Shown here: positions 1-64,000 of the stretch, piece by piece
Layout of the letters: each line of letters begins with the position of its first letter
How positions within the stretch are numbered: the stretch's first letter is position 1
From: Folioceros fuciformis
Taxonomy: Eukaryota
Length of the DNA stretch: 64,000 bases
Reading direction: 5' to 3'
Assembly: GCA_049999805.1 (NCBI GenBank)
Contig: JBNGIO010006348.1
Location: 29,821 to 93,820, forward strand
The notes under the pieces: model-generated
The model's database searches: none
What the model was told of the DNA's origin: nothing
What the model saw: the letters and a program-made list of their open reading frames with translations, nothing else
Made by a program: the position numbers and the translations under genes

Positions 1-2480
1 TGCATCCTAGACAACCTCTTACTCCTGAGGGAAGCTAAGTACAACACACAAGTACAGAAGAAAGCCGCCGTTTTCATCTCCCTTGATTTTTACAAGGCGT
101 ATGATTCAGTTGAGTGGCACTTCCTGTGGCGTTGCTTGCGTAGTTTCGGGTTCAGGAATAACTTCTGCACATGGATAGCCATTCTGTGTGAAGACGCAGG
201 TGCCACGGTGTCTGTTAATGGATCCTTTATGAAGCGCTTTGGCACCTCTCGGTCGGTACGTCAGGGTTGCCCCCTTGCTCCATTCTTATTTATTATCGTT
301 ACTGACTTCTTCCTTAGAGCAGTCAAGCAAGACCCGGCAATGGTGGGTATTCAGAACCTAGATGGAACACAACTAAGGGTCTCTGCATTTGCAGATGATA
401 CGCTCCTCTTTTCCTTGGCGGAGGAGGCTCCATTGAAAGCGTTGCTCCAACAGGTCAAGGTCTTTGGTGAACTCTCGGGCTGCAAGGTAAATTGGAACAA
501 GATGCAAATGATGTGTCTTCACATGGAGGGGGAACCCCCTCAGTGTATTAACCACATCAAGCAAGTGACCCTGGGCTCTACCCACAAGTATTTGGGACTT
601 CCTTTTCAAGAGGGGGAGGAGAATGGGGAGATTGGGAAGTATGTTTGCCTCAGGTTCATTCGCAAAGCGGCTAGTTTATAATTGCTGGAGCTCAACTTGG
701 CAGGTAGGCTAGTGATGATCAACCATATCCTTACAGCCTCTTTATGGTACTTTCTATTTTTGTGGGCGCCTTCTAAGACAGAGGTGAAGCGCTTACAACA
801 GGTGCTGACCTCTTTCCTGTGGAAACGTTTGGGGGATGGTATGGCTGGGTGTTCTAAAGTGGCTTGGTAGCATATTATTCAGGAGCGTGGAATGGGGGCC
901 TAGGGGTGGTGGACCCAGTTGCCAAGATGAAAGTTTTGCATGCTCAATGGGTTGTCAGGGCAGCGGATCCGGCATACTACCCTTGGAAGAGTCTGCTAAC
1001 ACAGCACTTGGACAGCACCCAAGCTGTCCCCAGGGGTAGGAGGTCTATTGACAACATTCTGGCTGACAAACTGCTATTGGATACTGCAGGATGCTCCCCG
1101 CTCTTTAAGTCCATCTGGAACATATACTTGGAGGTCAAACATTATCTTATCCCGGGCACCTTCTCTCATTTGGATGATGTTCTGGGCATTCCTCTGTAGG
1201 GCTTCTCAAGGTTATGGGTACGGGAGTTCAGGTTAAGGGTATATCGGTTACAAATTTTCGGGCTGGCTTGTCGCAAAGGCGTTATCCAGCTTGGGCATTT
1301 ATGGAATAGATCAGTGTCCCGTTGGAAGGAGGTGGAAGAGGTCAGAAGGGAGTTTGGCATAGGGGCTCGGCACGTCAGACTCATATTCTCGTGCTTGCAC
1401 GAGGGGCTAGAGGAAAAGGTGCATCAGATCCTAAGGCAACAACCTACCATAGGCAAGGAAGGGAGGTTTGCTTACTCCATGGATAGTAGGGGAGTCGACT
1501 CGGAGGAGGAGGATGAACAGGACGAAGCATTAGCGCTAGACAGGGCGATTTGGCTTGCGAGAGCGGCAAAGAGACGTTGAAGTCATTCAAGGTCTTGTCG
1601 CCTGACGGCTCTCTGGAAGTGCAAGGTAGGGACGACGGTGAAGGCCGAGGGGGGGAACTGCGGGCTATTACTGTAATCTGTAGGTCCGTTCGGGCAGGGC
1701 GATGGTGCACGTCTGGCGAACACCCAATTGGGCCACGAACCTCTGATAAAGCAAAGGTTCTGTGCTGGTTCCGATTGGGTGAAAACTGGGCTCTAACCTT
1801 TAGACTAGATCTCTACAGGTGGCCCAAGTGTCCGGGGTGCAAGAAAGCTACTTCTCGATCTTTTTTCAACTTCCCAACGGCGGACCTTTTCCTTTGGTTG
1901 GTGCGAGCGCAGAAAATCAAGCAAAGACAACCAATGGCTCCCCGATTGAGGTTAGCTGGACGGCGCCAAAAGGAAGCCATCAAGCTCCTATGGCACTCCG
2001 CAGGAGTCCCTCCCAAGGTCAGGTTTACAGTTTGGTGTTTCTTTCAAGCTTGTTTGCCTGATGCAGATCGTTGGGATGGGCTTCTTGTTGCAATGGGGGA
2101 GGACGTGTGTCGATTGTGCACCGCTGGTGCCCCGAACAAGAGTCAACACATGTTCTTTCACTGCTGCTTTGCCCAAGAGATCTGGGGGGAGGTGGACTTC
2201 GATTGATTTTTCCTGGAGCTAACCTCAGGATCACGAGTCAATCAGCCATATTTGGGCTGGACGCAGCCTCGGGCAAACCTCTCCTGAAGGCCCAATGGTG
2301 GAGCTTACTTTGGTCCTCTTGTCTTTTCTATCTCGAGGATAGGAGTCAGATTCAGTGAAAGCTCTATTATGGTGCATATGGGAGCATTTATTGATTGTAG
2401 CAGAAGCCTTGGAGCAATCACGCCGGAAGCAATTTAAGTGGAAAGACTGGAGGATGGTCGGCTTCCTTTCGCCTGGGAAA
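1..2480 (+). mobile_element. Degenerate L1/Tx1-type LINE retrotransposon ORF2 fragment (reverse transcriptase plus zf-RVT), cut by the window start
   Basis: Frame 1 from base 1 reads ILDNLLL...SLDFYKAYDSVEW...SVRQGCPLAPFLF...SAFADD...KVNWNK...KYLG. Downstream are KVAW/GGLGV and a C-terminal CRLC...HMFFHCCFAQEIW zinc knuckle. Interrupted by stops (679-681, 868-870, 1197-1199) and frameshifts. The 3' end is approximate. Confidence 0.92.
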
Positions 2481-2899
2481 GATACGGGTTGGAATCACTC
2501 GTGCCCGTGGGGAAGGTGAGCCTTTAGGATCTTTGAGAAACTTCGAAGTGTGTGTATCAGTGGTTTAGGCAGGCGGCGGGTACCATAGTGTAGGGGAGCA
2601 CTCTCTGTGCGCCTTGTCTTGAGTTTTGGACTTAAGGATAGTACTCCTCCCTCTCTTTTGGTGCTCGATATATGTACATTCGTTAGCTGAGGGTTCCCAT
2701 TGTATTGTAAGTGGGAGGAGTCTTCCACTCATAATCAGAATTATTTTCTTCACGAAAAACAATTTGGTTTCTTTTTGTTCAGAACAGTTGAAGGGAGGCA
2801 TGTGGAAGGTAGGGTTTCCTGGGCAAGTGCCCATGGTAGGTAGTGAGCGGTTGCTGAAGGTTTTTATGGATTTTTTTTAGTTTTATTCTGGTAGGTTTG

Positions 2900-4130
2900 G
2901 ATAAGAAGATACCTACGTAGTAGAATGTTTACCTACATACGTAGAGAGGGTACCTACATGGGGAAAATGGAAGATACCTACGTAGGTAGGGAAGGTACTT
3001 ATACGGTAGACACCCCACCTACGACAATGGGGTAGGCAGCCTACCTACGATAATGGGTGGAAATGGTAGGGAACCTACCTACGAAGGGGACATCCTCACC
3101 CTCCGTAGGGAAGGAACCTTAAGTTGAAGAACAAGTGGATCCCTTCCCTACTGAACCTGTAGGTGGTGGTAAAGGGATGCCCCAAGAGATCCACACAGAG
3201 GAAGGTACAATGGAAGCTCGTGGATCCAAGAGAAGACAGAGCCCAATAATGGAGAGGGGCCCAGTAGCTAAATGTTCGAACTCTGCCTCCCTTCAGGAGT
3301 AGTCCTAGCCACACCTTTTTGGAGAGAGGGTGAACGAATCTTCTATGGCAGCGCCGATAGTCCTGATCTTCAGCAGCGCGCACTGCCCTCGTAATTATTG
3401 GTAGGACTTAGCCTCTTTGTAGGTGTGAGCAGTTAACGTTGGTAGCGCCTAGTGTGAGAGACGAGTAGCCCACCACCTACATGTAGGAGAGGGTTCATAT
3501 GTCGATCTCTCTTATAAGGAGGGGCTACACAAAGAAATGAACTACTACATTCTGCACTCTTCTCATGGTGAGTTCTCATGCTCAGCATAGCGTAGGAATC
3601 TCGTTGCCGGTTGTGTGCCATCACAGTGCCTGGTTGTGGCTAGAGTTGCAGTGGTCGAAGTGCTTGGTGGAGGGCTCATATTCTTCCATGGGCACCCCTG
3701 CAAGTTGATTCCCTCGTGAATGGTTGTTGTGCTGCTGTAAGTGTGTGGCAATACCTGTGTGACTGTTGGCTTGAGGGTAGACTCTAGGGAAGACTCCCTT
3801 GAAGTTCTCGCTAACAGGCATAAGCACACAGCAACCGGCCCAAGGAAAAACGTGTTGGTCGTTGGATGTAGGGAGACGAGTCGTTGGATCGTAGTGGAAG
3901 GTGTTGTAAGGAGACTTGTGAGGAAAGAGGTATTGGGTGTAGGTAGTTAGAAATCGGTAGTGGGAGGTACTAGGGCCTTTCCAAGTGAAGGAATGGTGCC
4001 TTCCTACTAACTGGACGTGTTGAAGGTATGCACTAGGGAAGGTTGAATGTCGTAGATGAACTATAAACACAGTTGGAGGAAGTTGACCAGGCAATTCGGA
4101 GGGGAGCAATTCCGGGGAAGCCTACAACGA
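2900..4130 (-). mobile_element. Probable heavily decayed Ty3/gypsy (chromovirus-like) 3' fragment: integrase C-terminus plus LTR-like sequence
   Basis: ORF 3621-4109 has WKGP...YLFP...YNTFH then G.PMEE.EP..HFDHC, the order expected for a GPY/F module followed by a chromodomain. A purine tract followed by TGTAG lies near 3565-3545 on the minus strand, and TACCTAC subrepeats occur at 2908-3082. All motifs are degenerate. Confidence 0.35.
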
Positions 4131-5522
4131 CCATGGGATTGATGTGACCACGATACATGTGAGCGGGTGCCCGGTATGGGTACCATACCCACTTGCCCAC
4201 AAAGTAGTGAGAACGTTAACTTATTTTGCATCTTGAGATGTTTGGTATAGGCCTAGCTCCAAGTGTAGATATATCTATTTCATTTTAGCTAGGCCCGACT
4301 TCAAGTGTAGATAATATACATTTCATTCTAGCATGACATGTGGATCAAGAATATGAGGTGATTGAAAATATTTTTGTGTGAAAGTATAAAAGACAAACAC
4401 AATAAAAATTGAAGATCAATAATAATTTTAGGACTACTAATTAAACCACTTTCTCCTCTGGATGCTTTCTACTTTGTGGATTGTCTTCACAACCACCCTC
4501 CAATCCTTGAAGCACAACTAATATAAATTTTTTTTTGTCCACTGTCCTAGTGCTCTTGTTTTAAAATCAATTAGATTAATATGTTCTTAAACTTTTGGCT
4601 AACACTAACACAAACCACCATGTGCTCCTTGGATATCTTAAGTGCGTAAATTTAAATTATACGCTCCTCATTGGATGCCATCCACTCCAAACCTAAGATA
4701 ATTTCATATCATCCATACTCATAACATATATTTGAAACTCACTCCTTTTCTATAGTGTAACTTTACTTCATGCAATTCCCAAAAATTGCATTACACAACC
4801 TCTTTAATTTTTAGATAGTATTTTAGCCCAAGCGACTGCAAAATCCTAAAACAACTCTAGTTGGATCTCCATCTGCCTGGAGATAGGTGAGTGGATTTCC
4901 CAACCGAGCTTGCTTCAGTGTATCCCTAGGGCGTTTAGTGATGAGAAGGCGCGAAAAGCCTTCTGTCCTGTGAACTCGGGTACCAGGAAGTGGGAAGAGG
5001 AAGAAACGGTAGAAATTAAAAGACGGTCGTATCTGCGCCAACTCACGAGTCGATGCCGACCTCAGCGCGGCAGCGGGGGTCTTACGTTTTCAAGGACGTC
5101 CTATCACGTCCCCTGGGAGGACAAATTCCTCCTGTCATGTCGCCGTCGAATTAAGAAAGCAGGTATGAAAACCCTTTGCACAGAAACGTCAGTGCATCCT
5201 GTCCAAGCGGCGCAGGACTGTACATTCAGCGGCGAGGCCTGATAGCAGATTTGTTTGATCACCGGTCCAAGTCTCGACACCCTACTGTCCATTGGTGTAC
5301 AATGCATGCAAGCCAGAAACTTGAAAGCGCGGGAATAGAATCATCTAACCAGGCCGTGCAGGCTCACCAAATCCCACCACATACCGGCCCGAGCGTTCCG
5401 ACTCGCTGGTAGGGACCCTAGAACCTTCCGCACTGGCCATGGTGTTCGGAGAAGAGATCTAGCAGGGAGGGGTGGCAGAGTTATCGGTCCCGAAGACTGG
5501 GCGAGAGCCAGAAGCTGCAGCG

Positions 5523-7461
5523 ATGAAGGTCCAGGGACGCAAAGCTAAGGCGGTGGACGAGGATGAGAGGAGGCTGAATGAGCTGGGATACGAGCAGCAG
5601 TACAGGCGTGTGATGAGCCCGTTCGAGCAATGGGCTTACACCTTCTCCTACACCGCGCCTCTGGGATTCGTGACCGGCTACTACGGCTACATGTACTCCT
5701 ACGGCGGGCCTGTCACCATTTTCTGGGGATTCCTGGCCACCGCCATCGGCACTCTCATGATGGCGTTTGCAATGTCGGAGGTGATCAGCGCGTATCCCAC
5801 TCTGGGGAGCGTGTATTACTGGGTAGCCCAGCTGGTGCCCAGGAAGCACGCTGCCTGGTCTGCCTGGTTCGTGGGATGGGTGTATCTGGTGGGTTCCTTC
5901 TGTGGAACCGCCTTGAACGAGTACCTGCTGGCGCAGCTGGTAGCCACCATGATCCTGCTGGGAACCGGAGGGGCGCAGGGCGGGGGATATCAGCTTTCCA
6001 ATGGTCAGGTAATTACACTAACAAGTTTCACCAAGGCCAAGGTTTGTTTGTTACAGTGCTGCACCTGCTCTCTCGCATTGGTTCATGTCAGCTCGGATTG
6101 GATGTCATGTATCATGGCAGATTGCAGGCGTGACCGCGGGGCTCTTTTTCTTGCACTTCTTCGTCAGCATTGTGAGCACCAGGTGGCTGGGTCGGCTGAG
6201 CTCAGCGGGCGCCTGGTTCCAGATCATGTCCATCGTGGCCATCGTGGTGACGCTACTGGTCATCTCCCCCAAATACCAGAGTGCCAAATTTGTGTTCACG
6301 CATTTTGTGAAGTCGCCAGGGAACGGGATCCAGTCCGCGGTGCTAGTTGTGCTGCTGGGCCTGCCTTACTTCCAGTCCATTCTGACGGGGTTTGAGGTCG
6401 GGTCGCACGTGGTGGAGGAGGTGACCACGGCTGCCGTGGCTGGACCCAGGGCCATGATCCGCTCTGTCTACGTCACGGCTGGGGTGGAGGTCGTGCTTCT
6501 GCTTGTCATGACCTTCTGCATCCAGAATCCGGATAACGTGCTTGGGGAGGATACCGCCACTGGTGACAAACAGCTTGAAGTTTGCATTCCATAGCAGATA
6601 GCTGAGCTCTTCAACCCGTGTCTGCATTCCTACGATCTGGTCTTAAGAGTTGTTAAAATTGACAATGTGCAGGAGGAGGAGACACGTCTGCTGGAAGCCA
6701 AGTCTTCTACGATGCCTTCCACGGAAGGTTCGGAGACGGCACAGTGGGATCCGTTGCCTTCACCGGGCTCGCTGCAATCTCTCTCTTCTTCGGGAACATC
6801 ACCAATGTCACCCTTACAGCCAGGATGGTAAGCCAGTGTTTAGGTGAAGCACATCGGTGGCTGTGCCAAGCCAGGATCCGGATAATATGCTTGTTCTTGT
6901 CTGATTTTGTATCTGTAACAACATCATCTGCAGATCTACGCCATGGCCCGAGATGTGGCGCTCCCCTTCCACGCTCACCTGGTAACGCTGACTCCGGTCC
7001 ACAAGATACCAGTAAATGCCACAGTAGTGACAGTCATCGGCTCCTTCGTCTGCACGCTGCCCAGCCTCGGGAGCAGTGTTGCCTTCACCGCCATCACAGC
7101 CATGTCCACCATCACCGCCTACGGGCCGTACACCGTCATCCTGGCCTGCCGGCACATGTTCAACAACGGCTTTGTGTCGGGGCCCTTCTCATTGGGCCGG
7201 TGGAGCATCTTCATTGGAGGGTGGGGAGCACTGTGGGGCGCCGCCATGTCCATTCTCTTCTGCTTGCCTCCTGAGTATCCAGTCACCGGCTCCAACCTCA
7301 ACTACGCCGCCATCAGCATGGCTGGATGCATCGGCTTTGGTGTCGTCTACTGGTTCGCTGTGGCAAAGCACCAGTTCCAAGGTCCCAAGCGCGTGGTAGA
7401 GCAGGACAACGCCGATCTGGAAGCAAGCTTACGACGCCGGCTGGCTGCGGGACTGAAGTGA
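5523..7461 (+). CDS. APC-superfamily amino acid/GABA permease (BAT1/ACT-like), 4 exons
   Basis: DERRLNELGYEQQYRR, YGGP...WG, MSEVISAYPTLGSVYYW, ARMIYAMARD.ALPF, GPFSLGRW, NLNYA, FQGPK. Introns 6009-6120, 6563-6672 and 6828-6933 join the ORF fragments in frame. Confidence 0.92.
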
Positions 7462-7500
7462 CACTGAATCAATCCTCCGTCCGACGTCCGTACGCTCCAT

Positions 7501-7557
7501 CAAGACGCCTCCTACTTCCCAAGACGTCTCCTACTTCCCAAGACGTCTCCTACTTCC
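7501..7557. repeat. 19-bp tandem repeat x3 (CAAGACGYCTCCTACTTCC)
   Basis: Copies at 7501-7519, 7520-7538 and 7539-7557, with one mismatch. Lies in the permease 3' region. Confidence 0.95.
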
Positions 7558-8565
7558 GAAGCATGTAAGACTCGGTCGCAAGCCAGACTGCAAATAAAAA
7601 CCTGCATCGTCAACCACGCTAGACACCGTCACATAGGCCACAACTTCCCAGGCTTCCATGTTGCGAAGGCACGCAAGTCCCTCAAGTCAAGAAGCAAGTC
7701 CATCCAACATACCAATCAAGGGTGAAATACTTGAGGGCAACCGGACAGCCATCACAGTTCACGAATACTTCATGAGAACAGTTCCTGATCTCTTCCACTG
7801 CCGTCGCAGAGACGATATGAAGAACCACTCGCTCCCGTTTACCGGGCTCCAGAATCTGCTAACAGCACGCTGTTGATGAACTGGTGTGCCAGAAGACGGT
7901 AGGGAATGGTTTAAGACCAGGAGTTGGAATGCTTTCAGGGTGTGAAACCCGTGAGGCAACCTCGCGGAACCCGCTGAGAGACCTTTGTGAATCATTTGGC
8001 AGTGAGGACAAGGACATGTATCTGTTCTTGGCTCCCACTCCAGACGCATTGCACGGGTAACATTTCTTCCACAGATACCCTCCAACATAACTGCAAGCAA
8101 TGCAGGTTTGCTGTCACTAGCCTGAACCAGAGAGGTCCCTTCAGCTGTCTCCTGGACACCTTCCACCGGCTTCGACCCAGCTCACAACATAGTTCATTAC
8201 GTGGCTGCAAAGGAGTCTGGTGGCACGCCGGAAACACATCCATGCTGTTAGAAAGCTCCACTGCGGATAACTGGCTAGCGTAACGCGGACTGTCCTCACG
8301 GCATTGGTGATCCCCACACGGCTTCCACATCACTCCATGAGAGGTGGTCAGGAGGATCCGCATGCTTGCATCCAGAATCCAGAAAAGGGAATCAATTAAA
8401 GGCACGTACTTGGTTTTCTTCTTATGCATGAATGATATCTACATTAGGGCTCATTTTCGCTACTCTGATTTCCCATGAGTTGTGGCACGTAGGAAACGCA
8501 CTCTGCCGCCCATTCAAGGCTTTCACTGTCAAAAATTCTTCTGTTGCCGGGTGATTTGCACAAAC

Positions 8566-11500
8566 CTAGTATCTAATGCCTCTCAACCAAATCCACTTCT
8601 GGAAGTTCTGGAAGGTTCCCTTGAAAAGCTCCACCAAACTGGAAGGCCACCCTGACACTTCGACCACGTCTTCTAACAGCCATTGGAAATCAGTCACTGC
8701 TGTGTCACTCAGAGGCTCCAGGAACTCACTTTTGGCAAGGACATTCTCTGGAACTGAGCCCTGCACTGAGTACTTGTCATGGGTTTCTCCCACCTCCACA
8801 GGGTATATTTCTGGTGCCTCCATATATGCAACATCATCCCTCGCAGTCTGCTGCACATTCTCGCTTTCAGGCTCCCCGACATCACTTTGTGAAAGGACAT
8901 CGTCCCCAGCCACGGAGCTGCCCGCAGTTGCTCTTGTGGACAAATCATCGCCCTGCATCTCTGCTCGGGGAAGAGCCAGGGGAGATGCTCCAACAAACAC
9001 ATCTTGCTCAAAGGAGAGCGCCCGAGCCGGTTGCAGGCAAAAATCAAACCACTGTTGGACCAACGGAGAAGGACCTCTTATTCGGCCACCAGCTTTGTCA
9101 GAATTGATGCTGCTAGCGGCAGGGATCGCCTGAAGAACATTGCCAGGGATCAGCTTGATGAGACAGGTGGATATCACACAAGAAGCCATTGGCAGAATCA
9201 AGGCCTTACCCACAGGTCAGCCCACAAGCTAGTTCCAGAATAAGGGACCACCACTTGAATATTCGATGTACGCTTGGCAAAAGGGATCACATCACTCGAC
9301 CAGCCTACAGCAACCCACACGTCACCAGCTCCCAAAGCTTTCAAGTACTGGTCACTGTCAAACAGACGGACCTGCATAACAAGCACACCGTCAAAAATTG
9401 CTGCCCTGATGATCCTAGCAGACCTCAGGGTAACAAAGCAAAACACCACAGCTCTAACGGGTCAAATACATGCTCGGTGCACAGAAACCACATCTATACC
9501 TGCTTTTGAAGGGCTAAAAACCGATCTTTAACAGCTTGCCTGCCTCCTGGAATATCCTTCTCAAAGTCATCGGTATTGAATGAACCACCAAGAGACTTCA
9601 GGACCACGCCAACCACCTCTCTCGGGGAGTCGACCATCGCAACCTTCTCCTCAAATTCTGGCTCAAACAAATCGCTCCAGTCCTGCATTACCGTAAAATG
9701 ATCAGGGTCCGTCCACCAACTAAATAAGCGCAAAACGAACGGGCATATCACCTTGAAGGGTGGCACGTGGAACTTCTTGAATTTATCGGTTCTATAAGCA
9801 ACCACTAAAGTTCCCCATCTATAAGGCACTCCCCAAATTTTTCCGTTGGGATCGAGCAACCCCTCCTCATTCCGTCGCAAAAGAGCCTAATACATCACGT
9901 TTCATCCCTGTCAATTATACAACAGGGTCAATGGTTTTCTACTATCTGTGTCTACTACCTGTGCTCACATACCTGCCATCTGGAGCCCAGACGGTGATAC
10001 CATTCATGCTCTTCAGCATTCTCAATGGGCTCAACAAGGCCACCAGCTACAGCAGTCCCAAGCCAAGAATCCCCAACTGTGACAAGGTCAGCAGCCATGG
10101 TAGAACGAGCAGTGAGCTGCTGCTTCTCCACAGATTCAGCAAGGCCCGCTAAAATGCCCTTCAGGCTGCTTTGGAACTCCATGGCTACTTTCACATTCTT
10201 GCCCTGTGTCTGCACAAAATCCTACAGCACCGAATTGGGCAAATATCTTAGACATCGACACCACTCTCGTCATCACGCACCAACTTAGACGGGCCATTCG
10301 AAAATCAGCAGCGAAATAACCAACCACGCATACCTTAAGCCAAACTGGCGGCACTGAACTGCGGAGGCCCACTATCTTAAGAGGAACCGTCAGGGCATAA
10401 GGCTTAGCCATCCACTCTTCATATGCTTGGCGAAGCTCGTTCTCTTCTTCAGGAAGTTCCCTGTTGGGATTCTCAGATGCTGGACCTAGCACCGGACACA
10501 TAAGACCATGAGACATTTGTAGCAATCCAGAGTCTAAGTCCACAAAAGAACACTACAAATTTGTAGGAAAAACAGAATCCAAGTTCAGCTTGTACACACA
10601 ATACGACAGGTGCTCTCACCAGAATTTTCCTGACCATCACTTCTAACAACCGACAATCTCTCTGCAACTTCAGATATTCCCGAAACGTCACCGCGCTGGA
10701 CCTCAGCTGCTCCCTCGATGTCCTCTATCTCATCTTCATCGTCACTATCATCTTCGTCATACTCTTCTGCTCCTAGATTTTCATCAATTAAGTCCTCTGA
10801 TTTATCCTCCGCCTTCTCATCATGGGGACTCTCGTTCGCTGCCTCTTGAGTGTCATCTTGCTCGTCGTCAACAGCTCCCTGTGGACCATCTTCAAGCTTT
10901 CCTTCAATAATCTCGACTTCACTCAACAGCTCCTGCTCAGAACCACGGGCACTTGTCTGAATGGGATCTCCAATGTCCCCCTCAACAGCCACTGAGGTTA
11001 CACTTTGGATGGACAAACTAGGGGCACCAGATTCCGCATCCAACTCCTCACTGGATTCCAATTCAGCCAAACCTCTGGTCGACTCGTTTGAAATCGGCTC
11101 AGCTAAACTAGACTTGATCTGCTCCACGCTGGGAGGCAGAGTCTCCACACTGGTCGCTGCAACTGAATCTCCAGATGTGACTGAAGTAATGGACGCAAAG
11201 CAAGGCACAGATCTCCTCTTCCAAAACTTATGTCCACCTGAGGCACTCAGCATGGCAGCTCCCAGGGCGAGTCCCACCAGCAGAGGAGCGAACGGATCCA
11301 ACAGAGTAGCATGCGTCATCCCCTGCGCTAAATCATTCCCACAGAATTTCCAGCATGATTAGACAACAAAACTCTAGCTCAAAAACTGAATTTGCGGTGA
11401 ATTCCATCCACGGAAGAGTTCTCCCTTAATCTACCTGTCTCTGGGGCTATTGGCAAAGCAATTTTCTCCGAATACTCAACTCCTTCATCTAGCTTGATCA

Positions 11501-11744
11501 AACCATCCGACTCCCGTTGTGATTGAACCGGCACCCTGGACTTCCGGCGCGCATGACGTCCATTTGCACACCGCCGAACAGAGAATCCTCCCAGCTTTCT
11601 CCCTGCTGCGAGCCCCGGAGGTGCGGCAGCGAAAGGACGACTGCCATTACGGTAACTGAATTGATGCCTCCCATGTGTAGAACAACCTCCGAGCTGCAGC
11701 TGAGTACCAGGAACCCCTACGAGTAGAGCTGAATTCATCGCCAT
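8566..11744 (-). CDS. ENF2: Plastid-targeted PotD/PotF-like (spermidine/putrescine-binding) protein, ENF2-like, multi-exon
   Basis: Exon peptides YALTVPLKIVGLRSSVPPVWLK, ADLVTVGDSWL, WGVPYRWGTLVVAY, DWSDL, VAMVDSPREVVG, YLKALGAGDVWVAVGWSSDVIP, SGTSLWADLW, GGRIRGPSPLVQQWFDFCLQ, SEFLEPLS. The N-terminus resembles a transit peptide. The start could be 11744 or 11738. Confidence 0.85.
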
Positions 11745-12075
11745 GGCGGTCAAAAGACAAGTCACTCAGGCACCAGGACGATGCCAAATGTCCATAGCGG
11801 AGCCCTAAAAGAATACCGCCGTCCTCCCTATGCTTGTTCCCACCTCTGTAAAGCTATGCATTCAGTGGCGTTTCAGCGTTTCGCGGCTGTACAGATCCCT
11901 TTTGGTTGGTATCTGCAAGGTGGAAAGTCTGTTGAGTTACCCCTGTTCCCTTCGTCGAGAGTGTGGGAGATGGAAGATGCAACCAGAACGGACTTTCACA
12001 GATAGAGGACGTACTTGCCATTGAGAGAGATTATTTGACGCTTGGAACTGAGCTGTCTTAAGATTAAGAAGTAGA

Positions 12076-13170
12076 TTACATGGCGGGTACACCAAGTCCT
12101 GGTGTGGCGACTGCTAAGCACAGCGGTAGATCCCAAAATTGGGCAACCGAGACTGCGGATGTCAAAGAGACGACATACACACAGCAATCTAGAGTGACAC
12201 CTTGCACAGCTTCGAACACCGTCATCCACTTTTCCAGCTGATCACCCATCCGACTGACTGCATTCAGGGTGCGTGACAACTGATCATCTCCAGCCGCAGG
12301 CCGATCCCGTTCAATTCGAAGGACTTTGTTGGAAGCAGAAAAAAGGGCCCCCAACACTAAAGTAATGTCTGTGACTATGATGAGGGACAGGGGCCATCCA
12401 ACGCCCCCGAGCCACATGAATCTCTTGAAAGGATGCTCACATGGCAGCAAAGCCAGACCGAATACCACCAGACCGAGAAGAAGAGCAAAAACGGCCCTGG
12501 CCACCTCGGTTCCCCTGATAGACTGAGACCATGCCTTGCAAGATCTGACACCACTGATTCTCGATTTCAGCTCCTTCGTTGCCTGCTGATCTAGCTCTTG
12601 TTGAAACCCTACCCCACCTACAGAAGTAGGCAGTGGTGATGTGAGCTCCGGCTTAGCCTGGGCTGCCTCTTGCTCAGCACGGCCCAAGTCCAAGGCCTGC
12701 ATCTGAGACTGTACATCTTGCAGCAACCTGGAGGTGACTACGGCGTCGAATCCATGGATCGGAGAGGCAGGAAAACCTACGAGCCAACAAGACATCGTTC
12801 ACTCGCTGAGATCAAGAGGGAGGCATCCATCAACATGAGCAAAGCAAACGCTCCATTTCATCCCAGCAGCAGGACGCAATGACAGACAAGAAAACGCACC
12901 CGGAGCCGCCCTTCTAGCAGGTTCCTGCAACTGCCGCCATCCCTGAGTGAACTGCAGCACGCTGGTGGTGGTGCTGTCGAGCTCGGGAGCTGCAGGCTTG
13001 ATCTCCTCAGCTTGGAGGGCAAGCTCAGGCAGCTGCGGTTCGGGCTGGGGCTTGGATTCAGGCTCCCGACGCACGGCTGGCACCTGGCGCGCAATGTAGG
13101 CCAGGCGATTAGCGCCCCGCTCAAGAATCTTCCGCCGCCGAGCTTCCCTCTGCTCCTTAACTGACAGCAT
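12076..13170 (-). CDS. GET2/CAML-like ER receptor for tail-anchored proteins (G1IP-like), 2 exons
   Basis: Basic N-terminal motif REARRRKILERGANRLAYI and three C-terminal hydrophobic segments with D...Y.V in the last. An intron at about 12899-12778 keeps the frame. Confidence 0.75.
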
Positions 13171-13603
13171 GCTGCGCAGAGCTCAGAGTCACCAACGAAC
13201 TAGCTCCGGCCAGCATCACTGCGCTCAACCTCGATCAACTCCACTCGCGGCTGCTGCGCATGTAACCCTGGACATGTCAAGCTTCTCGGTAACGGAAAGA
13301 AATGGAAACGTTTGCAACCCGGCGTTTAATCGCATCCCATTAACATAACCACCTAAACGATGCCATGGATGTCACCGTGACGGGACAGTGGCCGCTTTCT
13401 TGGCTTTCCCGGACTGATTCGGCTCAACCTGTTGCGTTGCTCACGATGATGGCGCTTGGCATGCTTCCCAAGCTCACAAGCAGGGTTGTGATGTTCTTCT
13501 CCTCTCTTGCTCCTCCTCTCCGTCCCAGTCTTGCCCGAGTCTTGTACTCACAGGCTTTTAGGAGTCACAAGGCTGGCCAGCGGGGGAAGCAAGGACTCCG
13601 GTC

Positions 13604-15382
13604 ATGAGGTGGTGGGAACGTGAGCTCCCAATCGTCGGACTCGAGCAAGACAAGATCTGCGAGGACGCACCTCGCAATCGGCACCTGGGATACGCAATCT
13701 GGGGGATACTCTTTCTCTTACTCCTGTCCTGGAGCCTGTGGATTTTCTTGGTACAGACCTCAGATCCCTTGCACTTTCAAGTCAATAGTTGGGAAGAGGG
13801 ATTTCAAGCTCCTCATCGAGACTCCCGTACTCCAGCTGTTCTGGGAACACAAATCTACACCAAACGTGATGCAGACAAGTTTCGCCGACGGTTGGCTTGC
13901 TTCAGGTGCTTAATTGCCCTACGCTGATTATGCTGCTCTATGACGCATTGCTTATTGTCCCTTGGTAAAGACTTCCACAAAATTCTGTTGGTTCCATCCA
14001 AAAAAAAGGGGGCGAGAATGCCAAATCTTAGTAGCCAAGCTACTTGGATCTAGATGCCACCCCTATCTGATAGGCGGGAGGCTAAGTCTAAGTTCTTCAT
14101 TTGACCTACTAGGTCTAATAAGAGTGAGAGAGCTTGGAAAGGAAATGCATGTGTATTGTTCATCTTGAGTGAAATTGTCTTGTACCAGTCAAACAGGAAA
14201 GTGGATACTCAACAGCACAGTGCGAAAAATGCCTTGGAATTTTGCTGGTGATCCTTTTGCAAACCAATGTGATGGTAGACATATAAACACTCCTGGTAAT
14301 GTAGCTGGAGTTCAAGCAGATGCTATCGAAATAAGCTCTGATTGGAAAGTAAGTCAAACTATGAAGATGCAATTCAATGCATTCTATAATTGTTGAATGT
14401 AATCTTGTTCAATTTGATATGAAAACAGGTTCGCAAGGAATTGAAATGGGTGTGGCGAAGTAGTAGAAGTTGTCCTATGATACCATTGAATCGAAATCAT
14501 TTTTGCAGGTGACAAAACTTGTTCAACATTGATAATCAAACATCCAAGCAGACTATTTTGATTATCAAAGAAAGATTGTAATCAAGTTAATTGCAGGTTG
14601 ATAGGCTCAAATAGAAACATTTTGCTAGTAGGAGATTCTATCAACCATGAGCTACAATGGGCACTTCTCAACAACTTCTTGAACAATATGACAGGTATTA
14701 TGCCTAGTCTCTCGTCAATACGAACTTGGTCAGGGCACCAAGTATGTGATGATATTCTAGGTCCAAATAAAGGCTTCAAAATTGGATTCATAAGGAATGA
14801 TCGGTTATCCCCAACTTTGCAAATTAAAGATGATGGTTGGAGCAACATTCTTGAATGGCCATGGCTGCCAGCACTTACTGATTGGAATATAAAGATCCTC
14901 ATTCTAAATAGAGGAGCACACTATGAACCGGACAACATCTACAAAGCAGCTTTAGAGGAGACTTTGACACTCCTCAAAAACTATTATCCTCACCTTCTTG
15001 TCATGTTTCGGAACACACCTCCAGGTGCGTAGCACATTGTGTGGTTACCAACATCCTCCCTTTGTTCTTCTTCCATGCCTAACTTTTCATATCTTATCCA
15101 GGACACAAAAATTGCAATACATTCACAACCCCAATACAAGAAAGACAAGAAAATCTTCCTGTAGAATGGCATTGGGGAGAATTCCAACGTCAGAATGGCT
15201 TGGCTAAAGAAGTTGTAGAACGACACCAATACATCTACGTGGATGTGGACACAGCTCTTAGTCTGCGACCAGATGGACACATTGATAAGAATGATTGTCT
15301 ACACTATTGCTTACCAGGACCCTTGGACTATATTGTAGAGTTGCTTTATAATATCTTCTCAACTATTGAGAATCTTACATGA
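13604..15382 (+). CDS. Trichome birefringence-like (TBL/PC-esterase) polysaccharide O-acetyltransferase
   Basis: Type II TM anchor in exon 1, then LLVGDS, ILILNRGAHY, FRNTPPGH, LRPDGH and DCLHYCLPGP (the GDS and DxxH catalytic motifs). The exon 1/exon 2 junction could not be resolved. Confidence 0.85.
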
Positions 15383-16274
15383 TCAGTCTGGTACTTGAGG
15401 AGCTTCTATTCTATATTGTACCTGAACACTTCATTAATCTCGTGAGCTTCTCCATGCATGTAAAGTGACCAAGACCTTTAGAAAAGTAGTGTGTTGTGAA
15501 CCATCGTATGGTATCCATACATCTCCAGAACATGCCCATAGAAAAAACAATTCCATCCTCTTGCTGCTGGACACATTTATTCACCAAAAGTGGGCTTCCA
15601 GGTTCTGACGCCCGCATTCAAGGTGCATATGATGGAGTTGCTTGGACCTTATTTTTGTTGTGCTCTCAAAGTTCGAGGAGAGTGAGAAGGGGTCATTGGT
15701 GTGTGACAAGGGCTAGAGCCAATGGGAGGAAGGTCTTGTCCGTTAGAATACTCGGACAGGCTGCTCCGTACAGAGCCATGTTGGAGTCAATCGAAAACAG
15801 CGCACTGAGGGCGCCGATCCCGGAATCCCATGCTCGAGGCCAGATGAGCAGAGGGCGCTCAAGCCTCCGACACCGGTAATGGAAACACTCTCGCTCCACA
15901 CCACGGGTAACAATGAGTAAATGCGGGTGGACGAGAGAGAAGGGAGCACGGTGCTTTCAATTCGCCAAGTCCTTCTCGTACTGTTCACGGCCAAGCAGCA
16001 GCAGAGCACAAGGCGCGGGAGCAGGCCACTTTGATTGCTCCCGGTGCGCCTTGAAGGCGTACAGTGTCACCCATGGACGTCGACTGCTGCCATGCTTGTT
16101 GCCCAGAGCAAGGGCGCGCATTGGCCTATCTCCGAGTTGGGATCGATCCGATTCCAATCTGTCAGGCCTGACACCCGCCGCAGTACCGTTTGCGCCCCGC
16201 ATTGAGAAAGCAGCGTTGCGCGGAATTTGGGCGGGATGGCAGCCTGTGGTCAGCTGCGGGACGCAATTCTGAGG

Positions 16275-19200
16275 ATGTGGCTCTGGATTTGGGCGTTGTG
16301 GGCAATAGCGGCAGGGTGCGCGCAGGCGCAGAATGGCGCAGGTGAGGGAGAAGGCGTGCTGGGGAAGGATGCTGGCTCTTCCCTCAGCAGTTTGCTGGGA
16401 TCTGATCCTTGTGGGTGGTGGTGGCAGGGTGTCCGCTGGACTACAGCAGCCTGGATTTCAGCGCCGCTGTGTCGGCCTGCACTCAGTCCAGTGGGTTGCA
16501 GAACTGCTGCGCCTACGTGCGGGCTCTGTTCGGGGTTGCCATGGCAGAGTACACCAATGCTACTGCGCTGCTCACGCTGCCCGGGAGCCTGGCCGCGCCC
16601 TGCCTGGACGCCACCGTAAGGGTGTTCGAGGAGAATGGGATAGCAGCTGGCCAGACCAACCAGTGCGGGCTCAGGACCGTGAACGGGAGCTACAACATTG
16701 CCTGCCAGAACTACACCGTCGGGCCGAGCATTTCCGAGGTGGGTGGATTCGGGAGCGTGCTGAACGAGTGCGTGGGGAACACCACCAGCTCCTGCAGCAA
16801 CTGCTTCGATGCCAGCAAGGAGTTCGTGGAGACGGCGTTGGGTGCGTCTAATGCCAATGAGACGGCGTGCTTGGATGCCACCTTCCTCACCGTTGCCAGC
16901 CTAGGGGGCGTCGAGTACGCCATGGAGACTGCTAATTGCTTCTACAAGCTGCAGAATGCCGGGGGGCAGTTGCAGCCGCAGAGCGGTAAGGCATGCTGCC
17001 TCTGTTGCCGCTTCTGTTGATGTTGGGAGATGTTCGATGATGTTGGGTGGTGTCGGGCGTTGTTGGATTATGTCTGGATGGCCATGTGCGTTTTTGCAGA
17101 ATGCCATTTCAGCTTCCCGGCCTGGCAGATACAGAATGTGGCAAACGCATGTCAGGACAGGACGAATGGGGATTGCTGTGCTGCTGCTCTGCTGGCCCTG
17201 AGAACTGGAGCTACCCAGAATGGCGGGGCCTTTCTCCTGTCCAAGAAGCAGGGCACGGCTTGCGTAGCCGAGCTCACAGACAATCTGAAGGGACAGGACT
17301 CGGCGCTGGACGCCTTCTTCAAATGCAACATCACGGCTAGCAGCATTTTCCAACAAACCACCTCGGGATGCCACCGTATTCTCACTTCTGCCCAGCTGAT
17401 ACAGGAGATTACGGCGCAGGGTGTATCCTTCATCGACGTTGAGAATATTTGCAAGGAAGCAAATTTCTCCTGCAACCGCTGCGAGGGAGCCGTCAACAAC
17501 GTCACCTATGCTGTGGCATCCCCAAATGTGGATGCCCAGACCATCCAAAGCTGCAGGGATCTGGTGTTCATGGCATTGGCCGGTGTTTCTAGTGCAGCTG
17601 AAGCCACTTCTCTCGGAGGCTGCTTGTATTCACTTCCAGGTAAGGAGGCCAAGCCCCTTTCCCATGCAATTCATAGCTTTAGAAGGGCGATATATTGACG
17701 CCACACCCTTGATCACATGTCTGGCAGTGATCACTTCCACACAACAGATCATAGCTCCAGCTCCCGCCCCTGTTGAGGCTCCTGTGATCAGCTCTCAGGC
17801 CAACAACTCGATCATCACTGTTGTATCCGAGTCTCATGCAACAAAACTCACTCTAGTGTTGGGAATCGGCATCGGAGTGGCAGCAGCTGCACTGGCCGTG
17901 TTGTGCCTGCTTCTGCTTCTCATTCAGCAAAAGAGGAAGGAGCTAAGAAACACCAGCTCTGATGCACCAATCTGGAAGGCCAAGGAGGGCTTGATCAGCC
18001 CTCGATACCAGATCCAAAACTGGAGAAAAGGTTCGTCCCTCTCCCCTGCCCTATGCCCTGTTCTGGGTTGCTTTGTACCTCAACTACTCCACGAAGGCGG
18101 CAGGCAAAGGTATTCTAACACTTGCTTTCGTCTGGCACGGCGGACCAGATTCCTCACCTCTATTCAAGCGCTACAAGCTCCACGAAGTGAGAGCAGCCAC
18201 CAAGAACTTCAGCGATGTCATAGGCAGAGGAGGATTTGGAACCGTCTACAAAGGCCAGTTCAAAGATGGGCTTGTAGCTGGAATCAAGAGAATGAACCAA
18301 GGCAGCAAGCAAGGTGAGAATGAATTCTGCCGGGAAATGGAGCTCCTGGGGAGACTCCACCACCGCCACCTTGTTACTCTCCGAGGCTTCTGTGCAGAAA
18401 AGCAAGAAAGGTGCACACCTCATTCTCTCCTTCCAACGGCAACACATGCTCATGCATCTAACGAGCCCGTCATCTTACGGTGGCCTGGTCAGGTTTCTGA
18501 TCTACGAATACTTGGAGAATGGCAGCCTGAAAGACCATCTACATGGTAAGAGCTGGTTTTCTTTCAGCCCAAATTTTCAGAAGATTATCCATAATTCCGA
18601 CGCGTAACCATCTTGTGGCCAGTGGCAACCAAGACCCCGCTGAACTGGAGAACAAGGCTGAGAATTGCAGTGGGCGTTGCTGCCGGACTGGTGAGCATCC
18701 CCCACTTCCGATTAATTTCAACGCCCTGTCTTGCATTTTTAGGGTTCGCATAGCAACAGCAATGAACCAATCACTCGACCTGTCAGGAATACTTGCACTG
18801 CTACTGCGATCCTCCTCTGTGCCACAGAGACATCAAATCTAGCAACATCCTGCTGGACGAAAACTTCGTTCCCAAGGTATGATCATGCATTACTTCAGCA
18901 CCTTCCAATCCCCGATTTCTCTTCTGTGGCCTGTCTGTACCCGTTAGTCTAACTTGTCTACCGGGCTCCAATCAGATCGCCGACTTCGGCCTCGCCTTCT
19001 CTGCCCGGAACGGAGCCGAAATTTTCGAGCCTGTCACGACTGACGTTCGGGGAACTCCAGGTGGGTGCACAATCCTGTTGACTGACTCGTATCCTCCCCG
19101 AATTCCTCATCCCGTTTGCGACGGTGCCGTCGATCCTGTGTGGCCTGGCAGGCTACATGGACCCGGAGTACATGATCACCCACGAGCTGACGGAGAAGAG

Positions 19201-19624
19201 CGACGTGTACAGCCTGGGCGTCTTGCTGCTGGAAATCGTGACAGCGAGGCGGGCAGTCCACGACAACAAGAACCTGGTGGAATGGGCGCAGAAATACGTG
19301 GACAAGGATTCCAGCCTGCCGGGCCTGGTGGACCCCGACCTGGAGCATACCTACAATGTGCTGGAGCTAAAGGCTGTGATGGATATTGTGCACATGTGCA
19401 CGCGCTCCGAGGGCAGGCTGAGGCCCAACATCAAGAAGGTGCTCAGGCTGCTGAACGAGCGCCTGGATGTGGACACCACCAGTGGTCCCGTCACTGGCCA
19501 GATCTACAAGATGCCGCGCCCTCTCCCGGACTTAGCATGTAGCAGTGCCAGACATGGCGTCGGCAGCCCTGCTTTTAGATTTGAGGCGTCCCCACCTGTG
19601 TCTCCTATGTCTGACAGAAGCTGA
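16275..19624 (+). CDS. Receptor-like Ser/Thr kinase (URK-1-like) with signal peptide, two Cys-rich SPARK-like domains, TM and RD kinase
   Basis: Signal [24 protein letters not shown]...C...CC.Y..ALF.VA.A.Y.N.T; a second Cys-rich exon; [31 protein letters not shown]. Kinase motifs [68 protein letters not shown]. Confidence 0.92.
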
Positions 19625-19843
19625 CTCAAGCAAGTATATATATCTCTTGCTCTGTGATTAGAGACCTGGGAGTCGACCCGGTACCTTCGCGATCCGATTC
19701 CTGGCAGCTACCTCTAGGCTACGATACGTATAGAGAGTTCATTGATTCTAATGGAAAAAAGACCCAGTGAATGGGTCTTCACTCAATAATGCGTTGTAAT
19801 ATACATGGATCATGGGAGACAAACCTATCTGCACAGAGTCAGG

Positions 19844-21790
19844 TTAGGGATCGTCTTTGCTGAGAGTCTGGGGGGCGGGAGGAGCCATTGGTGCAGGGCC
19901 AGAAGAAAACTCCGGCTCACTCACATGGTTAAACACGTTCAGGAGAGACGGAGGATCATGGCACAGGGGAGAGCGTGGGGTGCCTGGGTTCAGGGGAGAC
20001 GAAGAAGCTTCGTGCAAGGAAGCCAGTGAGGTGCCTGGGAAGGTGACTCCGTGCTTGCCAGAGCTGCTCCTCACGAAGAACTTGTCGTCCTTGATGTCGT
20101 AGTACTCCGCAGTTCGGACCTCCTGGCAGAGGGAGCAGAATGGGAGGAAGAACCACGAAGCGCAGTCTGTCAACCTAGGGTTCCTGCAGCACCAGGTTCT
20201 TGGGGGGAGGTTGAAAGTCTCTCGCATTCTGATCCTCCAGAACCCACCGTACAGCAGCCCAAAGACGCTGAGAGCAATCCCTGCACCACCGATGCCATGC
20301 CTGACATAGTAGTTGTCTAGGTTGATGGCAGCCAAATCGAAGATCCAGAAGGGGGCTGTGAGGAGAAGAACAAAGGTGACGATGTGCACGTAGCGGTTAC
20401 CGAATCCCAGCCTGTCCACGTTCCATCCGAACACGCACACAAAGCACACGAAGGAGAGGAGGGAGATGCCAGGCTCCATGTTCCAGTCCCATAACCCACC
20501 TTTCCACTGCGGGTTCTGCACCTCCTGATCCTTGCCTCCCTCCCTCTTGGCAAAGGACATCCTCTTCTCCAGAAGCCGGAAGTTCATGATCCCGATGTCG
20601 TACAGGGACGTCTCGCTCTCCAGGTGGACATTGCCCTCACCCTTCTCCAGCTCGGATGCCAGCCTCGAGTATTCCTCATCATCGAGTGCCACGAACTCCC
20701 GCCCCAGAGGACTCAGGCTGTTGTATATCCCTGCTGCAGCAGAACAGCCGATGGCAACGCTGAGGCACACTGCCACTCCTATGGCAGGCCGCTCCGACCT
20801 CTTGTAGCCCCAATTGAGCCCACACAAGGAGTACTGAGCAAAGCAGTTGAGGTGCAGCAGGCACACCACCACTGCGATGTGAAACCACTCGTGCAGCTTG
20901 CGGGTTCCGTTCTTGCAGTATGCCTTCCTCATCTTCACAATATCCCGGGGCTCCCAACGGTAGAGCAAATAAGAATGGTAGAATCTGGTGGGATGCAGGT
21001 ACAGGCACATGAGAGTGAAAAGCGCATTGAGAATCTGGTTGTTCACCTCGAACCAAGCATCCCTATCCTTCTTCTTAGGCAGAGCATGGTTCAGCATGCC
21101 CACCATGACCATGAACAGAATAGCCCCAGAGATCGCTACAGCCGAAATCCACACCAGAAGAGCCAGGTTCTTGGGGTTCCAAAGCCATTCCCTACTCTGC
21201 TGCTTCACAATCTGCCAGTCTATGTTCCCGAGCCTATGAATCCCGTCCTTGATGCGACTGGAGAAGGAATGTGACTCGGAAGGCGTTTTCCTGGAGACCT
21301 CCTCCTTGGCCTCCGCCAGGCGCTTGAAGGTGGCGGACGGGGTCAGCAGGCTTCTCTTGAACGGGGATATCTGAGACCCCGCTGCAGACTTAGCCGGCGA
21401 GCTCCCAGTGAAGGCAGAGTCCAGATCCCGGGACCTAAAGGGAGATCCTCTGAACGGAGATACGCCTCCCCCGTTCCCCAAGACAGAACCAGGTAGCAAG
21501 GGCGAGTTGGTCCGGAATGGCGACCGCAGCGGGGACCTGTAAGGAGAAGTCCCCTCCCCTGGAAGAGGAGACAGTGTGTCAGAGAGCTCCGAGTACCCGG
21601 ACGGCGCATTCTTCACCGACAAGCCGGATCCCTTGCTGCCAGCAGACGCAACGGAGCTGTTAATGCCCTCATCCTCCTCCTGCAGAAGGCCCTTCCGGGA
21701 AGCGGACTCCGACAGAGAAGCATGAGACTGAGCTCCCCTGCTTCCGCTAGAGTCTTCAGGCTCGTCGCCTGGGATCACGATTCTCGGCAT
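19844..21790 (-). CDS. DUF2985 + PLAC8 family membrane protein, single coding exon
   Basis: ORF of about 648 aa: SP-rich N-terminus, NPKNLALLVW, EVNNQILNALFTLMCLYLHP.R, QWKGGLWD, RIRMRETFNLP, CSLCQEVRT. First ATG at 21790. Confidence 0.88.
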   Translation of the reverse strand: MPRIVIPGDEPEDSSGSRGAQSHASLSESASRKGLLQEEDEGINSSVASAGSKGSGLSVKNAPSGYSELSDTLSPLPGEGTSPYRSPLRSPFRTNSPLLPGSVLGNGGGVSPFRGSPFRSRDLDSAFTGSSPAKSAAGSQISPFKRSLLTPSATFKRLAEAKEEVSRKTPSESHSFSSRIKDGIHRLGNIDWQIVKQQSREWLWNPKNLALLVWISAVAISGAILFMVMVGMLNHALPKKKDRDAWFEVNNQILNALFTLMCLYLHPTRFYHSYLLYRWEPRDIVKMRKAYCKNGTRKLHEWFHIAVVVCLLHLNCFAQYSLCGLNWGYKRSERPAIGVAVCLSVAIGCSAAAGIYNSLSPLGREFVALDDEEYSRLASELEKGEGNVHLESETSLYDIGIMNFRLLEKRMSFAKREGGKDQEVQNPQWKGGLWDWNMEPGISLLSFVCFVCVFGWNVDRLGFGNRYVHIVTFVLLLTAPFWIFDLAAINLDNYYVRHGIGGAGIALSVFGLLYGGFWRIRMRETFNLPPRTWCCRNPRLTDCASWFFLPFCSLCQEVRTAEYYDIKDDKFFVRSSSGKHGVTFPGTSLASLHEASSSPLNPGTPRSPLCHDPPSLLNVFNHVSEPEFSSGPAPMAPPAPQTLSKDDP

Positions 21791-22311
21791 CCCGACCAAC
21801 CTCCCTGCTCGTTCTCTCCGCGCTCCCGCACCTCACATTGCTCTAAGCAGGAACCTGCAGAGGCACATGATTTCGTCACAAGCCCTACAGCTAGCGGAAT
21901 TCAATTTCCACCTAGCTCACCTGTGAGCACCGCAGGCAGCTGGGGCAAGGAACTCAGCAAATGTTCTTGCAATGGCGCTCATCCCCACAGCCGGTCTACA
22001 TCCGCGTCCCGCCTCGGACATTGCCCAGCATCAGTCCCTTCCCAACCGAATCCCAAACGATGAAGGAAATTGGATGCCGTGAGTAAACAACGCCAGACAG
22101 TTACCGTTTACCGCGTTTGAAAGCAACCGTATGACAACCAGAGAAAGGAAGCTTGCTGGGACTCGCGTTGAATTGGTGTGCAATGGGAAGGAGACACGCG
22201 GATTGCTGGGATTGCGATGCTTGCTTCTGAAGTCAGCGAAGGAAGGCATATGTCATTTTCTGACCGTGTGAGTTTGTCGGGTAGGCATGGTGAGGTCGTT
22301 GGGTTGGCATC

Positions 22312-23577
22312 ATGCCGGACCCGGTGCTGTCCACCACCTGGAGCATCTTCTGTCAGCTGAAGGATCTGCGGGCCACGCAGCATAGCAATAGGGACGAGTG
22401 TGCTAGGCTTGCGAAGGTCATCGAGAGACTGCACAACAATCTGCAGATTCTGCTGGTGAGGTGGTTTGTTTTCCTTATCTGGGTCCGTTTGTGTCGGTTG
22501 AGACGGCTGTGTCGATGACTGACCATTTTGAGGCATGGCTCTCTTAGGCCAGTCCTGATGTGGGCCGATTCCAGCCAGTTTTACGGAAGATTGAGGTCTC
22601 CACCACAAATTGTTATGCGTTCGTGGAGTCCATCTCAGCTCGAGGCTTGAGATCCACATTCTTGAGTGAGAAAATCCCAGTGTTCAACGAACGTGCTCTG
22701 GACCAGTTCCTGCTGCAACATGACGAGCTGCACACGCTGACGGATGAGTTGCTACAGGAGTTGCTAAAGGTACGAGCTGTTTCGGAAGGAAGATGTTTCG
22801 GCGCAGTGTGGGTGAATGGTGCCTGACAGCGATCCGTTAATTCGTTATGGACAGGGTTTCCGCCCTGGGAAGCATCATGTTCCGACTGAGACTGTGTTTG
22901 GCGTAAGCAAGCTGAGAGCTACCAGTAGCAAGGACGATGATGTCCGGCTGAGGAAAGGGGAGAGGGCAAGCATCATCTTCATAGAAGATGGGGGCAAGGA
23001 GGAAATGTTCTACTCAGTGGACACCTGGGTAGTAACGCACGAGCAGGATTTCTTCAGCTGGCCTTCCACAGACCTGGCTGCAACTGTGACATGCAGGCAC
23101 ACCGGTAGGGTGTTTGATGTGAGCCAGCCTGCCAGCGGCAATGAATCTTTGTCCATCGCAGCTATCTCTGCCTCGGGTGTGTTGTGGGCGAATGTGAACT
23201 CCATTAGACCGGGTGGTGGGCGGTGGGGCCCCTTTTCCAAGCCTGCAGGGTCGCTCTTGAAGCGAGACCACGAGAGTATTTATGGGGATGGAGCCTACTC
23301 GTACGGATCTCAGGACTACCAGGTTGAGATATGCCTGACATCTGGTGCAGGGTTTGAGGCAGACCTGCAGCTGTTGAGAGTTACAGGCACGAAGGAGCAA
23401 CACCAGACTTACTACAAGTGCTGCCTTGATGGATCGGGGGAAGTGGTTGCCATTTACAGGCACTCGACAGAGGAATGTGAAGGCACGCTCCACCTGCTGG
23501 GACGCGGTAATCAGGCCCAGTTGCGGGACGTCATTGTCTCTAGCATTGCAGCCCTTGGGCTCACCAGCACCCTCTAA
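22312..23577 (+). CDS. Uncharacterised 362-aa protein: putative MLKL/MCAfunc-like N-terminal helical bundle plus LOR/Tubby-C-like domain
   Basis: Exons 22312-22455, 22548-22769 and 22855-23577, joined by phase-0 GT-AG introns of 92 and 85 nt, give one continuous ORF. The domain calls are by pattern only. Confidence 0.7.
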
Positions 23578-23680
23578 TCCACTTCCGGGATCCTGCCTTT
23601 GTCATTAGCTCCGAAAGTGGTTCCCAAATGCTTCTTCACGTTTTTTTCCCGCGTTTTTGTTGGGGCAGGAAGATTCTGTC

Positions 23681-26092
23681 ATGCTTCACTTAACACACCT
23701 AGGAGGTATCAGGAGAGATTGCTGCCCCGCTGCGAGCACCGGAGTGTATTGCAGCTGGAGATGGGTTGCGTTGTTTTTCAGTATGCGAGGTATCCGCACG
23801 TTTTCCTCTTTTGGAAGTCCTCTGCAAGACAGTCGAGTTAGGAAGCACCGGCCCTGTTTTGATTCTTACACCTGGGCCGACAGGATTGCAAGCTATTCCA
23901 AGCAAGGGCAGCATGAGGAAGCTATAAGAGTTTATCATCACTTAATGTGTGAGTTGAGAGCCACACCCACAGATAACATTTTTGTTGCAGTTCTGAAAGC
24001 ATGCACCAATTCAGGAGCACTGGTGCAGGGCAAAAGGATCCATTCCCACATCAAGGGATGTGGGCTGGAATCAAACGTCTTTGTGGGCAGTACCCTTATC
24101 GACTTTTACAACAGATGTGGGATGGTTATGGATGCACGTGAGGTTTTTGATGGGCTGCAAGTTAAAGATGTTGTGTCCTGGAATGTCACAATTGCTGGAT
24201 ATGCGCTGCATGGGCTTGGCCAGGAGGCACTTAAGCTCTTTCACTGGATGCAACAAGAAGGCACACATCCTAATCGAGCCACGTTTCTGAGCGCTCTGAA
24301 AGCATGCTCTGGCACTGCAGCCTTGGAACAGGGCTCACTTGTCCATGCTCATATCAGGGCAAGTCACTGGGAATCTGATCTCCATGTGGGGAATACGCTC
24401 ATTGACATGTATGCCAAGTGTGGAAGCATGAAGGATGCACGTCAAGTGTTTGACGAATTACCTTTTAAAGACACGGTGTCATGGAGTACACTACTGGTGG
24501 GGTATGCTCATCAAGGCGAAGATCAGCAAGCCCTTGAGCTGCTTCAAACAGTGCAACAGGAGGAGGGCGTGTATCCCGACAAGGTGATGCTTCTCAGCAT
24601 TCTGAAAGCATGTACCAACACGAAAGCGTTGGCACAGGGCAAACTAGTTCATGCCCTTGTTCTCAAGTGTGGTCTTGACTCAGATGCCTTCGTTGGGAGC
24701 TGCCTGATTCATATGTATGCCAAGTGTGGACACCTCGATGATGCCCGTGAAGTGTTTGATAGGTTGCCGACAAAAGATCTGGTCTGCTGGACAGCAATGG
24801 TCACCGGGTATGCCCAGCACGGGTGTGAACAGAAGGCCATTGCACTCTTCCAGGAAATGCAACAGGCGGGCATGCATCCCAATACAGTAACTCTTGTTAG
24901 TATCCTGAAAGCCTGCTGTAGCACAGGAGCTCTCGAGCAGGGCAGGCTCATTCATGCTCATATTTTGGGAGGCGGCTTGGAACCAGACACCTTTGTCGGG
25001 AACACGCTTATCTATTTCTATGCAACGTGCGGGATACTTGATGAGGCCTGCACATTGTTTGAACGGTTACCGGTGAGGGATTTGGTGTCTTGGAACGGAG
25101 TGATAGCTGGATGTGTCAGTCACGGTCACGGACAGAGGGCACTTCAGCTCTTTCAACAAATGCAGTGTACTGACGTACCTCCGGATAAAATCACTGTCAT
25201 CACCATCCTGAAAGCTTGCTCAAGTGTAGCAGCTTTGGATCAGGGCAAGTCAGTACATACCCTGGTGACGAAACTCGGGCTTGACTCTGACATCTGTGTT
25301 GCCAGCACGCTCATTGACATGTATGCAAAGTGTGGCAGCCTGAAGGATGCATGCACGGTGTTCCACAGATTACCAACAAAAAATCTCGTCACGTGGAATG
25401 CAATGATTTCTGGTTATGCCCAACATGGAGATGGAGAGCAGGCACTGAGGCTCTTTTCCAAAATGCAGGCGGAGGGCATTAGGCCAGACAGCCTCACTTT
25501 CCTGGCAGTGCTATTCGGGTGCAGTCACGCGGGTTTGGTGGAAGAAGGCAATCGCCTGTTCAAAACTATGTTGAAGGATTCTGACATCAACCCTGAGACT
25601 GGACATTACGCATGTGTGATCAACATTCTAGGTAGGGCAGGCTATTTGGAAGAGGCGGATCTCTTGATCAAGAACTTGCCATTTCCACCTGACATTGCCC
25701 TGTGGATGTCCTTCCTTGGGGCATGCCGAACACATAAAAAAGTGGAGCTGGGAGAAACAGCTTTCCAGTGCCTTGTGCGTTTGGATCCAACAAATGCGTC
25801 TGGCTACATTCTGATGTCAAGAATATATGCTGAAGCAGGCCGGTTCGAAGACAGTGTAGAACTGCGAAAGCAAATGGTGAGGGAAGGTGTTAAAAAGGAG
25901 CCTGGCTGCACCTGGATAGAATTGAGCAATGAAGTGCATACGTTCGTAGTAGAAGACAAGCAAAACGTGGAACGGCAACAAATATATGCCGTCCTTGACA
26001 GTCTCTGGCGGGCAGTTGAAAGGGATGGAATGAACACAAGCACAGCAGATTTGCTGGACGACCGGGTTCCACAAAGTGGAAACCTAAGTTAG
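23681..26092 (+). CDS. PLS-class PPR protein, E/E+ type (PG box present, DYW deaminase truncated); C-to-U editing specificity factor
   Basis: Repeated P-L-S motifs (LIDMYAKCG, VSWN), E1/E2, KKEPGCTWIE...VHTFVVED, ending before HxE. ATG at 23681 or 23783 (MRGIRTFSSF resembles a mitochondrial presequence). Confidence 0.93.
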   Translation: MLHLTHLGGIRRDCCPAASTGVYCSWRWVALFFSMRGIRTFSSFGSPLQDSRVRKHRPCFDSYTWADRIASYSKQGQHEEAIRVYHHLMCELRATPTDNIFVAVLKACTNSGALVQGKRIHSHIKGCGLESNVFVGSTLIDFYNRCGMVMDAREVFDGLQVKDVVSWNVTIAGYALHGLGQEALKLFHWMQQEGTHPNRATFLSALKACSGTAALEQGSLVHAHIRASHWESDLHVGNTLIDMYAKCGSMKDARQVFDELPFKDTVSWSTLLVGYAHQGEDQQALELLQTVQQEEGVYPDKVMLLSILKACTNTKALAQGKLVHALVLKCGLDSDAFVGSCLIHMYAKCGHLDDAREVFDRLPTKDLVCWTAMVTGYAQHGCEQKAIALFQEMQQAGMHPNTVTLVSILKACCSTGALEQGRLIHAHILGGGLEPDTFVGNTLIYFYATCGILDEACTLFERLPVRDLVSWNGVIAGCVSHGHGQRALQLFQQMQCTDVPPDKITVITILKACSSVAALDQGKSVHTLVTKLGLDSDICVASTLIDMYAKCGSLKDACTVFHRLPTKNLVTWNAMISGYAQHGDGEQALRLFSKMQAEGIRPDSLTFLAVLFGCSHAGLVEEGNRLFKTMLKDSDINPETGHYACVINILGRAGYLEEADLLIKNLPFPPDIALWMSFLGACRTHKKVELGETAFQCLVRLDPTNASGYILMSRIYAEAGRFEDSVELRKQMVREGVKKEPGCTWIELSNEVHTFVVEDKQNVERQQIYAVLDSLWRAVERDGMNTSTADLLDDRVPQSGNLS

Positions 26093-26583
26093 ACTAATCA
26101 AAATCGTCTTGTCAAGCTGTTCCATCACATACAGAACCTCTGTCCCAGAGGTCTATGTGCGTACTGCTGTTAAACGAGCTCTAAATGTTTCCTGGTCACG
26201 TTGAATTGAACTGAACCAGGTTCTCGCATCCATGAACTCAACAAGAATGAAGTCAGAAGCTCACTGAAGTACATAGAATTGCTCCAAAAGCCTCGTGACA
26301 GGGAGGAAATCTCCCTCAGTCATCCATCAATCTCGACGAAGGCTTCGTATCCCAATACTTGCTTTCGCTCGAAGAGAAGTGTGAACATAGTAGGCCTTGT
26401 CCAGACTCGATTCGGTCCGAACTACTTTGCCAGCCTACGTTCTCCCTGTCACACATCGCATCACGGTGGCGGGCTTTGTCTTTTCAATTCTCCTGTCCCC
26501 ATGGCCATACGCACCCACCAAAGGCAACTCCTTCGCCCGACCGACTCAACACGGTCTCAGTCAGCCACACCAACACCCCAGTC

Positions 26584-27512
26584 CTAGGCCTTGCATAGGC
26601 TTGACACCTGGTTCCATTGCCCATCGACACCTTTCTCCCACAAGCTCACGTCATTACTCACGTCACACACAGCCAAGGTATTCCCCATCGAAGACCAGCT
26701 ACGTCTCCAAGTGGGAGTCTCAAAATCATGCAGCACCTTCCCCTCCCACTGCTCCCCGTCCGCGGCCTGCGTCCAGATGACCACAGTGCCGTCCTCCGAA
26801 GCACTGGCGATGGTGGACTTGAACACCCCTAGACCAGGAGCCTAAGCAACATCTCGCACCCACTTCGTATGCTTAACCGGCGGCGGGCCAGACTCCAGCG
26901 TCCACCCCGCGGCAGAACACTTCCAAATCTTCACACCGTTGTCACAGCCTCCCGTAAAAGCCTCTTCGCCGGCTCAGGGCCATACCCTCCCAAAAGCGAG
27001 CCCCGTGACGCCGGAGCCCAGGACACGCACGTCACTCCAAAGCTGTGAGCCTTCTCGATCTTGGCCGTCTCCCACACCCCGTTCGCCGTCTGCGTGAGCA
27101 CGGACACAGTGCCATCCGAAGATCCGCACGCCAGACACAAGCCAAACTCGTGCGGCCCCCAGCTGACGGTGTCCACCGACGACGAATGCTCCTGAAACAC
27201 CTGCCACTGAGACCACTCGTTCTCAGCTCCCTCCTTCCACAGGATCACCTTGTGATCGTAGGAGCAGGAGGCGAGGATGTTTCCAAACTTCGGGTGCGCC
27301 CAGGCCACCCCCCAGACGGGGCCTTGGTGGCCCACGAGAACTGTACGCAAAACCGGAGGCGCACTGCCGGCTCCCAGACCATAGATCCTGATGGTGCAGT
27401 CCGAGGAGCCCGTCGCCATCCGCTGCCGGAAGTAGTCCAGAGCCACATCGTGCACCACATCATTCGCCAATTCCAGGCTCAACACCCCCGTCTGCTGCGG
27501 CCCGGCCGTCAT
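26584..27512 (-). pseudogene. SEC13: SEC13 (WD40, COPII/nuclear pore) pseudogene
   Basis: HDVALDY, GHQGPVWGVAWAHPKFGNILASCSYD, WGPHEFGLCLACGSSDG. A 1-nt frameshift at 26956-26959 lies before TGGCDNGVKIWK, and TAG replaces the conserved Trp in WVRDVA*AP at 26842-26844. Confidence 0.85.
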
Positions 27513-28017
27513 CCTGCCACCCGCGCCTTCCCCTTTGAAGCATTCAGTAGGTCCCTGGCTTCTTCTTCATCAGATGCATTCTCCCTTTGTAGGAACCAAG
27601 GAGATCCCAGTCTGATTAGATCACACGTTCCGGCAGAATACTGTAGTCTCCTGCGAGACCAGCTCCCCATCATGCCTTCCTCTTCCCATGTTTCGGGAGT
27701 TTGGAAGCTGCTCAATCAAATCAAAGCTAAGCTCTAAAGTACCTTCTCAAGGAGTTCAAGAGACTAACAAGAATAGGAAGATCAGTGCCGAAACTTGGAT
27801 TCACATCTAGAATTTACCTTAGTCAACGACAGTGGTACCGGCCCCTTCCTTTTGTGGGGCGAGGACCTTGGATCTCATTTTGCCACTTGGCACGATACAA
27901 CATTAGGCTTTAAGCAGCCCGCCGGCCAGAGGCGCGAGCATGACGTGTTGGCCAGGAATGGCGACATTGCAAAAGTTTTTTTCTGAAGGACAATGAAGAC
28001 CGTCTGATATCGTAGAA

Positions 28018-31000
28018 TTATTTCCATGCCTTCTTGCCTCGGAATTGTTTCGCAGCTGATCTTCCTTTCACTTTCTTTCGCTCTTTCGATCGTGCGATCT
28101 TGGCTCGTTTTGCAGCCAAGGGCAGCCCTTTCCGCTTCTCCTTCTCCCTGTTGCTCAACCCTCCACTCTACAAGCACAACTCGTGATGTCATTAGGGGCT
28201 ACTCGCTGCCTGCACCACAAAGCAGCAACGGCTGCACGAAAAGTGACGTACCTTCTTCTTCTTGATGGCAGTGCGAGCACCATACGTTGGACGATCCTCG
28301 CGGCCAGCCTTGGCTGCAGCTATCCGCTCTTCCCTCTCTCTTCGTTTGTGGACCATAGGCTGCACGTGCAAATAAGGCATTTGAGAGACGAGGTCCAAAG
28401 CGGGCCAATTTGTTTGGTTCGGCAATTCAGCAACGCTGCTTGAGAAGAGTACCTCAAGATCGGCAGGATCTACTCTTCTGTCGCTGATGCTGTTAGACTC
28501 TGGAACTTTGATTGGCGTGTTTTTCCCCTTGCTTCCTTTAACCACACCATGTACTGCTAGCGCTCTACGTGTCTCCCGCTTAGCCTAATTTACACACCAG
28601 CAAGGTTATGCGCGTTCGGTTACAAAAAACTCTTAAGGGCTGGGCAACAAAGGATAGTTTCCTGGCCACCAAAAAAGTGATTGCTGTCTCCTCACCTGTA
28701 GCTTGCGAATCCGTTCAAAGTCCTGATTTGATAAGAAGCCATCGCCATCTTGGCTCACAGCCTCAGAAGCTGCTGAAGCTCCACCAGCAGCAAGTCTTTT
28801 CAGATTCCGCAGACTCTGCTCTTCGATAGGACCGTCTGTTACAAACTTCCGTTTCCTGTTGTTCGATTCTACAACATCAGCATTCCCGTCTCCCACAGAG
28901 CTTGCTTCTTTTCCATCTTCAACCTGCACCTCTTCATCCTTGTCTTCATCCACATCAGTATCCTGATCGTCATCATTCTCGTCACTCTCTTCATCAGGTT
29001 CATCATCATCCTCATTCTCATCCTCATCCTGGAGATCATCGTCTCCTCCAGGATCTGTTTCTTCCAGCTCACTAGTCTCGTGGTTAATTTCTCCGTCGTT
29101 GTTTCCTATCTGCAAACCAGAATCTTCTCCATCTGACGATTCACATTCCTCATTGCGATTGCTGTTGTCAAGATCTGAGTTTTCATCAGAGTCAACATCT
29201 TCCTGGAGAAGTTCAGCCCCTGGCACACCTGAAGCAACCTCCGCTGCACCAAATGCACGTGGCTGCGCTTCAAGATTTGCCCCCCGGCCTCTATCTTTTT
29301 TCTCCAGTAAAGATGGCCAAAGCTGATAAGCAGGTATCAGGTTAGACACCAGCTAAACTGTACACAGCAGGAAGGACCCTTTCTAGGAGCACGGCTCACC
29401 TGACGATAGACAGCAATCAAGCCTCTTGCTGCAGATGAAATAGCCTTCTCCCGAGACTTCTTGTAAGCAGCGAGATCCCGAAGCAATTCTTCTGTCATGA
29501 TCTGATCGACACACAAGCCATGAAGCCTCTCTTGAAATGGAAAGATCGAAGACACAAAAGATTGATGACCAGTGCAGGCAACTTTCTTAGCAAGAGTTCA
29601 GAGTAAGTATGAGAGCAAACCAGAGGCATCCGGATGCACATCTCCCTGACCACATTTATTCCCACAGCTATCACCTGTATATATGAAGCCGCAAACAAGA
29701 GACTTCATCAAGAAACGATTTTGGAAGCCATCACTCTGAGACCCTTTATCATGTGAACATTGATTTGAGGCCAAAGATTTGAAGCCCCACAAGACAAACC
29801 ACCATACTCCGATGAAAGTGATGAAAATAACTGGGAGAAAACAAGTACCTCTGGCCGAGCTCGGTCATGTACAAAGTGGTTCACGAGCTGCCTCACTAGT
29901 GTCTCTACAGCATCAGGGGGTACCTGCAAAAACTCCACTTTTATATTCCTGCAAAACTGAAAAATAGCTGCAGGTGAATTAACCAAAATCTCAACAGTTT
30001 ATGACAGCTGTACCATGTCATGACAGGCTTGGACAGCTGCAGCGAGAAGATGGGTTACATCCCGCTGGTGTGGCTGCATTTGCAGCACAGAGAAGATGTG
30101 AGAAGCAGGTTCTGGTGGCTGGAACTATGAGGCAGTAGCAAAGGTTTGAGCAAACCCTAACCTGTATATATTTTTGAAGAAAGGGATAGAAATTGAGAAG
30201 GATCAATCTGTGAATGCCAATGGCCCTGGATATCACCGACATCATCATCAATTTCACCTGCAAGTCATACACCAATTTTTCAGGATGACGCACAAAGGAC
30301 GCATCACCTATAACATCAGAAAGAAGGAACTCATACCTCAAAGCGCTCATTACAAGAACGAAGCCTCTCAAACAGCTTTTCAGCAAATTTCTGATTGAGA
30401 GAAACGCATGCAACAGAGCATCAGAGGCGTTAGGATCAGTCACTCTCATTAATCAAGAATAAGGTGGAAGTGCAAATGGAAGTCCTCTTATCAACAGACT
30501 GGACAATGGCAAAACAATGCCTGTAACACGAGACTCACTTGTGGATCATAAACATGCTTCAAAGGAATATAGCCAACATATTCGGCTTTCGCACTTTCAA
30601 TGCGCTGCTGTTTCTTCATACTTCTGATTGCTCGCTGCAGTTTGGCCTGTTTTTTCTTTTGACTAGATGTCGTTCCCTTGTGATGAGCCTGCATTGTCAG
30701 AGGATGGCAACTCATTAGACTGATGAAACAGCTTGCCTGACACCTTGAAAGGAGGTCATTTGTTTACATAAGCTATTTCACCTTGTAGTACGCCTCGCGG
30801 TCAACAGACACTGCACCAGACGGCTTTTCAACATCGGCCTCATCATCATCGGAGTCATCAACCTCTTTAATTTCTCGATCATATCCAAGCAGGAACCGCA
30901 GAGCAGCAATCATTATTCTGTCACCAATGGAAAGTCAGTGAACTCTGCAGGTAAGAGATGCATCTAAGAGCAACAAGAAATCGGCTTCATTGTCAGAGTC

Positions 31001-31905
31001 TCCAGCATTCTCCTGCTGAAAACAGTGCCAGTACCTAGAGGACTTGTGAAAGCAGGCTGAACAGATGGCATTTGATGTGCTCTCGTCCACCCAAACTTTC
31101 CGCCTGTGGAGTTCAGCTAGCACAACTAAAGCCCTTTTGGCCTTCACCTCATCGTCATTCTGAATTTTCAGGCACATTCGAGAAGAGCCATAAGGAATGC
31201 TGAATACATTATATGCCAACTTAAAAACTAAGTACCATCTCTCTTCACGCTAGTAATTAAGAACTCACCTGCACAAGCTTGAACAGAACGTTCTGCAGAG
31301 CCTTGTTTTGGGGGTTATTCTTACGCTTCAGATTCATTCGCTGAATGTCTCGGACAACGTGAAGGGCACAGAGATTTCTCAAAATCCTATCGCCAAGATT
31401 TTGCTGCTCCATCAGAACCGGCAATATTTCCACCAATTCGATCATCTAGACAGAGCCCCAGAACTCCTATCAAACACAGCTCAACCTGGGTCTCCCCAAC
31501 TCACTATCAAGAGACGGCAACCAAAACGCTAAATCCGCCCTTTACACGTCAAAAAAGAAAACCCACCTTCCGATTCCTTAGAAGAATGATGGACTGTGTC
31601 AGGTGACGGCGGAGCGACGGCTGCATCGGAGTCTGCGACCTTAGCAGTTGCACTATCTGTAGTGGGAGCTGCTTCAGATGCTGGGGGAACAGAGGGGCCA
31701 TGTGCGAGAGAAACATGGTCATATCCGCCAGCTCCTTCGCAGCCGCCGGATCTTGGGAAGACGAACCTCCAGCCTGAAGCGGATTAAGCAAAAAGATGGA
31801 CATGCATGCCTGGAAGTGACGCAATTGTAACAAAAGTTCATCCTCGTATCCTGATGGATCCTTCTTAATCTTGGTCTGTAGCATCAAAAGGTCCCCTTTC
31901 TCCAT
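28018..31905 (-). CDS. SDA1: SDA1 homologue (60S biogenesis/export), multi-exon
   Basis: [69 protein letters not shown], an acidic tract, [10 protein letters not shown], and a last exon [13 protein letters not shown]...QFRGKKAWK*. Confidence 0.92.
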
Positions 31906-32399
31906 CCCTCCTGCTGCTCCCCTGTTCCCCTCCAACGGCAGACCAGATTCAAGACACGAATTTCCTTTGGTCCCTACGAAGAACAGAGCTGATCCTGTCT
32001 GTCAAACTCGTGTGCAACGTGCTATCTGAGTTGAGGGTTTCTAAGGTTTCTGAGATGAAGTGGACCCGCAGCCATGAACGCTCTCGCCATATATCCAGCT
32101 TGTTTCCAATGCTCATATAGACCTATGAAAGGTTGATCCGAAGTGGGAAGCCTCGAGATCGCGAGACTAGAAGATGAGCCCTACCAAAGCCGGAGACATG
32201 GTTACTAAAGTTATGGAAACGAAATTGGAATTCCAGTTTTCCCCAATACAAAGGGGAACAACCCGTAACGGCAACTTCTGATAACAGAGGGTTTAGGGTA
32301 TAAATAGTTTACAGATCAGAGCAAGGTCGTCTGCCTCTGCCTGTCTTCCTGGAACCAAAACGAGCTAGAACAATACAAGGGCCCTATGACTCAAAGGTC

Positions 32400-32407
32400 T
32401 AGGGTTT
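32400..32407 (-). promoter_or_regulatory. Telo-box (AAACCCTA) in the SDA1/PUM24 intergenic region
   Basis: TAGGGTTT at 32400-32407, with related GGGTTTAGGGT at about 32289 and GAGGGTTT at about 32033. Telo-boxes are known in plant ribosome-biogenesis promoters. Confidence 0.55.
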
Positions 32408-32627
32408 AACGAGTTTGTTGATCGGTGCAAGAAGGGCATGGCTGCCTTTCCCGGAACCAAGCGCCAGGCAAGCGCCTCAGTGAGGCCTGCTGTGTACGTT
32501 GAGCTCTGTGCGACTCTGCATCGTTTTTCATTCATGCTGATTCTCTCCAGTGTGGGATGAGTGATTTTTTGCCGAATTTGTGTGGCTAAAGGAGGAGACT
32601 GGTAACAAACTGAACTCCTTTTGGCAG

Positions 32628-34770
32628 GAAGAGGCGGAGGACAGTTGACAATGTGAAGGGGGCTACTAGGGTTGCCGTGAAGGATGGCAAGCCGGGCCGA
32701 GGCTCACGCAAAGGAAGCCTGGCTCAGTCAAAGAAGCCTGTTCGAATACAGGGCAAGGCAGACGGTGGTAATCCGGGGGCTAAGAGAAAGTTTATCAAGG
32801 GCTCTGATGCAGGTACGGGGAAGGAGAAGGGGGCGGGGTGTTCCAAGGCCAAACAGTTTGATAAGAAGGAGTTGTCAAATGTACGGGGATCGGCTCCGAA
32901 GTGGAGTAAGGCTTCCGCTGCGGACGGAAGCAAGTCTGACTCGGCTGGCAAGTCCCTACAGGATCGGAAAGCTAGGAAGGAGCTGACGGAAGCTCGGAAG
33001 AAACGGCGAAGGGTTCACTATGATTTGAAGAAGGAGGTGGTGGCGATATGGGAGAAAATGAGGGCGAGACATACCTCGAAGGAGGAACGTCGGCAATTTG
33101 CGTCGGAAGCCTTGGGGATGATGAAAGGAAAGATGGTGGCGCTGGCATTGGGCCACATCACTTCCCGAGTGTTGCAGTGTTGCGTGAAGTACTGTTCCAA
33201 CGAGGAGCGCACTGCGGTTTACGAGGAGCTGCGACCGCATTGCCTGACCTTGGCCCGGAACACGTATGCGTATCACCTGGTTACCAAAATGTTCGACCAT
33301 GCAACGAAGGATCAGACTGAGCAGATGATTGCGCAGTTGCACGGGCAGGTTGTGGCGTTACTCCGTCATCCTAGTGGCTCAGCTGTGGTTGAACATGCTT
33401 TTAATCTGGGGAACAAAACTCAGAAGCAAGAGTTGTTATCTGAGTTCTACTCCCCGGAGTACCGGTTATTCAAGGGTATCTTAATTTCAGGCTCAGGTCG
33501 GATAGCAGATGTTCTAAAGGCGGAGCCTTCGAAGAGGAACACTGTTTTGCAGCATATGACCTTGTCACTACAGCCTATTTTGGAGAAGGGTATTGTCGAT
33601 CATTCCATAGTCCATAGGGCTGTGCTTGAGTATTTCAGCATTGCCTCGAGACGGCTAGCAGAGGATGTGGGTCAACAGCTCGCTGGTCCTCTGCTGGTGC
33701 GTATGATTCATACCAAAGATGGGGCCGAGGTTGCAGTGATCTGTGTCATGCGAGGAAACACGAAAGATCGGAAAAAGATCGTGAAGGGTCTGAAGGGACA
33801 CGTGGGTAAAATTGCCCGGGAGGAGTATGGTCATGTGCTATTGCTTGCCATTCTAGAGGTTGTTGATGATACAACACTCGTATCGAAGTTCGTCATCAAG
33901 GAGCTGGTGAAAGAGCTGAAAGATTTGGCCTTGGACAAGTATGGACGTAGAGTACTGTTACAGCTTTTGGCACCGGGGGTACCCCGCTACTTCCCGCCGA
34001 ATGTGCTTGGGCTTCTGCAGGCACCCCGGGAGTCTGATCAAGCGCTTCAGGGATCTGTCTCTGGGACATCAGTTGAAGTGGAGAAGGGGGCGGATGCCGA
34101 AATGAAGGACGTCGACGAAGTGAAGCAGGATGTGCGAAAAAACGATGCAGCGAATGGTAATCAGGATGAAGATGAGTTCGAGGAGGGTGGGCAGGACAGG
34201 GGAGCAGGAATCAGTAAAAAGGATCCAGAAGTGAGGAGAAAAGAACTCTTAGTTGACAGTGGTCTCGCCAAGAGCCTCACTCAAACGTGCATCGAGCACG
34301 CTGGTGAGCTTATGAGATCACCTCTTGGTACAGACGTTCTTTACGAGGTGGCCATGGCCGGGTTGGACGGCATGCTTTGGTCACCCCTTGGCGGACAACT
34401 TAGTGATTTGCATCAAGCCATTGCCAACCTCGCCGCCGTTTCTGAGGATGCACAGGCCACGGGAGAGGAAAGCGAGGAAGAGCATGTATTGGTGCAGTAT
34501 CATGCCAGCAGGACGCTTCGTCGACTAGTCCTGAACGCGAAACCACCACCCGAGGGGACCAAGGCGCCATCCTTTGCCAAGACGTTGTGGTCAATTGCGT
34601 TGCAGGGTCGGGCCAAGAAGTGGGCACAGGGGTACGGTGCTAGGGTGGTTTCTGCCTTCCAAAACTGCGCTGATCCGCCTGCGCAGGACGCTGCGAAGCT
34701 CGAGCTGCAGAAACTAGTTGACGCCGGTAATTTACCCGCTCGAGGCGCAGCTCCAAGTCGAAACAAATGA
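32628..34770 (+). CDS. PUM24: Pumilio 24 / Puf6 / PUM3-like nucleolar RNA-binding protein with CPL domain; the start lies in an unresolved upstream exon
   Basis: Lys-rich N-terminus, WEKMR, HITSRVLQCCVKY, LLRHP, EFYSPE, MIHTKDGA, KDRKKIVK, VVDDT.LV.K, DKYGRRVLLQLL, SKKDPEVRRKEL. Splice acceptor at 32626-32627. Confidence 0.88.
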
Positions 34771-35496
34771 GCGTATATTTCTATCACTCAGAGCAGGGGA
34801 AAATCGTCACTGTGTTGAAGAGTAAACGACACCAGGTACGTCAACCGTCGTGACCCCCATCGAGAGTTACCAATACTCCGTGTTTATTGGCTGTACAAAA
34901 GGGTTTTGTGCTCCCTCCAGCCTCGGGGTAGATGCTAAGATGGTGATGAAAAAATTGTAATTTGATTTTCGTCTCTTCCTTCGGTTCAGACGTTGCTGGG
35001 TGGCAGAGGTGCGTGATGAGATGGAGCGTTGTGCATTGCATGCGGGCTCTCACTGCTTCACGTCCGTTTGTAAGTTGTGCCAGCAAATTCAAAATATTTC
35101 CAACCATTATCCAGAGAATAGAACTACCTACCCTTCCTAGAATCGTACTACTCACAGCAGTAAGTCAATTTGAGCGGGCTACTGGAAATACCAGGTCATA
35201 GGATGAAGTCCGTACTGTAGTGTAGGTGCAGTCCACGCGTGCGCTGGTTTTACTTGAAACACTTGAAAATGCTAGCGAAATCCCAGGTGGAGAAAAAGGA
35301 GGCGATGGGAAAAGGGACGCAGCAGGAAGACCGAAGGAGGTCAGAACTCGCGCAGCACAGATCTAGGAGGCGCGCCCAGCAGATTGGGGGCTGGGCCCTG
35401 GCGCCCGATGCCCGATGAGCGATGCTTTGACTGTCATCTGCATTTGAGACTTGAGCTGCGGCGGCACCCACGCAGGAGTCGGAGACGGGTGGAAGG

Positions 35497-36361
35497 ATGG
35501 GCCAGCAGCAGGGCCCCGGCTGCAGCATCACACCTGCTCGCCTCAAGTTCCTGATGTGTCTGTTGGCTGCTGGCTTAGGCTTTTACGTTCTGGGGCCGCC
35601 GCTGTATTGGTATTTCGAGGAGCAGCTGGAATCTGCATCATCCGGCTCCACCCACTGCCCTGCCTGCCCTGCATGCGAATGCGCCTCTGTGGCCGACTCC
35701 CACTCCGCCATCTCCGACCCCGGTACTGCCTGACCCTTTCGCGATCGGCCGCACTCCCTGCCGGTGCCTTCCTCTGACGCTGCTCCTTCCCTGTGTGGTG
35801 CAGGGTGGCCGGGCAACGTCTCCCTCGCAGGTACAGCTCGTGTTGCTTTGTGCCTTCTTCATGTGCTTGTGTTGAGCCAGTCTGGCCCCGGGCTGATGCG
35901 GCTTAGGTCGGTTTGGGGTGACAGATTGCGGCGGTGATTTGCTGGAGGTGCAGAGCGAGCTGTGGTCCAGCAACGTGCAGCTCCTAAGGGAGGAGCTGGC
36001 ACTGCTGGAGAAAGTGGCGGCGGACAACCAGGAGCGCTCCGACTCCGCCTTGCTTGACGCGAAGAAACTCGCGTCGCAGTACCAGAAGGAGGCGGAGAAA
36101 TGCAATGTAGGGATGGAGACCAGCGAGGAGGCCAGAGAGCGAGCGGAAGCTGCCTTGTTGCTGTCCCAGAAGCTCGCTGCACTTTGGGAGCAGCGGGCTC
36201 GAAACTTGGGATGGAACGAAGGGCAGCGTTCCTTCCGTGCACAAGCTGTACCCGATCTTCAGGATTCCAACGTGGTTGCTGCATCCTCTTCCTTCCAAGG
36301 CGGTAGTAGTAGCCGATTCCAGTCTGGCCGATTTCGGAGATACTTCGGGGGAAAGGTTTAG
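35497..36361 (+). CDS. DUF1068 family protein, 2 exons
   Basis: YVLGPPLYW, CPACPACEC, DCG, LLREEL, AKKLASQYQKEAEKCNVGMETSEEARERAE, LWEQRARNLGW. Intron at about 35723-35923. Confidence 0.9.
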
Positions 36362-36897
36362 CTGCTCGTGGCTTGGTCCTCTCCACCTCCTGTCTCCGTC
36401 CGAGGCTTTGTACATCCTCAGTGCGTCTGCCATTCAGGGTGGATACTCAAGACTCTACCAACGAGCCGAAGCGGAAGTGGATCAACACACAAAGATCAGC
36501 CGCAAGGCGAGATCATCAAGCTGCGTTAACGTAAAGAGATCATCAGCTGAATTGGCCGCTGGTGCGGCCTCCAATTGATCCCTGCCATTGTTTGTGTGGA
36601 AGTCTGATGTCGCTCCGCAGGCATCCCAAGACTGTCTCTTGAATCTTACGCCGATGTGTGTAACTGGACTGTCGGAGGGAATTCAACCCTGTTACCGTCA
36701 AGTTCTGAAGTGGTCATCCAGTAGACATGATTTTCTGAGCTTGGAAAGGAAGATTGAGAAGCTCTGTAAAGGAAATGAAGCCACCAGGGTTCACGATATA
36801 ATGGACTCTTCTGTGGAAGCCGTATCACTGGCTCTTAAAAAAGTACAGCAATACAGCAATTTAAAAATCTGAACCCTAAAAAACTGTGTCAGAAAAA

Positions 36898-39722
36898 TTA
36901 ATCTCTGTTGCCAAAAATCTTGGTGCTCCCGGACCACCAGTCTATGACGTGTGAAGTCTTCGCTTCCAGGTCTCCATACGGGTTGGCAACGAATGGGGAG
37001 GCTACTTCCTTCAGCGTGCAGGCGATAGCCGCCCTTTTAGACAGAGGAAGCTGCTTACTCGTGGCCTTACCATGCTTAGAGTTATCGCTGACCTCTTCGT
37101 CAGCTTCAGCACCAGATCTTCCAGTGATTATTACCATTTTTCCTGCACTCGCACGGTTTGCTGCTTGGCTACATGCTTCCTCTAGCCAGTCCAAGATGGC
37201 CACATGGGCTGCTCCTGTAGATAAGCATCTCACATCCAACAACCACTTTGTCTCGGTGAAGGATGGGAGCTTGTACCAGTGAAACAAACTCCGTGCTCGA
37301 AGCACAACCATCTTTGCCTTTGCTGTTAACCCTTGCTTCCACAGAACGTCGGTGATGGCATTGAGCAAAGAGCAGTTTTCCTCTGCCGTCCTTCTAGCTA
37401 CCCACTTCTCCAACAGACTAAGAGCTTGATTCCAACAATTGTCTGCATCCGCAACATGTGCCTCCGTATCCACACTATTGTGTGGAACAACAAGCAACTG
37501 GTGCAACAACCTGCAAAATTCCAAGTTGCTGCCTTTCATTGCTCTGGCCAAAGGAGCTACCTCACTTCCAACATCTCCATATGCTGCGGATAATGCAGCA
37601 TACCCAGCAAAGTCTGGTTCCATCCCTTTGCTCTCCATTTCAGTCAAGATTTCAGCTGCACTCGAATACCACCCGCCAGAGACGTACATAGAAAGCAGTG
37701 CCCCGTAGCAAGTTACAGTTACAGCACATCCTGATTTCTTGAGTTCTCCGTAGACCTGCGACGACAGATTCATGCTGTCAGGATTGAGAACAAACGTGAC
37801 GGTTAGCGGCATATGTCTAGATCCAAGCACGGATCAGCCAACTCACCGCGTGCCCTTTCTTGGTCCAGCCACGGGCTGTGTGTGCATGAATGAGAGAGGT
37901 GTAAGTCAGGATATTGGGGCTGACATTGTTCTTAGCCATTTTTTCAACAATGTCATCTAATTCCTGGTACATTCCTATCCTGGTCAACGCGTTTATCATG
38001 CTTGTGTACGTTACAGTATTTGGTCTTAAATTAGAATCAGAAGCCTCAGAAAACAGCTTCATAGATTCTGACGCCAGATCACATTTCCCACATAAATCAA
38101 TCAAGACGTTGTAAGCCATCAGTGTTGGTTTGGTCACCTGCCACAAGATAACATCGGAACCTCACTTAGCTTTGTAAAAAAAACTGCGATGAAAATACTT
38201 CATCACGAACAACGCATACCCCTTTATACTCGCGAAAGACACTGAAAGCCTGATCGCGAGCACCAGCCACGGCGTAAGCAAGTAGGAAGCTGTCATACAG
38301 ATTGGATGTAGCTGGAATCCCATCAGCAATTAGCATGCCCATTAACTCCTCGGCTCTCGCATAGTCCCCTTTAGAACCATACAGTTGCATCAGCTTGCTC
38401 CATATCTGATAAGGTGATCGACGGGAACATTCCATGAGCTAGAAAATGGAGAATTATAAATAGAGCACACAAGGATGCAATCAATGAGCCGCAACCTGCA
38501 CAATGCTGCCCCATGGTCAGCACCTCGCAGCTCACTACACCCATTCGTGCATTAATCATGTGCAACAATAATTGAGGTGAAACTTCCTGTCAAGCGGCTA
38601 AGAGGTAGAAGGCGCAAGAACGTAACCTTCGTGTGAGGAACATGGCTCGCAGTTCTCATAGCCACGAAGACATCTGCGGCAGAACCTGTATCGCCATTGT
38701 TGCAACAGGCATCAATGAGCTGTGTAAAGGTTCTGGCCGAAACTTGAAGTCCCTTCTCATTCATCTCTCGGAGGACTTTCAGTGCGCTGTGTAATTGCGG
38801 CTCTTCTGCATTCAAATGCGCCACCAGCACCTGCAAGCAAACGTAGCATCCTCAAAATCTCACAGCTAGAACGACTCAGCCAGCAATAAGACAAGCAGTC
38901 CAAGCGACCACGACAAACGATCGATCCAATCTGTTTTAGGTCTCACACCCTTTCATGCGTGACATAATCCCGCTGGATGCCTAAGCGATCCATCTCCAAC
39001 ACAACTTCCGAGACTTTCACCGCCAAGCCCCTCGTCGCATAGGCTCCTAACAAGGCATTGTAGAAATATGTGTCCGCCTTCACACTTGCCGCTCTCAACT
39101 CCTCCTCCAGCACCTCCGCCTCCTCAACTCTGCCCTGCTTGCCGAGCACCCCGGCAATACAAGTATACGCCTCCAGCAAATTCAACTCATACCGTTCTAC
39201 GCCTGGCTTCAAAAACTGGCTCGTCTCCTTCAGCACCTGGAAAACCTCCATAGCGTGCGTCCAGTGCTTGTTACCGACGTTGTTCACAACCTTGTTCCAT
39301 TGCTGCAGCGAAAGCTTCTGAATCCAAGGATCCAAGGAACTCCTAACATCAGCTTTGTGCTGGATGGCCAAGATGAGGTCCGCTAAGCTACTGACTTCCG
39401 TCTTTTCATCCCGGGGGGCTGCATTCTTCCTCTCCGAACGGCCCGCCGGTGGAGTCGTCAGAAGCCCTTGACTGTTCCGCTTGCGCACAGCCTTCGGTCC
39501 CCTCCTCTTTGTTGTCCTTTCTGTTACGACGCAGCTGAGCACATTCAAGGCTTCTGCCTGCAACCTCAGCCTGGTGATAAATTTTGTTCCTGCCGGTCGA
39601 CCGAATCCACGAGGACAACCCAGCCTGGTGATAAATTCTTTTCCTGGAGAGCGACAAAATCCACCAGAACCACTGAAGAACGTCTGCCGCCCGACTGCAT
39701 CCATGGCGGCAAAGGACCCCAT
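36898..39722 (-). CDS. P-class PPR protein with C-terminal SMR domain, probably plastid-targeted
   Basis: P-type repeats (FYNALLGAYA, TFTQLIDACC, AYNVLIDLCGK, TYTSMINAL) over several exons. SMR motifs LDVRCLSTGAAHVAILDWL and IITGR. Confidence 0.88.
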
Positions 39723-40135
39723 TGCACAGACAGCTAGGGACTGAAACGCCGGTTGTCCAAAACGACGATAAGTGGACCAGATTTTTATTCGTTTCCCTTT
39801 CCATGCTATAAAGTTGCGAGGTTTTACGACTTCATTTCCCACGAAAATAACTACATCGCTTTCTACCCGATGGGAAGACAACGAGACGAACCCCAAGGTG
39901 AGGCAAATATGAGAGAGTAACCACGGTTAAACAACGGACCATAAAACCGATAACAAATTAGTGAAAACTCAGAACTTGGACGATTATGCCGATAACTAAT
40001 AGTGAAAACTCAGAAATTGGCAAAATTAACGAAGATTCTCTCTGAGAGAATCTCAGAGTCACAGATTCCCTTTGGGCCTAGAGGCACCAGCGAACTACCC
40101 CTACATTGCTCCCAGCTGATTTCCAGCCACCCATC

Positions 40136-41021
<886 letters not shown>

Positions 41022-41197
41022 GGTGCAAGCGACAGAGTCGGCCGAAATCGCGAGGGCAACAAAAGATAGATCACGACTTCTGGGTTCGAAGGGAGGTAAG
41101 CGTAAAGTATATAGGCTACTTGTACTATTTTCGGACTCGTGCTTAGGGCTCGGAATTCCTCGTGACCTAAGCTCGTTTTATATATATTGTATATGCA

Positions 41198-41340
41198 ATA
41201 TTGGTATCCCGTTCCGAAATCGGTAGCTGCTGTGTATGCCATATTGGTATCCCGTTCCGAAATCGGTAGNNNNNNNNNNGTAGCTGCTGTGTATGCCATA
41301 TTGGTATCCCGTTCCGAAATCGGTAGGTGCTGTATATGCC
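41198..41340. repeat. 43-bp tandem repeat (at least 3 copies) spanning a 10-N assembly gap at 41270-41279
   Basis: Unit ATATTGGTATCCCGTTCCGAAATCGGTAGCTGCTGTGTATGCC on both sides of the gap. Confidence 0.9.
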
Positions 41341-41383
41341 ATACCAAATGGATGGATGGAGGATACTCTGAGCCCTTGGCCCG

Positions 41384-44300
41384 ATGACGCGTTGGAGCAA
41401 TGTGGCCGTGTCGAGTTTGGTTCGCAGGAAGTCGGCTCTATCAACATATTTGGATTACTACCTCAGACATATGTCATCTTTACAGAGCGGGACGGGACAA
41501 GTGCTATCTACTGAGAGTTACCGTAAGTTCCTGGATGTATGCTGGATAATCTCACCCTTTTCGGTAACTGTTTTCTGGATGTGAATTTGAGAATCTCTCA
41601 AATTGGTGTAGCTGACCTGCAGTGGATCCAAGCGCGAGGTCTGTATGGGCAGACTTTGTGGGCGATTCTTCACGGTGGCGGGCTAAAAGGGTGGATTTTC
41701 GGGATAGAACAGGGGAAGTGATATGGGTTGACCCGCAGACGTTGTGGGTAGGAGAAAAATCAGCACAGGATGTTGATTCCTGTAGGATATCGGGACAGGT
41801 TGCCGAATCCCAGGGAGCTGACAAGTCTGAGCTTTTGAGGTCCCAGACTCACCCGCCGGGTTGTTTCTTTGGTGTTATCTTGCTCGTTGGCTGGTTGTGA
41901 CAAGTCATCTAAATTTTGCAGGTTGAAGGAGGCAGTGGAAGAGCTGGACCGTCTGGTACAGCAAGGGTCGTTTATTCCGGATTCCCTGTTTTACAGTGTT
42001 CTGAAGGGATGTACTGTGGGGAACGATGTGCTTGTGGGCAGTCGTGTGCATGGCCTCGCTGTGAAAAGTGGAAGGGTCTCAAATACATTTGTAGCCAATC
42101 ACATTGTCCGGATGTATGCCTCTCATGGAAAGTTGCTGGAGGCGACGCAGGTGTTTAACAGACTGGTTACGAGGAATGCCTTTTCGTGGTTTTCAATCAT
42201 TGTGGCACATGCTGATAATGGCCAGCCTGAGCAGGCTATGAGGCTGTATCAACAGATGTGGCAATCGGGAGTGCAGCCCAACAACCATATTTTTGCTGTG
42301 GCCCTCAAAGCATGTGCCAATGCCGGGGATTTGCAAGCTGGCAAGCTGGTCCATGCAGATGTTTTGTTAAGTGCAGTTGAGCCTGATTTGTTTGTTGGCA
42401 ACAGCCTGGTGGACATGTATGCAAAATGTGGCAGTTTAGATGATGCTCGAAGAGTATTTGACAGTCTGCCTACCCGAAACACAGTGACATGGAACACCAT
42501 GCTTGCAGGATATGCTCAGCATGGACTAGCTCAACAGGCCCTTAATTTGTACTCGTGTATGCAGAAGGAGAGACTCACTCGAGCCAATAATGTTACATTC
42601 GTCTGCCTCTTGAAAGCGTGTGCTGCTGTTGGATGCTTGAAAGAGGGGGAATCCCTTCATTCTCAGCTTCAAGAAAGCGGGATAGCCATTGATATTGTTC
42701 TTGGCAACTGCCTGATAGACATGTATGCAAAATGTGGCAGCCTAGACAATGCACGCAAGGTTTTTGACGAATTGCCTACACGGGATGTGGTAACATGGAA
42801 TGCCTTGATAGCAGGTTATGTTCAGCACAATGATGGGAAAGAAGCTCTTGCTCTTCACAAAATCATGCAGGAGGATGGAACTACTGAAGCCAATCATGTC
42901 ACATTTGTATCCGCCCTGAAAGCATGTACACAGATGGGTGCACTATCTGAGGGGAAGGAGCTGCATTTGCAGATTCAGAAAAGAGGACTGGACAGTGATG
43001 TTACAGTAGGCAACTGCCTCGTGGATATGTACACCAAGTGTGATAATTTAGAGGATGCTCGCAAAGTGTTTGAACGATTGCCTACTAGAGATGTGGTCAC
43101 ATGGAATAGCATGATCGCAGGCTATGCTGAGCATGGCCAGGGTCAAGAGGCCCTTGTTCTTTACAAGAGGATGCAAGTGGAAGGCCAAATCCCACCTAAT
43201 CAGGTCACTCTTGTTTGTGCTCTAAAATCATGTGTAAGTGTGGGAGCTTTGCATCTTGGGAAGCAGCTCCATGTCCTCATTCAAGAAGAAGGCCTGGAAG
43301 TGGATGTGATTCTTGGTACCTCACTAGTGGACCTGTATGCAAAACATGGCAATTTAGAGGATGCCCGCAGAGTGTTTGATCGACTAGCCTCACGAAACTT
43401 GGTCACATGGAATGTTATGATCGCAGGCTATGTGCAGCACGGGCTTGGCCAAGAAGCTCTCAGCCTTTATGCATGTATGCAACATGAATCTGTGACCTCA
43501 GATCATGTGACGTTGGTTTGCCTGCTCAAAGCCTGTGCCAGTGTTGGAGCTCTCTGTCAGGGGCAACAGTTTCATATCCAGGTAAAGCAAAGGGGCTTGG
43601 AGGGTGAACTTGGAAGCAGCCTGGTGGACATGTATGTAAAATGTGGGGATTTGCAGGCCGCTCGTGAAGTGTTCAATAGATTGCACACCAAGGATGTAGT
43701 TACCTGGACTGCTCTCATGAATGGGTATGCTCAGCATAACCAGTCCCAGATGGCAATCCTGTGTTTTCAAGAAATGCAGGAGCAAGGAGTTGTCCCTGAT
43801 GCTGCTTCTTTTCTCTGTCTTCTCCTGGCGTGCTGTCATGATGGCCTTGTGAACGAGGGCCTGCAGTACTTCAGGGCGATGGTGGAAGACTATGGTATCG
43901 TACCGTCTATCTATCACCACACGTGCATGGTTGACCTTCTTGGGCGTGCAGGCTTCCTCGAGGAAGCAGAAAACATGTTGCATAAAGAGTCACTTGTGAC
44001 CGACATTGGGGCTTGGATGTCTTTGCTGGCTTCATGCAGAAGCCACAGTGATGTAGAGCGTGGAAGGCGATGTTTCGATCGTATAGTGAAGTTGGAGCCC
44101 CAGAACGCCGCACCATATGGGCTTCTGACGGACATTTACACAAATGCTGGCAGGTGGAGAGATGTGCACATGGTGGAAAGTCTGAGAAAGGTAGCGGGTG
44201 CATGCAAGAAGCCTGCCCGCGCCTGGATTGAGGTGAATAACAAGGTGCACTCCTTCATTGTGGGAGAAGAGAGGGCTGACATTTCCTCCAAGCTCAAGAG

Positions 44301-44601
44301 TGTGAATATGAAGTTGGAGGTAGGTGGTAATGTCCAACACACGGACCTATTGCTGAAGACACAGGGAGGAAAAGAAGATGCCTTGTGTGGACATGCTGAG
44401 AAACTGGCTTTAGCTTATGGTTTGTTGAACACTCCGGATGGATCAACTCTTCTAGTGACAAAAAATCTCCGCATGTGCAACGATTGTCACAGTGGAACCA
44501 AGGCCATGTCGAAAGTAGAGAAGAGAGAGATAATTGTTAGAGATGCACACCGAATCCACCATTTTGTAGATGGGTTTTGCTCCTGTGGAGATCGTCATTA
44601 A
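41384..44601 (+). CDS. PLS-class PPR protein with DYW:KP (DRH-type) domain; candidate U-to-C RNA editing factor, likely mitochondrial
   Basis: KKPARAWIEV in place of the PG box, no SHP motif, GHAEKLA, CNDCH, ending CSCGDRH. Predicted exons 41384-41522, 41623-41824 (or 41839) and 41922-44601 are phase-consistent. Confidence 0.93.
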
Positions 44602-45185
44602 CATGAAGCCGGACAGACTGTCAGTGAGCTACTGAATTTGGCAAAGCTCTGATTATGCTGCAGACGTCTTGCCGGGAAGCTGCATCACTCGATGACTTTT
44701 TACACAAGGATTGCGGGCAACTCGTAAACGATTTGTCACTTAACTATTTCATGCTCGGCTACTTGTCGGACGTACAGGTAGTCTCATGAACTTTCTCCTT
44801 GAACCATTCTAGGACACGCATAAGCTCCCAAGCATTGTCTAAGAGAGAGTATCTTCTAACATTTGAATTTTACAGGAGAGCTTCTCGCTGTGTCTTCAGG
44901 GGCGAGCGAGATGCTATGAATTCTGGTTAAGCAGGTACGAGTCTCGGACTATTTTACAAGTTAGCACCTGCACACCAACCCTTCGAGCCTTCACCTATAA
45001 CATGGTGTCCGAACTTGACCCCTTCTAACGGCCAGCAATTTCACTGTCTGCACAGGTTGGATCTTTGATATCTGTATTCCTGAAAACGCAGTTCCACCTA
45101 GGTCCCCCAAGTTGGAGCGAATGTTGTGGCCGGTTCTAACTTTTGATTCGTTTAACCCCAGAGGGTGATGTAGAATGGAAATAGC

Positions 45186-47308
45186 TTACCTCTCCGGACC
45201 TGCCCAGAAGTTTTTTTCTTTCGGGCCAGTGGGTCCTTCCTCTCCTCCGAGCTCACCTGGAAGCTTGTCAAGGAGATCGGTCAATGAGTTTCTCAGTTTA
45301 CTCGGCAGGGCTGAAAGCAGTTTGTCAAGCTCAGTCCTGAAATCATATTGTATCGAGGGGCCCCATTGTCTCATGTACTGCAACCATGGGGGCTCTTCCA
45401 AGCAACTTTCCACTAGGCCTCTCGCTCCCAAATACTCCATGGACACAATCTGGTATGCTGTGCTAACATCTAGGATAAACTTGCTCCTGGCTGTATCGTT
45501 CCGTATTCCCACCCCGAGAGTACTATCTCCTTGCAGGTTGACACCCTCGTGGGCATATGCCGAATGGCCATTCTTGGAGGAGTACACCACAGGATGGTTG
45601 AGTGAGATGAACTCTAGGTCGCCTGGCTTCAGCCATTGTCCCTTGCTGTGCTCCCCGAAGTAGATCTCCTGCAGCTCCCCATAAAAGTTGCCTATCCTGA
45701 GAGTAAAATGTTCCCAGTCCGACACATGTTCCCCAATTTTGCCCAGGGATAAATTGATCAATTTGATTTTGGCCTTGCTTGCTCCGTTGAAGGGGTAGTA
45801 AATCCAGCATTGGACTTCTGTGGTGGTTCCACCGAACATGGATTTGACGTGCACATACGTTTCAGCCGACCCCAAGTTTCCTTTCTTTACCTCATCGGCC
45901 GTCCCATCGTTCGGTAAATCAATCCAGTATTCCCCGTCGTTAGTCCCTCCAGCTGGTAAATTGGATCCGTCCAAGCTGATCCTCTCAGGGCTGGAAGTCG
46001 AGTTTTTTTTATACAGCAAAGCCCCCTGACTGAATACCCAAGACACGGAGGAAGGGAGGTACTTTTCTTCTGGGTGGAAGAAGACAGTAGGACCATAGCT
46101 CTTCATGAGCCATTGAACCTGCTCCAAAGTTGGCATGGCATGCAGATTCCTGCTCACGTTACTAAGGCAGGTCACTGGAAGTGCATCCACTGGCCCTAGA
46201 CTGGCATCGCTGTAGAAAGTCCCCACATTCACTCCAGTTCCTGTCACGCCCACCTCCAAAGGCGTCACGGTCCAGATTCTAAACGGAGACCTGTTGGAGT
46301 TGGTGCTCCAGAGAGCTGCATCCGCAACGCCGTCCTCCGTGAGATCTGACCGCACACAAACTACTTCTTGGATGTTAGGCTTGGCTTCGGTTGTAGTCAC
46401 CACGTATCCCAGCGTTTTATAACCAGTGGGTGCGACCGGCATCCAAAAGTAAGCAGGGCCACTCTGCTTCCCACTCCATGTGTTGCTGCTCCAGACGAAG
46501 GTGTAGTCGATTGGGCAAGCCAATGGGGAGGCGTCATTCAAACGAACAGGATGTGCCAAAGAGTCACACTCCTGCACTGCAGGAAGGTGCATAGCGCAAG
46601 AACTCAGGCTTCCAAGTGATTCTTATCCCACTTGCAGAAAGACGATCAAAGAAAACTTCACCGAGCCGGCTAAGCTGTGAAATCTCATTTTCTTCCTGCA
46701 CAGGCTACTTCAAAGAAATATCTTACCGTTGAAAGAACTGGTTTCTGCCACCGCAAGCATCCATCCAACAGGCTCGCCGTTGATTTGGCAGTGATGTCCG
46801 AGGCAGAAAAATTCCGAAGGTAAGGACAGAGGCTTGTATACGGCAGCCCCAGAGTTGTTTTGCCCTGGGAAGCTGCTCCAAACCACATCGAGCGACCAAA
46901 TCTGAGTGACTGTAATCTCTCCAAGAGATATAGTCCCAGTTCCAAAGCCTGTTCCTGTTGGATGTGCACAAACTAAAATTCTTGAGAAAGTTGTGGACAT
47001 CAACACCTTCGAAAGAGTTCGTCCCAATACCTTGAGAACAACAAACTAACTAACACTTCACCAAAAAATACCCGACCTGTGCCACCCAACTTTCAAACTC
47101 GCAATCACTGTAGTCCGGAAAACCAGCTTCTCAAGGAAAGCTGAGTGGCATGCCACGACGAAACTAACATGCATGACTTACCCGTCGGCCATTCCGGGAC
47201 TGGTCCGAGCATTCCAGAATTGCTGTTCAACTCCCGTAGCTCCGCCAAGGATGAGACAGTGGTGTTAGATCCTCCCCAGGGCCAGGTTAGGCAGCCACAC
47301 CGCACCAT
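45186..47308 (-). CDS. Vps62-related (DUF946) protein
   Basis: PEWP.GTGFGTGTISLG, YFWMPVAPTGYKTLG, AMPTLEQV, YGPTVFFHPEEKYLPSSVSW, YYPFNG, GEHVSDWEHFTLRI, YSSKNGH, EPPWLQYMRQWGP, EEGPTGPKEK..W.G.ER. Confidence 0.9.
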
Positions 47309-48689
47309 CGGTCCGAGTATCTTCCTCACCAGCGTCCGAGCCTCGACAGAAAATGTCTCACACTTCTAGCCGCGATGACAATAATACATAGTGGAGACAA
47401 GCATATATAGACAGCCAGGGAGTGGCTAAGCTAAACTTTAAGCACTACGGAAGTGACTTCCCCACCACCCAAGCACTCCCGTCTCCTCGAAATCGTCATG
47501 AACTACCCAGACGAGTTTCCTGACAACCTCCTGTGGAATGTGAATCAATTGCCTTACCAGCCAGAGCTGGAACTGGCAAAGCCAGGGCTCGACGCGTAAC
47601 CTCCAAGGTTCCTGCTATCCAGTAAAGGAGAGACGTGATGAGGCCACGACCCTACCTCCGGAAAGCAACGCTTTCAGTTTAAAGCGGCTCAGCAGCCTGT
47701 AAGCCACTTAGCATCAGAGGTAAGGTAAGCGAGGATGCAAGACAAAGACGAGCCCAGCACTGCAGGCCAGTGGCACAAAGCAGGTAAGAGAGGCACCCCA
47801 CAGCACGGACAACTGGGCTGCCAACATCATTTCAAACTTTCTGAGCAATCGGGTGTAAAGCGATCTATTCTGGCACGCAGCAGACAGAGAGGTCGCATTT
47901 CCGCATTACCCAAAACGCGTTGCACGGAGCCTTATCATCCAACTCTAGGTAACCTCCAGCATGTTGTGCCTCGCCTCCTCATCCTCTACATCAACTCTGA
48001 GCTTAGATCAACTAGCGAATGCAACACACACATTCAGCAGTATCCCACGACTTGACACTCTAGTTGCCATCTTGTCCTATTTTCTCGTCCAGACTCTGCC
48101 GGCAAACGTTGCCAGTGGGAGCGTGTACTCGGTCCGAAATTTCACGAGGTCCCAGAGCGACCCCGGCTGCTCGAAATTCGCAGCACCGCAAATTGGGCCC
48201 AGCTGTAGAGCTGGGATGGCTGCGGCCTCCGAGAACGGAAAACAGACGACACTTGGCAGCGCCACGTGTGACAAGCAGGGCAGCCTGTCAGAGCTCCCAG
48301 TATGCAAACTGTAAGCGCGCCAGCTCTGCATGTTTTGTTTGAGCAGAAGACATTACGTAATACAGTACATCCATCGTTGGCATCCTGGGTCCATCCATAT
48401 GCCTCTCGATCGGCCTTGTCACCACGGATAGCGGGTACCAATATTTAATACGGTATTACTGAAGATAAGCAAACTCATATAGATATTTAGTGCGGATTGA
48501 TAAGCTACTGGCCAGATGGACACACATACCTCGCACCCGAGTTGAGACTAGGTCTACCCACAGGCCCGGAATGACAGTCGTGACTAGTTTGAGGAAGTTA
48601 TTTCTCTGGACAATGCTCCTGCATTGATGGAGAGGATGCTCCACCTTGAAGTCTGGTGTCCAAAGAACATCACACGCAATTTTTTTCGC

Positions 48690-49746
48690 TCATGCAAGGC
48701 CGATAGTTTCTAGACCGCCCAGTCTAAGGCCAGGGTCATAATTGACGAAAAGCATGAACTCGTTGCCTAGCTTGTTTTGGTGCTGTGGCCTGAACTTGCA
48801 GGGATACGCATGTAAGAGCCCCCCAACGCGTTCTCTTTGAACAGCACCTGTAAAACCCAGAGCACGGACGTTTAGTGCATTTCAAGAAGACAAGGTTCAA
48901 CGTGACTCCTTATAATGAAGTTCAATGCATTTCAAGAAGACAAGGTTCAACGTGACTCCTTATAATGAAGTTCAATGCATTTCACGGACAGATCCCACAA
49001 TCCTCCCAGTGCGGAGAATTCGACAACAACCTGTGAGTAACAAGAGAATGGAATTTTCCGGCTCAACTGCAAGGTGCTTCATAGACTGCACAGTCTTTAG
49101 TAAGCACTCTTCACTCTGCATGGATTGAAACGCTTGTTAGAAAGGCTGACCACGACGAAGCAATGCGATTCTTCCATTCTGCAACTGACTGGGAAGTTGA
49201 GGCTATGGCCGAGATGATGGCTTGCCAAGTATGGAGGATCAGCCACGACAATGTGAAAAGCACCCTGGCATTCGGTTGGCACATCTTGAGGGAAGTTGTA
49301 GTCGTAGAAACTAAAATCATCGCCATACTTCGCAAACCGTCGGTCATACTCAAACAAATGAGCGTCTACTTCACGGTGCTTGTTCTGCATTCAAGACAAT
49401 CCCATTCTACCCCTCAGAAATCAAGTCCGATACAGTATAACCGTCAGAACCATCCAAAGTACAGCACCTTGAGTTCTACATAAAGAGAGGGACATGCGAC
49501 ACAGGCAATCCTCGCAGAATCGAAGGCCTTGCTAAGATGGTGGAGCTCCTCCGCGACGGTGGCTGCCGTGGCAGCATCATACCAGAATTGGCTCAAACGC
49601 CAATCCTCGACCACTATGTCCACAGTTCCGTCTTCGGCAACATCTGCCTTGTTTTCTTCCTCTTCTTTCCTCTCCGCAATCCATTCCCTCAGGGCAGCAA
49701 GAGTAGCGACGCTGAGCTGAGGCTCCTCATCGTCTTCCTCCGCCAT
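48690..49746 (-). CDS. EEF1AKMT1: eEF1A lysine methyltransferase 1 (Efm5/N6AMT2), 4 exons
   Basis: LS..TLAALREW, EDWRLSQFWYD, IACVACPSLY, LFEYDRRF, FYDYN.P, VVADPPYL|SEECL, LLLTG, FRPQHQNKLGNEF.LFVNY. Confidence 0.93.
48876..48984. repeat. Exact 50-bp tandem duplication in EEF1AKMT1 intron 3
   Basis: 48876-48925 is identical to 48926-48975, followed by a 9-bp partial third copy (TGCATTTCA). Confidence 0.95.
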
Positions 49747-49900
49747 GCTTCGCCCCGGAGTCGCTTCTCTAACTCAGAAGGCCGGTTAACTGACGTAGGA
49801 CGGTTAAGGGTTTAAGGCCAACTGCCCTAACGAAGCATCCTGATTTGGCTACAGGTTGGACCAGCTTGCCAGATCCGTTGTGGGGCAGATCCGAGCAGCC

Positions 49901-50749
49901 ATGGCGCAGCCTGTTGATTGTCAGTCACGGTTTGCTTCTGTGAAACTTCGAACTTGGATGCTGCAGATGGACTGGTTGTGACTACTTGCGGTGGTAATTG
50001 TGGAGCTGGAAATTGGTAGCTGAAGCTTGTGAACTGTTGTGCTGGTCAGATCGGAAGCGTTTGACAAGCACGGGCAACTCGATGCTCTATTCCTTTCTTC
50101 TCTTCGTCATCACACTCTCGCTGCAGCAGGTCTACAGGGAGAAATTGGCTTCAACTGAGTTGTTCACCATCTTTGGCGGCTTCGTCAGTTCCCTTTTGTT
50201 CGTCCTAGTTTTGACTGTAAGATCCGCTGTTGTTTTCTGATTGTCGAGCGTGATTTTTCTCCGTATTCGGACTCTGGTCACGTGTCTTTGCGTTTGCAGT
50301 TTGTGGGCAATTTACAAGAGTCGCTCGGATCACGAACGGGATGGGGAGCTGGTACGCTTCCACCTCGGTTGACAATACTTTGGGGTGGCTGAGCTGCAAA
50401 ACCTAGGATCAGAACTTGTTGGTTGTATGGGGTGCAGTGTGACATAGGCTTGCAAAGCCTGTGATCGCAGATATACTAATGCGTGGAAATTATCTGCAGT
50501 TCTCCTTGCCGAATTTATCGCTGTTGTGGCAGCAGGTTCGGTGCATAGGGTCTCTTGTACCACATGGTGAGTTGTGGTGATTTGGAACCTCTCTTGCATT
50601 TCATGTAGCCTTCTTCCCATCCTGTTGCAGTGGTCCTGATGTGTGCGTACTTGTGCAGCATACTGTTCTCAGCCGTCCTTTTGTACGAAGTGAACAAAAT
50701 CTCTGGTGTGATGCATCAGCAGCCCGACCCGAAGAAGAAAGCAGCTTAG
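49901..50749 (+). CDS. KRTCAP2: KRTCAP2/KCP2-like oligosaccharyltransferase accessory subunit
   Basis: SMLYSFLLFVITLSL..YREKLASTELFTIFGGFVSSLLF, FVGN.QE, SVHRVSCTTCILFS, YEVNKIS, and a C-terminal KKKAA ER-retrieval-like tail. The start exon (49901-49919) is tentative. Confidence 0.85.
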
Positions 50750-51105
50750 CGTCATTCAGTGGTTTTGCATTCTTGTACCAAGGTCTTATCCTCGGGAGGG
50801 GCTGGGCACCTGTAAGCCGGAGGTCAATGATGTGTTCGCGGATAGCTCTCATCATGAAGTCGTAGCCATTGCAGGTCAAGGTCTTGAGTGAACGCCAGGT
50901 TCAAGCTAAACGTCCCAATGGCAAAGTATGTATCTGGCTTTGCCCATTTGAATGTATCCTTACGGGTGGCCATGGACCTTTTGATCTGGTGGATGCGGTG
51001 TCATAAGATGGTTTCTTCCAAAACTCCTCATGTCAAAGCCTTTATCTCAAACGCTGGATCATCGTTATCCACGTCGACGCGTCCGTGGACAGCTTTGAAT
51101 GACCG

Positions 51106-52855
51106 ATGATTGCCATGGTTTCCACGATTGCACCTGGGTCTCCGGCGTTCAGTGCATTCCACTCACAGCCCAGGATCAGAGTTTCGGCTTCTATCTCTGG
51201 CAGACTGCGGGTTTCTGGCCATGAGTCCAAGGCAGCACAGGGTGGATACCCACGGGGCGGGAGAGGTTTTGGGAGAAGGCTTGTGCTGCAGGCCCCGGTG
51301 TGGTTTTCCTTAGCTGGTTTATGTGGCGTTGGTGCGGAGCATTCACATGCCGTGGTCCCTGCAAACATCGATCTCGGGAAAGCTCCTAAACGCGCTTTTG
51401 ATCCAGCGGATGGAAGGCTGAGGGATGCTGCCACTGTGTTCGAAAAGGCGCTGGATGCACCCACGGTACGTAGGTCGAGAATCAGCATGCCCTTCCTCGC
51501 TGGTAGCTGTTTGCTAGTGGACTGGAGCCACATTGGTGCGTACTGCAGATTGAGGAAGAGGAAAGACTCTGGACAGAAGTCATCGACAAGTATGGAGAGA
51601 TTGAAGCGGAGTGGGTTCCTGACATTCTCTCCAGAGCGTGGGGGAACCGCGGGAACTGCCGCAGTCGCCAGGTTAGAGTCAATGTCGGCAGAATTGGGGT
51701 TTGAGACGGATTTTTGAACGTGCTTCCCACCGGTGGCTGAGTAGTCGGAGTGCCTTGATGCTATTTAGCTGTTCAGGGAAAAATGGAGCAAGCCCTACAG
51801 GATTTCGACCGATCTATCGAGCTAGCACCGTAAGGCCTCCTTGTCCTGAATTTTGATGCTCTCAAGTGGCGGGGTCTGGGGCGCCTTCTCAAAAAATTGT
51901 TCGCCAAGAACTGACGAAGCTGCCAATGCTGCAGTTATGCAGTAGATCCTGTCCTGAACCGCGGGGTTGTGCTGGAGAGCCTTGGACGCTACGATGAGGC
52001 CGTTGCTGACTACAAGGCCGTCCTCTCTGTCCAGCCAAATGATCCTGCTGCCCTCAACAACTTGGGCAACGTGCTGGTAAGCTGCAGCATCTCACGTACC
52101 CCACAATTCTGAAGGCTGATCTCGCACCCTTGCTGGAACTCCAATCCCTGCTTTCTCTGGTAACAATCACAAAAGCCCCTAGCTCGAAGTGCAGTATTTT
52201 TCGGTGTTTGCAGGCTGCCATGAGCAAATGGGATGAAGCCATCTCCACTTATCGCAGAGCTGCTCAACTGGCTCCCGAGTTCTCATTTGCAGCTGCGAAT
52301 TGTGCTCTGGTTGGTATATCTTCTTACTATACAGAGACCAGCTATTGAACGCAGACCTGCCTTTCCCTCTCACTCGAGTTCCGCTCATCTACATGCGCTG
52401 GTTGCAACCTGACTCAAGCAGGCGCTCTATCAAGTTGGTCGGGACAACGAGGCTATCCGCCAGTTTCGCTCTCTTCTAAGAAGATACCCTCAGGTACACT
52501 TCATCTCACAGCTCTAAAGCTCTCCCTACCACTACCTTCTAACCAAGCCACACTCCCTAAAAGACCCAGTTGGTTGTCACAGTTTCCGGACATGAGAGCA
52601 GCTCTAGCGGTATCCTTGTACGCGCAGGGGCTGACTGCCGAAGCAGAAAATAACTGGGGTCGTCTGGAGGTACATCCACACATCTCCTCTAACTCGGTTG
52701 CCATCCCGGTTTCCTTCCTGCTCTGACACAAAGTCATGGTTCCCTGTGGCCAGGACGGGAGATACAGGGACAGGAACTGGGTCCGAGACACCAGGAGATG
52801 GCCTCCACGCCTCGTAACCGCACTGGAGGCCTTTCTGGATGTGAAACCAAACTAA
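51106..52855 (+). CDS. Plastid-targeted TPR protein of cyanobacterial type, multi-exon
   Basis: Transit-peptide-like N-terminus, AWGNRGN.RSR, DPVLNRGVVLE, ALNNLGN, APEFSFAAAN.AL, FPDMRAAL, RYRD..W...RRWPP. Confidence 0.8.
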
Positions 52856-54315
52856 ACGAGAAGTCATACGGCACACTGTTTTGGCAGACACTGTGTCTGA
52901 TACACTCTCGCACCTCCTAGAGCACTGGAATCACAGCCGAATCAGGGCTCCCACTGTCGCCACGGCACCTAATTCTCTATTCAGGGCTGCCGTTTTCCAG
53001 AAGCAGATGCGAATCCGCCACCACAGATCCCAGCTTCCTTTTCCCGCAACGCTACAGCGTCACGGGGGCGCGATGAGACATTGCCCGCCCTAAGAAGTCC
53101 TCAAGAACGACACGGCCAGGCCAGTTGACGAAGCCCTCCCCCCCGGCTGCCCTAAACCCTCGTTTGGCAGCGAGGTGCCCGGCAGTAGATGCCGGAGCAG
53201 CTGAAGCTACGTAAGGCACGGCACAAGCTCCAAGAAGACAAACAAAGTTTGGCGCTGTAGACATGCCTGGTGTGGACACGTTGAAGCATAGTCGCCAGGC
53301 AGCCAACTCCTAGGAGCCCGCAGCCAAGTATTATGGCCATGGAAAATGGCATGTTCTGCGCAATTCCTCACAAAATGCTGGACGAGCGTCACGACACGAC
53401 CGCATGGACCTGGCAAGCAAAACCCCCTTCGAAGCCAGGTCCGCATCACAACCCTGTCAGCCCGCCATTCTACACCGCAAGCGCGGGCCCATGGAAGGGT
53501 GGTGAGATCTATGGGGTGCGCTCAGGAATGGGAAATTGGTGACGCTCCTCTTGGTCTCATGCTCCCCTTGCCCTGATCCTCCGAGTACCCTGATGCTCTT
53601 CCCGCCCTGGTGCTCGGCTCCAAGGTTTGCAAAGCCGCACTTTCTCTTACAGAAAGCTCATTGTTTAATCTAATGTAGGCTTGCAAAGACAACAAGCCGA
53701 ACAGGAATTATTATAATTATCTTCGTATTATAATTCAATGATTATAATAAGAAGATCGTAGTGTAGACTACATGAATCCACAATGTTTACACAGGAATCA
53801 GATCATCCAGGCCCGGACCATCGTCAAATGGACCTCGTTGGAGAAAGATGGTCGTGTATTCAAGCTTTTCCAGTTAGAAGAAAGGAGGCACACGTGGAGG
53901 CGGAGGGCATGGCATATGTATGTTCGACAGGTGCGGAAACAAAAGGCGTGAGGACGGGAGCATTCGTAGATTCGATGAAGGATGTCACGGGTCGAGGAGA
54001 AGAGAACATTAAGTGCTGGGGATGGCCTGTGATACCTTGTCGTTTTCAGGCACTGTATCGGCTTCCCAGCCAGATTTTTCTCTAAACCCGGATTCCATTG
54101 CTGGTCACTGTGGGCTAAGTGGCTGCCTTGTGTGGGGTCTACTGCTGCGGGATGGGCTCTACTTAAGGAGTCCTACTTGCTGCCGTACTTCAAAGCTCGT
54201 GCTCAGCATTGGAGACGAAGCTCACAGCTCAAGCTCAAGCTCAAACTCAAGCTCGAGGAGTGCGGAGTGACAAGCTAAGTGCACTGCAGCTGCAGCAGCA
54301 GTGAGTGCAGACAAC

Positions 54316-56876
54316 ATGGCACTTCTCTTGCCCTCTCAGCTCCAGCAGAGTCAGGTGGCCAAGGTGTCGTACATCGGCTCCTTGAAGCAATCGGAGGCGC
54401 TGCGCGGGCGACGCCGCCGGTCCTGCAAAATCAGAGCGGAAGGTGTGGGTGAGAGCCAGGGGCACTCTGCAGACCAGGCCGCGAGCTTCACTCCGGCGCC
54501 AAAGCCTGTGGACCGGAAGGGGGCGGTGAATCGAGCTGTGGTGGCCGAGAGAGTTGGAGGTGTTGAGGCGCGGCAGGAGGAGAGGTATCCTGGGTATGCT
54601 TCCTGGAACACTGTCAAGCAGCCGAGATGGGAAGGGGAGCTGGAACTGCAGGGAGAAATCCCGAAGTGGCTGGTACGTGACTTTTGTGGAGGTTAAGTAG
54701 GTGTCTTGAAGAAGGCGTGTCGTGAATTGAAGCGGGCTCAGGTTTGCGGTCTTGGTTGCTGATGCAGAGTGGAACGTATCTCCGAAACGGGCCTGGAAGC
54801 TGGAAGACTGGGAACAGGGAATTTGAGCACTTGTTCGACGGGTGAGTGGTGGAACTTTGCTTCTGACATCTGGTGGCTGCAATCTTCATTTCCTTCGGTA
54901 GGGAGTGATGGAGTGTGCGATGTGATCGGCCGCCATCCAGGTACTCAACCCTCGTCCGCCTCCACTTCGACAACGGGAAGCTGGTATGCGGGCACGCGCA
55001 GCTGCAATCGGAGGCATATAAGCAGGCCACCGACAAGCAGCGCCCCATGTACCGAGAATTCAAGGCTGTCCCGGACGGGAACGTGTTCGAGCGGATAACT
55101 GAGCTCGCCGGGATGGCCACGGGCCACACTCTCACCGACAACGCTAACACGGGAGTCATCATGTAAGCTGCCTGCATCCTGCACTCCTACAGCACGCCAC
55201 GCCACCCCACGCTACGGCCACATTCTTCAAGCTTGAAACATTCGTGCTTGAAACTGATTCTTGATGCAGGCTCGGAGACGGACGAGTCCTGTGCTTGACG
55301 GAGACCATGAAAGGGACCATTCAGATTGATCCAAACACGCTGGAAACCATGGGAAAATTCACATACGAGGACGGATTCCAGGTCCTACTCTCGGACTGCC
55401 TTCTTCCATGCTGCTGCACAGCGCCAGCAAACACACCTCCTACTCTAGTCCTAAGGCTTTTTTTTCTCTCATCCATACATTTGAATGGGTGGCCGCAGGG
55501 ACTCGTGCACTCCGCTCATCCCTACGTAGACTCCAAGGAATTCATCACGCTGCTGCCGGACCTGATCAACCCTGGCTACACCGTCGTGCGCATGCCCGCC
55601 GGATCAAACACCAGGCAGCTTATTGGCAGGGTGAGCCACAACACCTCTTCCACCTTCCTCACTGTGTTCCTCACGGCTTGGACCGCATGCGGCAACACTT
55701 TCTTCATTTCTTTTGGCGCTCCGTCCAGGTCCCATGCAAGGGCAAGGGCGCCCCGGGATGGGTGCACTCCTTCGCCGTGACGGAGAACTACATCGTGGTA
55801 CCGGAGATGCCACTGCGCTACTCCGCCATGAACCTCCTCAAGAGCGAGCCCTGCCCGTACTACAAATTCGAGTGGCTCCCTGACAGCGGAGCCTACATGC
55901 ACATCCTCAACAGGAAAACCGGCGTCCTGGTAACAAATTCTGCCACGCCTCTCCAATGCTCTTCCACTTCTCACCCGCCCTTCCCCGTCCCTCACTCCAC
56001 CACACTTGCTCAGGAAGCGTCAGTGGAAGTTCCACCTTTCGTCACCTTCCACTTCATCAACGCGTACGAGGAGCCCGCGGAGGACGGCAAGCCCGCGAGA
56101 GTGATCGCGGACTGTTGCGAGCACTACGCTAACCCTGTCATTCTCCAGCGCCTGGAACTCCATGAGCTCCGAGCTTTCCCCGGCAAGGTTCTTCCCGACG
56201 CCAGGTACCGTACCACATTCCATCCCTCCCTCCTCCTCCTCTTCCTCCTCTTCCTCCTCCTCCTCCTCCTCCTCCTCCGCTCTTGTCATAAGTGCATGGA
56301 CTCACCCTTTCCAAACCGCATGAATCCGCAGGGTTGGGAGGTTCACCATCCCGCTCGACGGGTCCAGCAAGGGCACATTGGACGCGGCTGTGCCGCCAGA
56401 CGCGCACGGCAGGGGCCTGGACATGAACACTATCAACGACAGCTTCAAGTCCAAGAAATATCGTTACGTCTACGCATCTGGAGCACACCGCCCTTGCAAC
56501 TTCCCTAACAACCTAGTGAAGGTGGATTTGGTGGACAAGAGCGCCAAGACGTGGTACCACGACGGCGGCATCCCCACTGAGCCATTCTTCGTTCCAAGGC
56601 CCGGCGCGACCGAAGAAGACGACGGTTTGTACTCCCAACCGAGCCCCCTTCCACCCCGAGCCAAAACGGAACGGGACCAAAGCCCTGCAGGCTCTCAGCA
56701 CACTCTACCGTTCCGTTTCACTGTGCGCAGGCGTGGTTATATCCCTTGTGAGCGACGACAGCGGCGGCGGCTTCGTCATCCTCTTCGATGGCCAGACGTT
56801 CGAGGAGATCGCCCGAGGGGACCTGCCCTACGGCCTGCCCTACGGACTGCATGGATGTTGGGTGCCAACCAAGTGA
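54316..56876 (+). CDS. CCD8: Carotenoid cleavage dioxygenase 8 (strigolactone biosynthesis), 9 exons
   Basis: WEGELELQGEIPKWL, GTYLRNGPG, HLFDGY, LTDNANTGV, HSAHP, PGWVHSF, TFHFINAYEE, GAHRPCNFPN, EPFFVPRPGATEEDDG, PYGLPYGLHGCW. All four iron-binding His motifs are present. Confidence 0.96.
56225..56278. repeat. (CCT/CTT)n microsatellite in a CCD8 intron
   Basis: A run of CCT units with two CTT interruptions. Confidence 0.9.
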
Positions 56877-57223
56877 TTGCGGAATGGCCAAGCGTGCCGC
56901 CGTCACCTTTGTTTCTAATGTACATTTGTCGTATTTGGCTTCAAAGTTATCATAGTTTGTTAGACCCAATCGGGTCGTCTTTTTGTCTTAGAAATTTGAG
57001 AAAACTTCGATTTATGGATTTTATACTAAGTTTTTTTTTCTTTTTTCCCTTTGGAGGAGTTAGCATGTGCTTACAAAAATTGTATCACATGTACTTTGAT
57101 TATTAATAATACATAGTTCTTTATTCATCTATTCTCAAGATAGTCAATTGAGACATTCTGAAATAAGGTTGGTGAGGGAAGCTCAGAACTATGTTGGGTC
57201 TCTAGCTCTAGCTAGAACTCATA

Positions 57224-57525
57224 TGTAATTTCTTACAAAAATATTCAAAAATGGCTTATTATTGAGACTTATCACTATAAGTTCACCAAGAGTTGAATGG
57301 CGAGTCTTTTCGACCCTATGCTCACATGGCATGAGGTGAGTCCTCCAACTTTTCATGAGATGCGAAAGAAAAAAGAGAAAAGAGAAGTTGTAGCTCCAAC
57401 AGCCGAATGGCCTCAACCCTCTATCTCATTTGTTTGTTAATGAGTTTTTTCAAGAAGGCTTTCATCCTTGGGCAAGCATTGCCTATGGTTATGGACCCGT
57501 TGGTGGCAATAGTTCCATGAGGCCA
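57224..57525. repeat. Copy A of an approximately 300-bp diverged direct repeat (copy B at 59000-59296)
   Basis: Colinear similarity from TGYAATTTC to GAGGCCA, e.g. AGACTTATCACTATAAGT, GTCCTCCAACTTTTCATGAGATG, CCCTCTATCTCATTTGTTTGTTAA. Confidence 0.92.
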
Positions 57526-58480
57526 AAACTGAAGTTCAATATGAGTACCCACTTGCTCTCGGATGAAATGGTATTATTGTATGTCGATATACTTTGTCCT
57601 TGAGTGATATTTGGGATCCTTCTCTAGTGCCATGCTGCCCTAGCTATTAATATACACCACTATAGGGGAGGGTTGCTCGAATCCTAAGCCTTTTACAAAA
57701 GCTTGAAACCATATAACTTCTTTGCTAACCATTGTCAAAGACATACATTCAACTTCACTACTAGAGAGGGCTACGGTTGGTTGCTACTTGGACTTCCAAC
57801 TGATTGCTCCTCCGTCCAACTTAAAGACATACCTTGAAGTTTATCACCTATCGCTTAAGTTACCTCCCTAATCAGCATGTGACATTATGTTTGTGCCCAA
57901 CCAAAACATTGGAAGCTCCAACTAGAAGGTTAGGCCCAACTCCTACTATCAACTGTAGATCCTTAGTACCTTGTAAGTATCGAAAAACAAGTTTTACTAC
58001 AGCCTAGTGCTCAAGAGCAGGATTGCTAACAAACTACGAAACATAGCTAATTGAGGACCCTAGGTCACCACGAGTCATCAAACAATAAACAAGGCTGCCC
58101 ACAACACTTTGATAAGGCACTTAGGCCATGAACTCTTGCTCCTCATAGCTAAGGGGATGAAGTCTCTACATAAGCTTGTTACCAATTATGGGCAAGTGTT
58201 TGCCCATAATCCACACCAGAAAGTTAGGCATACCCTTTTGCCACAAGAGGAGCCTTGTATCTTGAGATACTTCCATCAAAAGCACGCTTGAGTTTTAAAA
58301 CCCATTTGCACCCCCACTACTTCTTGACCTTCAAGGAGGTCAACCAACTTCCATGTCCCCTTCTTAATGAGAGCATCATACTCAGCTTCAATAGCATGCT
58401 TCCATGCTTCCACATCAGGGTAGTTCAAAGCTTTTGCAAGAGTCAAGGTTCTAGGTCTAATACATCATCTACATATGTTT
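57526..58480 (-). mobile_element. Decayed Ty1/copia RT-RNase H fragment
   Basis: Minus strand reads YVDDV (about 58475-58460), RYLQGT, and ISWKSK*QPTVALSSSEVE...HSRTKYIDIQ. Many stops. Confidence 0.88.
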
Positions 58481-58540
58481 GCAAACTCTCAAGAGCTTTC
58501 TATGATGCTTTCCACCACGAGTGCTCCACCAGCAAAGGCA

Positions 58541-58717
58541 GTTGGAGGTGAAGTTGGGCTAGGGCTACCATCATGGATATCTTCCTATTCATTGCATAAC
58601 AGTTGGAGCTGAAGTTGGGCTAGGGCTACCATCATGGCTATCTTCATGTTCATGACATAACAGTTGGAGGTGAAGTTGGGCTAGGGCTGCCATCATCGCT
58701 ATATTTCTATTCATGGC
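58541..58717. repeat. 61-bp tandem repeat x3 (GTTGGAGSTGAAGTTGGGCTAGGGCTRCCATCAT...)
   Basis: Units start at 58541, 58602 and 58663. Adjoins the copia fragment. Confidence 0.9.
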
Positions 58718-58999
58718 AGATGTTAAGAGGTTGCTCAATAGGCTATTCCAATCCATCCAAATGAGAATCCTAACTGTGTGAGATACCTCCAGACTGCTAC
58801 ACAAGACACGTCGCTAGATGATGATTAAGAGATGAACGAACACTTATACTGGTTGGTGCTAGTGATCACAACACAATGCACATGGGCAACCATGTGCTCG
58901 CCTATGATTAGCACCCATGTGCCTACTATACTTATTGCCTAAAGAAGGAAGCCTATGTTAACGCTGTTCAACAGAGCCCTTGCTAAAGCCCAGCGCAGA

Positions 59000-59296
59000 T
59001 GCAATTTCTCACAAAAATATTCGAAAATGTCTTATTATTAAGACTTATCACTATAAGTCCACCACGAGCTGAAAGCGAGTCTTTTCGATCCTACGCTCAC
59101 ATGTCATGAGGGCGGGTCCTCCAACTTTTCATGAGATGGGAAAGGGAAAAGAGAAGCTGTAGCTCCCATAGCCGAATGACCTCGGCCCTCTATCTCATTT
59201 GTTTGTTAACGAGTTTTTTCAAGAAGGCTTTTATCCTTTGGCAAGCATTGGCTATATGGTCGTGGACCCGTTGGTGACAGTAGTTCCGTGAGGCCA
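59000..59296. repeat. Copy B of the direct repeat; forms the sequence immediately upstream of the RF3 start codon
   Basis: Similarity to copy A ends at the A of the ATG at 59296. Confidence 0.92.
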
Positions 59297-62200
59297 TGGC
59301 TGCGATCGGAGCTCTGGCTCCTTCGCAGTTACTCGTATCTCCGTCTTCGTGCAAGCTATACGAGAACAGATACAAGGTTGCTGCCGGCTGCAGTGGCGCA
59401 TGTCAGTCCAGGAGAATTGCCGGAGGACTAGTGCTCCATGTGGATGTGACAGAGAGGAGGCCGTGGCGGAGAAAATGCGTGTTTCTGGAAGCCGCACCTG
59501 TGACGGATGTGCGGCCAGACGAGGAGGCTGCGGAAGGGAGCTGGGACGATGAGCATGCCAGGAACGAGGAGGGAGCTCTGGCTCAAATCCACACGGAGGT
59601 AGAGGGCCGGGAGGATCCAGCAGTGCAGAAGTTGGAGAGTGACGGCGACCGGCTAGGGTCGGGAGGAGATAAAGGCAATGAGGATGGGGATTTGCTTTCT
59701 CCTCAAGCTCTGGCCAGGGAGGTGGCTAGAAGGCGCAACTTCGCCATCATTTCTCATCCTGATGCGGGAAAAACTACTCTTGTAAGCTGAGAGTTTTGAG
59801 GATGTGACTGGAATCTGGTGCCGTTGGAGTTTCACCGGGTTCACTTTTACGATGTGTGGAGCAGACTGAGAAGCTGCTTCTCTATGGAGGAGCGATTCAG
59901 GAAGCAGGTGCTGTGAAGGCCAGGAGGTCTGCTCGTCATGCAACTTCTGATTGGATGGAGCTCGAGAAACAGAGAGGTGAGAGGAGGTTGTCACCGTTGC
60001 CAGTGTGTGGTGGCTGCGAGGAAGCTTGCGGGTATGCGGAAGCTGATTCCTTTGTTTTATTTTTTCTGTTTGGTTAAGGTAGGTATATCAATCACGTCAA
60101 CGGCGATGGTTTTTGAAACGAAGGGATATCAGATTACGCTGCTCGACACTCCGGGGCATCAGGTTCGTTCACTCGCTCAGGGTCGGTCCTGTACGCGCGC
60201 TGAGTGCTTTTCTGGAAGCAGGGTAGTGCCTCTGGTAAAGGAGAGCTTTCTGAGGACCGGGTGTGGCACTGTTGCAGGATTTCGGAGAGGATACTTACAG
60301 GTGAGCCTGTACGCCTGGCTCTGCACTTGGCAATGTAGGCCATCTGTGGTGTTCACTGTGTTCACATTGTTTGTGTACAATTTGAGCATTTTGCAGGACG
60401 CTTGCAGCTGCAGATAACGCTGTCATGTTGGTGGATGGGGGCAAAGGGCTGGAGCCACAAACAAGGAAGCTGTTTGAGGTAAGTTGGATAAGAGGAATAG
60501 CAGCAAAATTGGGGCAATAAGAGGACTCGTGTCTTGTTGATGAACTGATGGGCATTCCTGATTCTCCTGACAGGTTTGCAGAATGCGTAAGCTGCCAATA
60601 TTTACTTTCATGAATAAGATGGACCGTCCTGCCTTAGCGCCATTGGAGCTCCTAGATCAAATTGAAAAGGAGTTTGGTCTTGCTACCTATCCGATGAACT
60701 GGCCGATTGGATCAGGTGACAGGTATGCAGAGGATTGCCACTGCTGGCGCGCATGCCTTTGGTGTCATTTAGCAGCTGGTCTTCTGAGGGCAGGTCACAT
60801 AACTGGGCCACGAATGAATGCAGGTTCTTGGGTGTTGTCCACAGACCTCGTCAAGAAGTTCATCTCTTTGATAAGGGCGAAAAACATGGAACGAAAGAAG
60901 CAATAGTGCAAGTAATCCCCTGGGGTGATTCTCGTCTTGAGGAGATTATTCCAGGAGATCTCTTCCAACAACTGAAGGTATAGCATGCATTATGGTTGGC
61001 CTTGGTTTTCCAGCTTCTTTTGTGAAATGTGCTGAAAGTTTCATTTCCTCAGGAGGAGATTGAGCTTCTGGAGGAGCTGACACCACCATTGGACTTGAAT
61101 CTTGTGCATTCTGGAGATTTGTCCCCAGTTTTCTTTGGTAGTGCAATGAACAATTTTGGGGTAAGATTGCTATTTCCTGCTGTCGAACTCTACAGTCAAT
61201 TGAGGATGATTTGGGCATTGACTTTCCTTCGGATCTACATGCCTTTTGTAAAGGAGGGTTCATGTGTCGTATATTTTTCAGGTTGAGCTCTTCTTAGATA
61301 GCTTCCTTGAGTGTGCCATTCGACCAGGCAAGCATCATAGTGACGCGGGAGAGGTCCTCCCTGAGTATCCCCACTTCACGGGCTTTGTCTTCAAGGTAAC
61401 ATTGCTGTGCATTCCATGGCCGTTCCCTTGTCAGGTGGAGTGTCCTTGCTAGAGATGCATTTGTTTTGACCTAGCAGTGCTGTGGAGTGCTATAAGTCAC
61501 GGTGAGGCAATGACCCTGCAGGCAGATAGAACGATGGTGAGATATCGTTTCAGGTCTCAAGGCCATGAGCCAATACACATCCTGATTGGTTCTCGTCAAC
61601 GTTGTCCCTGGCATTTTATCTTTTGAAGGGTAGAGCCGACTTAAAAAGTCTGAGTCTAAGATGCATCTAATCTGGGGTCTCTCTTTGGAGACAATGGCAG
61701 CTCCAATGAGAGCATAGGAAAGAGCCCAACACAATTGTTTTGGCAGAGTTTGGCGAATGTTTTTGCTGATACCACCTCATTGAGCGTCCCAAGTCTGGCG
61801 ATGTTAGCATCGTGATATCTTTGGTCAACAATCGTTGGAGGCTCTGACGCACTTGAGTGTTTTACGAATTGAAGGATGATGCAATTCGAGGATCATGTTT
61901 AGAAAATTTCTTGTGACTTGGGGTTCCGTAATCCTTGCTTATGGTTCTTACCTAAGTCTGTTGTTGTCCACATGGTGGATTCAGTTGCAAGCGAATATGG
62001 ACCCAAAGCATAGAGACAAGGTTGCCTTTGTAAGGGTCTGTTCAGGTTTGGACTCGTTCTCGCACCGCTGTCCTTGGGCATTGGAGGGCCTTGAACACAG
62101 TACTGACCACCTGTTTCTGACAGGTCAGTTCAGTAAAGGCATGAAAGTCCAGCTTGCTCGAACAGGCAAAGTATTGTCGTTAACAAGACCACAGAAAATG

Positions 62201-63285
62201 TTTGCACAAGATCGCTCTACTGTTGAAACTGGTTTTGCGGGGGATGGTAGGTACTTGGGCTCGTCCTTGCCAATGACTTCAGATGTTTGCGCATGTCTGG
62301 CTGTGGATGGTCTTTGACTTGGTTCCCTCGGGCCAGTGATTGGATTGAACAACCCAAATGCCTTCTGCATTGGCGACACGCTGTACACTGGCCCAAGGAG
62401 GACTTTCCCAGGAATCCCATCGTTTTCTCCGGAACTGTTCTGTTACATGAGGAACCCAAATCCATCGAAGTACAAGCAGTTCCAGAAGGGGATAAATGAG
62501 TTGCTCGGTGAAGGTGCTGTACAGGTGCGTCTTTGTGAGGACCACGTTCTAGGTTCAGGCAGGTGAATATGCAAAGCTTGTCCTTCAGTGGTAAGCTATG
62601 AAAGCGGTGTACGTTGAGTGCTTTCTCAATATTTGGCTATTTGTTTTACGGCAGGCACTGTTTTCCGTTGATTCTGGAAGAACTGATCCAATTTTGGCAG
62701 CGGTGGGGCAGCTGCAATTTGAGGTATCCACATCGGTTCCGTCCCTTAAGGATAGTTTCCCTTGAAACTGGGATATGAAATTATGCGTTTGGCTGCAGGT
62801 GGTACAGTACCGCATGCAGAGTGAATACAACGTAGAGACCCAACTTGAGCCTCTTGGATTCAGTGTGGCACGGTGGGTGTCTGGAGGTTGGCCCGCCCTC
62901 GAGAGAGTCGGCAAAATCTACAACTGTGCAACGGTGAAGGATCGGGTTAGTCTATGTGGGATTCTGTCATTCACTGATTGTTAGCCTTGTAGCCTTCGGG
63001 AAAGCGTCCAGGTTCTGAGGCACTGTTTTTAATTTGATGCAGTGGGGGCGCCCTGTTTTGCTATTTCGAAATGAATGGAATGTAACTCAGCTACTGGTTC
63101 GTTCCATCCCACGTGTTTCCCACCATAAAATCTTCGAAGCTATGGCTATGGCACAAGTTGGAATACACTCGTACACGCTGGATGATGGTCTGACTTGTTG
63201 CACTTTTCCCTGACAGGGTGATCATCCAGAGATAGGTGAACTAGCTCCCTACGCTCTTCCTCCGGAGGAGCCTGTCCGGAGATAA
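59296..63285 (+). CDS. prfC: Bacterial-type peptide chain release factor 3 (class II RF GTPase), organelle-targeted, many introns
   Basis: [124 protein letters not shown]-terminal extension of about 140 aa. Confidence 0.95.
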
Positions 63286-63492
63286 TGTACGAAATGGGCT
63301 CAGGTTGTTGGTGATGGTTGCTTAGTCATGCTAGCATCCTCAAAAGGAAAATTTACGTGGTCCTACTTCCCCCAAGATTTAAGGTGGGTTAGCGATCTCT
63401 CCCAATACTCCTCAACACCCTTCTATCTACTCTCAGGAGTGTTCAGCGTCATCGGAAAGTACCTCCTGATTTGACAAGGGATCACTTACAAT

Positions 63493-64000
63493 CTAGTCGT
63501 CCTCCGTCTCTGTAACGTCTTGAAATTGTTCCAAGATGTCGTGCCTCCACGCTACCACAAAAATGGATAACACAAAGATTAGAACACCAATAAAGGTCCT
63601 CCATGTAGCTGACCGACCTTCCTCATACGCGTACGAAGGGATGTCGTCGGAGTAAGCCGAGTACGCCACACTGGAAGGAGGAGTATCGTCGAACAGAGAG
63701 TTCTCCATGTCGCGCAAGTCCCTCGGACCCCAGCGCCGGGAGCTCTCCCCCCGCCCATATCTTTGCTCGTATCCATCAATATCGAGTCCCGTTTCTTGGT
63801 GCCTTCCCACAGACGCAAGGCCTTCTTCGACCTGGGGATAGGTGCGGGTGTAATAGGAGGTATACCCTTTGAACCTCCTTCCCTTTCTCTGCCTCCGAAT
63901 CAGGAAGGCAAGGGTTCCGGACAGGCCCACGGCCAGAAGCCCAAGGCCAGCGTAGAGCCTCAGCCTCCGCAACTGCTCGGGGGAGAGTTTGTCAAGACTC
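63493..64000 (-). CDS. 3' part of an unknown membrane protein (frame is open from the window edge)
   Basis: Two hydrophobic segments (LYAGLGLLAVGLSGTLAFLI followed by RRQRK, and TFIGVLIFVLSIFVVAW). No family recognised. Confidence 0.6.
   Translation of the reverse strand, partial: SLDKLSPEQLRRLRLYAGLGLLAVGLSGTLAFLIRRQRKGRRFKGYTSYYTRTYPQVEEGLASVGRHQETGLDIDGYEQRYGRGESSRRWGPRDLRDMENSLFDDTPPSSVAYSAYSDDIPSYAYEEGRSATWRTFIGVLIFVLSIFVVAWRHDILEQFQDVTETEDD

Follow-up and report, generated by a model that had tools for sequence, protein, structure and literature searches.

The window analysed here, a stretch of 64,000 nucleotides of Folioceros fuciformis DNA, carries on its forward strand a gene that is real, spliced and transcribed, and its three-exon model is correct. 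The coding part of exon 1 (22312..22455, + strand, 144 nt) starts with the ATG at 22312 and translates as 48 codons (48 aa). Intron 1 (22456..22547, +, 92 nt) is followed by exon 2 (22548..22769, +, 222 nt), translated as 74 codons (74 aa), by intron 2 (22770..22854, +, 85 nt), and by exon 3 (22855..23577, +, 723 nt), which holds 240 codons and a TAA stop and encodes a short linker and then, from about 22903, a predicted Tubby-like barrel. Both introns showed GT..AG ends and lay in phase 0, and translation of the three exons, joined in phase, gave a spliced product of 362 aa. The 5′ UTR extends at least over 22193..22311 on the same strand, as a contig of run X1 (record 2) started at 22193 and matched with 0 other letters. 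Two upstream ORFs were observed in it, running from the ATG at 22217 to a stop at 22360 and from the ATG at 22287 to a stop at 22385, respectively; both overlap the main start. A PPR gene lies downstream of the locus. A tblastn search of the 64-kb window with the spliced product matched only its own locus and detected no second copy. The stretch at 36642-36830 was considered as a paralogue, but with E 0.25 (tblastn) it reads as unrelated sequence.

Splice junctions

Contigs of all four runs (X1, X2, X3, and X7), representing three organisms, omitted exactly 92 nt and 85 nt at the two introns, so the junctions 22455^22548 and 22769^22855 and the three-exon model, which the sequence-only reading had proposed, were borne out. 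The run type of the contig sources is RNA by guess, no RNA record being listed for this stretch, and the weight of the result rests on the content of the contigs. X1 contigs showed 0 other letters against the window on three long pieces (records 1-3), and X1 was therefore assigned to the window's own organism. Its contigs lack introns that its own genome contains, as RNA would give. X2 came from a second organism (B), and X3 and X7 from a third (C), with about 4-11 other letters per 100 on long pieces against the window. The first junction was covered in X1 by a short side of 26 letters only at a depth of 3.6, and in the other three runs by 151-221 letters. For the second junction the short side measured 190-221 letters in all four runs.

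Exon 2 differed at 8/221 and 13/221 letters in organisms B and C, respectively. In the region 21892 to 22304, blocks of 66-95 nt were replaced outright in organism C, and the exons were far better kept than the adjoining non-coding DNA. In all, 557 differing places were counted between the contigs and the window stretch.

Homologous proteins in bryophytes

An exhaustive HMMER search of 1,835,955,588 representatives with exon 3 gave 13 proteins at E≤1e-3, of which 11 (P0004-P0014) are true relatives that align over the C-domain and share a common C-terminal block. The remaining two, P0015 and P0016 (E 6.8e-4 and 8.0e-4, respectively), are long repeat proteins (725 and 676 aa) that lack the C-terminal block, and they were rejected as chance matches. 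Every named relative is a bryophyte protein labelled only 'hypothetical' or 'uncharacterized'. The six named full-length members come from Marchantia, Riccia fluitans, R. sorocarpa, Nothoceros, Ceratodon, and Physcomitrium (liverworts, mosses, and a hornwort), and in 6/6 an N-terminal helical region aligned to exons 1-2 ahead of the C-domain. Judged by these alignments, the proteins form a small uncharacterised family known to date from mosses, liverworts, and hornworts alone. A search for orthologues in bryophytes and ferns had been suggested as a check; all named relatives among the 1,835,955,588 representatives were bryophyte.

The exon 1 and exon 2 products aligned over their full length with the N-terminal part of Marchantia MPTK1_7g16400 (P0005), at 51% and 45% identity, respectively, and this protein ran unbroken across the exon 1/2 join. 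Exon 3 was collinear with residues 146-377 of the same protein (HMMER, E 1.5e-20). Between the window protein and Marchantia, 57/120 positions of the N-domain (47.5%) were identical, compared with 79/218 (36%) of the barrel. The C-terminal helix belongs to the best-conserved block of the family, which ends ...GLTSxL. A peroxisomal PTS1 signal was considered and rejected: an SKL end was observed only in the unnamed P0004, the window product ends in STL, and the others end in SDF, SDL, SEL, SAV, etc.

With exon 3 as the query, a word-indexed search found no relative, and the same kind of search with the family alignment (A1) returned only three proteins, all already known. No Pfam model covers the family (three exon products at E up to 10, 15 rows of A1 at E up to 1, and eight N-domain rows at E up to 10). 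The protein had been described as free of kinase and NB-ARC domains, and neither a kinase nor an NB-ARC/NACHT domain gave a Pfam match in the window product or in the 15 rows of A1.

Predicted fold of the C-terminal domain

Folds were predicted on the Marchantia homologue, which stands in for the window's spliced protein. Its full-length AlphaFold2 model (pLDDT 80, pTM 0.84) displayed helices at residues 7-23, 29-50, 54-84, and 101-125, followed by 13 strand segments, one of them of 3 residues, and a helix at 360-373. About 23 linker residues separate the bundle from the barrel in this model.

In VIA comparisons the barrel matched Tubby, TULP1, and At5g01750 (six entries) with Z 11.1-11.7, and the next beta folds reached Z 8.0 or lower. 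Tubby 1i7e_A gave Z 11.5 (rmsd 3.7, 156 aligned) and At5g01750 2q4m_A gave Z 11.3 (rmsd 3.5, 142/162 aligned); these two chains ranked 1 and 3 of 48,161 PDB representative chains and were the sole barrel-domain matches in the best 50. Foldseek probabilities were 0.99 for 1zxu and 0.95 for 1s31. The VIA alignments extended to P0005 residues 375-379 and to the C-terminal helices of Tubby and At5g01750. Through alignment A1, helix 360-373 of the model corresponds in the window to a hydrophobic C-terminal helix, AQLRDVIVSSIAAL (23515..23556, +), which is predicted to lie inside the barrel. Language-model neighbours of exon 3, with scores of 0.87-0.88, were a 'Tubby C-terminal domain-containing protein' and a DUF6593 cluster.

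As Tubby, TULP1, and At5g01750 outscored the next beta folds, a Tubby/LOR-like reading is supported, and the fold was carried over to the window protein because exon 3 is collinear with P0005 residues 146-377. The models thus support the prediction that residues ~139-362 fold into a barrel of some 12 strands around their own hydrophobic C-terminal helix, of the Tubby/LURP-one/scramblase fold, in agreement with the beta barrel and central helix of LURP-one/Tubby kind that the sequence-only reading had suggested. No Pfam match to Tub, LOR, Scramblase, or DUF6593 was detected for exon 3 (E up to 10) or for 13 C-domain rows of A1 (E up to 1); the barrel is a separate sequence family. Against PDB sequences, exon 3 gave noise only (best E 0.66, a prolidase).

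Predicted fold of the N-terminal domain

A separate model of the P0005 N-domain (pLDDT 74, pTM 0.67) placed four helices at residues 7-27, 31-51, 56-87, and 101-125. Since four helices were present in both P0005 models, the predicted up-down four-helix bundle for residues 1-122 is supported, as had been expected for this region. With helix limits taken from the P0005 model, exon 1 encodes helices 1 and 2 and exon 2 encodes helices 3 and 4. Intron 1 falls within the loop that connects helix 2 to helix 3, and intron 2 sits where helix 4 ends and the two domains meet; the coincidence of domain boundary and intron that had been noted earlier is thus reproduced. No transmembrane segment was predicted (highest 19-residue Kyte-Doolittle mean 1.33), and membrane anchoring by such a segment was set aside, with nothing at the usual threshold. 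The net charges of the two domains were −2 and −6.

The bar for helical bundles in VIA lies at about Z 13, and the MLKL and NRG1 CC-R matches of the second look fell below it: the CC-R domain of NRG1.1 (7l7v_B), the best natural match, gave Z 11.4 (rmsd 3.0, 105/109 residues), and the MLKL executioner domain (6zz1_B) gave Z 11.1 (rmsd 3.1, 113/140, 17% identity). Further Z values were 10.8 for 6zvo_B, 10.4 for 6d74, 10.4 for NRC2, and 10.2 for the Rx CC domain. CC-R, MLKL, and CC domains made up 7 of the top 17 VIA rows and showed the highest sequence identities there (14-17%). Designed bundles (Z 10.8-11.7) matched at the same level, and a sperm microtubule protein and Cbl TKB lay within Z 10-11.7. 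In Foldseek, MLKL 6zvo_B had the highest TM-scores of the list (0.63/0.60), and E-values for the bundle were 0.25 or worse. With the full P0005 model, no MLKL or CC chain was observed among the best 50 of 48,161 representatives.

Language-model neighbours of P0005 residues 1-130, read on a score scale that is uncalibrated for protein parts, included a set that made up 6 of the 30 hits and whose leading cluster (0.90) carries MLKL_N on 22% of its members, together with a streptophyte cluster (0.88) in which the figures are 57% for MLKL_N and 13% for MCAfunc. The C-x-x-L-x-x-x-h-x-x-L spacing in helix 2 of the window protein may resemble that in MLKL. Pfam searches for MLKL_N (PF22215), MCAfunc (PF19584), RPW8, HeLo/HELL, and Rx_N matched 0/3 exon products (E up to 10), 0/15 rows of A1 (E up to 1), and 0/8 N-domain rows (E up to 10); these negatives are weaker than the cut-offs imply, because few matches beyond about E 0.1 pass the HMMER filters. 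An N-domain profile searched against PDB sequences at E up to 10 returned no MLKL or CC chain (best, a designed repeat protein, E 0.049). Weak Pfam rows were seen for PUB2_N (E 0.036, in one of eight N-domain rows) and for FAM180 (E 0.013).

The MLKL/HeLo/MCAfunc kinship that the sequence-only reading had assigned to the bundle was thus not established: none of the eight N-domain rows matched these Pfam families, no MLKL chain came up among PDB sequences at E up to 10, Z 11.1-11.4 tied with de novo bundles, and the sole lead was the language-model neighbours. The bundle may be kin to the MLKL/RPW8 group, but we regard this as somewhat doubtful.

Proposed function and alternative explanations

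The architecture very probably consists of two folds, a four-helix bundle and a Tubby-like barrel. The locus is best explained as a transcribed three-exon nuclear gene of a land plant, to judge by its relatives probably a bryophyte, for a soluble 362-aa two-domain protein. In the mechanism considered here, the barrel may bind the head group of a membrane lipid or some other small ligand, as Tubby-like domains do, and would place or restrain the bundle, the putative output module. The bundle would be of the MLKL, RPW8 (CC-R), or CC kind and, once released, would oligomerise and act on membranes. The Tubby-like barrel would take the place held by the pseudokinase in MLKL. Because the bundle, on present leads, may be of the MLKL/RPW8/CC kind and be released to act on membranes, the protein could be a kinase-free, NB-ARC-free relative of the executors. 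The mechanism as a whole, in which a barrel holds a membrane-acting executor bundle, we infer with low confidence and consider unlikely. The immune-executor role, the decoy-sensor role of the barrel, and the origin by exon shuffling that the sequence-only reading had put forward are conjecture. The extended form, a stand-alone bryophyte executor, lost or replaced in vascular plants, whose MLKL/RPW8-like bundle is held and directed by a lipid-binding barrel of Tubby type, calls for still greater reserve. If true, it would add a third wiring of a membrane-acting bundle in plants, besides the pseudokinase and NB-ARC.

The bundle may instead be an ordinary scaffold, interaction, or dimerisation module, unrelated to MLKL/RPW8, in a lineage-specific Tubby/LOR-like adaptor whose barrel binds a lipid or small ligand and whose bundle binds a protein partner, with no membrane damage. 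This reading has somewhat under an even chance of being correct and, taken singly, ranks slightly ahead of the executor in likelihood. Few folds are as common as the four-helix bundle, and the Z of MLKL and NRG1 was also reached by chemoreceptor sensor domains, Cbl TKB, IncA, and de novo bundles. The Pfam and PDB sequence searches gave no link to any executor family, the N-terminal helix is not unusually hydrophobic, and the protein has no transmembrane segment. The full-length pTM of 0.84 is also compatible with a fixed arrangement of bundle and barrel. However, MLKL_N-bearing clusters were among the language-model neighbours of the N-domain (the 6/30 set and the streptophyte MLKL cluster), and CC-R, MLKL, and CC domains supplied 7 of the top 17 VIA rows at the highest identities. 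The N-domain is also better kept than the barrel between the window protein and Marchantia (47.5% compared with 36%), which argues for more than a passive spacer. The executor reading is kept as a lead because these positive leads point there and a test can decide.

An arrangement in the style of Tubby and scramblase, in which phosphoinositide holds the barrel at the plasma membrane, a signal releases the protein to act elsewhere, e.g., in the nucleus, and the bundle serves as effector or partner binder, is improbable. The best barrel matches were Tubby, including PI(4,5)P2-bound 1i7e, and IP3-bound TULP1 (3c5n), and the Tubby superfamily has been proposed to consist of membrane-tethered transcription factors (PMC2639001); but sequence identity to Tubby is only 8-9% and the net charge of both domains is negative. 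That the locus is transcribed but functionless or wrongly modelled, its open frame over three exons being fortuitous, is scarcely credible. The two upstream ORFs overlapping the start codon, the word-indexed search without a homologue, and the coverage of the first junction by a single low-depth X1 contig would fit such a locus, whereas full-length two-domain homologues in six named bryophytes (liverworts, mosses, and a hornwort), both junctions in three organisms, exons conserved where the flanks are not, and the confident fold of the Marchantia homologue all speak against it.

Both folds are known, and neither their fusion nor the sequence family was found described in the main text of open-access papers. 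Searches of these texts by gene identifiers and by the topics MLKL, Tubby, LURP, HeLo, and bryophyte gave no paper on the architecture or the family, consistent with the earlier statement that the architecture was not known from the literature. Should the bundle prove to be of MLKL/RPW8 type, plants would be known to use that module in more settings than so far described, and the family would also offer a tractable test case, because it has a Marchantia homologue (MPTK1_7g16400). If it is not, a conserved bryophyte-restricted family of Tubby fold would still stand.

Relation to described bundle and barrel proteins

The RPW8-type CC-R domain of NRG1.1 (7l7v / 7l7w) and the CC domains of CC-NLRs (NRC2 8xuq, Rx 4m70) share a bundle with the predicted N-domain, and 7l7v_B is its closest natural match, at a score that ties with designed bundles. 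The bryophyte protein differs from them in that no NB-ARC or LRR follows the bundle and neither RPW8 nor Rx_N matched in Pfam.

The MLKL executioner (HeLo) domain is likewise an N-terminal up-down four-helix bundle of ~125 residues and aligned over 112-116 residues with 16-17% identity and Z 10.4-11.1, a structural score not above that of generic bundles. Unlike MLKL, the bryophyte protein is without brace helices, pseudokinase, or a Pfam MLKL_N match; in the P0005 model the bundle gives way to the barrel, and Pfam gave no kinase family in any member. The MLKL four-helix bundle is described as a membrane-acting module. Plant MLKLs have been described across seed plants (10.1101/681015), whereas the bundle-barrel family was observed in bryophytes only.

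The C-terminal domain of Tubby and TULP1 (1c8z, 1i7e, 1s31, 3c5n, 2fim) resembles the predicted C-terminal domain in its closed beta barrel around a hydrophobic C-terminal helix (Z 11.1-11.7, 156-174 aligned), but identity is 8-9% and the bryophyte family is without a Pfam Tub match. Tubby-like proteins of plants and animals carry other N-terminal parts (F-box in plants), not a four-helix bundle. The Tubby fold binds phosphoinositide (PMC2639001).

LURP-one-related proteins (LOR, DUF567) form a plant family, and defence against Hyaloperonospora is reported to require some of them (PMC8624885, PMC10264818). At5g01750 (1zxu / 2q4m) shares the fold and approximately the domain size, with 142/162 residues aligned, Z 11.3-11.4, and a Foldseek probability of 0.99. 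LOR proteins are, to our knowledge, single-domain. Identity with At5g01750 is 10% and no LOR Pfam match was obtained; the bryophyte family differs further in carrying a conserved bundle ahead of its barrel.

Gene structure and transcription

The gene at 22312–23577 (+) is transcribed. Its coding sequence begins with the ATG at 22312 and is divided on the forward strand into exon 1 (22312–22455, 48 codons), exon 2 (22548–22769, 74 codons), and exon 3 (22855–23577, 240 codons and then the TAA at 23575–23577), with a GT donor directly following exons 1 and 2. Intron 1 (22456–22547, 92 nt) and intron 2 (22770–22854, 85 nt) both run GT..AG in phase 0, and translation of the spliced product gave 362 residues. 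The window holds at least one N, with none within 21800–24200.

Contigs were compared over 20500–25500 for X1, a public run of the window's own organism, and for three runs from two related organisms, B and C. The sequence type of X1 is listed as 'RNA? (a guess)', and 0.77 of the sampled words of 22100–23800 were present in it. As its long pieces (records 1–3) showed 0 differing letters against the window in 3/3 cases, X1 represents the window's organism; its contigs lack introns that the genome of the same organism carries, so they derive from RNA. Exact skips of 92 nt (22455^22548) and 85 nt (22769^22855) were observed in contigs of all four runs. X1 supported the first junction by a single 288-nt contig (depth 3.6, 26 letters past the joint) and the second by 190 letters on the short side, and the sister organisms gave 151–221 letters on the short side at both junctions. 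The homologous Marchantia protein aligned unbroken over the exon 1/2 join, which confirms this splice independently of RNA, and the three-exon model proposed by the sequence-only reading stood at both junctions. Exon 2 differed at 8/221 positions in organism B and 13/221 in organism C, whereas entire blocks between 21892 and 22304 were replaced in organism C, indicating that the exons are conserved and the flanks are not.

The 5′ UTR covers at least 22193–22311 (+), as an X1 contig begins at 22193. Two upstream ORFs lie within this transcribed region and overlap the ATG at 22312, one from the ATG at 22217 (in-frame ATG also at 22250) to a stop at 22360 and the other from 22287 to 22385. Since 22230–22304 was replaced by other letters in organism C, the two may not be conserved.

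Neighbouring genes

The head-to-head upstream neighbour (19844–22049, −) encodes 662 aa in an open frame that matches DUF2985 (E 3e-27) and PLAC8 (E 1.3e-15). Its X1 contig reaches 22049, leaving about 145 nt to the first position of the 5′ UTR contig of the three-exon gene, and reveals a 66-nt intron at 21853–21918 (GT..AG, minus strand) in its own 5′ UTR. Downstream, an intron-less gene for a PLS-type PPR protein with an E motif and no DYW (23609–26092, +) starts within about 100–150 nt of the stop. One X1 contig spans exon 2, exon 3, and this PPR gene up to 25345, so the transcripts of both genes overlap or read through, and such a two-gene contig is not proof of a single transcript. Many contigs from paralogous PPR genes were stacked at 24341–24507 and 25176–25500. 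Further long open frames were ordinary plant genes: PUF/CPL (NOP9-like) at 32614–34770, a PPR-E-DYW editing-factor type at 41839–44601, Vps62 (E 5e-187) at 45186–46622 (−), and an RPE65/carotenoid-oxygenase fragment at 55330–56508. The short introns, together with how densely PLS-type PPR genes occur, are in keeping with a compact land-plant genome rich in PPR genes.

Family and relatives

The protein belongs to a conserved two-domain family. Pfam assigned no family to the three exon products at E up to 10 (the sole row, Gp34_trimer, E 0.12, is at chance level), and a word-indexed homologue search with exon 3 gave no match. An exhaustive HMMER search of 1,835,955,588 representatives returned 13 proteins at E ≤ 1e-3, 11 of which (P0004–P0014, E 3.4e-21 to 1.3e-4) align along the C-terminal part. 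These share the family's most conserved block at the extreme C-terminus, ...YYKC...EVLAvYRH...G.lH.lG.GN...lR..IV..F.AlGLTS.L. P0015 and P0016, long repeat proteins, were excluded from the family. All recoverable names were bryophyte 'hypothetical' or 'uncharacterized' proteins, from Marchantia polymorpha (MPTK1_7g16400, 379 aa), Riccia fluitans (380 aa), Riccia sorocarpa (453 aa), Nothoceros aenigmaticus (379 aa), Ceratodon purpureus (462 aa), and Physcomitrium patens (421/630 aa). In 6/6 named full-length proteins, a helical region that aligns with exons 1–2 lies N-terminal to the C-domain. Identity to the Marchantia protein was 47.5% (57/120) in the N-domain (residues 1–122) and 36% (79/218) in the C-domain. 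The family alignment has 15 rows, and their best Pfam match was no better than E 0.059.

In the C-domain tree, a moss group split off with support 100/100, and a second group (84/91) held R. sorocarpa, Nothoceros, and four further rows; the window protein and the Marchantia/R. fluitans pair were placed in neither. The Riccia proteins P0007 and P0017 fell into separate tree groups (N-domain identity to the window protein 19% versus 42–48%), which indicates an old duplication; on this tree the family would comprise at least two old paralogue types.

Predicted fold of the Marchantia homologue

The Marchantia protein was folded as a stand-in for the window's own spliced protein, with the family alignment as input (mean pLDDT 80, pTM 0.84). 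The model runs through helices 7–23, 29–50, 54–84, and 101–125, a low-confidence linker (130–144), 13 strand segments, and a helix at 360–373, and a two-fold architecture of bundle plus Tubby-like barrel is very probable from it. The alignment places intron 1 in the loop that connects helices 2 and 3, and intron 2 where helix 4 ends, in agreement with the earlier suggestion that the domain boundary coincides with an intron.

Tubby-like barrel

Residues 145–379 of the model were compared with 48,161 PDB representatives. The mouse Tubby C-terminal domain ranked first (1i7e_A, Z 11.5, rmsd 3.7, 156 aligned) and At5g01750 of the LURP-one/DUF567 family third (2q4m_A, Z 11.3, rmsd 3.5, 142/162 aligned), and these were the only barrel-domain matches among the best 50. 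A second look at the Foldseek list gave Z 11.1–11.7 for six Tubby/TULP1/At5g01750 entries, against ≤8.0 for FapF, designed barrels, and porins, the beta folds that came next. Foldseek itself gave probabilities of 0.99 for 1zxu and 0.95 for 1s31, and no match at E ≤ 1e-3. The Tubby-like fold is described as 12 strands forming a barrel that surrounds a central C-terminal helix (PMC2639001). The model thus bears out the LURP-one/Tubby kind of barrel with central helix expected from sequence, and at the level of prediction the Tubby-like fold of the family is established. Residues 14–238 of the exon 3 product align collinearly with the Marchantia protein (E 1.5e-20), which carries the predicted fold to the window protein by homology. 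Language-model neighbours of exon 3 (0.87–0.88) were a 'Tubby C-terminal domain-containing protein' cluster and a DUF6593 cluster, as a lead only. Judged by its sequence, the barrel is a family of its own.

Helical bundle and possible function

The N-terminal four-helix bundle is consistently predicted, being present in both the full-length and the N-domain models. In a second-look alignment of the N-domain model, CC-R, MLKL, and CC domains made up 7 of the best 17 rows: NRG1.1 CC-R (7l7v_B, Z 11.4, rmsd 3.0, 105/109 aligned), MLKL executioner domains (6zz1_B, Z 11.1, 113/140 aligned, 17% identity; 6zvo_B, 10.8; 6d74, 10.4), NRC2 (10.4), a second NRG1.1 entry (10.3), and Rx CC (10.2). All are below the tool's stated bar of about Z 13 for helical bundles, and matches in the same Z range were obtained to designed bundles, Cbl TKB, IncA, and a sperm microtubule protein. 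Foldseek gave 6zvo_B the top TM-scores of its list (0.63/0.60), with E-values of 0.25 or worse, and the best 50 of the search over 48,161 PDB representatives contained no MLKL or CC chain. For residues 1–130 of the Marchantia protein, 6/30 language-model hits formed a set whose leading cluster has MLKL_N on 22% of its members (0.90), and the neighbours also included a streptophyte cluster (MLKL_N 57%, MCAfunc 13%; 0.88). Pfam matched MLKL_N, MCAfunc, RPW8, or HeLo in 0/8 N-domain sequences at E up to 10 (a weak PUB2_N row, the PUB2-like N-terminal domain, E 0.036, appeared in 1/8), and the N-domain profile found no MLKL, CC, or similar executor chain among PDB sequences. The helix-2 spacing C..L...h..L, which may resemble that of MLKL, is present in the window protein, with the Cys kept in 5/7 aligned sequences. 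The MLKL/HeLo/MCAfunc identity proposed by the sequence-only reading thus has no Pfam or PDB sequence match, and its structural matches score no higher than those to unrelated bundles; kinship with the MLKL/RPW8/CC executor bundles is tentative, somewhat short of an even chance.

By analogy with Tubby-type barrels, the barrel could bind a lipid head group or small ligand and position or restrain the bundle, which would be the output module, possibly membrane-acting in the manner of MLKL/RPW8; this full executor mechanism is less likely than not as a whole. The main rival, in which a Tubby/LOR-like adaptor carries the bundle as an ordinary module for interaction, is a serious if not quite even possibility. 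The tied Z values and missing sequence matches speak for it, and the MLKL and CC-R likenesses point the other way. The executor and adaptor readings are close, and we place the executor reading first because the only positive leads point there and it is directly testable. The 362-aa product is predicted to lack transmembrane segments (Kyte-Doolittle means over 19 residues peak at 1.33); its strongest amphipathic stretches are residues 27–49 (helix 2) and 108–132 (around helix 4), and the N-domain carries a net charge of −2 and the C-domain one of −6.

Comparison with known systems

Both folds are known already. Literature searches by identifiers and by MLKL, Tubby, LURP, HeLo, RPW8, and bryophyte terms (supplements left out) found no description of the bundle–barrel fusion or of the family. 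Plant MLKLs are described as conserved across seed plants (10.1101/681015). The window protein lacks the brace helices and pseudokinase of MLKL and is therefore not an MLKL. Nor is it an NLR; Pfam detected neither a kinase nor an NB-ARC domain in the window product or the 15 family rows, as the sequence-only reading had anticipated. By sequence, the family falls outside Tub, LOR, Scramblase, and DUF6593. Its predicted barrel adopts the Tubby superfamily fold, and its predicted bundle has the fold of executor bundles in common with them at the fold level only.

Follow-up and report, generated by a model that had tools for sequence, protein, structure and literature searches.

A spliced three-exon gene for a PLS-class PPR protein with a DRH-type DYW:KP domain, a candidate U-to-C RNA editing factor

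Enzymatic U-to-C RNA editing has, to our knowledge, no known candidates other than the DYW:KP proteins, which are under development as programmable base editors. One of their hornwort subgroups, DRH, is reportedly traced back to Gerke et al. 2020. According to PMC9478123 (Ichinose et al. 2022), the hornwort KP domains form two subgroups, DRH and GRP. As described there, three of seven designer proteins were active in E. coli, with the DRH-based KP1 not among these three, U-to-C editing by the designers KP2, KP3 and KP6 depended on HAE and CxxC, and the GRP designers KP2 and KP3 had no C-to-U activity. For KP6, both editing directions are described for human cells. PMC11845758 describes Lys88 as essential for U-to-C editing and KP proteins with a replaced Lys88 as efficient C-to-U editors, and PMC13386178 reports many retro-copies in PPR families. 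A sequence-only reading of the locus analyzed here had taken the variant to occur only in hornworts, lycophytes and ferns and to be linked to U-to-C editing, which agrees with passages of all three papers. The consensus design from the hornwort DRH subgroup failed, and the activity of any DRH domain is still putative.

In this study, a DRH-type gene was analyzed in a window of 64,000 nt, which is the whole stretch of Folioceros fuciformis DNA under study. It is an intact, spliced nuclear gene with three exons, and its product is probably an organelle-targeted PLS-class PPR protein of 1011 aa with E1, E2 and DYW:KP (DRH-type) domains, which by analogy would edit U to C. The gene consists of the following parts:

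41384..41522, forward strand: exon 1, coding part (139 nt), with the start codon and a basic, Ser/Thr-rich presequence of 46 aa; 0 differences to a contig of run X1
41523..41622, forward strand: intron 1 (100 nt), GT..AG, donor ACC|gtaagt; absent from the X1 contig
41623..41839, forward strand: exon 2 (217 nt), phase 1 in and phase 2 out, aa 47-119
41840..41921, forward strand: intron 2 (82 nt), GT..AG; absent from the X1 contig
41922..44601, forward strand: exon 3, coding part (2680 nt), including the TAA stop codon at 44599-44601

The long stop-to-stop ORF on the forward strand (41839-44601; 920 codons; C-terminus ...CSCGDRH*) has its first Met only at about residue 91, so that the earlier observation of a long ORF without an early ATG holds. 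That two small upstream exons are spliced on had also been proposed. A mismatch-free contig of 873 nt from X1 joins 41367-41522, 41623-41837 and 41920-42421 and thus spans both junctions; therefore, the upstream exons are spliced on. X1 is a public run whose RNA label is a guess (no matching run is recorded as RNA), and it was treated as transcript-derived because a single X1 contig lacks both introns. The aligner placed intron 2 at 41838-41919; the junction allows both placements, 2 nt apart, with an identical mRNA. The joined coding sequence (41384-41522, 41623-41839 and 41922-44601) comprises 3036 nt and 1011 aa with one stop codon, which is terminal. An in-frame TGA at 41369-41371 lies five codons 5′ of the ATG at 41384, and the transcript contig extends 5′ of this ATG to 41367. 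Three further X1 contigs, each with 0 mismatches, cover the remainder of the ORF and reach at least to 44700. The window also holds a neighboring PPR gene of the E+ type, and gene spacing is dense. Together with the DRH tail, both features point to a hornwort, which is the most likely host among seed-free land plants. Readings of the locus as a pseudogene or a chance ORF were rejected in view of the open spliced frame of 3036 nt.

Within the protein, a PLS-type PPR tract is followed by E motifs and a deaminase domain:

41923..44004, forward strand: PLS-type PPR tract of 21 motifs, aa 120-813 (Pfam PPR families and motif table)
44005..44208, forward strand: E1 (aa 814-847) and E2 (aa 848-881) motifs (Pfam E_motif, E 7.5e-14)
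44209..44598, forward strand: DYW:KP deaminase domain, aa 882-1011 (Pfam, alignments and structure model)

A Pfam search with the ORF gave PPR repeats (E 2.9e-98), E_motif (7.5e-14) and DYW_deaminase PF14432 (6.2e-32). The tract starts with a partial P1 followed by L1 and S1, continues with five full P1-L1-S1 triplets and closes with P2-L2-S2 (motif lengths 31-36). It thus shows the repeating P-L-S pattern (about 35/35/31 residues, closed by P2-L2-S2) that defines the PLS class. Two irregularities were seen, a Phe at position 5 of motif P1-b and an L1-f/S1-f junction that is 2 residues short. For the final P and S motifs, the motif table gave the same pairs of 5th and last residues as had been read by eye (TN, ND, SD, TD, TD), and the code predicted from them, A-U-n-G-G-n-G ending at -4, was reproduced. 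Over the whole tract, the predicted target would read roughly 5′-Y-?-n-Y-Y-n-U-Y-n-U-Y-n-A-U-n-G-G-n-G-3′, with S2 at -4. By analogy with PMC11845758, position -1 would be a pyrimidine. E1 and E2 precede a DYW-family deaminase with HxE(x)nCxxC, as seen from Pfam, HAE, CNDC and the fold matches.

The signatures of the domain were read residue by residue against the solved DYW:PG structures 9kfx and 7o4e (OTP86). The residues concerned, all on the forward strand, are:

aa 882-886: KPARA, in the DYW:KP domain
aa 943-945 (nt 44392-44400): HAE, in the DYW:KP domain
nt 44461-44463: Lys966, in the DYW:KP domain
aa 971-975 (nt 44476-44490): CNDCH, in the DYW:KP domain
His998, and Cys1005 with Cys1007: in the DYW:KP domain
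aa 1009-1011 (nt 44590-44598): DRH, protein C-terminus

All five peculiarities named in the sequence-only reading were recovered in this way. KPARA stands in the place of the PG box (KPARAW aligns to (k)ePGcSW of 9kfx and 7o4e, with the same pattern in relatives), SHP is missing (a gap of 4 residues faces SHPQ/SHPE), HAE replaces HSE (HAEKLA against HSEKLA), CxxC is intact (CNDCH against CGDCH), and the terminal DRH, with which the ORF ends (...CSCGDRH*), aligns to the DYW of the PG-type structures. Loss of xHP gives KP-type domains a length of 132-133 aa as against 136 aa. With the first Lys of KKPA as its first residue, the domain studied here has 131 aa and is 2 aa shorter than relatives with 133 aa; this shortfall sits in the loop before HAE. 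H943, E945, K966, C971, C974, H975, H998, C1005 and C1007 belong to the columns invariant across 66 aligned KP and PG proteins, and they map without gaps to H892, E894, K915, C920, C923, H924, H947, C954 and C956 of OTP86. The equivalent of Lys966 is residue 88 in the 133-aa relatives, i.e. Lys88 of the U-to-C literature. Judged from these alignments, the domain retains all zinc ligands, the catalytic Glu and the Lys that U-to-C editing requires. Single-sequence structure prediction reached a pLDDT of 37.1, and an alignment-based model of the domain was used instead (mean pLDDT 87.4; low confidence only at aa 925-941, the loop before HAE); its best structural matches were 9kfx, 7o4e/7o4f and 7w86. 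Every sequence feature tested for the class was found, which supports the assignment to DYW:KP, DRH type.

Among the 120 relatives listed, all nine that end in DRH were within the best 15, so that the closest database relatives among the listed matches share this ending, and HAE occurred in 38. In the search with the C-terminal part, the best match was 66% identical and the best named relatives were from Diphasiastrum (53%) and Adiantum (47%); no hornwort-named protein was among these matches. When residues 29-230 of P0001, with the first PPR motifs, were searched among shorter proteins, 241 matches with at best 46% identity and no orthologous N-terminal fragment were obtained. A tree was calculated from 56 rows, i.e. 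the query and 55 of the matches P0002-P0062; P0012, P0030, P0035, P0050, P0053 and P0054, which had odd tails or long inserts or were duplicates, and matches beyond P0062 were left out. In this tree, a KP-type clade of 39 rows was obtained (support 97/96), and the query fell within a group of 30 rows (92/93) holding all DRH and GRP rows, apart from the fern-type KP and the canonical DYW:PG domains. It branches basally within the DRH/GRP group without a resolved position, outside the core DRH cluster.

Copies about 90-93% identical over 42723-44700 were found in X2, a run of a related organism. They comprise three pieces, with 61 differences over 925 window bases, 46 over 630 and 45 over 478 (44223-44700). 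The sole indel among the listed differences, at 44619, lies 3′ of the stop codon. Forty of the 152 differences were listed, and 36 codons were changed among them (24 non-synonymous, 12 synonymous); these numbers, indicative at most, suggest that constraint is weak or that X2 carries a paralogue.

The N-terminus had been taken as an Arg/Ser-rich, mitochondrial-looking peptide supplied by the two upstream exons. Their splicing stands, as shown by the X1 contig; exon 2, however, is more than a presequence. In the first 46 aa, 5 R/K, 2 D/E and 14 S/T were counted, with the first acidic residue at position 24. This composition fits import into either organelle, and a mitochondrial destination would be presumptive. 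The exon 2 product links the presequence to the first PPR helix, and Pfam returned nothing beyond noise for the exon 1 and exon 2 peptides (DUF6894, E 0.13). It contains the following stretch:

41640..41738, forward strand: weak PDF-motif-like stretch, aa 53-85, W-x-D-F ... W ... DFR-x-R-T-x-E-x-I-W-V

The OSB-type PDF motif is a module binding single-stranded nucleic acid; as a yardstick, a length of about 50 aa and the conserved pattern W..FF.dPsqWWDnR...PDFKHK...LW were used. Intact PDF motifs were found N-terminally in many related PPR and PPR-DYW proteins, including those of Sphagnum, a liverwort and Diphasiastrum and KP-type relatives, and they match OSB1 of Linum (E 1.3e-17). The exon 2 stretch is about 8 residues shorter than the intact motifs and is without the Pro of P-D-F. 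By BLASTP, it matched the N-termini of P0009 and P0017 with E 0.004 and 0.005. A profile of 45 PDF motifs scored 6.5 bits against the full protein (3 of 2000 shuffles were higher); in the six-frame translation of the window, the exon 2 stretch was the best of 1601 segments (12.1 bits, E 0.012). The ESM Atlas gave no usable match for the PDF region of P0033. In the papers searched, 'PDF motif' was found neither together with 'RNA editing' nor together with both 'DYW' and 'PPR'. We tentatively suggest that exon 2 may carry a decayed OSB-type PDF motif; if so, a PDF motif ahead of the PPR tract would be an old, so far undescribed part of plant editing-factor architecture that is being lost here. 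This reading is somewhat less likely than not.

With respect to function, a DRH-type domain that is non-catalytic on its own, either in an RNA-binding specificity or stabilizing factor needing a partner enzyme or in a decaying family member, has to be considered. All catalytic and zinc-binding residues are kept and the frame of 1011 codons is open and spliced, which speaks against it and makes it rather unlikely; in its favor are the 2-residue deletion in a loop matching the gating region, the frequent non-synonymous changes relative to the X2 copy (among the 40 listed of 152 differences) and the absence of DRH-based KP1 from the active designers, although a failed consensus design tells little about natural proteins. 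We also consider it unlikely that the protein is an editing factor working C-to-U or in both directions and not a dedicated U-to-C enzyme. The two-way activity of KP6 in human cells and the efficient C-to-U editing after replacement of Lys88 agree with such a factor, as does a zinc site with catalytic Glu of the cytidine deaminase type. Lys966, HAE and the KP box, however, mark proteins described as editing only U-to-C in E. coli. The protein also groups most closely with hornwort-type DRH/GRP relatives, and the GRP designers KP2 and KP3 were without C-to-U activity.

It is highly improbable that the gene is an unexpressed pseudogene or that its upstream exons were mis-modelled by coincidence. 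The X1 contig drops exactly two GT..AG intervals and thereby restores one frame over 3036 nt, and neither stops nor frameshifts occur; on the other side stand the richness of PPR families in retro-copies (PMC13386178) and the guessed RNA label of X1.

In the preferred reading, a candidate U-to-C editing factor, the exon 1 presequence would import the protein into mitochondria or plastids. The 21 PPR motifs would each contact one nucleotide of a single RNA stretch, placing S2 at -4, and the target of the zinc deaminase-like domain at the C-terminus would be the pyrimidine four nucleotides further 3′. If the reaction is U-to-C as in the active KP designers, Lys966 would attack C4 of the uridine with the help of Glu945 and of the Zn bound by His943, Cys971 and Cys974. 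Import, target, direction and the existence of an editing activity are what we infer. The locus is a usable test case, i.e. a natural DRH-type gene with validated exon structure, expression evidence and a defined predicted binding motif. Its genome probably contains hundreds of comparable genes, and the kind is well described and numerous in hornworts; the locus illustrates it well but is ordinary and leaves current views unchanged. If the PDF reading is true, the gene would show a PDF module being lost from an editing-factor architecture.

Compared with the OSB-type PDF motif, exon 2 is collinear with the intact N-terminal copies of relatives, whereas its own trace is shortened, degenerate, without the Pro of P-D-F and at 6.5-12 bits. 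With the hornwort DRH-subgroup proteins and KP1, the protein shares the KP box, the missing xHP, HAE, CxxC and the terminal DRH; it differs from KP1 as a natural full-length protein with its own tract of 21 motifs, and from the DRH subgroup in a domain 2 residues shorter than the 133-aa relatives and a position outside the core DRH cluster. The active designers KP2 and KP3 (hornwort GRP type) and KP6 (fern type) have the same domain class, HAE and CxxC and the Lys88 equivalent, whereas their C-terminal triplet and subclade are different and their PPR tracts are synthetic; activity was measured there, while the protein described here is known from its sequence. The DYW:PG C-to-U factors (OTP86 DYW, 7o4e/7o4f; synthetic PPR-DYW, 9kfx; DYW1, 7w86) have the PLS-E1-E2-DYW architecture, the deaminase fold, both zinc sites, the catalytic Glu and the active-site Lys in common with it. 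In contrast to them, it carries KPARA for the PG box, no SHP, HAE for HSE and DRH for DYW, and its expected reaction would run in the opposite direction.

The long open reading frame of the DYW:KP gene runs from stop to stop over 920 residues (41839–44601, + strand), with CSCGDRH as its C-terminal end, and carries no ATG at its start, as the sequence-only reading had noted; the first Met is found at about residue 91. Sequencing run X1, whose label as RNA is a guess, contains 91% of the words sampled from 41290–44700. A contig of 873 nt from this run matches 41367–41522, 41623–41837 and 41920–42421 with no mismatches, and these three pieces are contiguous in record coordinates. Hence, two intervals have been removed, and the proposed splicing of upstream exons onto the long frame was confirmed. 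Since the contig is intron-less, X1 was taken as transcript-derived. The two introns, both absent from the X1 contig, are:

41523–41622, + strand: intron 1, 100 nt, canonical boundaries (ACC/gtaagt and ctgcag/TG)
41840–41921, + strand: intron 2, 82 nt, junction ambiguous by two bases (GAG/gtccca and ttttgcag/GT)

The resulting coding sequence (41384–41522, 41623–41839 and 41922–44601) comprises 3036 nt with a single terminal stop and encodes 1011 aa. An in-frame TGA lies five codons 5′ of the ATG within the same contig, and three more X1 contigs cover 42405–44700 without any difference.

Pfam searches with the 920-residue frame detected many PPR repeats, an E motif (736–798) and the DYW deaminase family (842–918; E 6.2e-32). 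Among solved structures, the best relative is 9kfx, a synthetic canonical (PG-type) PPR-DYW protein, and the C-terminal domain is also matched by OTP86 (7o4e) and DYW1 (7w86). Alignments to solved structures bear out the features on which the sequence-only reading had relied: KPARAW stands at the place of the PG box (ePGcSW), a four-residue gap is opposite SHPQ/SHPE, HAE replaces HSE, the CxxC motif is intact (CNDCH against CGDCH), and the terminal DRH aligns to DYW. Among 66 aligned proteins of both KP and PG types, invariant columns include His943, Glu945, Lys966, Arg969, Cys971, Cys974, His975, His998, Cys1005 and Cys1007. The alignment to OTP86 is gap-free from HAE through the C-terminus and thus gives a residue-by-residue correspondence of conserved positions to H892, E894, K915, C920, C923, H924, H947, C954 and C956. 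For OTP86, PMC7611903 gives H892, C920 and C923 as Zn1 ligands, E894 as catalytic, K915 as DYW-specific, and H924, H947, C954 and C956 as Zn2 ligands. In DRH-type relatives the domain, counted from the initial Lys of KKPA, is 133 aa long and the equivalent of Lys966 is residue 88; the loop before HAE is two residues shorter in our protein. An alignment-based AlphaFold model of E1-E2-DYW (mean pLDDT 87.4) is uncertain at model residues 113–129 (aa 925–941) alone and finds 9kfx, 7o4e/7o4f and 7w86 as best structural matches.

When the C-terminal 221 residues were used as query, the top match showed 66% identity, and the best named matches came from Diphasiastrum (53%) and Adiantum (47%). Among the 120 matches listed, HAE occurs in 38, a DRH end in 9 (all within the best 15) and a GRP end in 4; lower-ranked ones are HSE/PG/DYW proteins from seed plants and others. 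A maximum-likelihood tree built from 56 C-terminal domains separates a clade of the canonical DYW rows (100/99) from one of 39 KP-type rows (97/96). Within the latter, a fern-type group with the Adiantum row (100/96) is set apart from a 30-row group (92/93) containing every DRH and GRP row; our protein is placed at the base of this group, where branching is not resolved. Together with the structure alignments, this placement supports the DYW:KP assignment. According to PMC9478123, hornwort KP domains comprise the two subgroups DRH and GRP, and tracheophyte KP domains cluster separately.

With the repeat pattern as anchor, the protein was parsed into a P1 motif that is partial and interrupted by intron 2, L1-S1, five full P1-L1-S1 triplets, P2-L2-S2, E1, E2 and a domain of 130 residues from the Lys of KP. 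Read from N to C terminus, the P and S motifs have as fifth and last residues NN, FN, NN, NN, ND, NN, ND, NN, TN, ND, SD, TD and TD. Two features are odd: one P1 motif has Phe as its fifth residue, and the last L1/S1 junction is two residues short. In the PPR code, ND specifies U, NN C or U, TN A, and TD or SD G. The predicted RNA site, with S2 at −4, would be Y ? n Y Y n U Y n U Y n A U n G G n G, in agreement with the by-eye proposal of A-U-n-G-G-n-G after a pyrimidine-rich stretch.

Exon 2 weakly aligns to a motif preceding the PPR tract in the database relatives P0009 and P0017 (BLASTP E 0.004 and 0.005), which is also present in P0033, P0034 and P0039. The copy in P0033 (Diphasiastrum; aa 108–168) retrieves 39 shorter proteins (P0122–P0160), three with an SSB domain, one of these named OSB1 (E 1.3e-17), 24 with PPR domains (eight also with DYW; from Sphagnum, Calypogeia and Diphasiastrum) and 12 without Pfam domain. 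The motif in P0033 and its relatives is the PDF motif known from OSB proteins (described in PMC6963530). An intact copy N-terminal to the PPR tract was observed in many PPR/PPR-DYW proteins of Sphagnum, Calypogeia and Diphasiastrum and in KP-type relatives. A profile of 45 PDF copies scored 6.5 bits against our protein, exceeded by 3 of 2000 shuffles, and, when the window was divided into 1601 six-frame segments, ranked the exon-2 frame first (E 0.012); this stretch is probably a decayed remnant of the motif. In the literature searched, no paper combined 'PDF motif' with 'RNA editing' or with 'DYW' and 'PPR' together, the single paper that has it together with 'pentatricopeptide' uses the two in unrelated contexts, and no link between the motif and PPR editing factors was found.

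Copies of the gene in X2, a run from a related organism, differ in 61 of 925, 46 of 630 and 45 of 478 window bases (the last piece, 44223–44700, against 479 record letters). The sole indel listed falls 3′ of the stop codon, so the reading frame is kept in X2 as well. Among these 152 differences, the 40 listed change 36 codons, 12 silently and 24 non-silently, which suggests that either constraint is weak or the X2 copy is a paralogue.

Genes are closely packed in the window, which is eukaryotic nuclear DNA (~50% GC; about one gene per 5 kb), and the neighbours identified by Pfam, given here together with a tandem repeat, indicate compact gene spacing:

5463–6392, + strand: amino-acid permease fragment
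19847–21832, − strand: DUF2985+PLAC8 protein
23609–26092, + strand: second PLS-class PPR gene with E motif, open frame of 827 codons
32614–34767, + strand: PUF/CPL (Puf6-like) protein
36901–39926, − strand: P-class PPR gene, in pieces
40302–40996, − strand: exon pieces of cytosolic ribosomal protein uS19/S15 (Ribosomal_S19, 3.1e-17)
41188–41330: 43-bp tandem repeat (1.9 copies, 94% match), interrupted by an assembly gap (10 N, 41270–41279) and resuming beyond
45189–46622, − strand: Vps62/DUF946-family gene (E 5.3e-187)
55330–56505, + strand: carotenoid-cleavage-type RPE65 fragment

The uS19/S15 gene lies head-to-head with the DYW:KP gene, and both probably share a promoter region of <400 bp. 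The tandem repeat is located 50–200 bp upstream of the start codon, in the presumed promoter. The Vps62/DUF946 gene converges on the DYW:KP gene, its open frame ending ~590 bp past the stop codon. The second PLS-class protein stops shortly past an intact PG box (KKEPGCTWIEL...) without an HxE/CxxC centre and was therefore classified as E+-type, a class enriched in hornworts according to PMC13386178. Along with the gene density and the DRH end of our protein, which marks one of the hornwort KP subgroups, this neighbour points to a probable hornwort origin of the window.

In E. coli, three of seven designer KP proteins, namely KP2 and KP3 (GRP type) and KP6 (fern type), edited U to C and required HAE and CxxC for this; KP1, built from DRH sequences, is outside these three (PMC9478123). 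For U-to-C editing, PMC11332814 proposes a lysine-Schiff-base mechanism, which is supported by the switch of Lys88 mutants to C-to-U editing (PMC11845758). Our protein carries every feature that these studies found to be required, and its gene is a normal, apparently functional member of a large, well-described family. Its own editing activity, RNA target and organelle we infer; the presequence (5 R/K, 2 D/E and 14 S/T in 46 aa) fits mitochondria and plastids without a choice between them. The main worth of the gene is that of a natural DRH-type test case.

Three Diphasiastrum relatives (P0024, P0026 and P0029) have KKPA(R/Q)AW-like boxes, yet keep xHPQ, carry HVE, end in DYY, DFF or DFY, and group on the PG side of the tree, outside the KP clade. 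They are of a mixed type recalling the 136-aa lycophyte class KP4 mentioned in PMC9478123.
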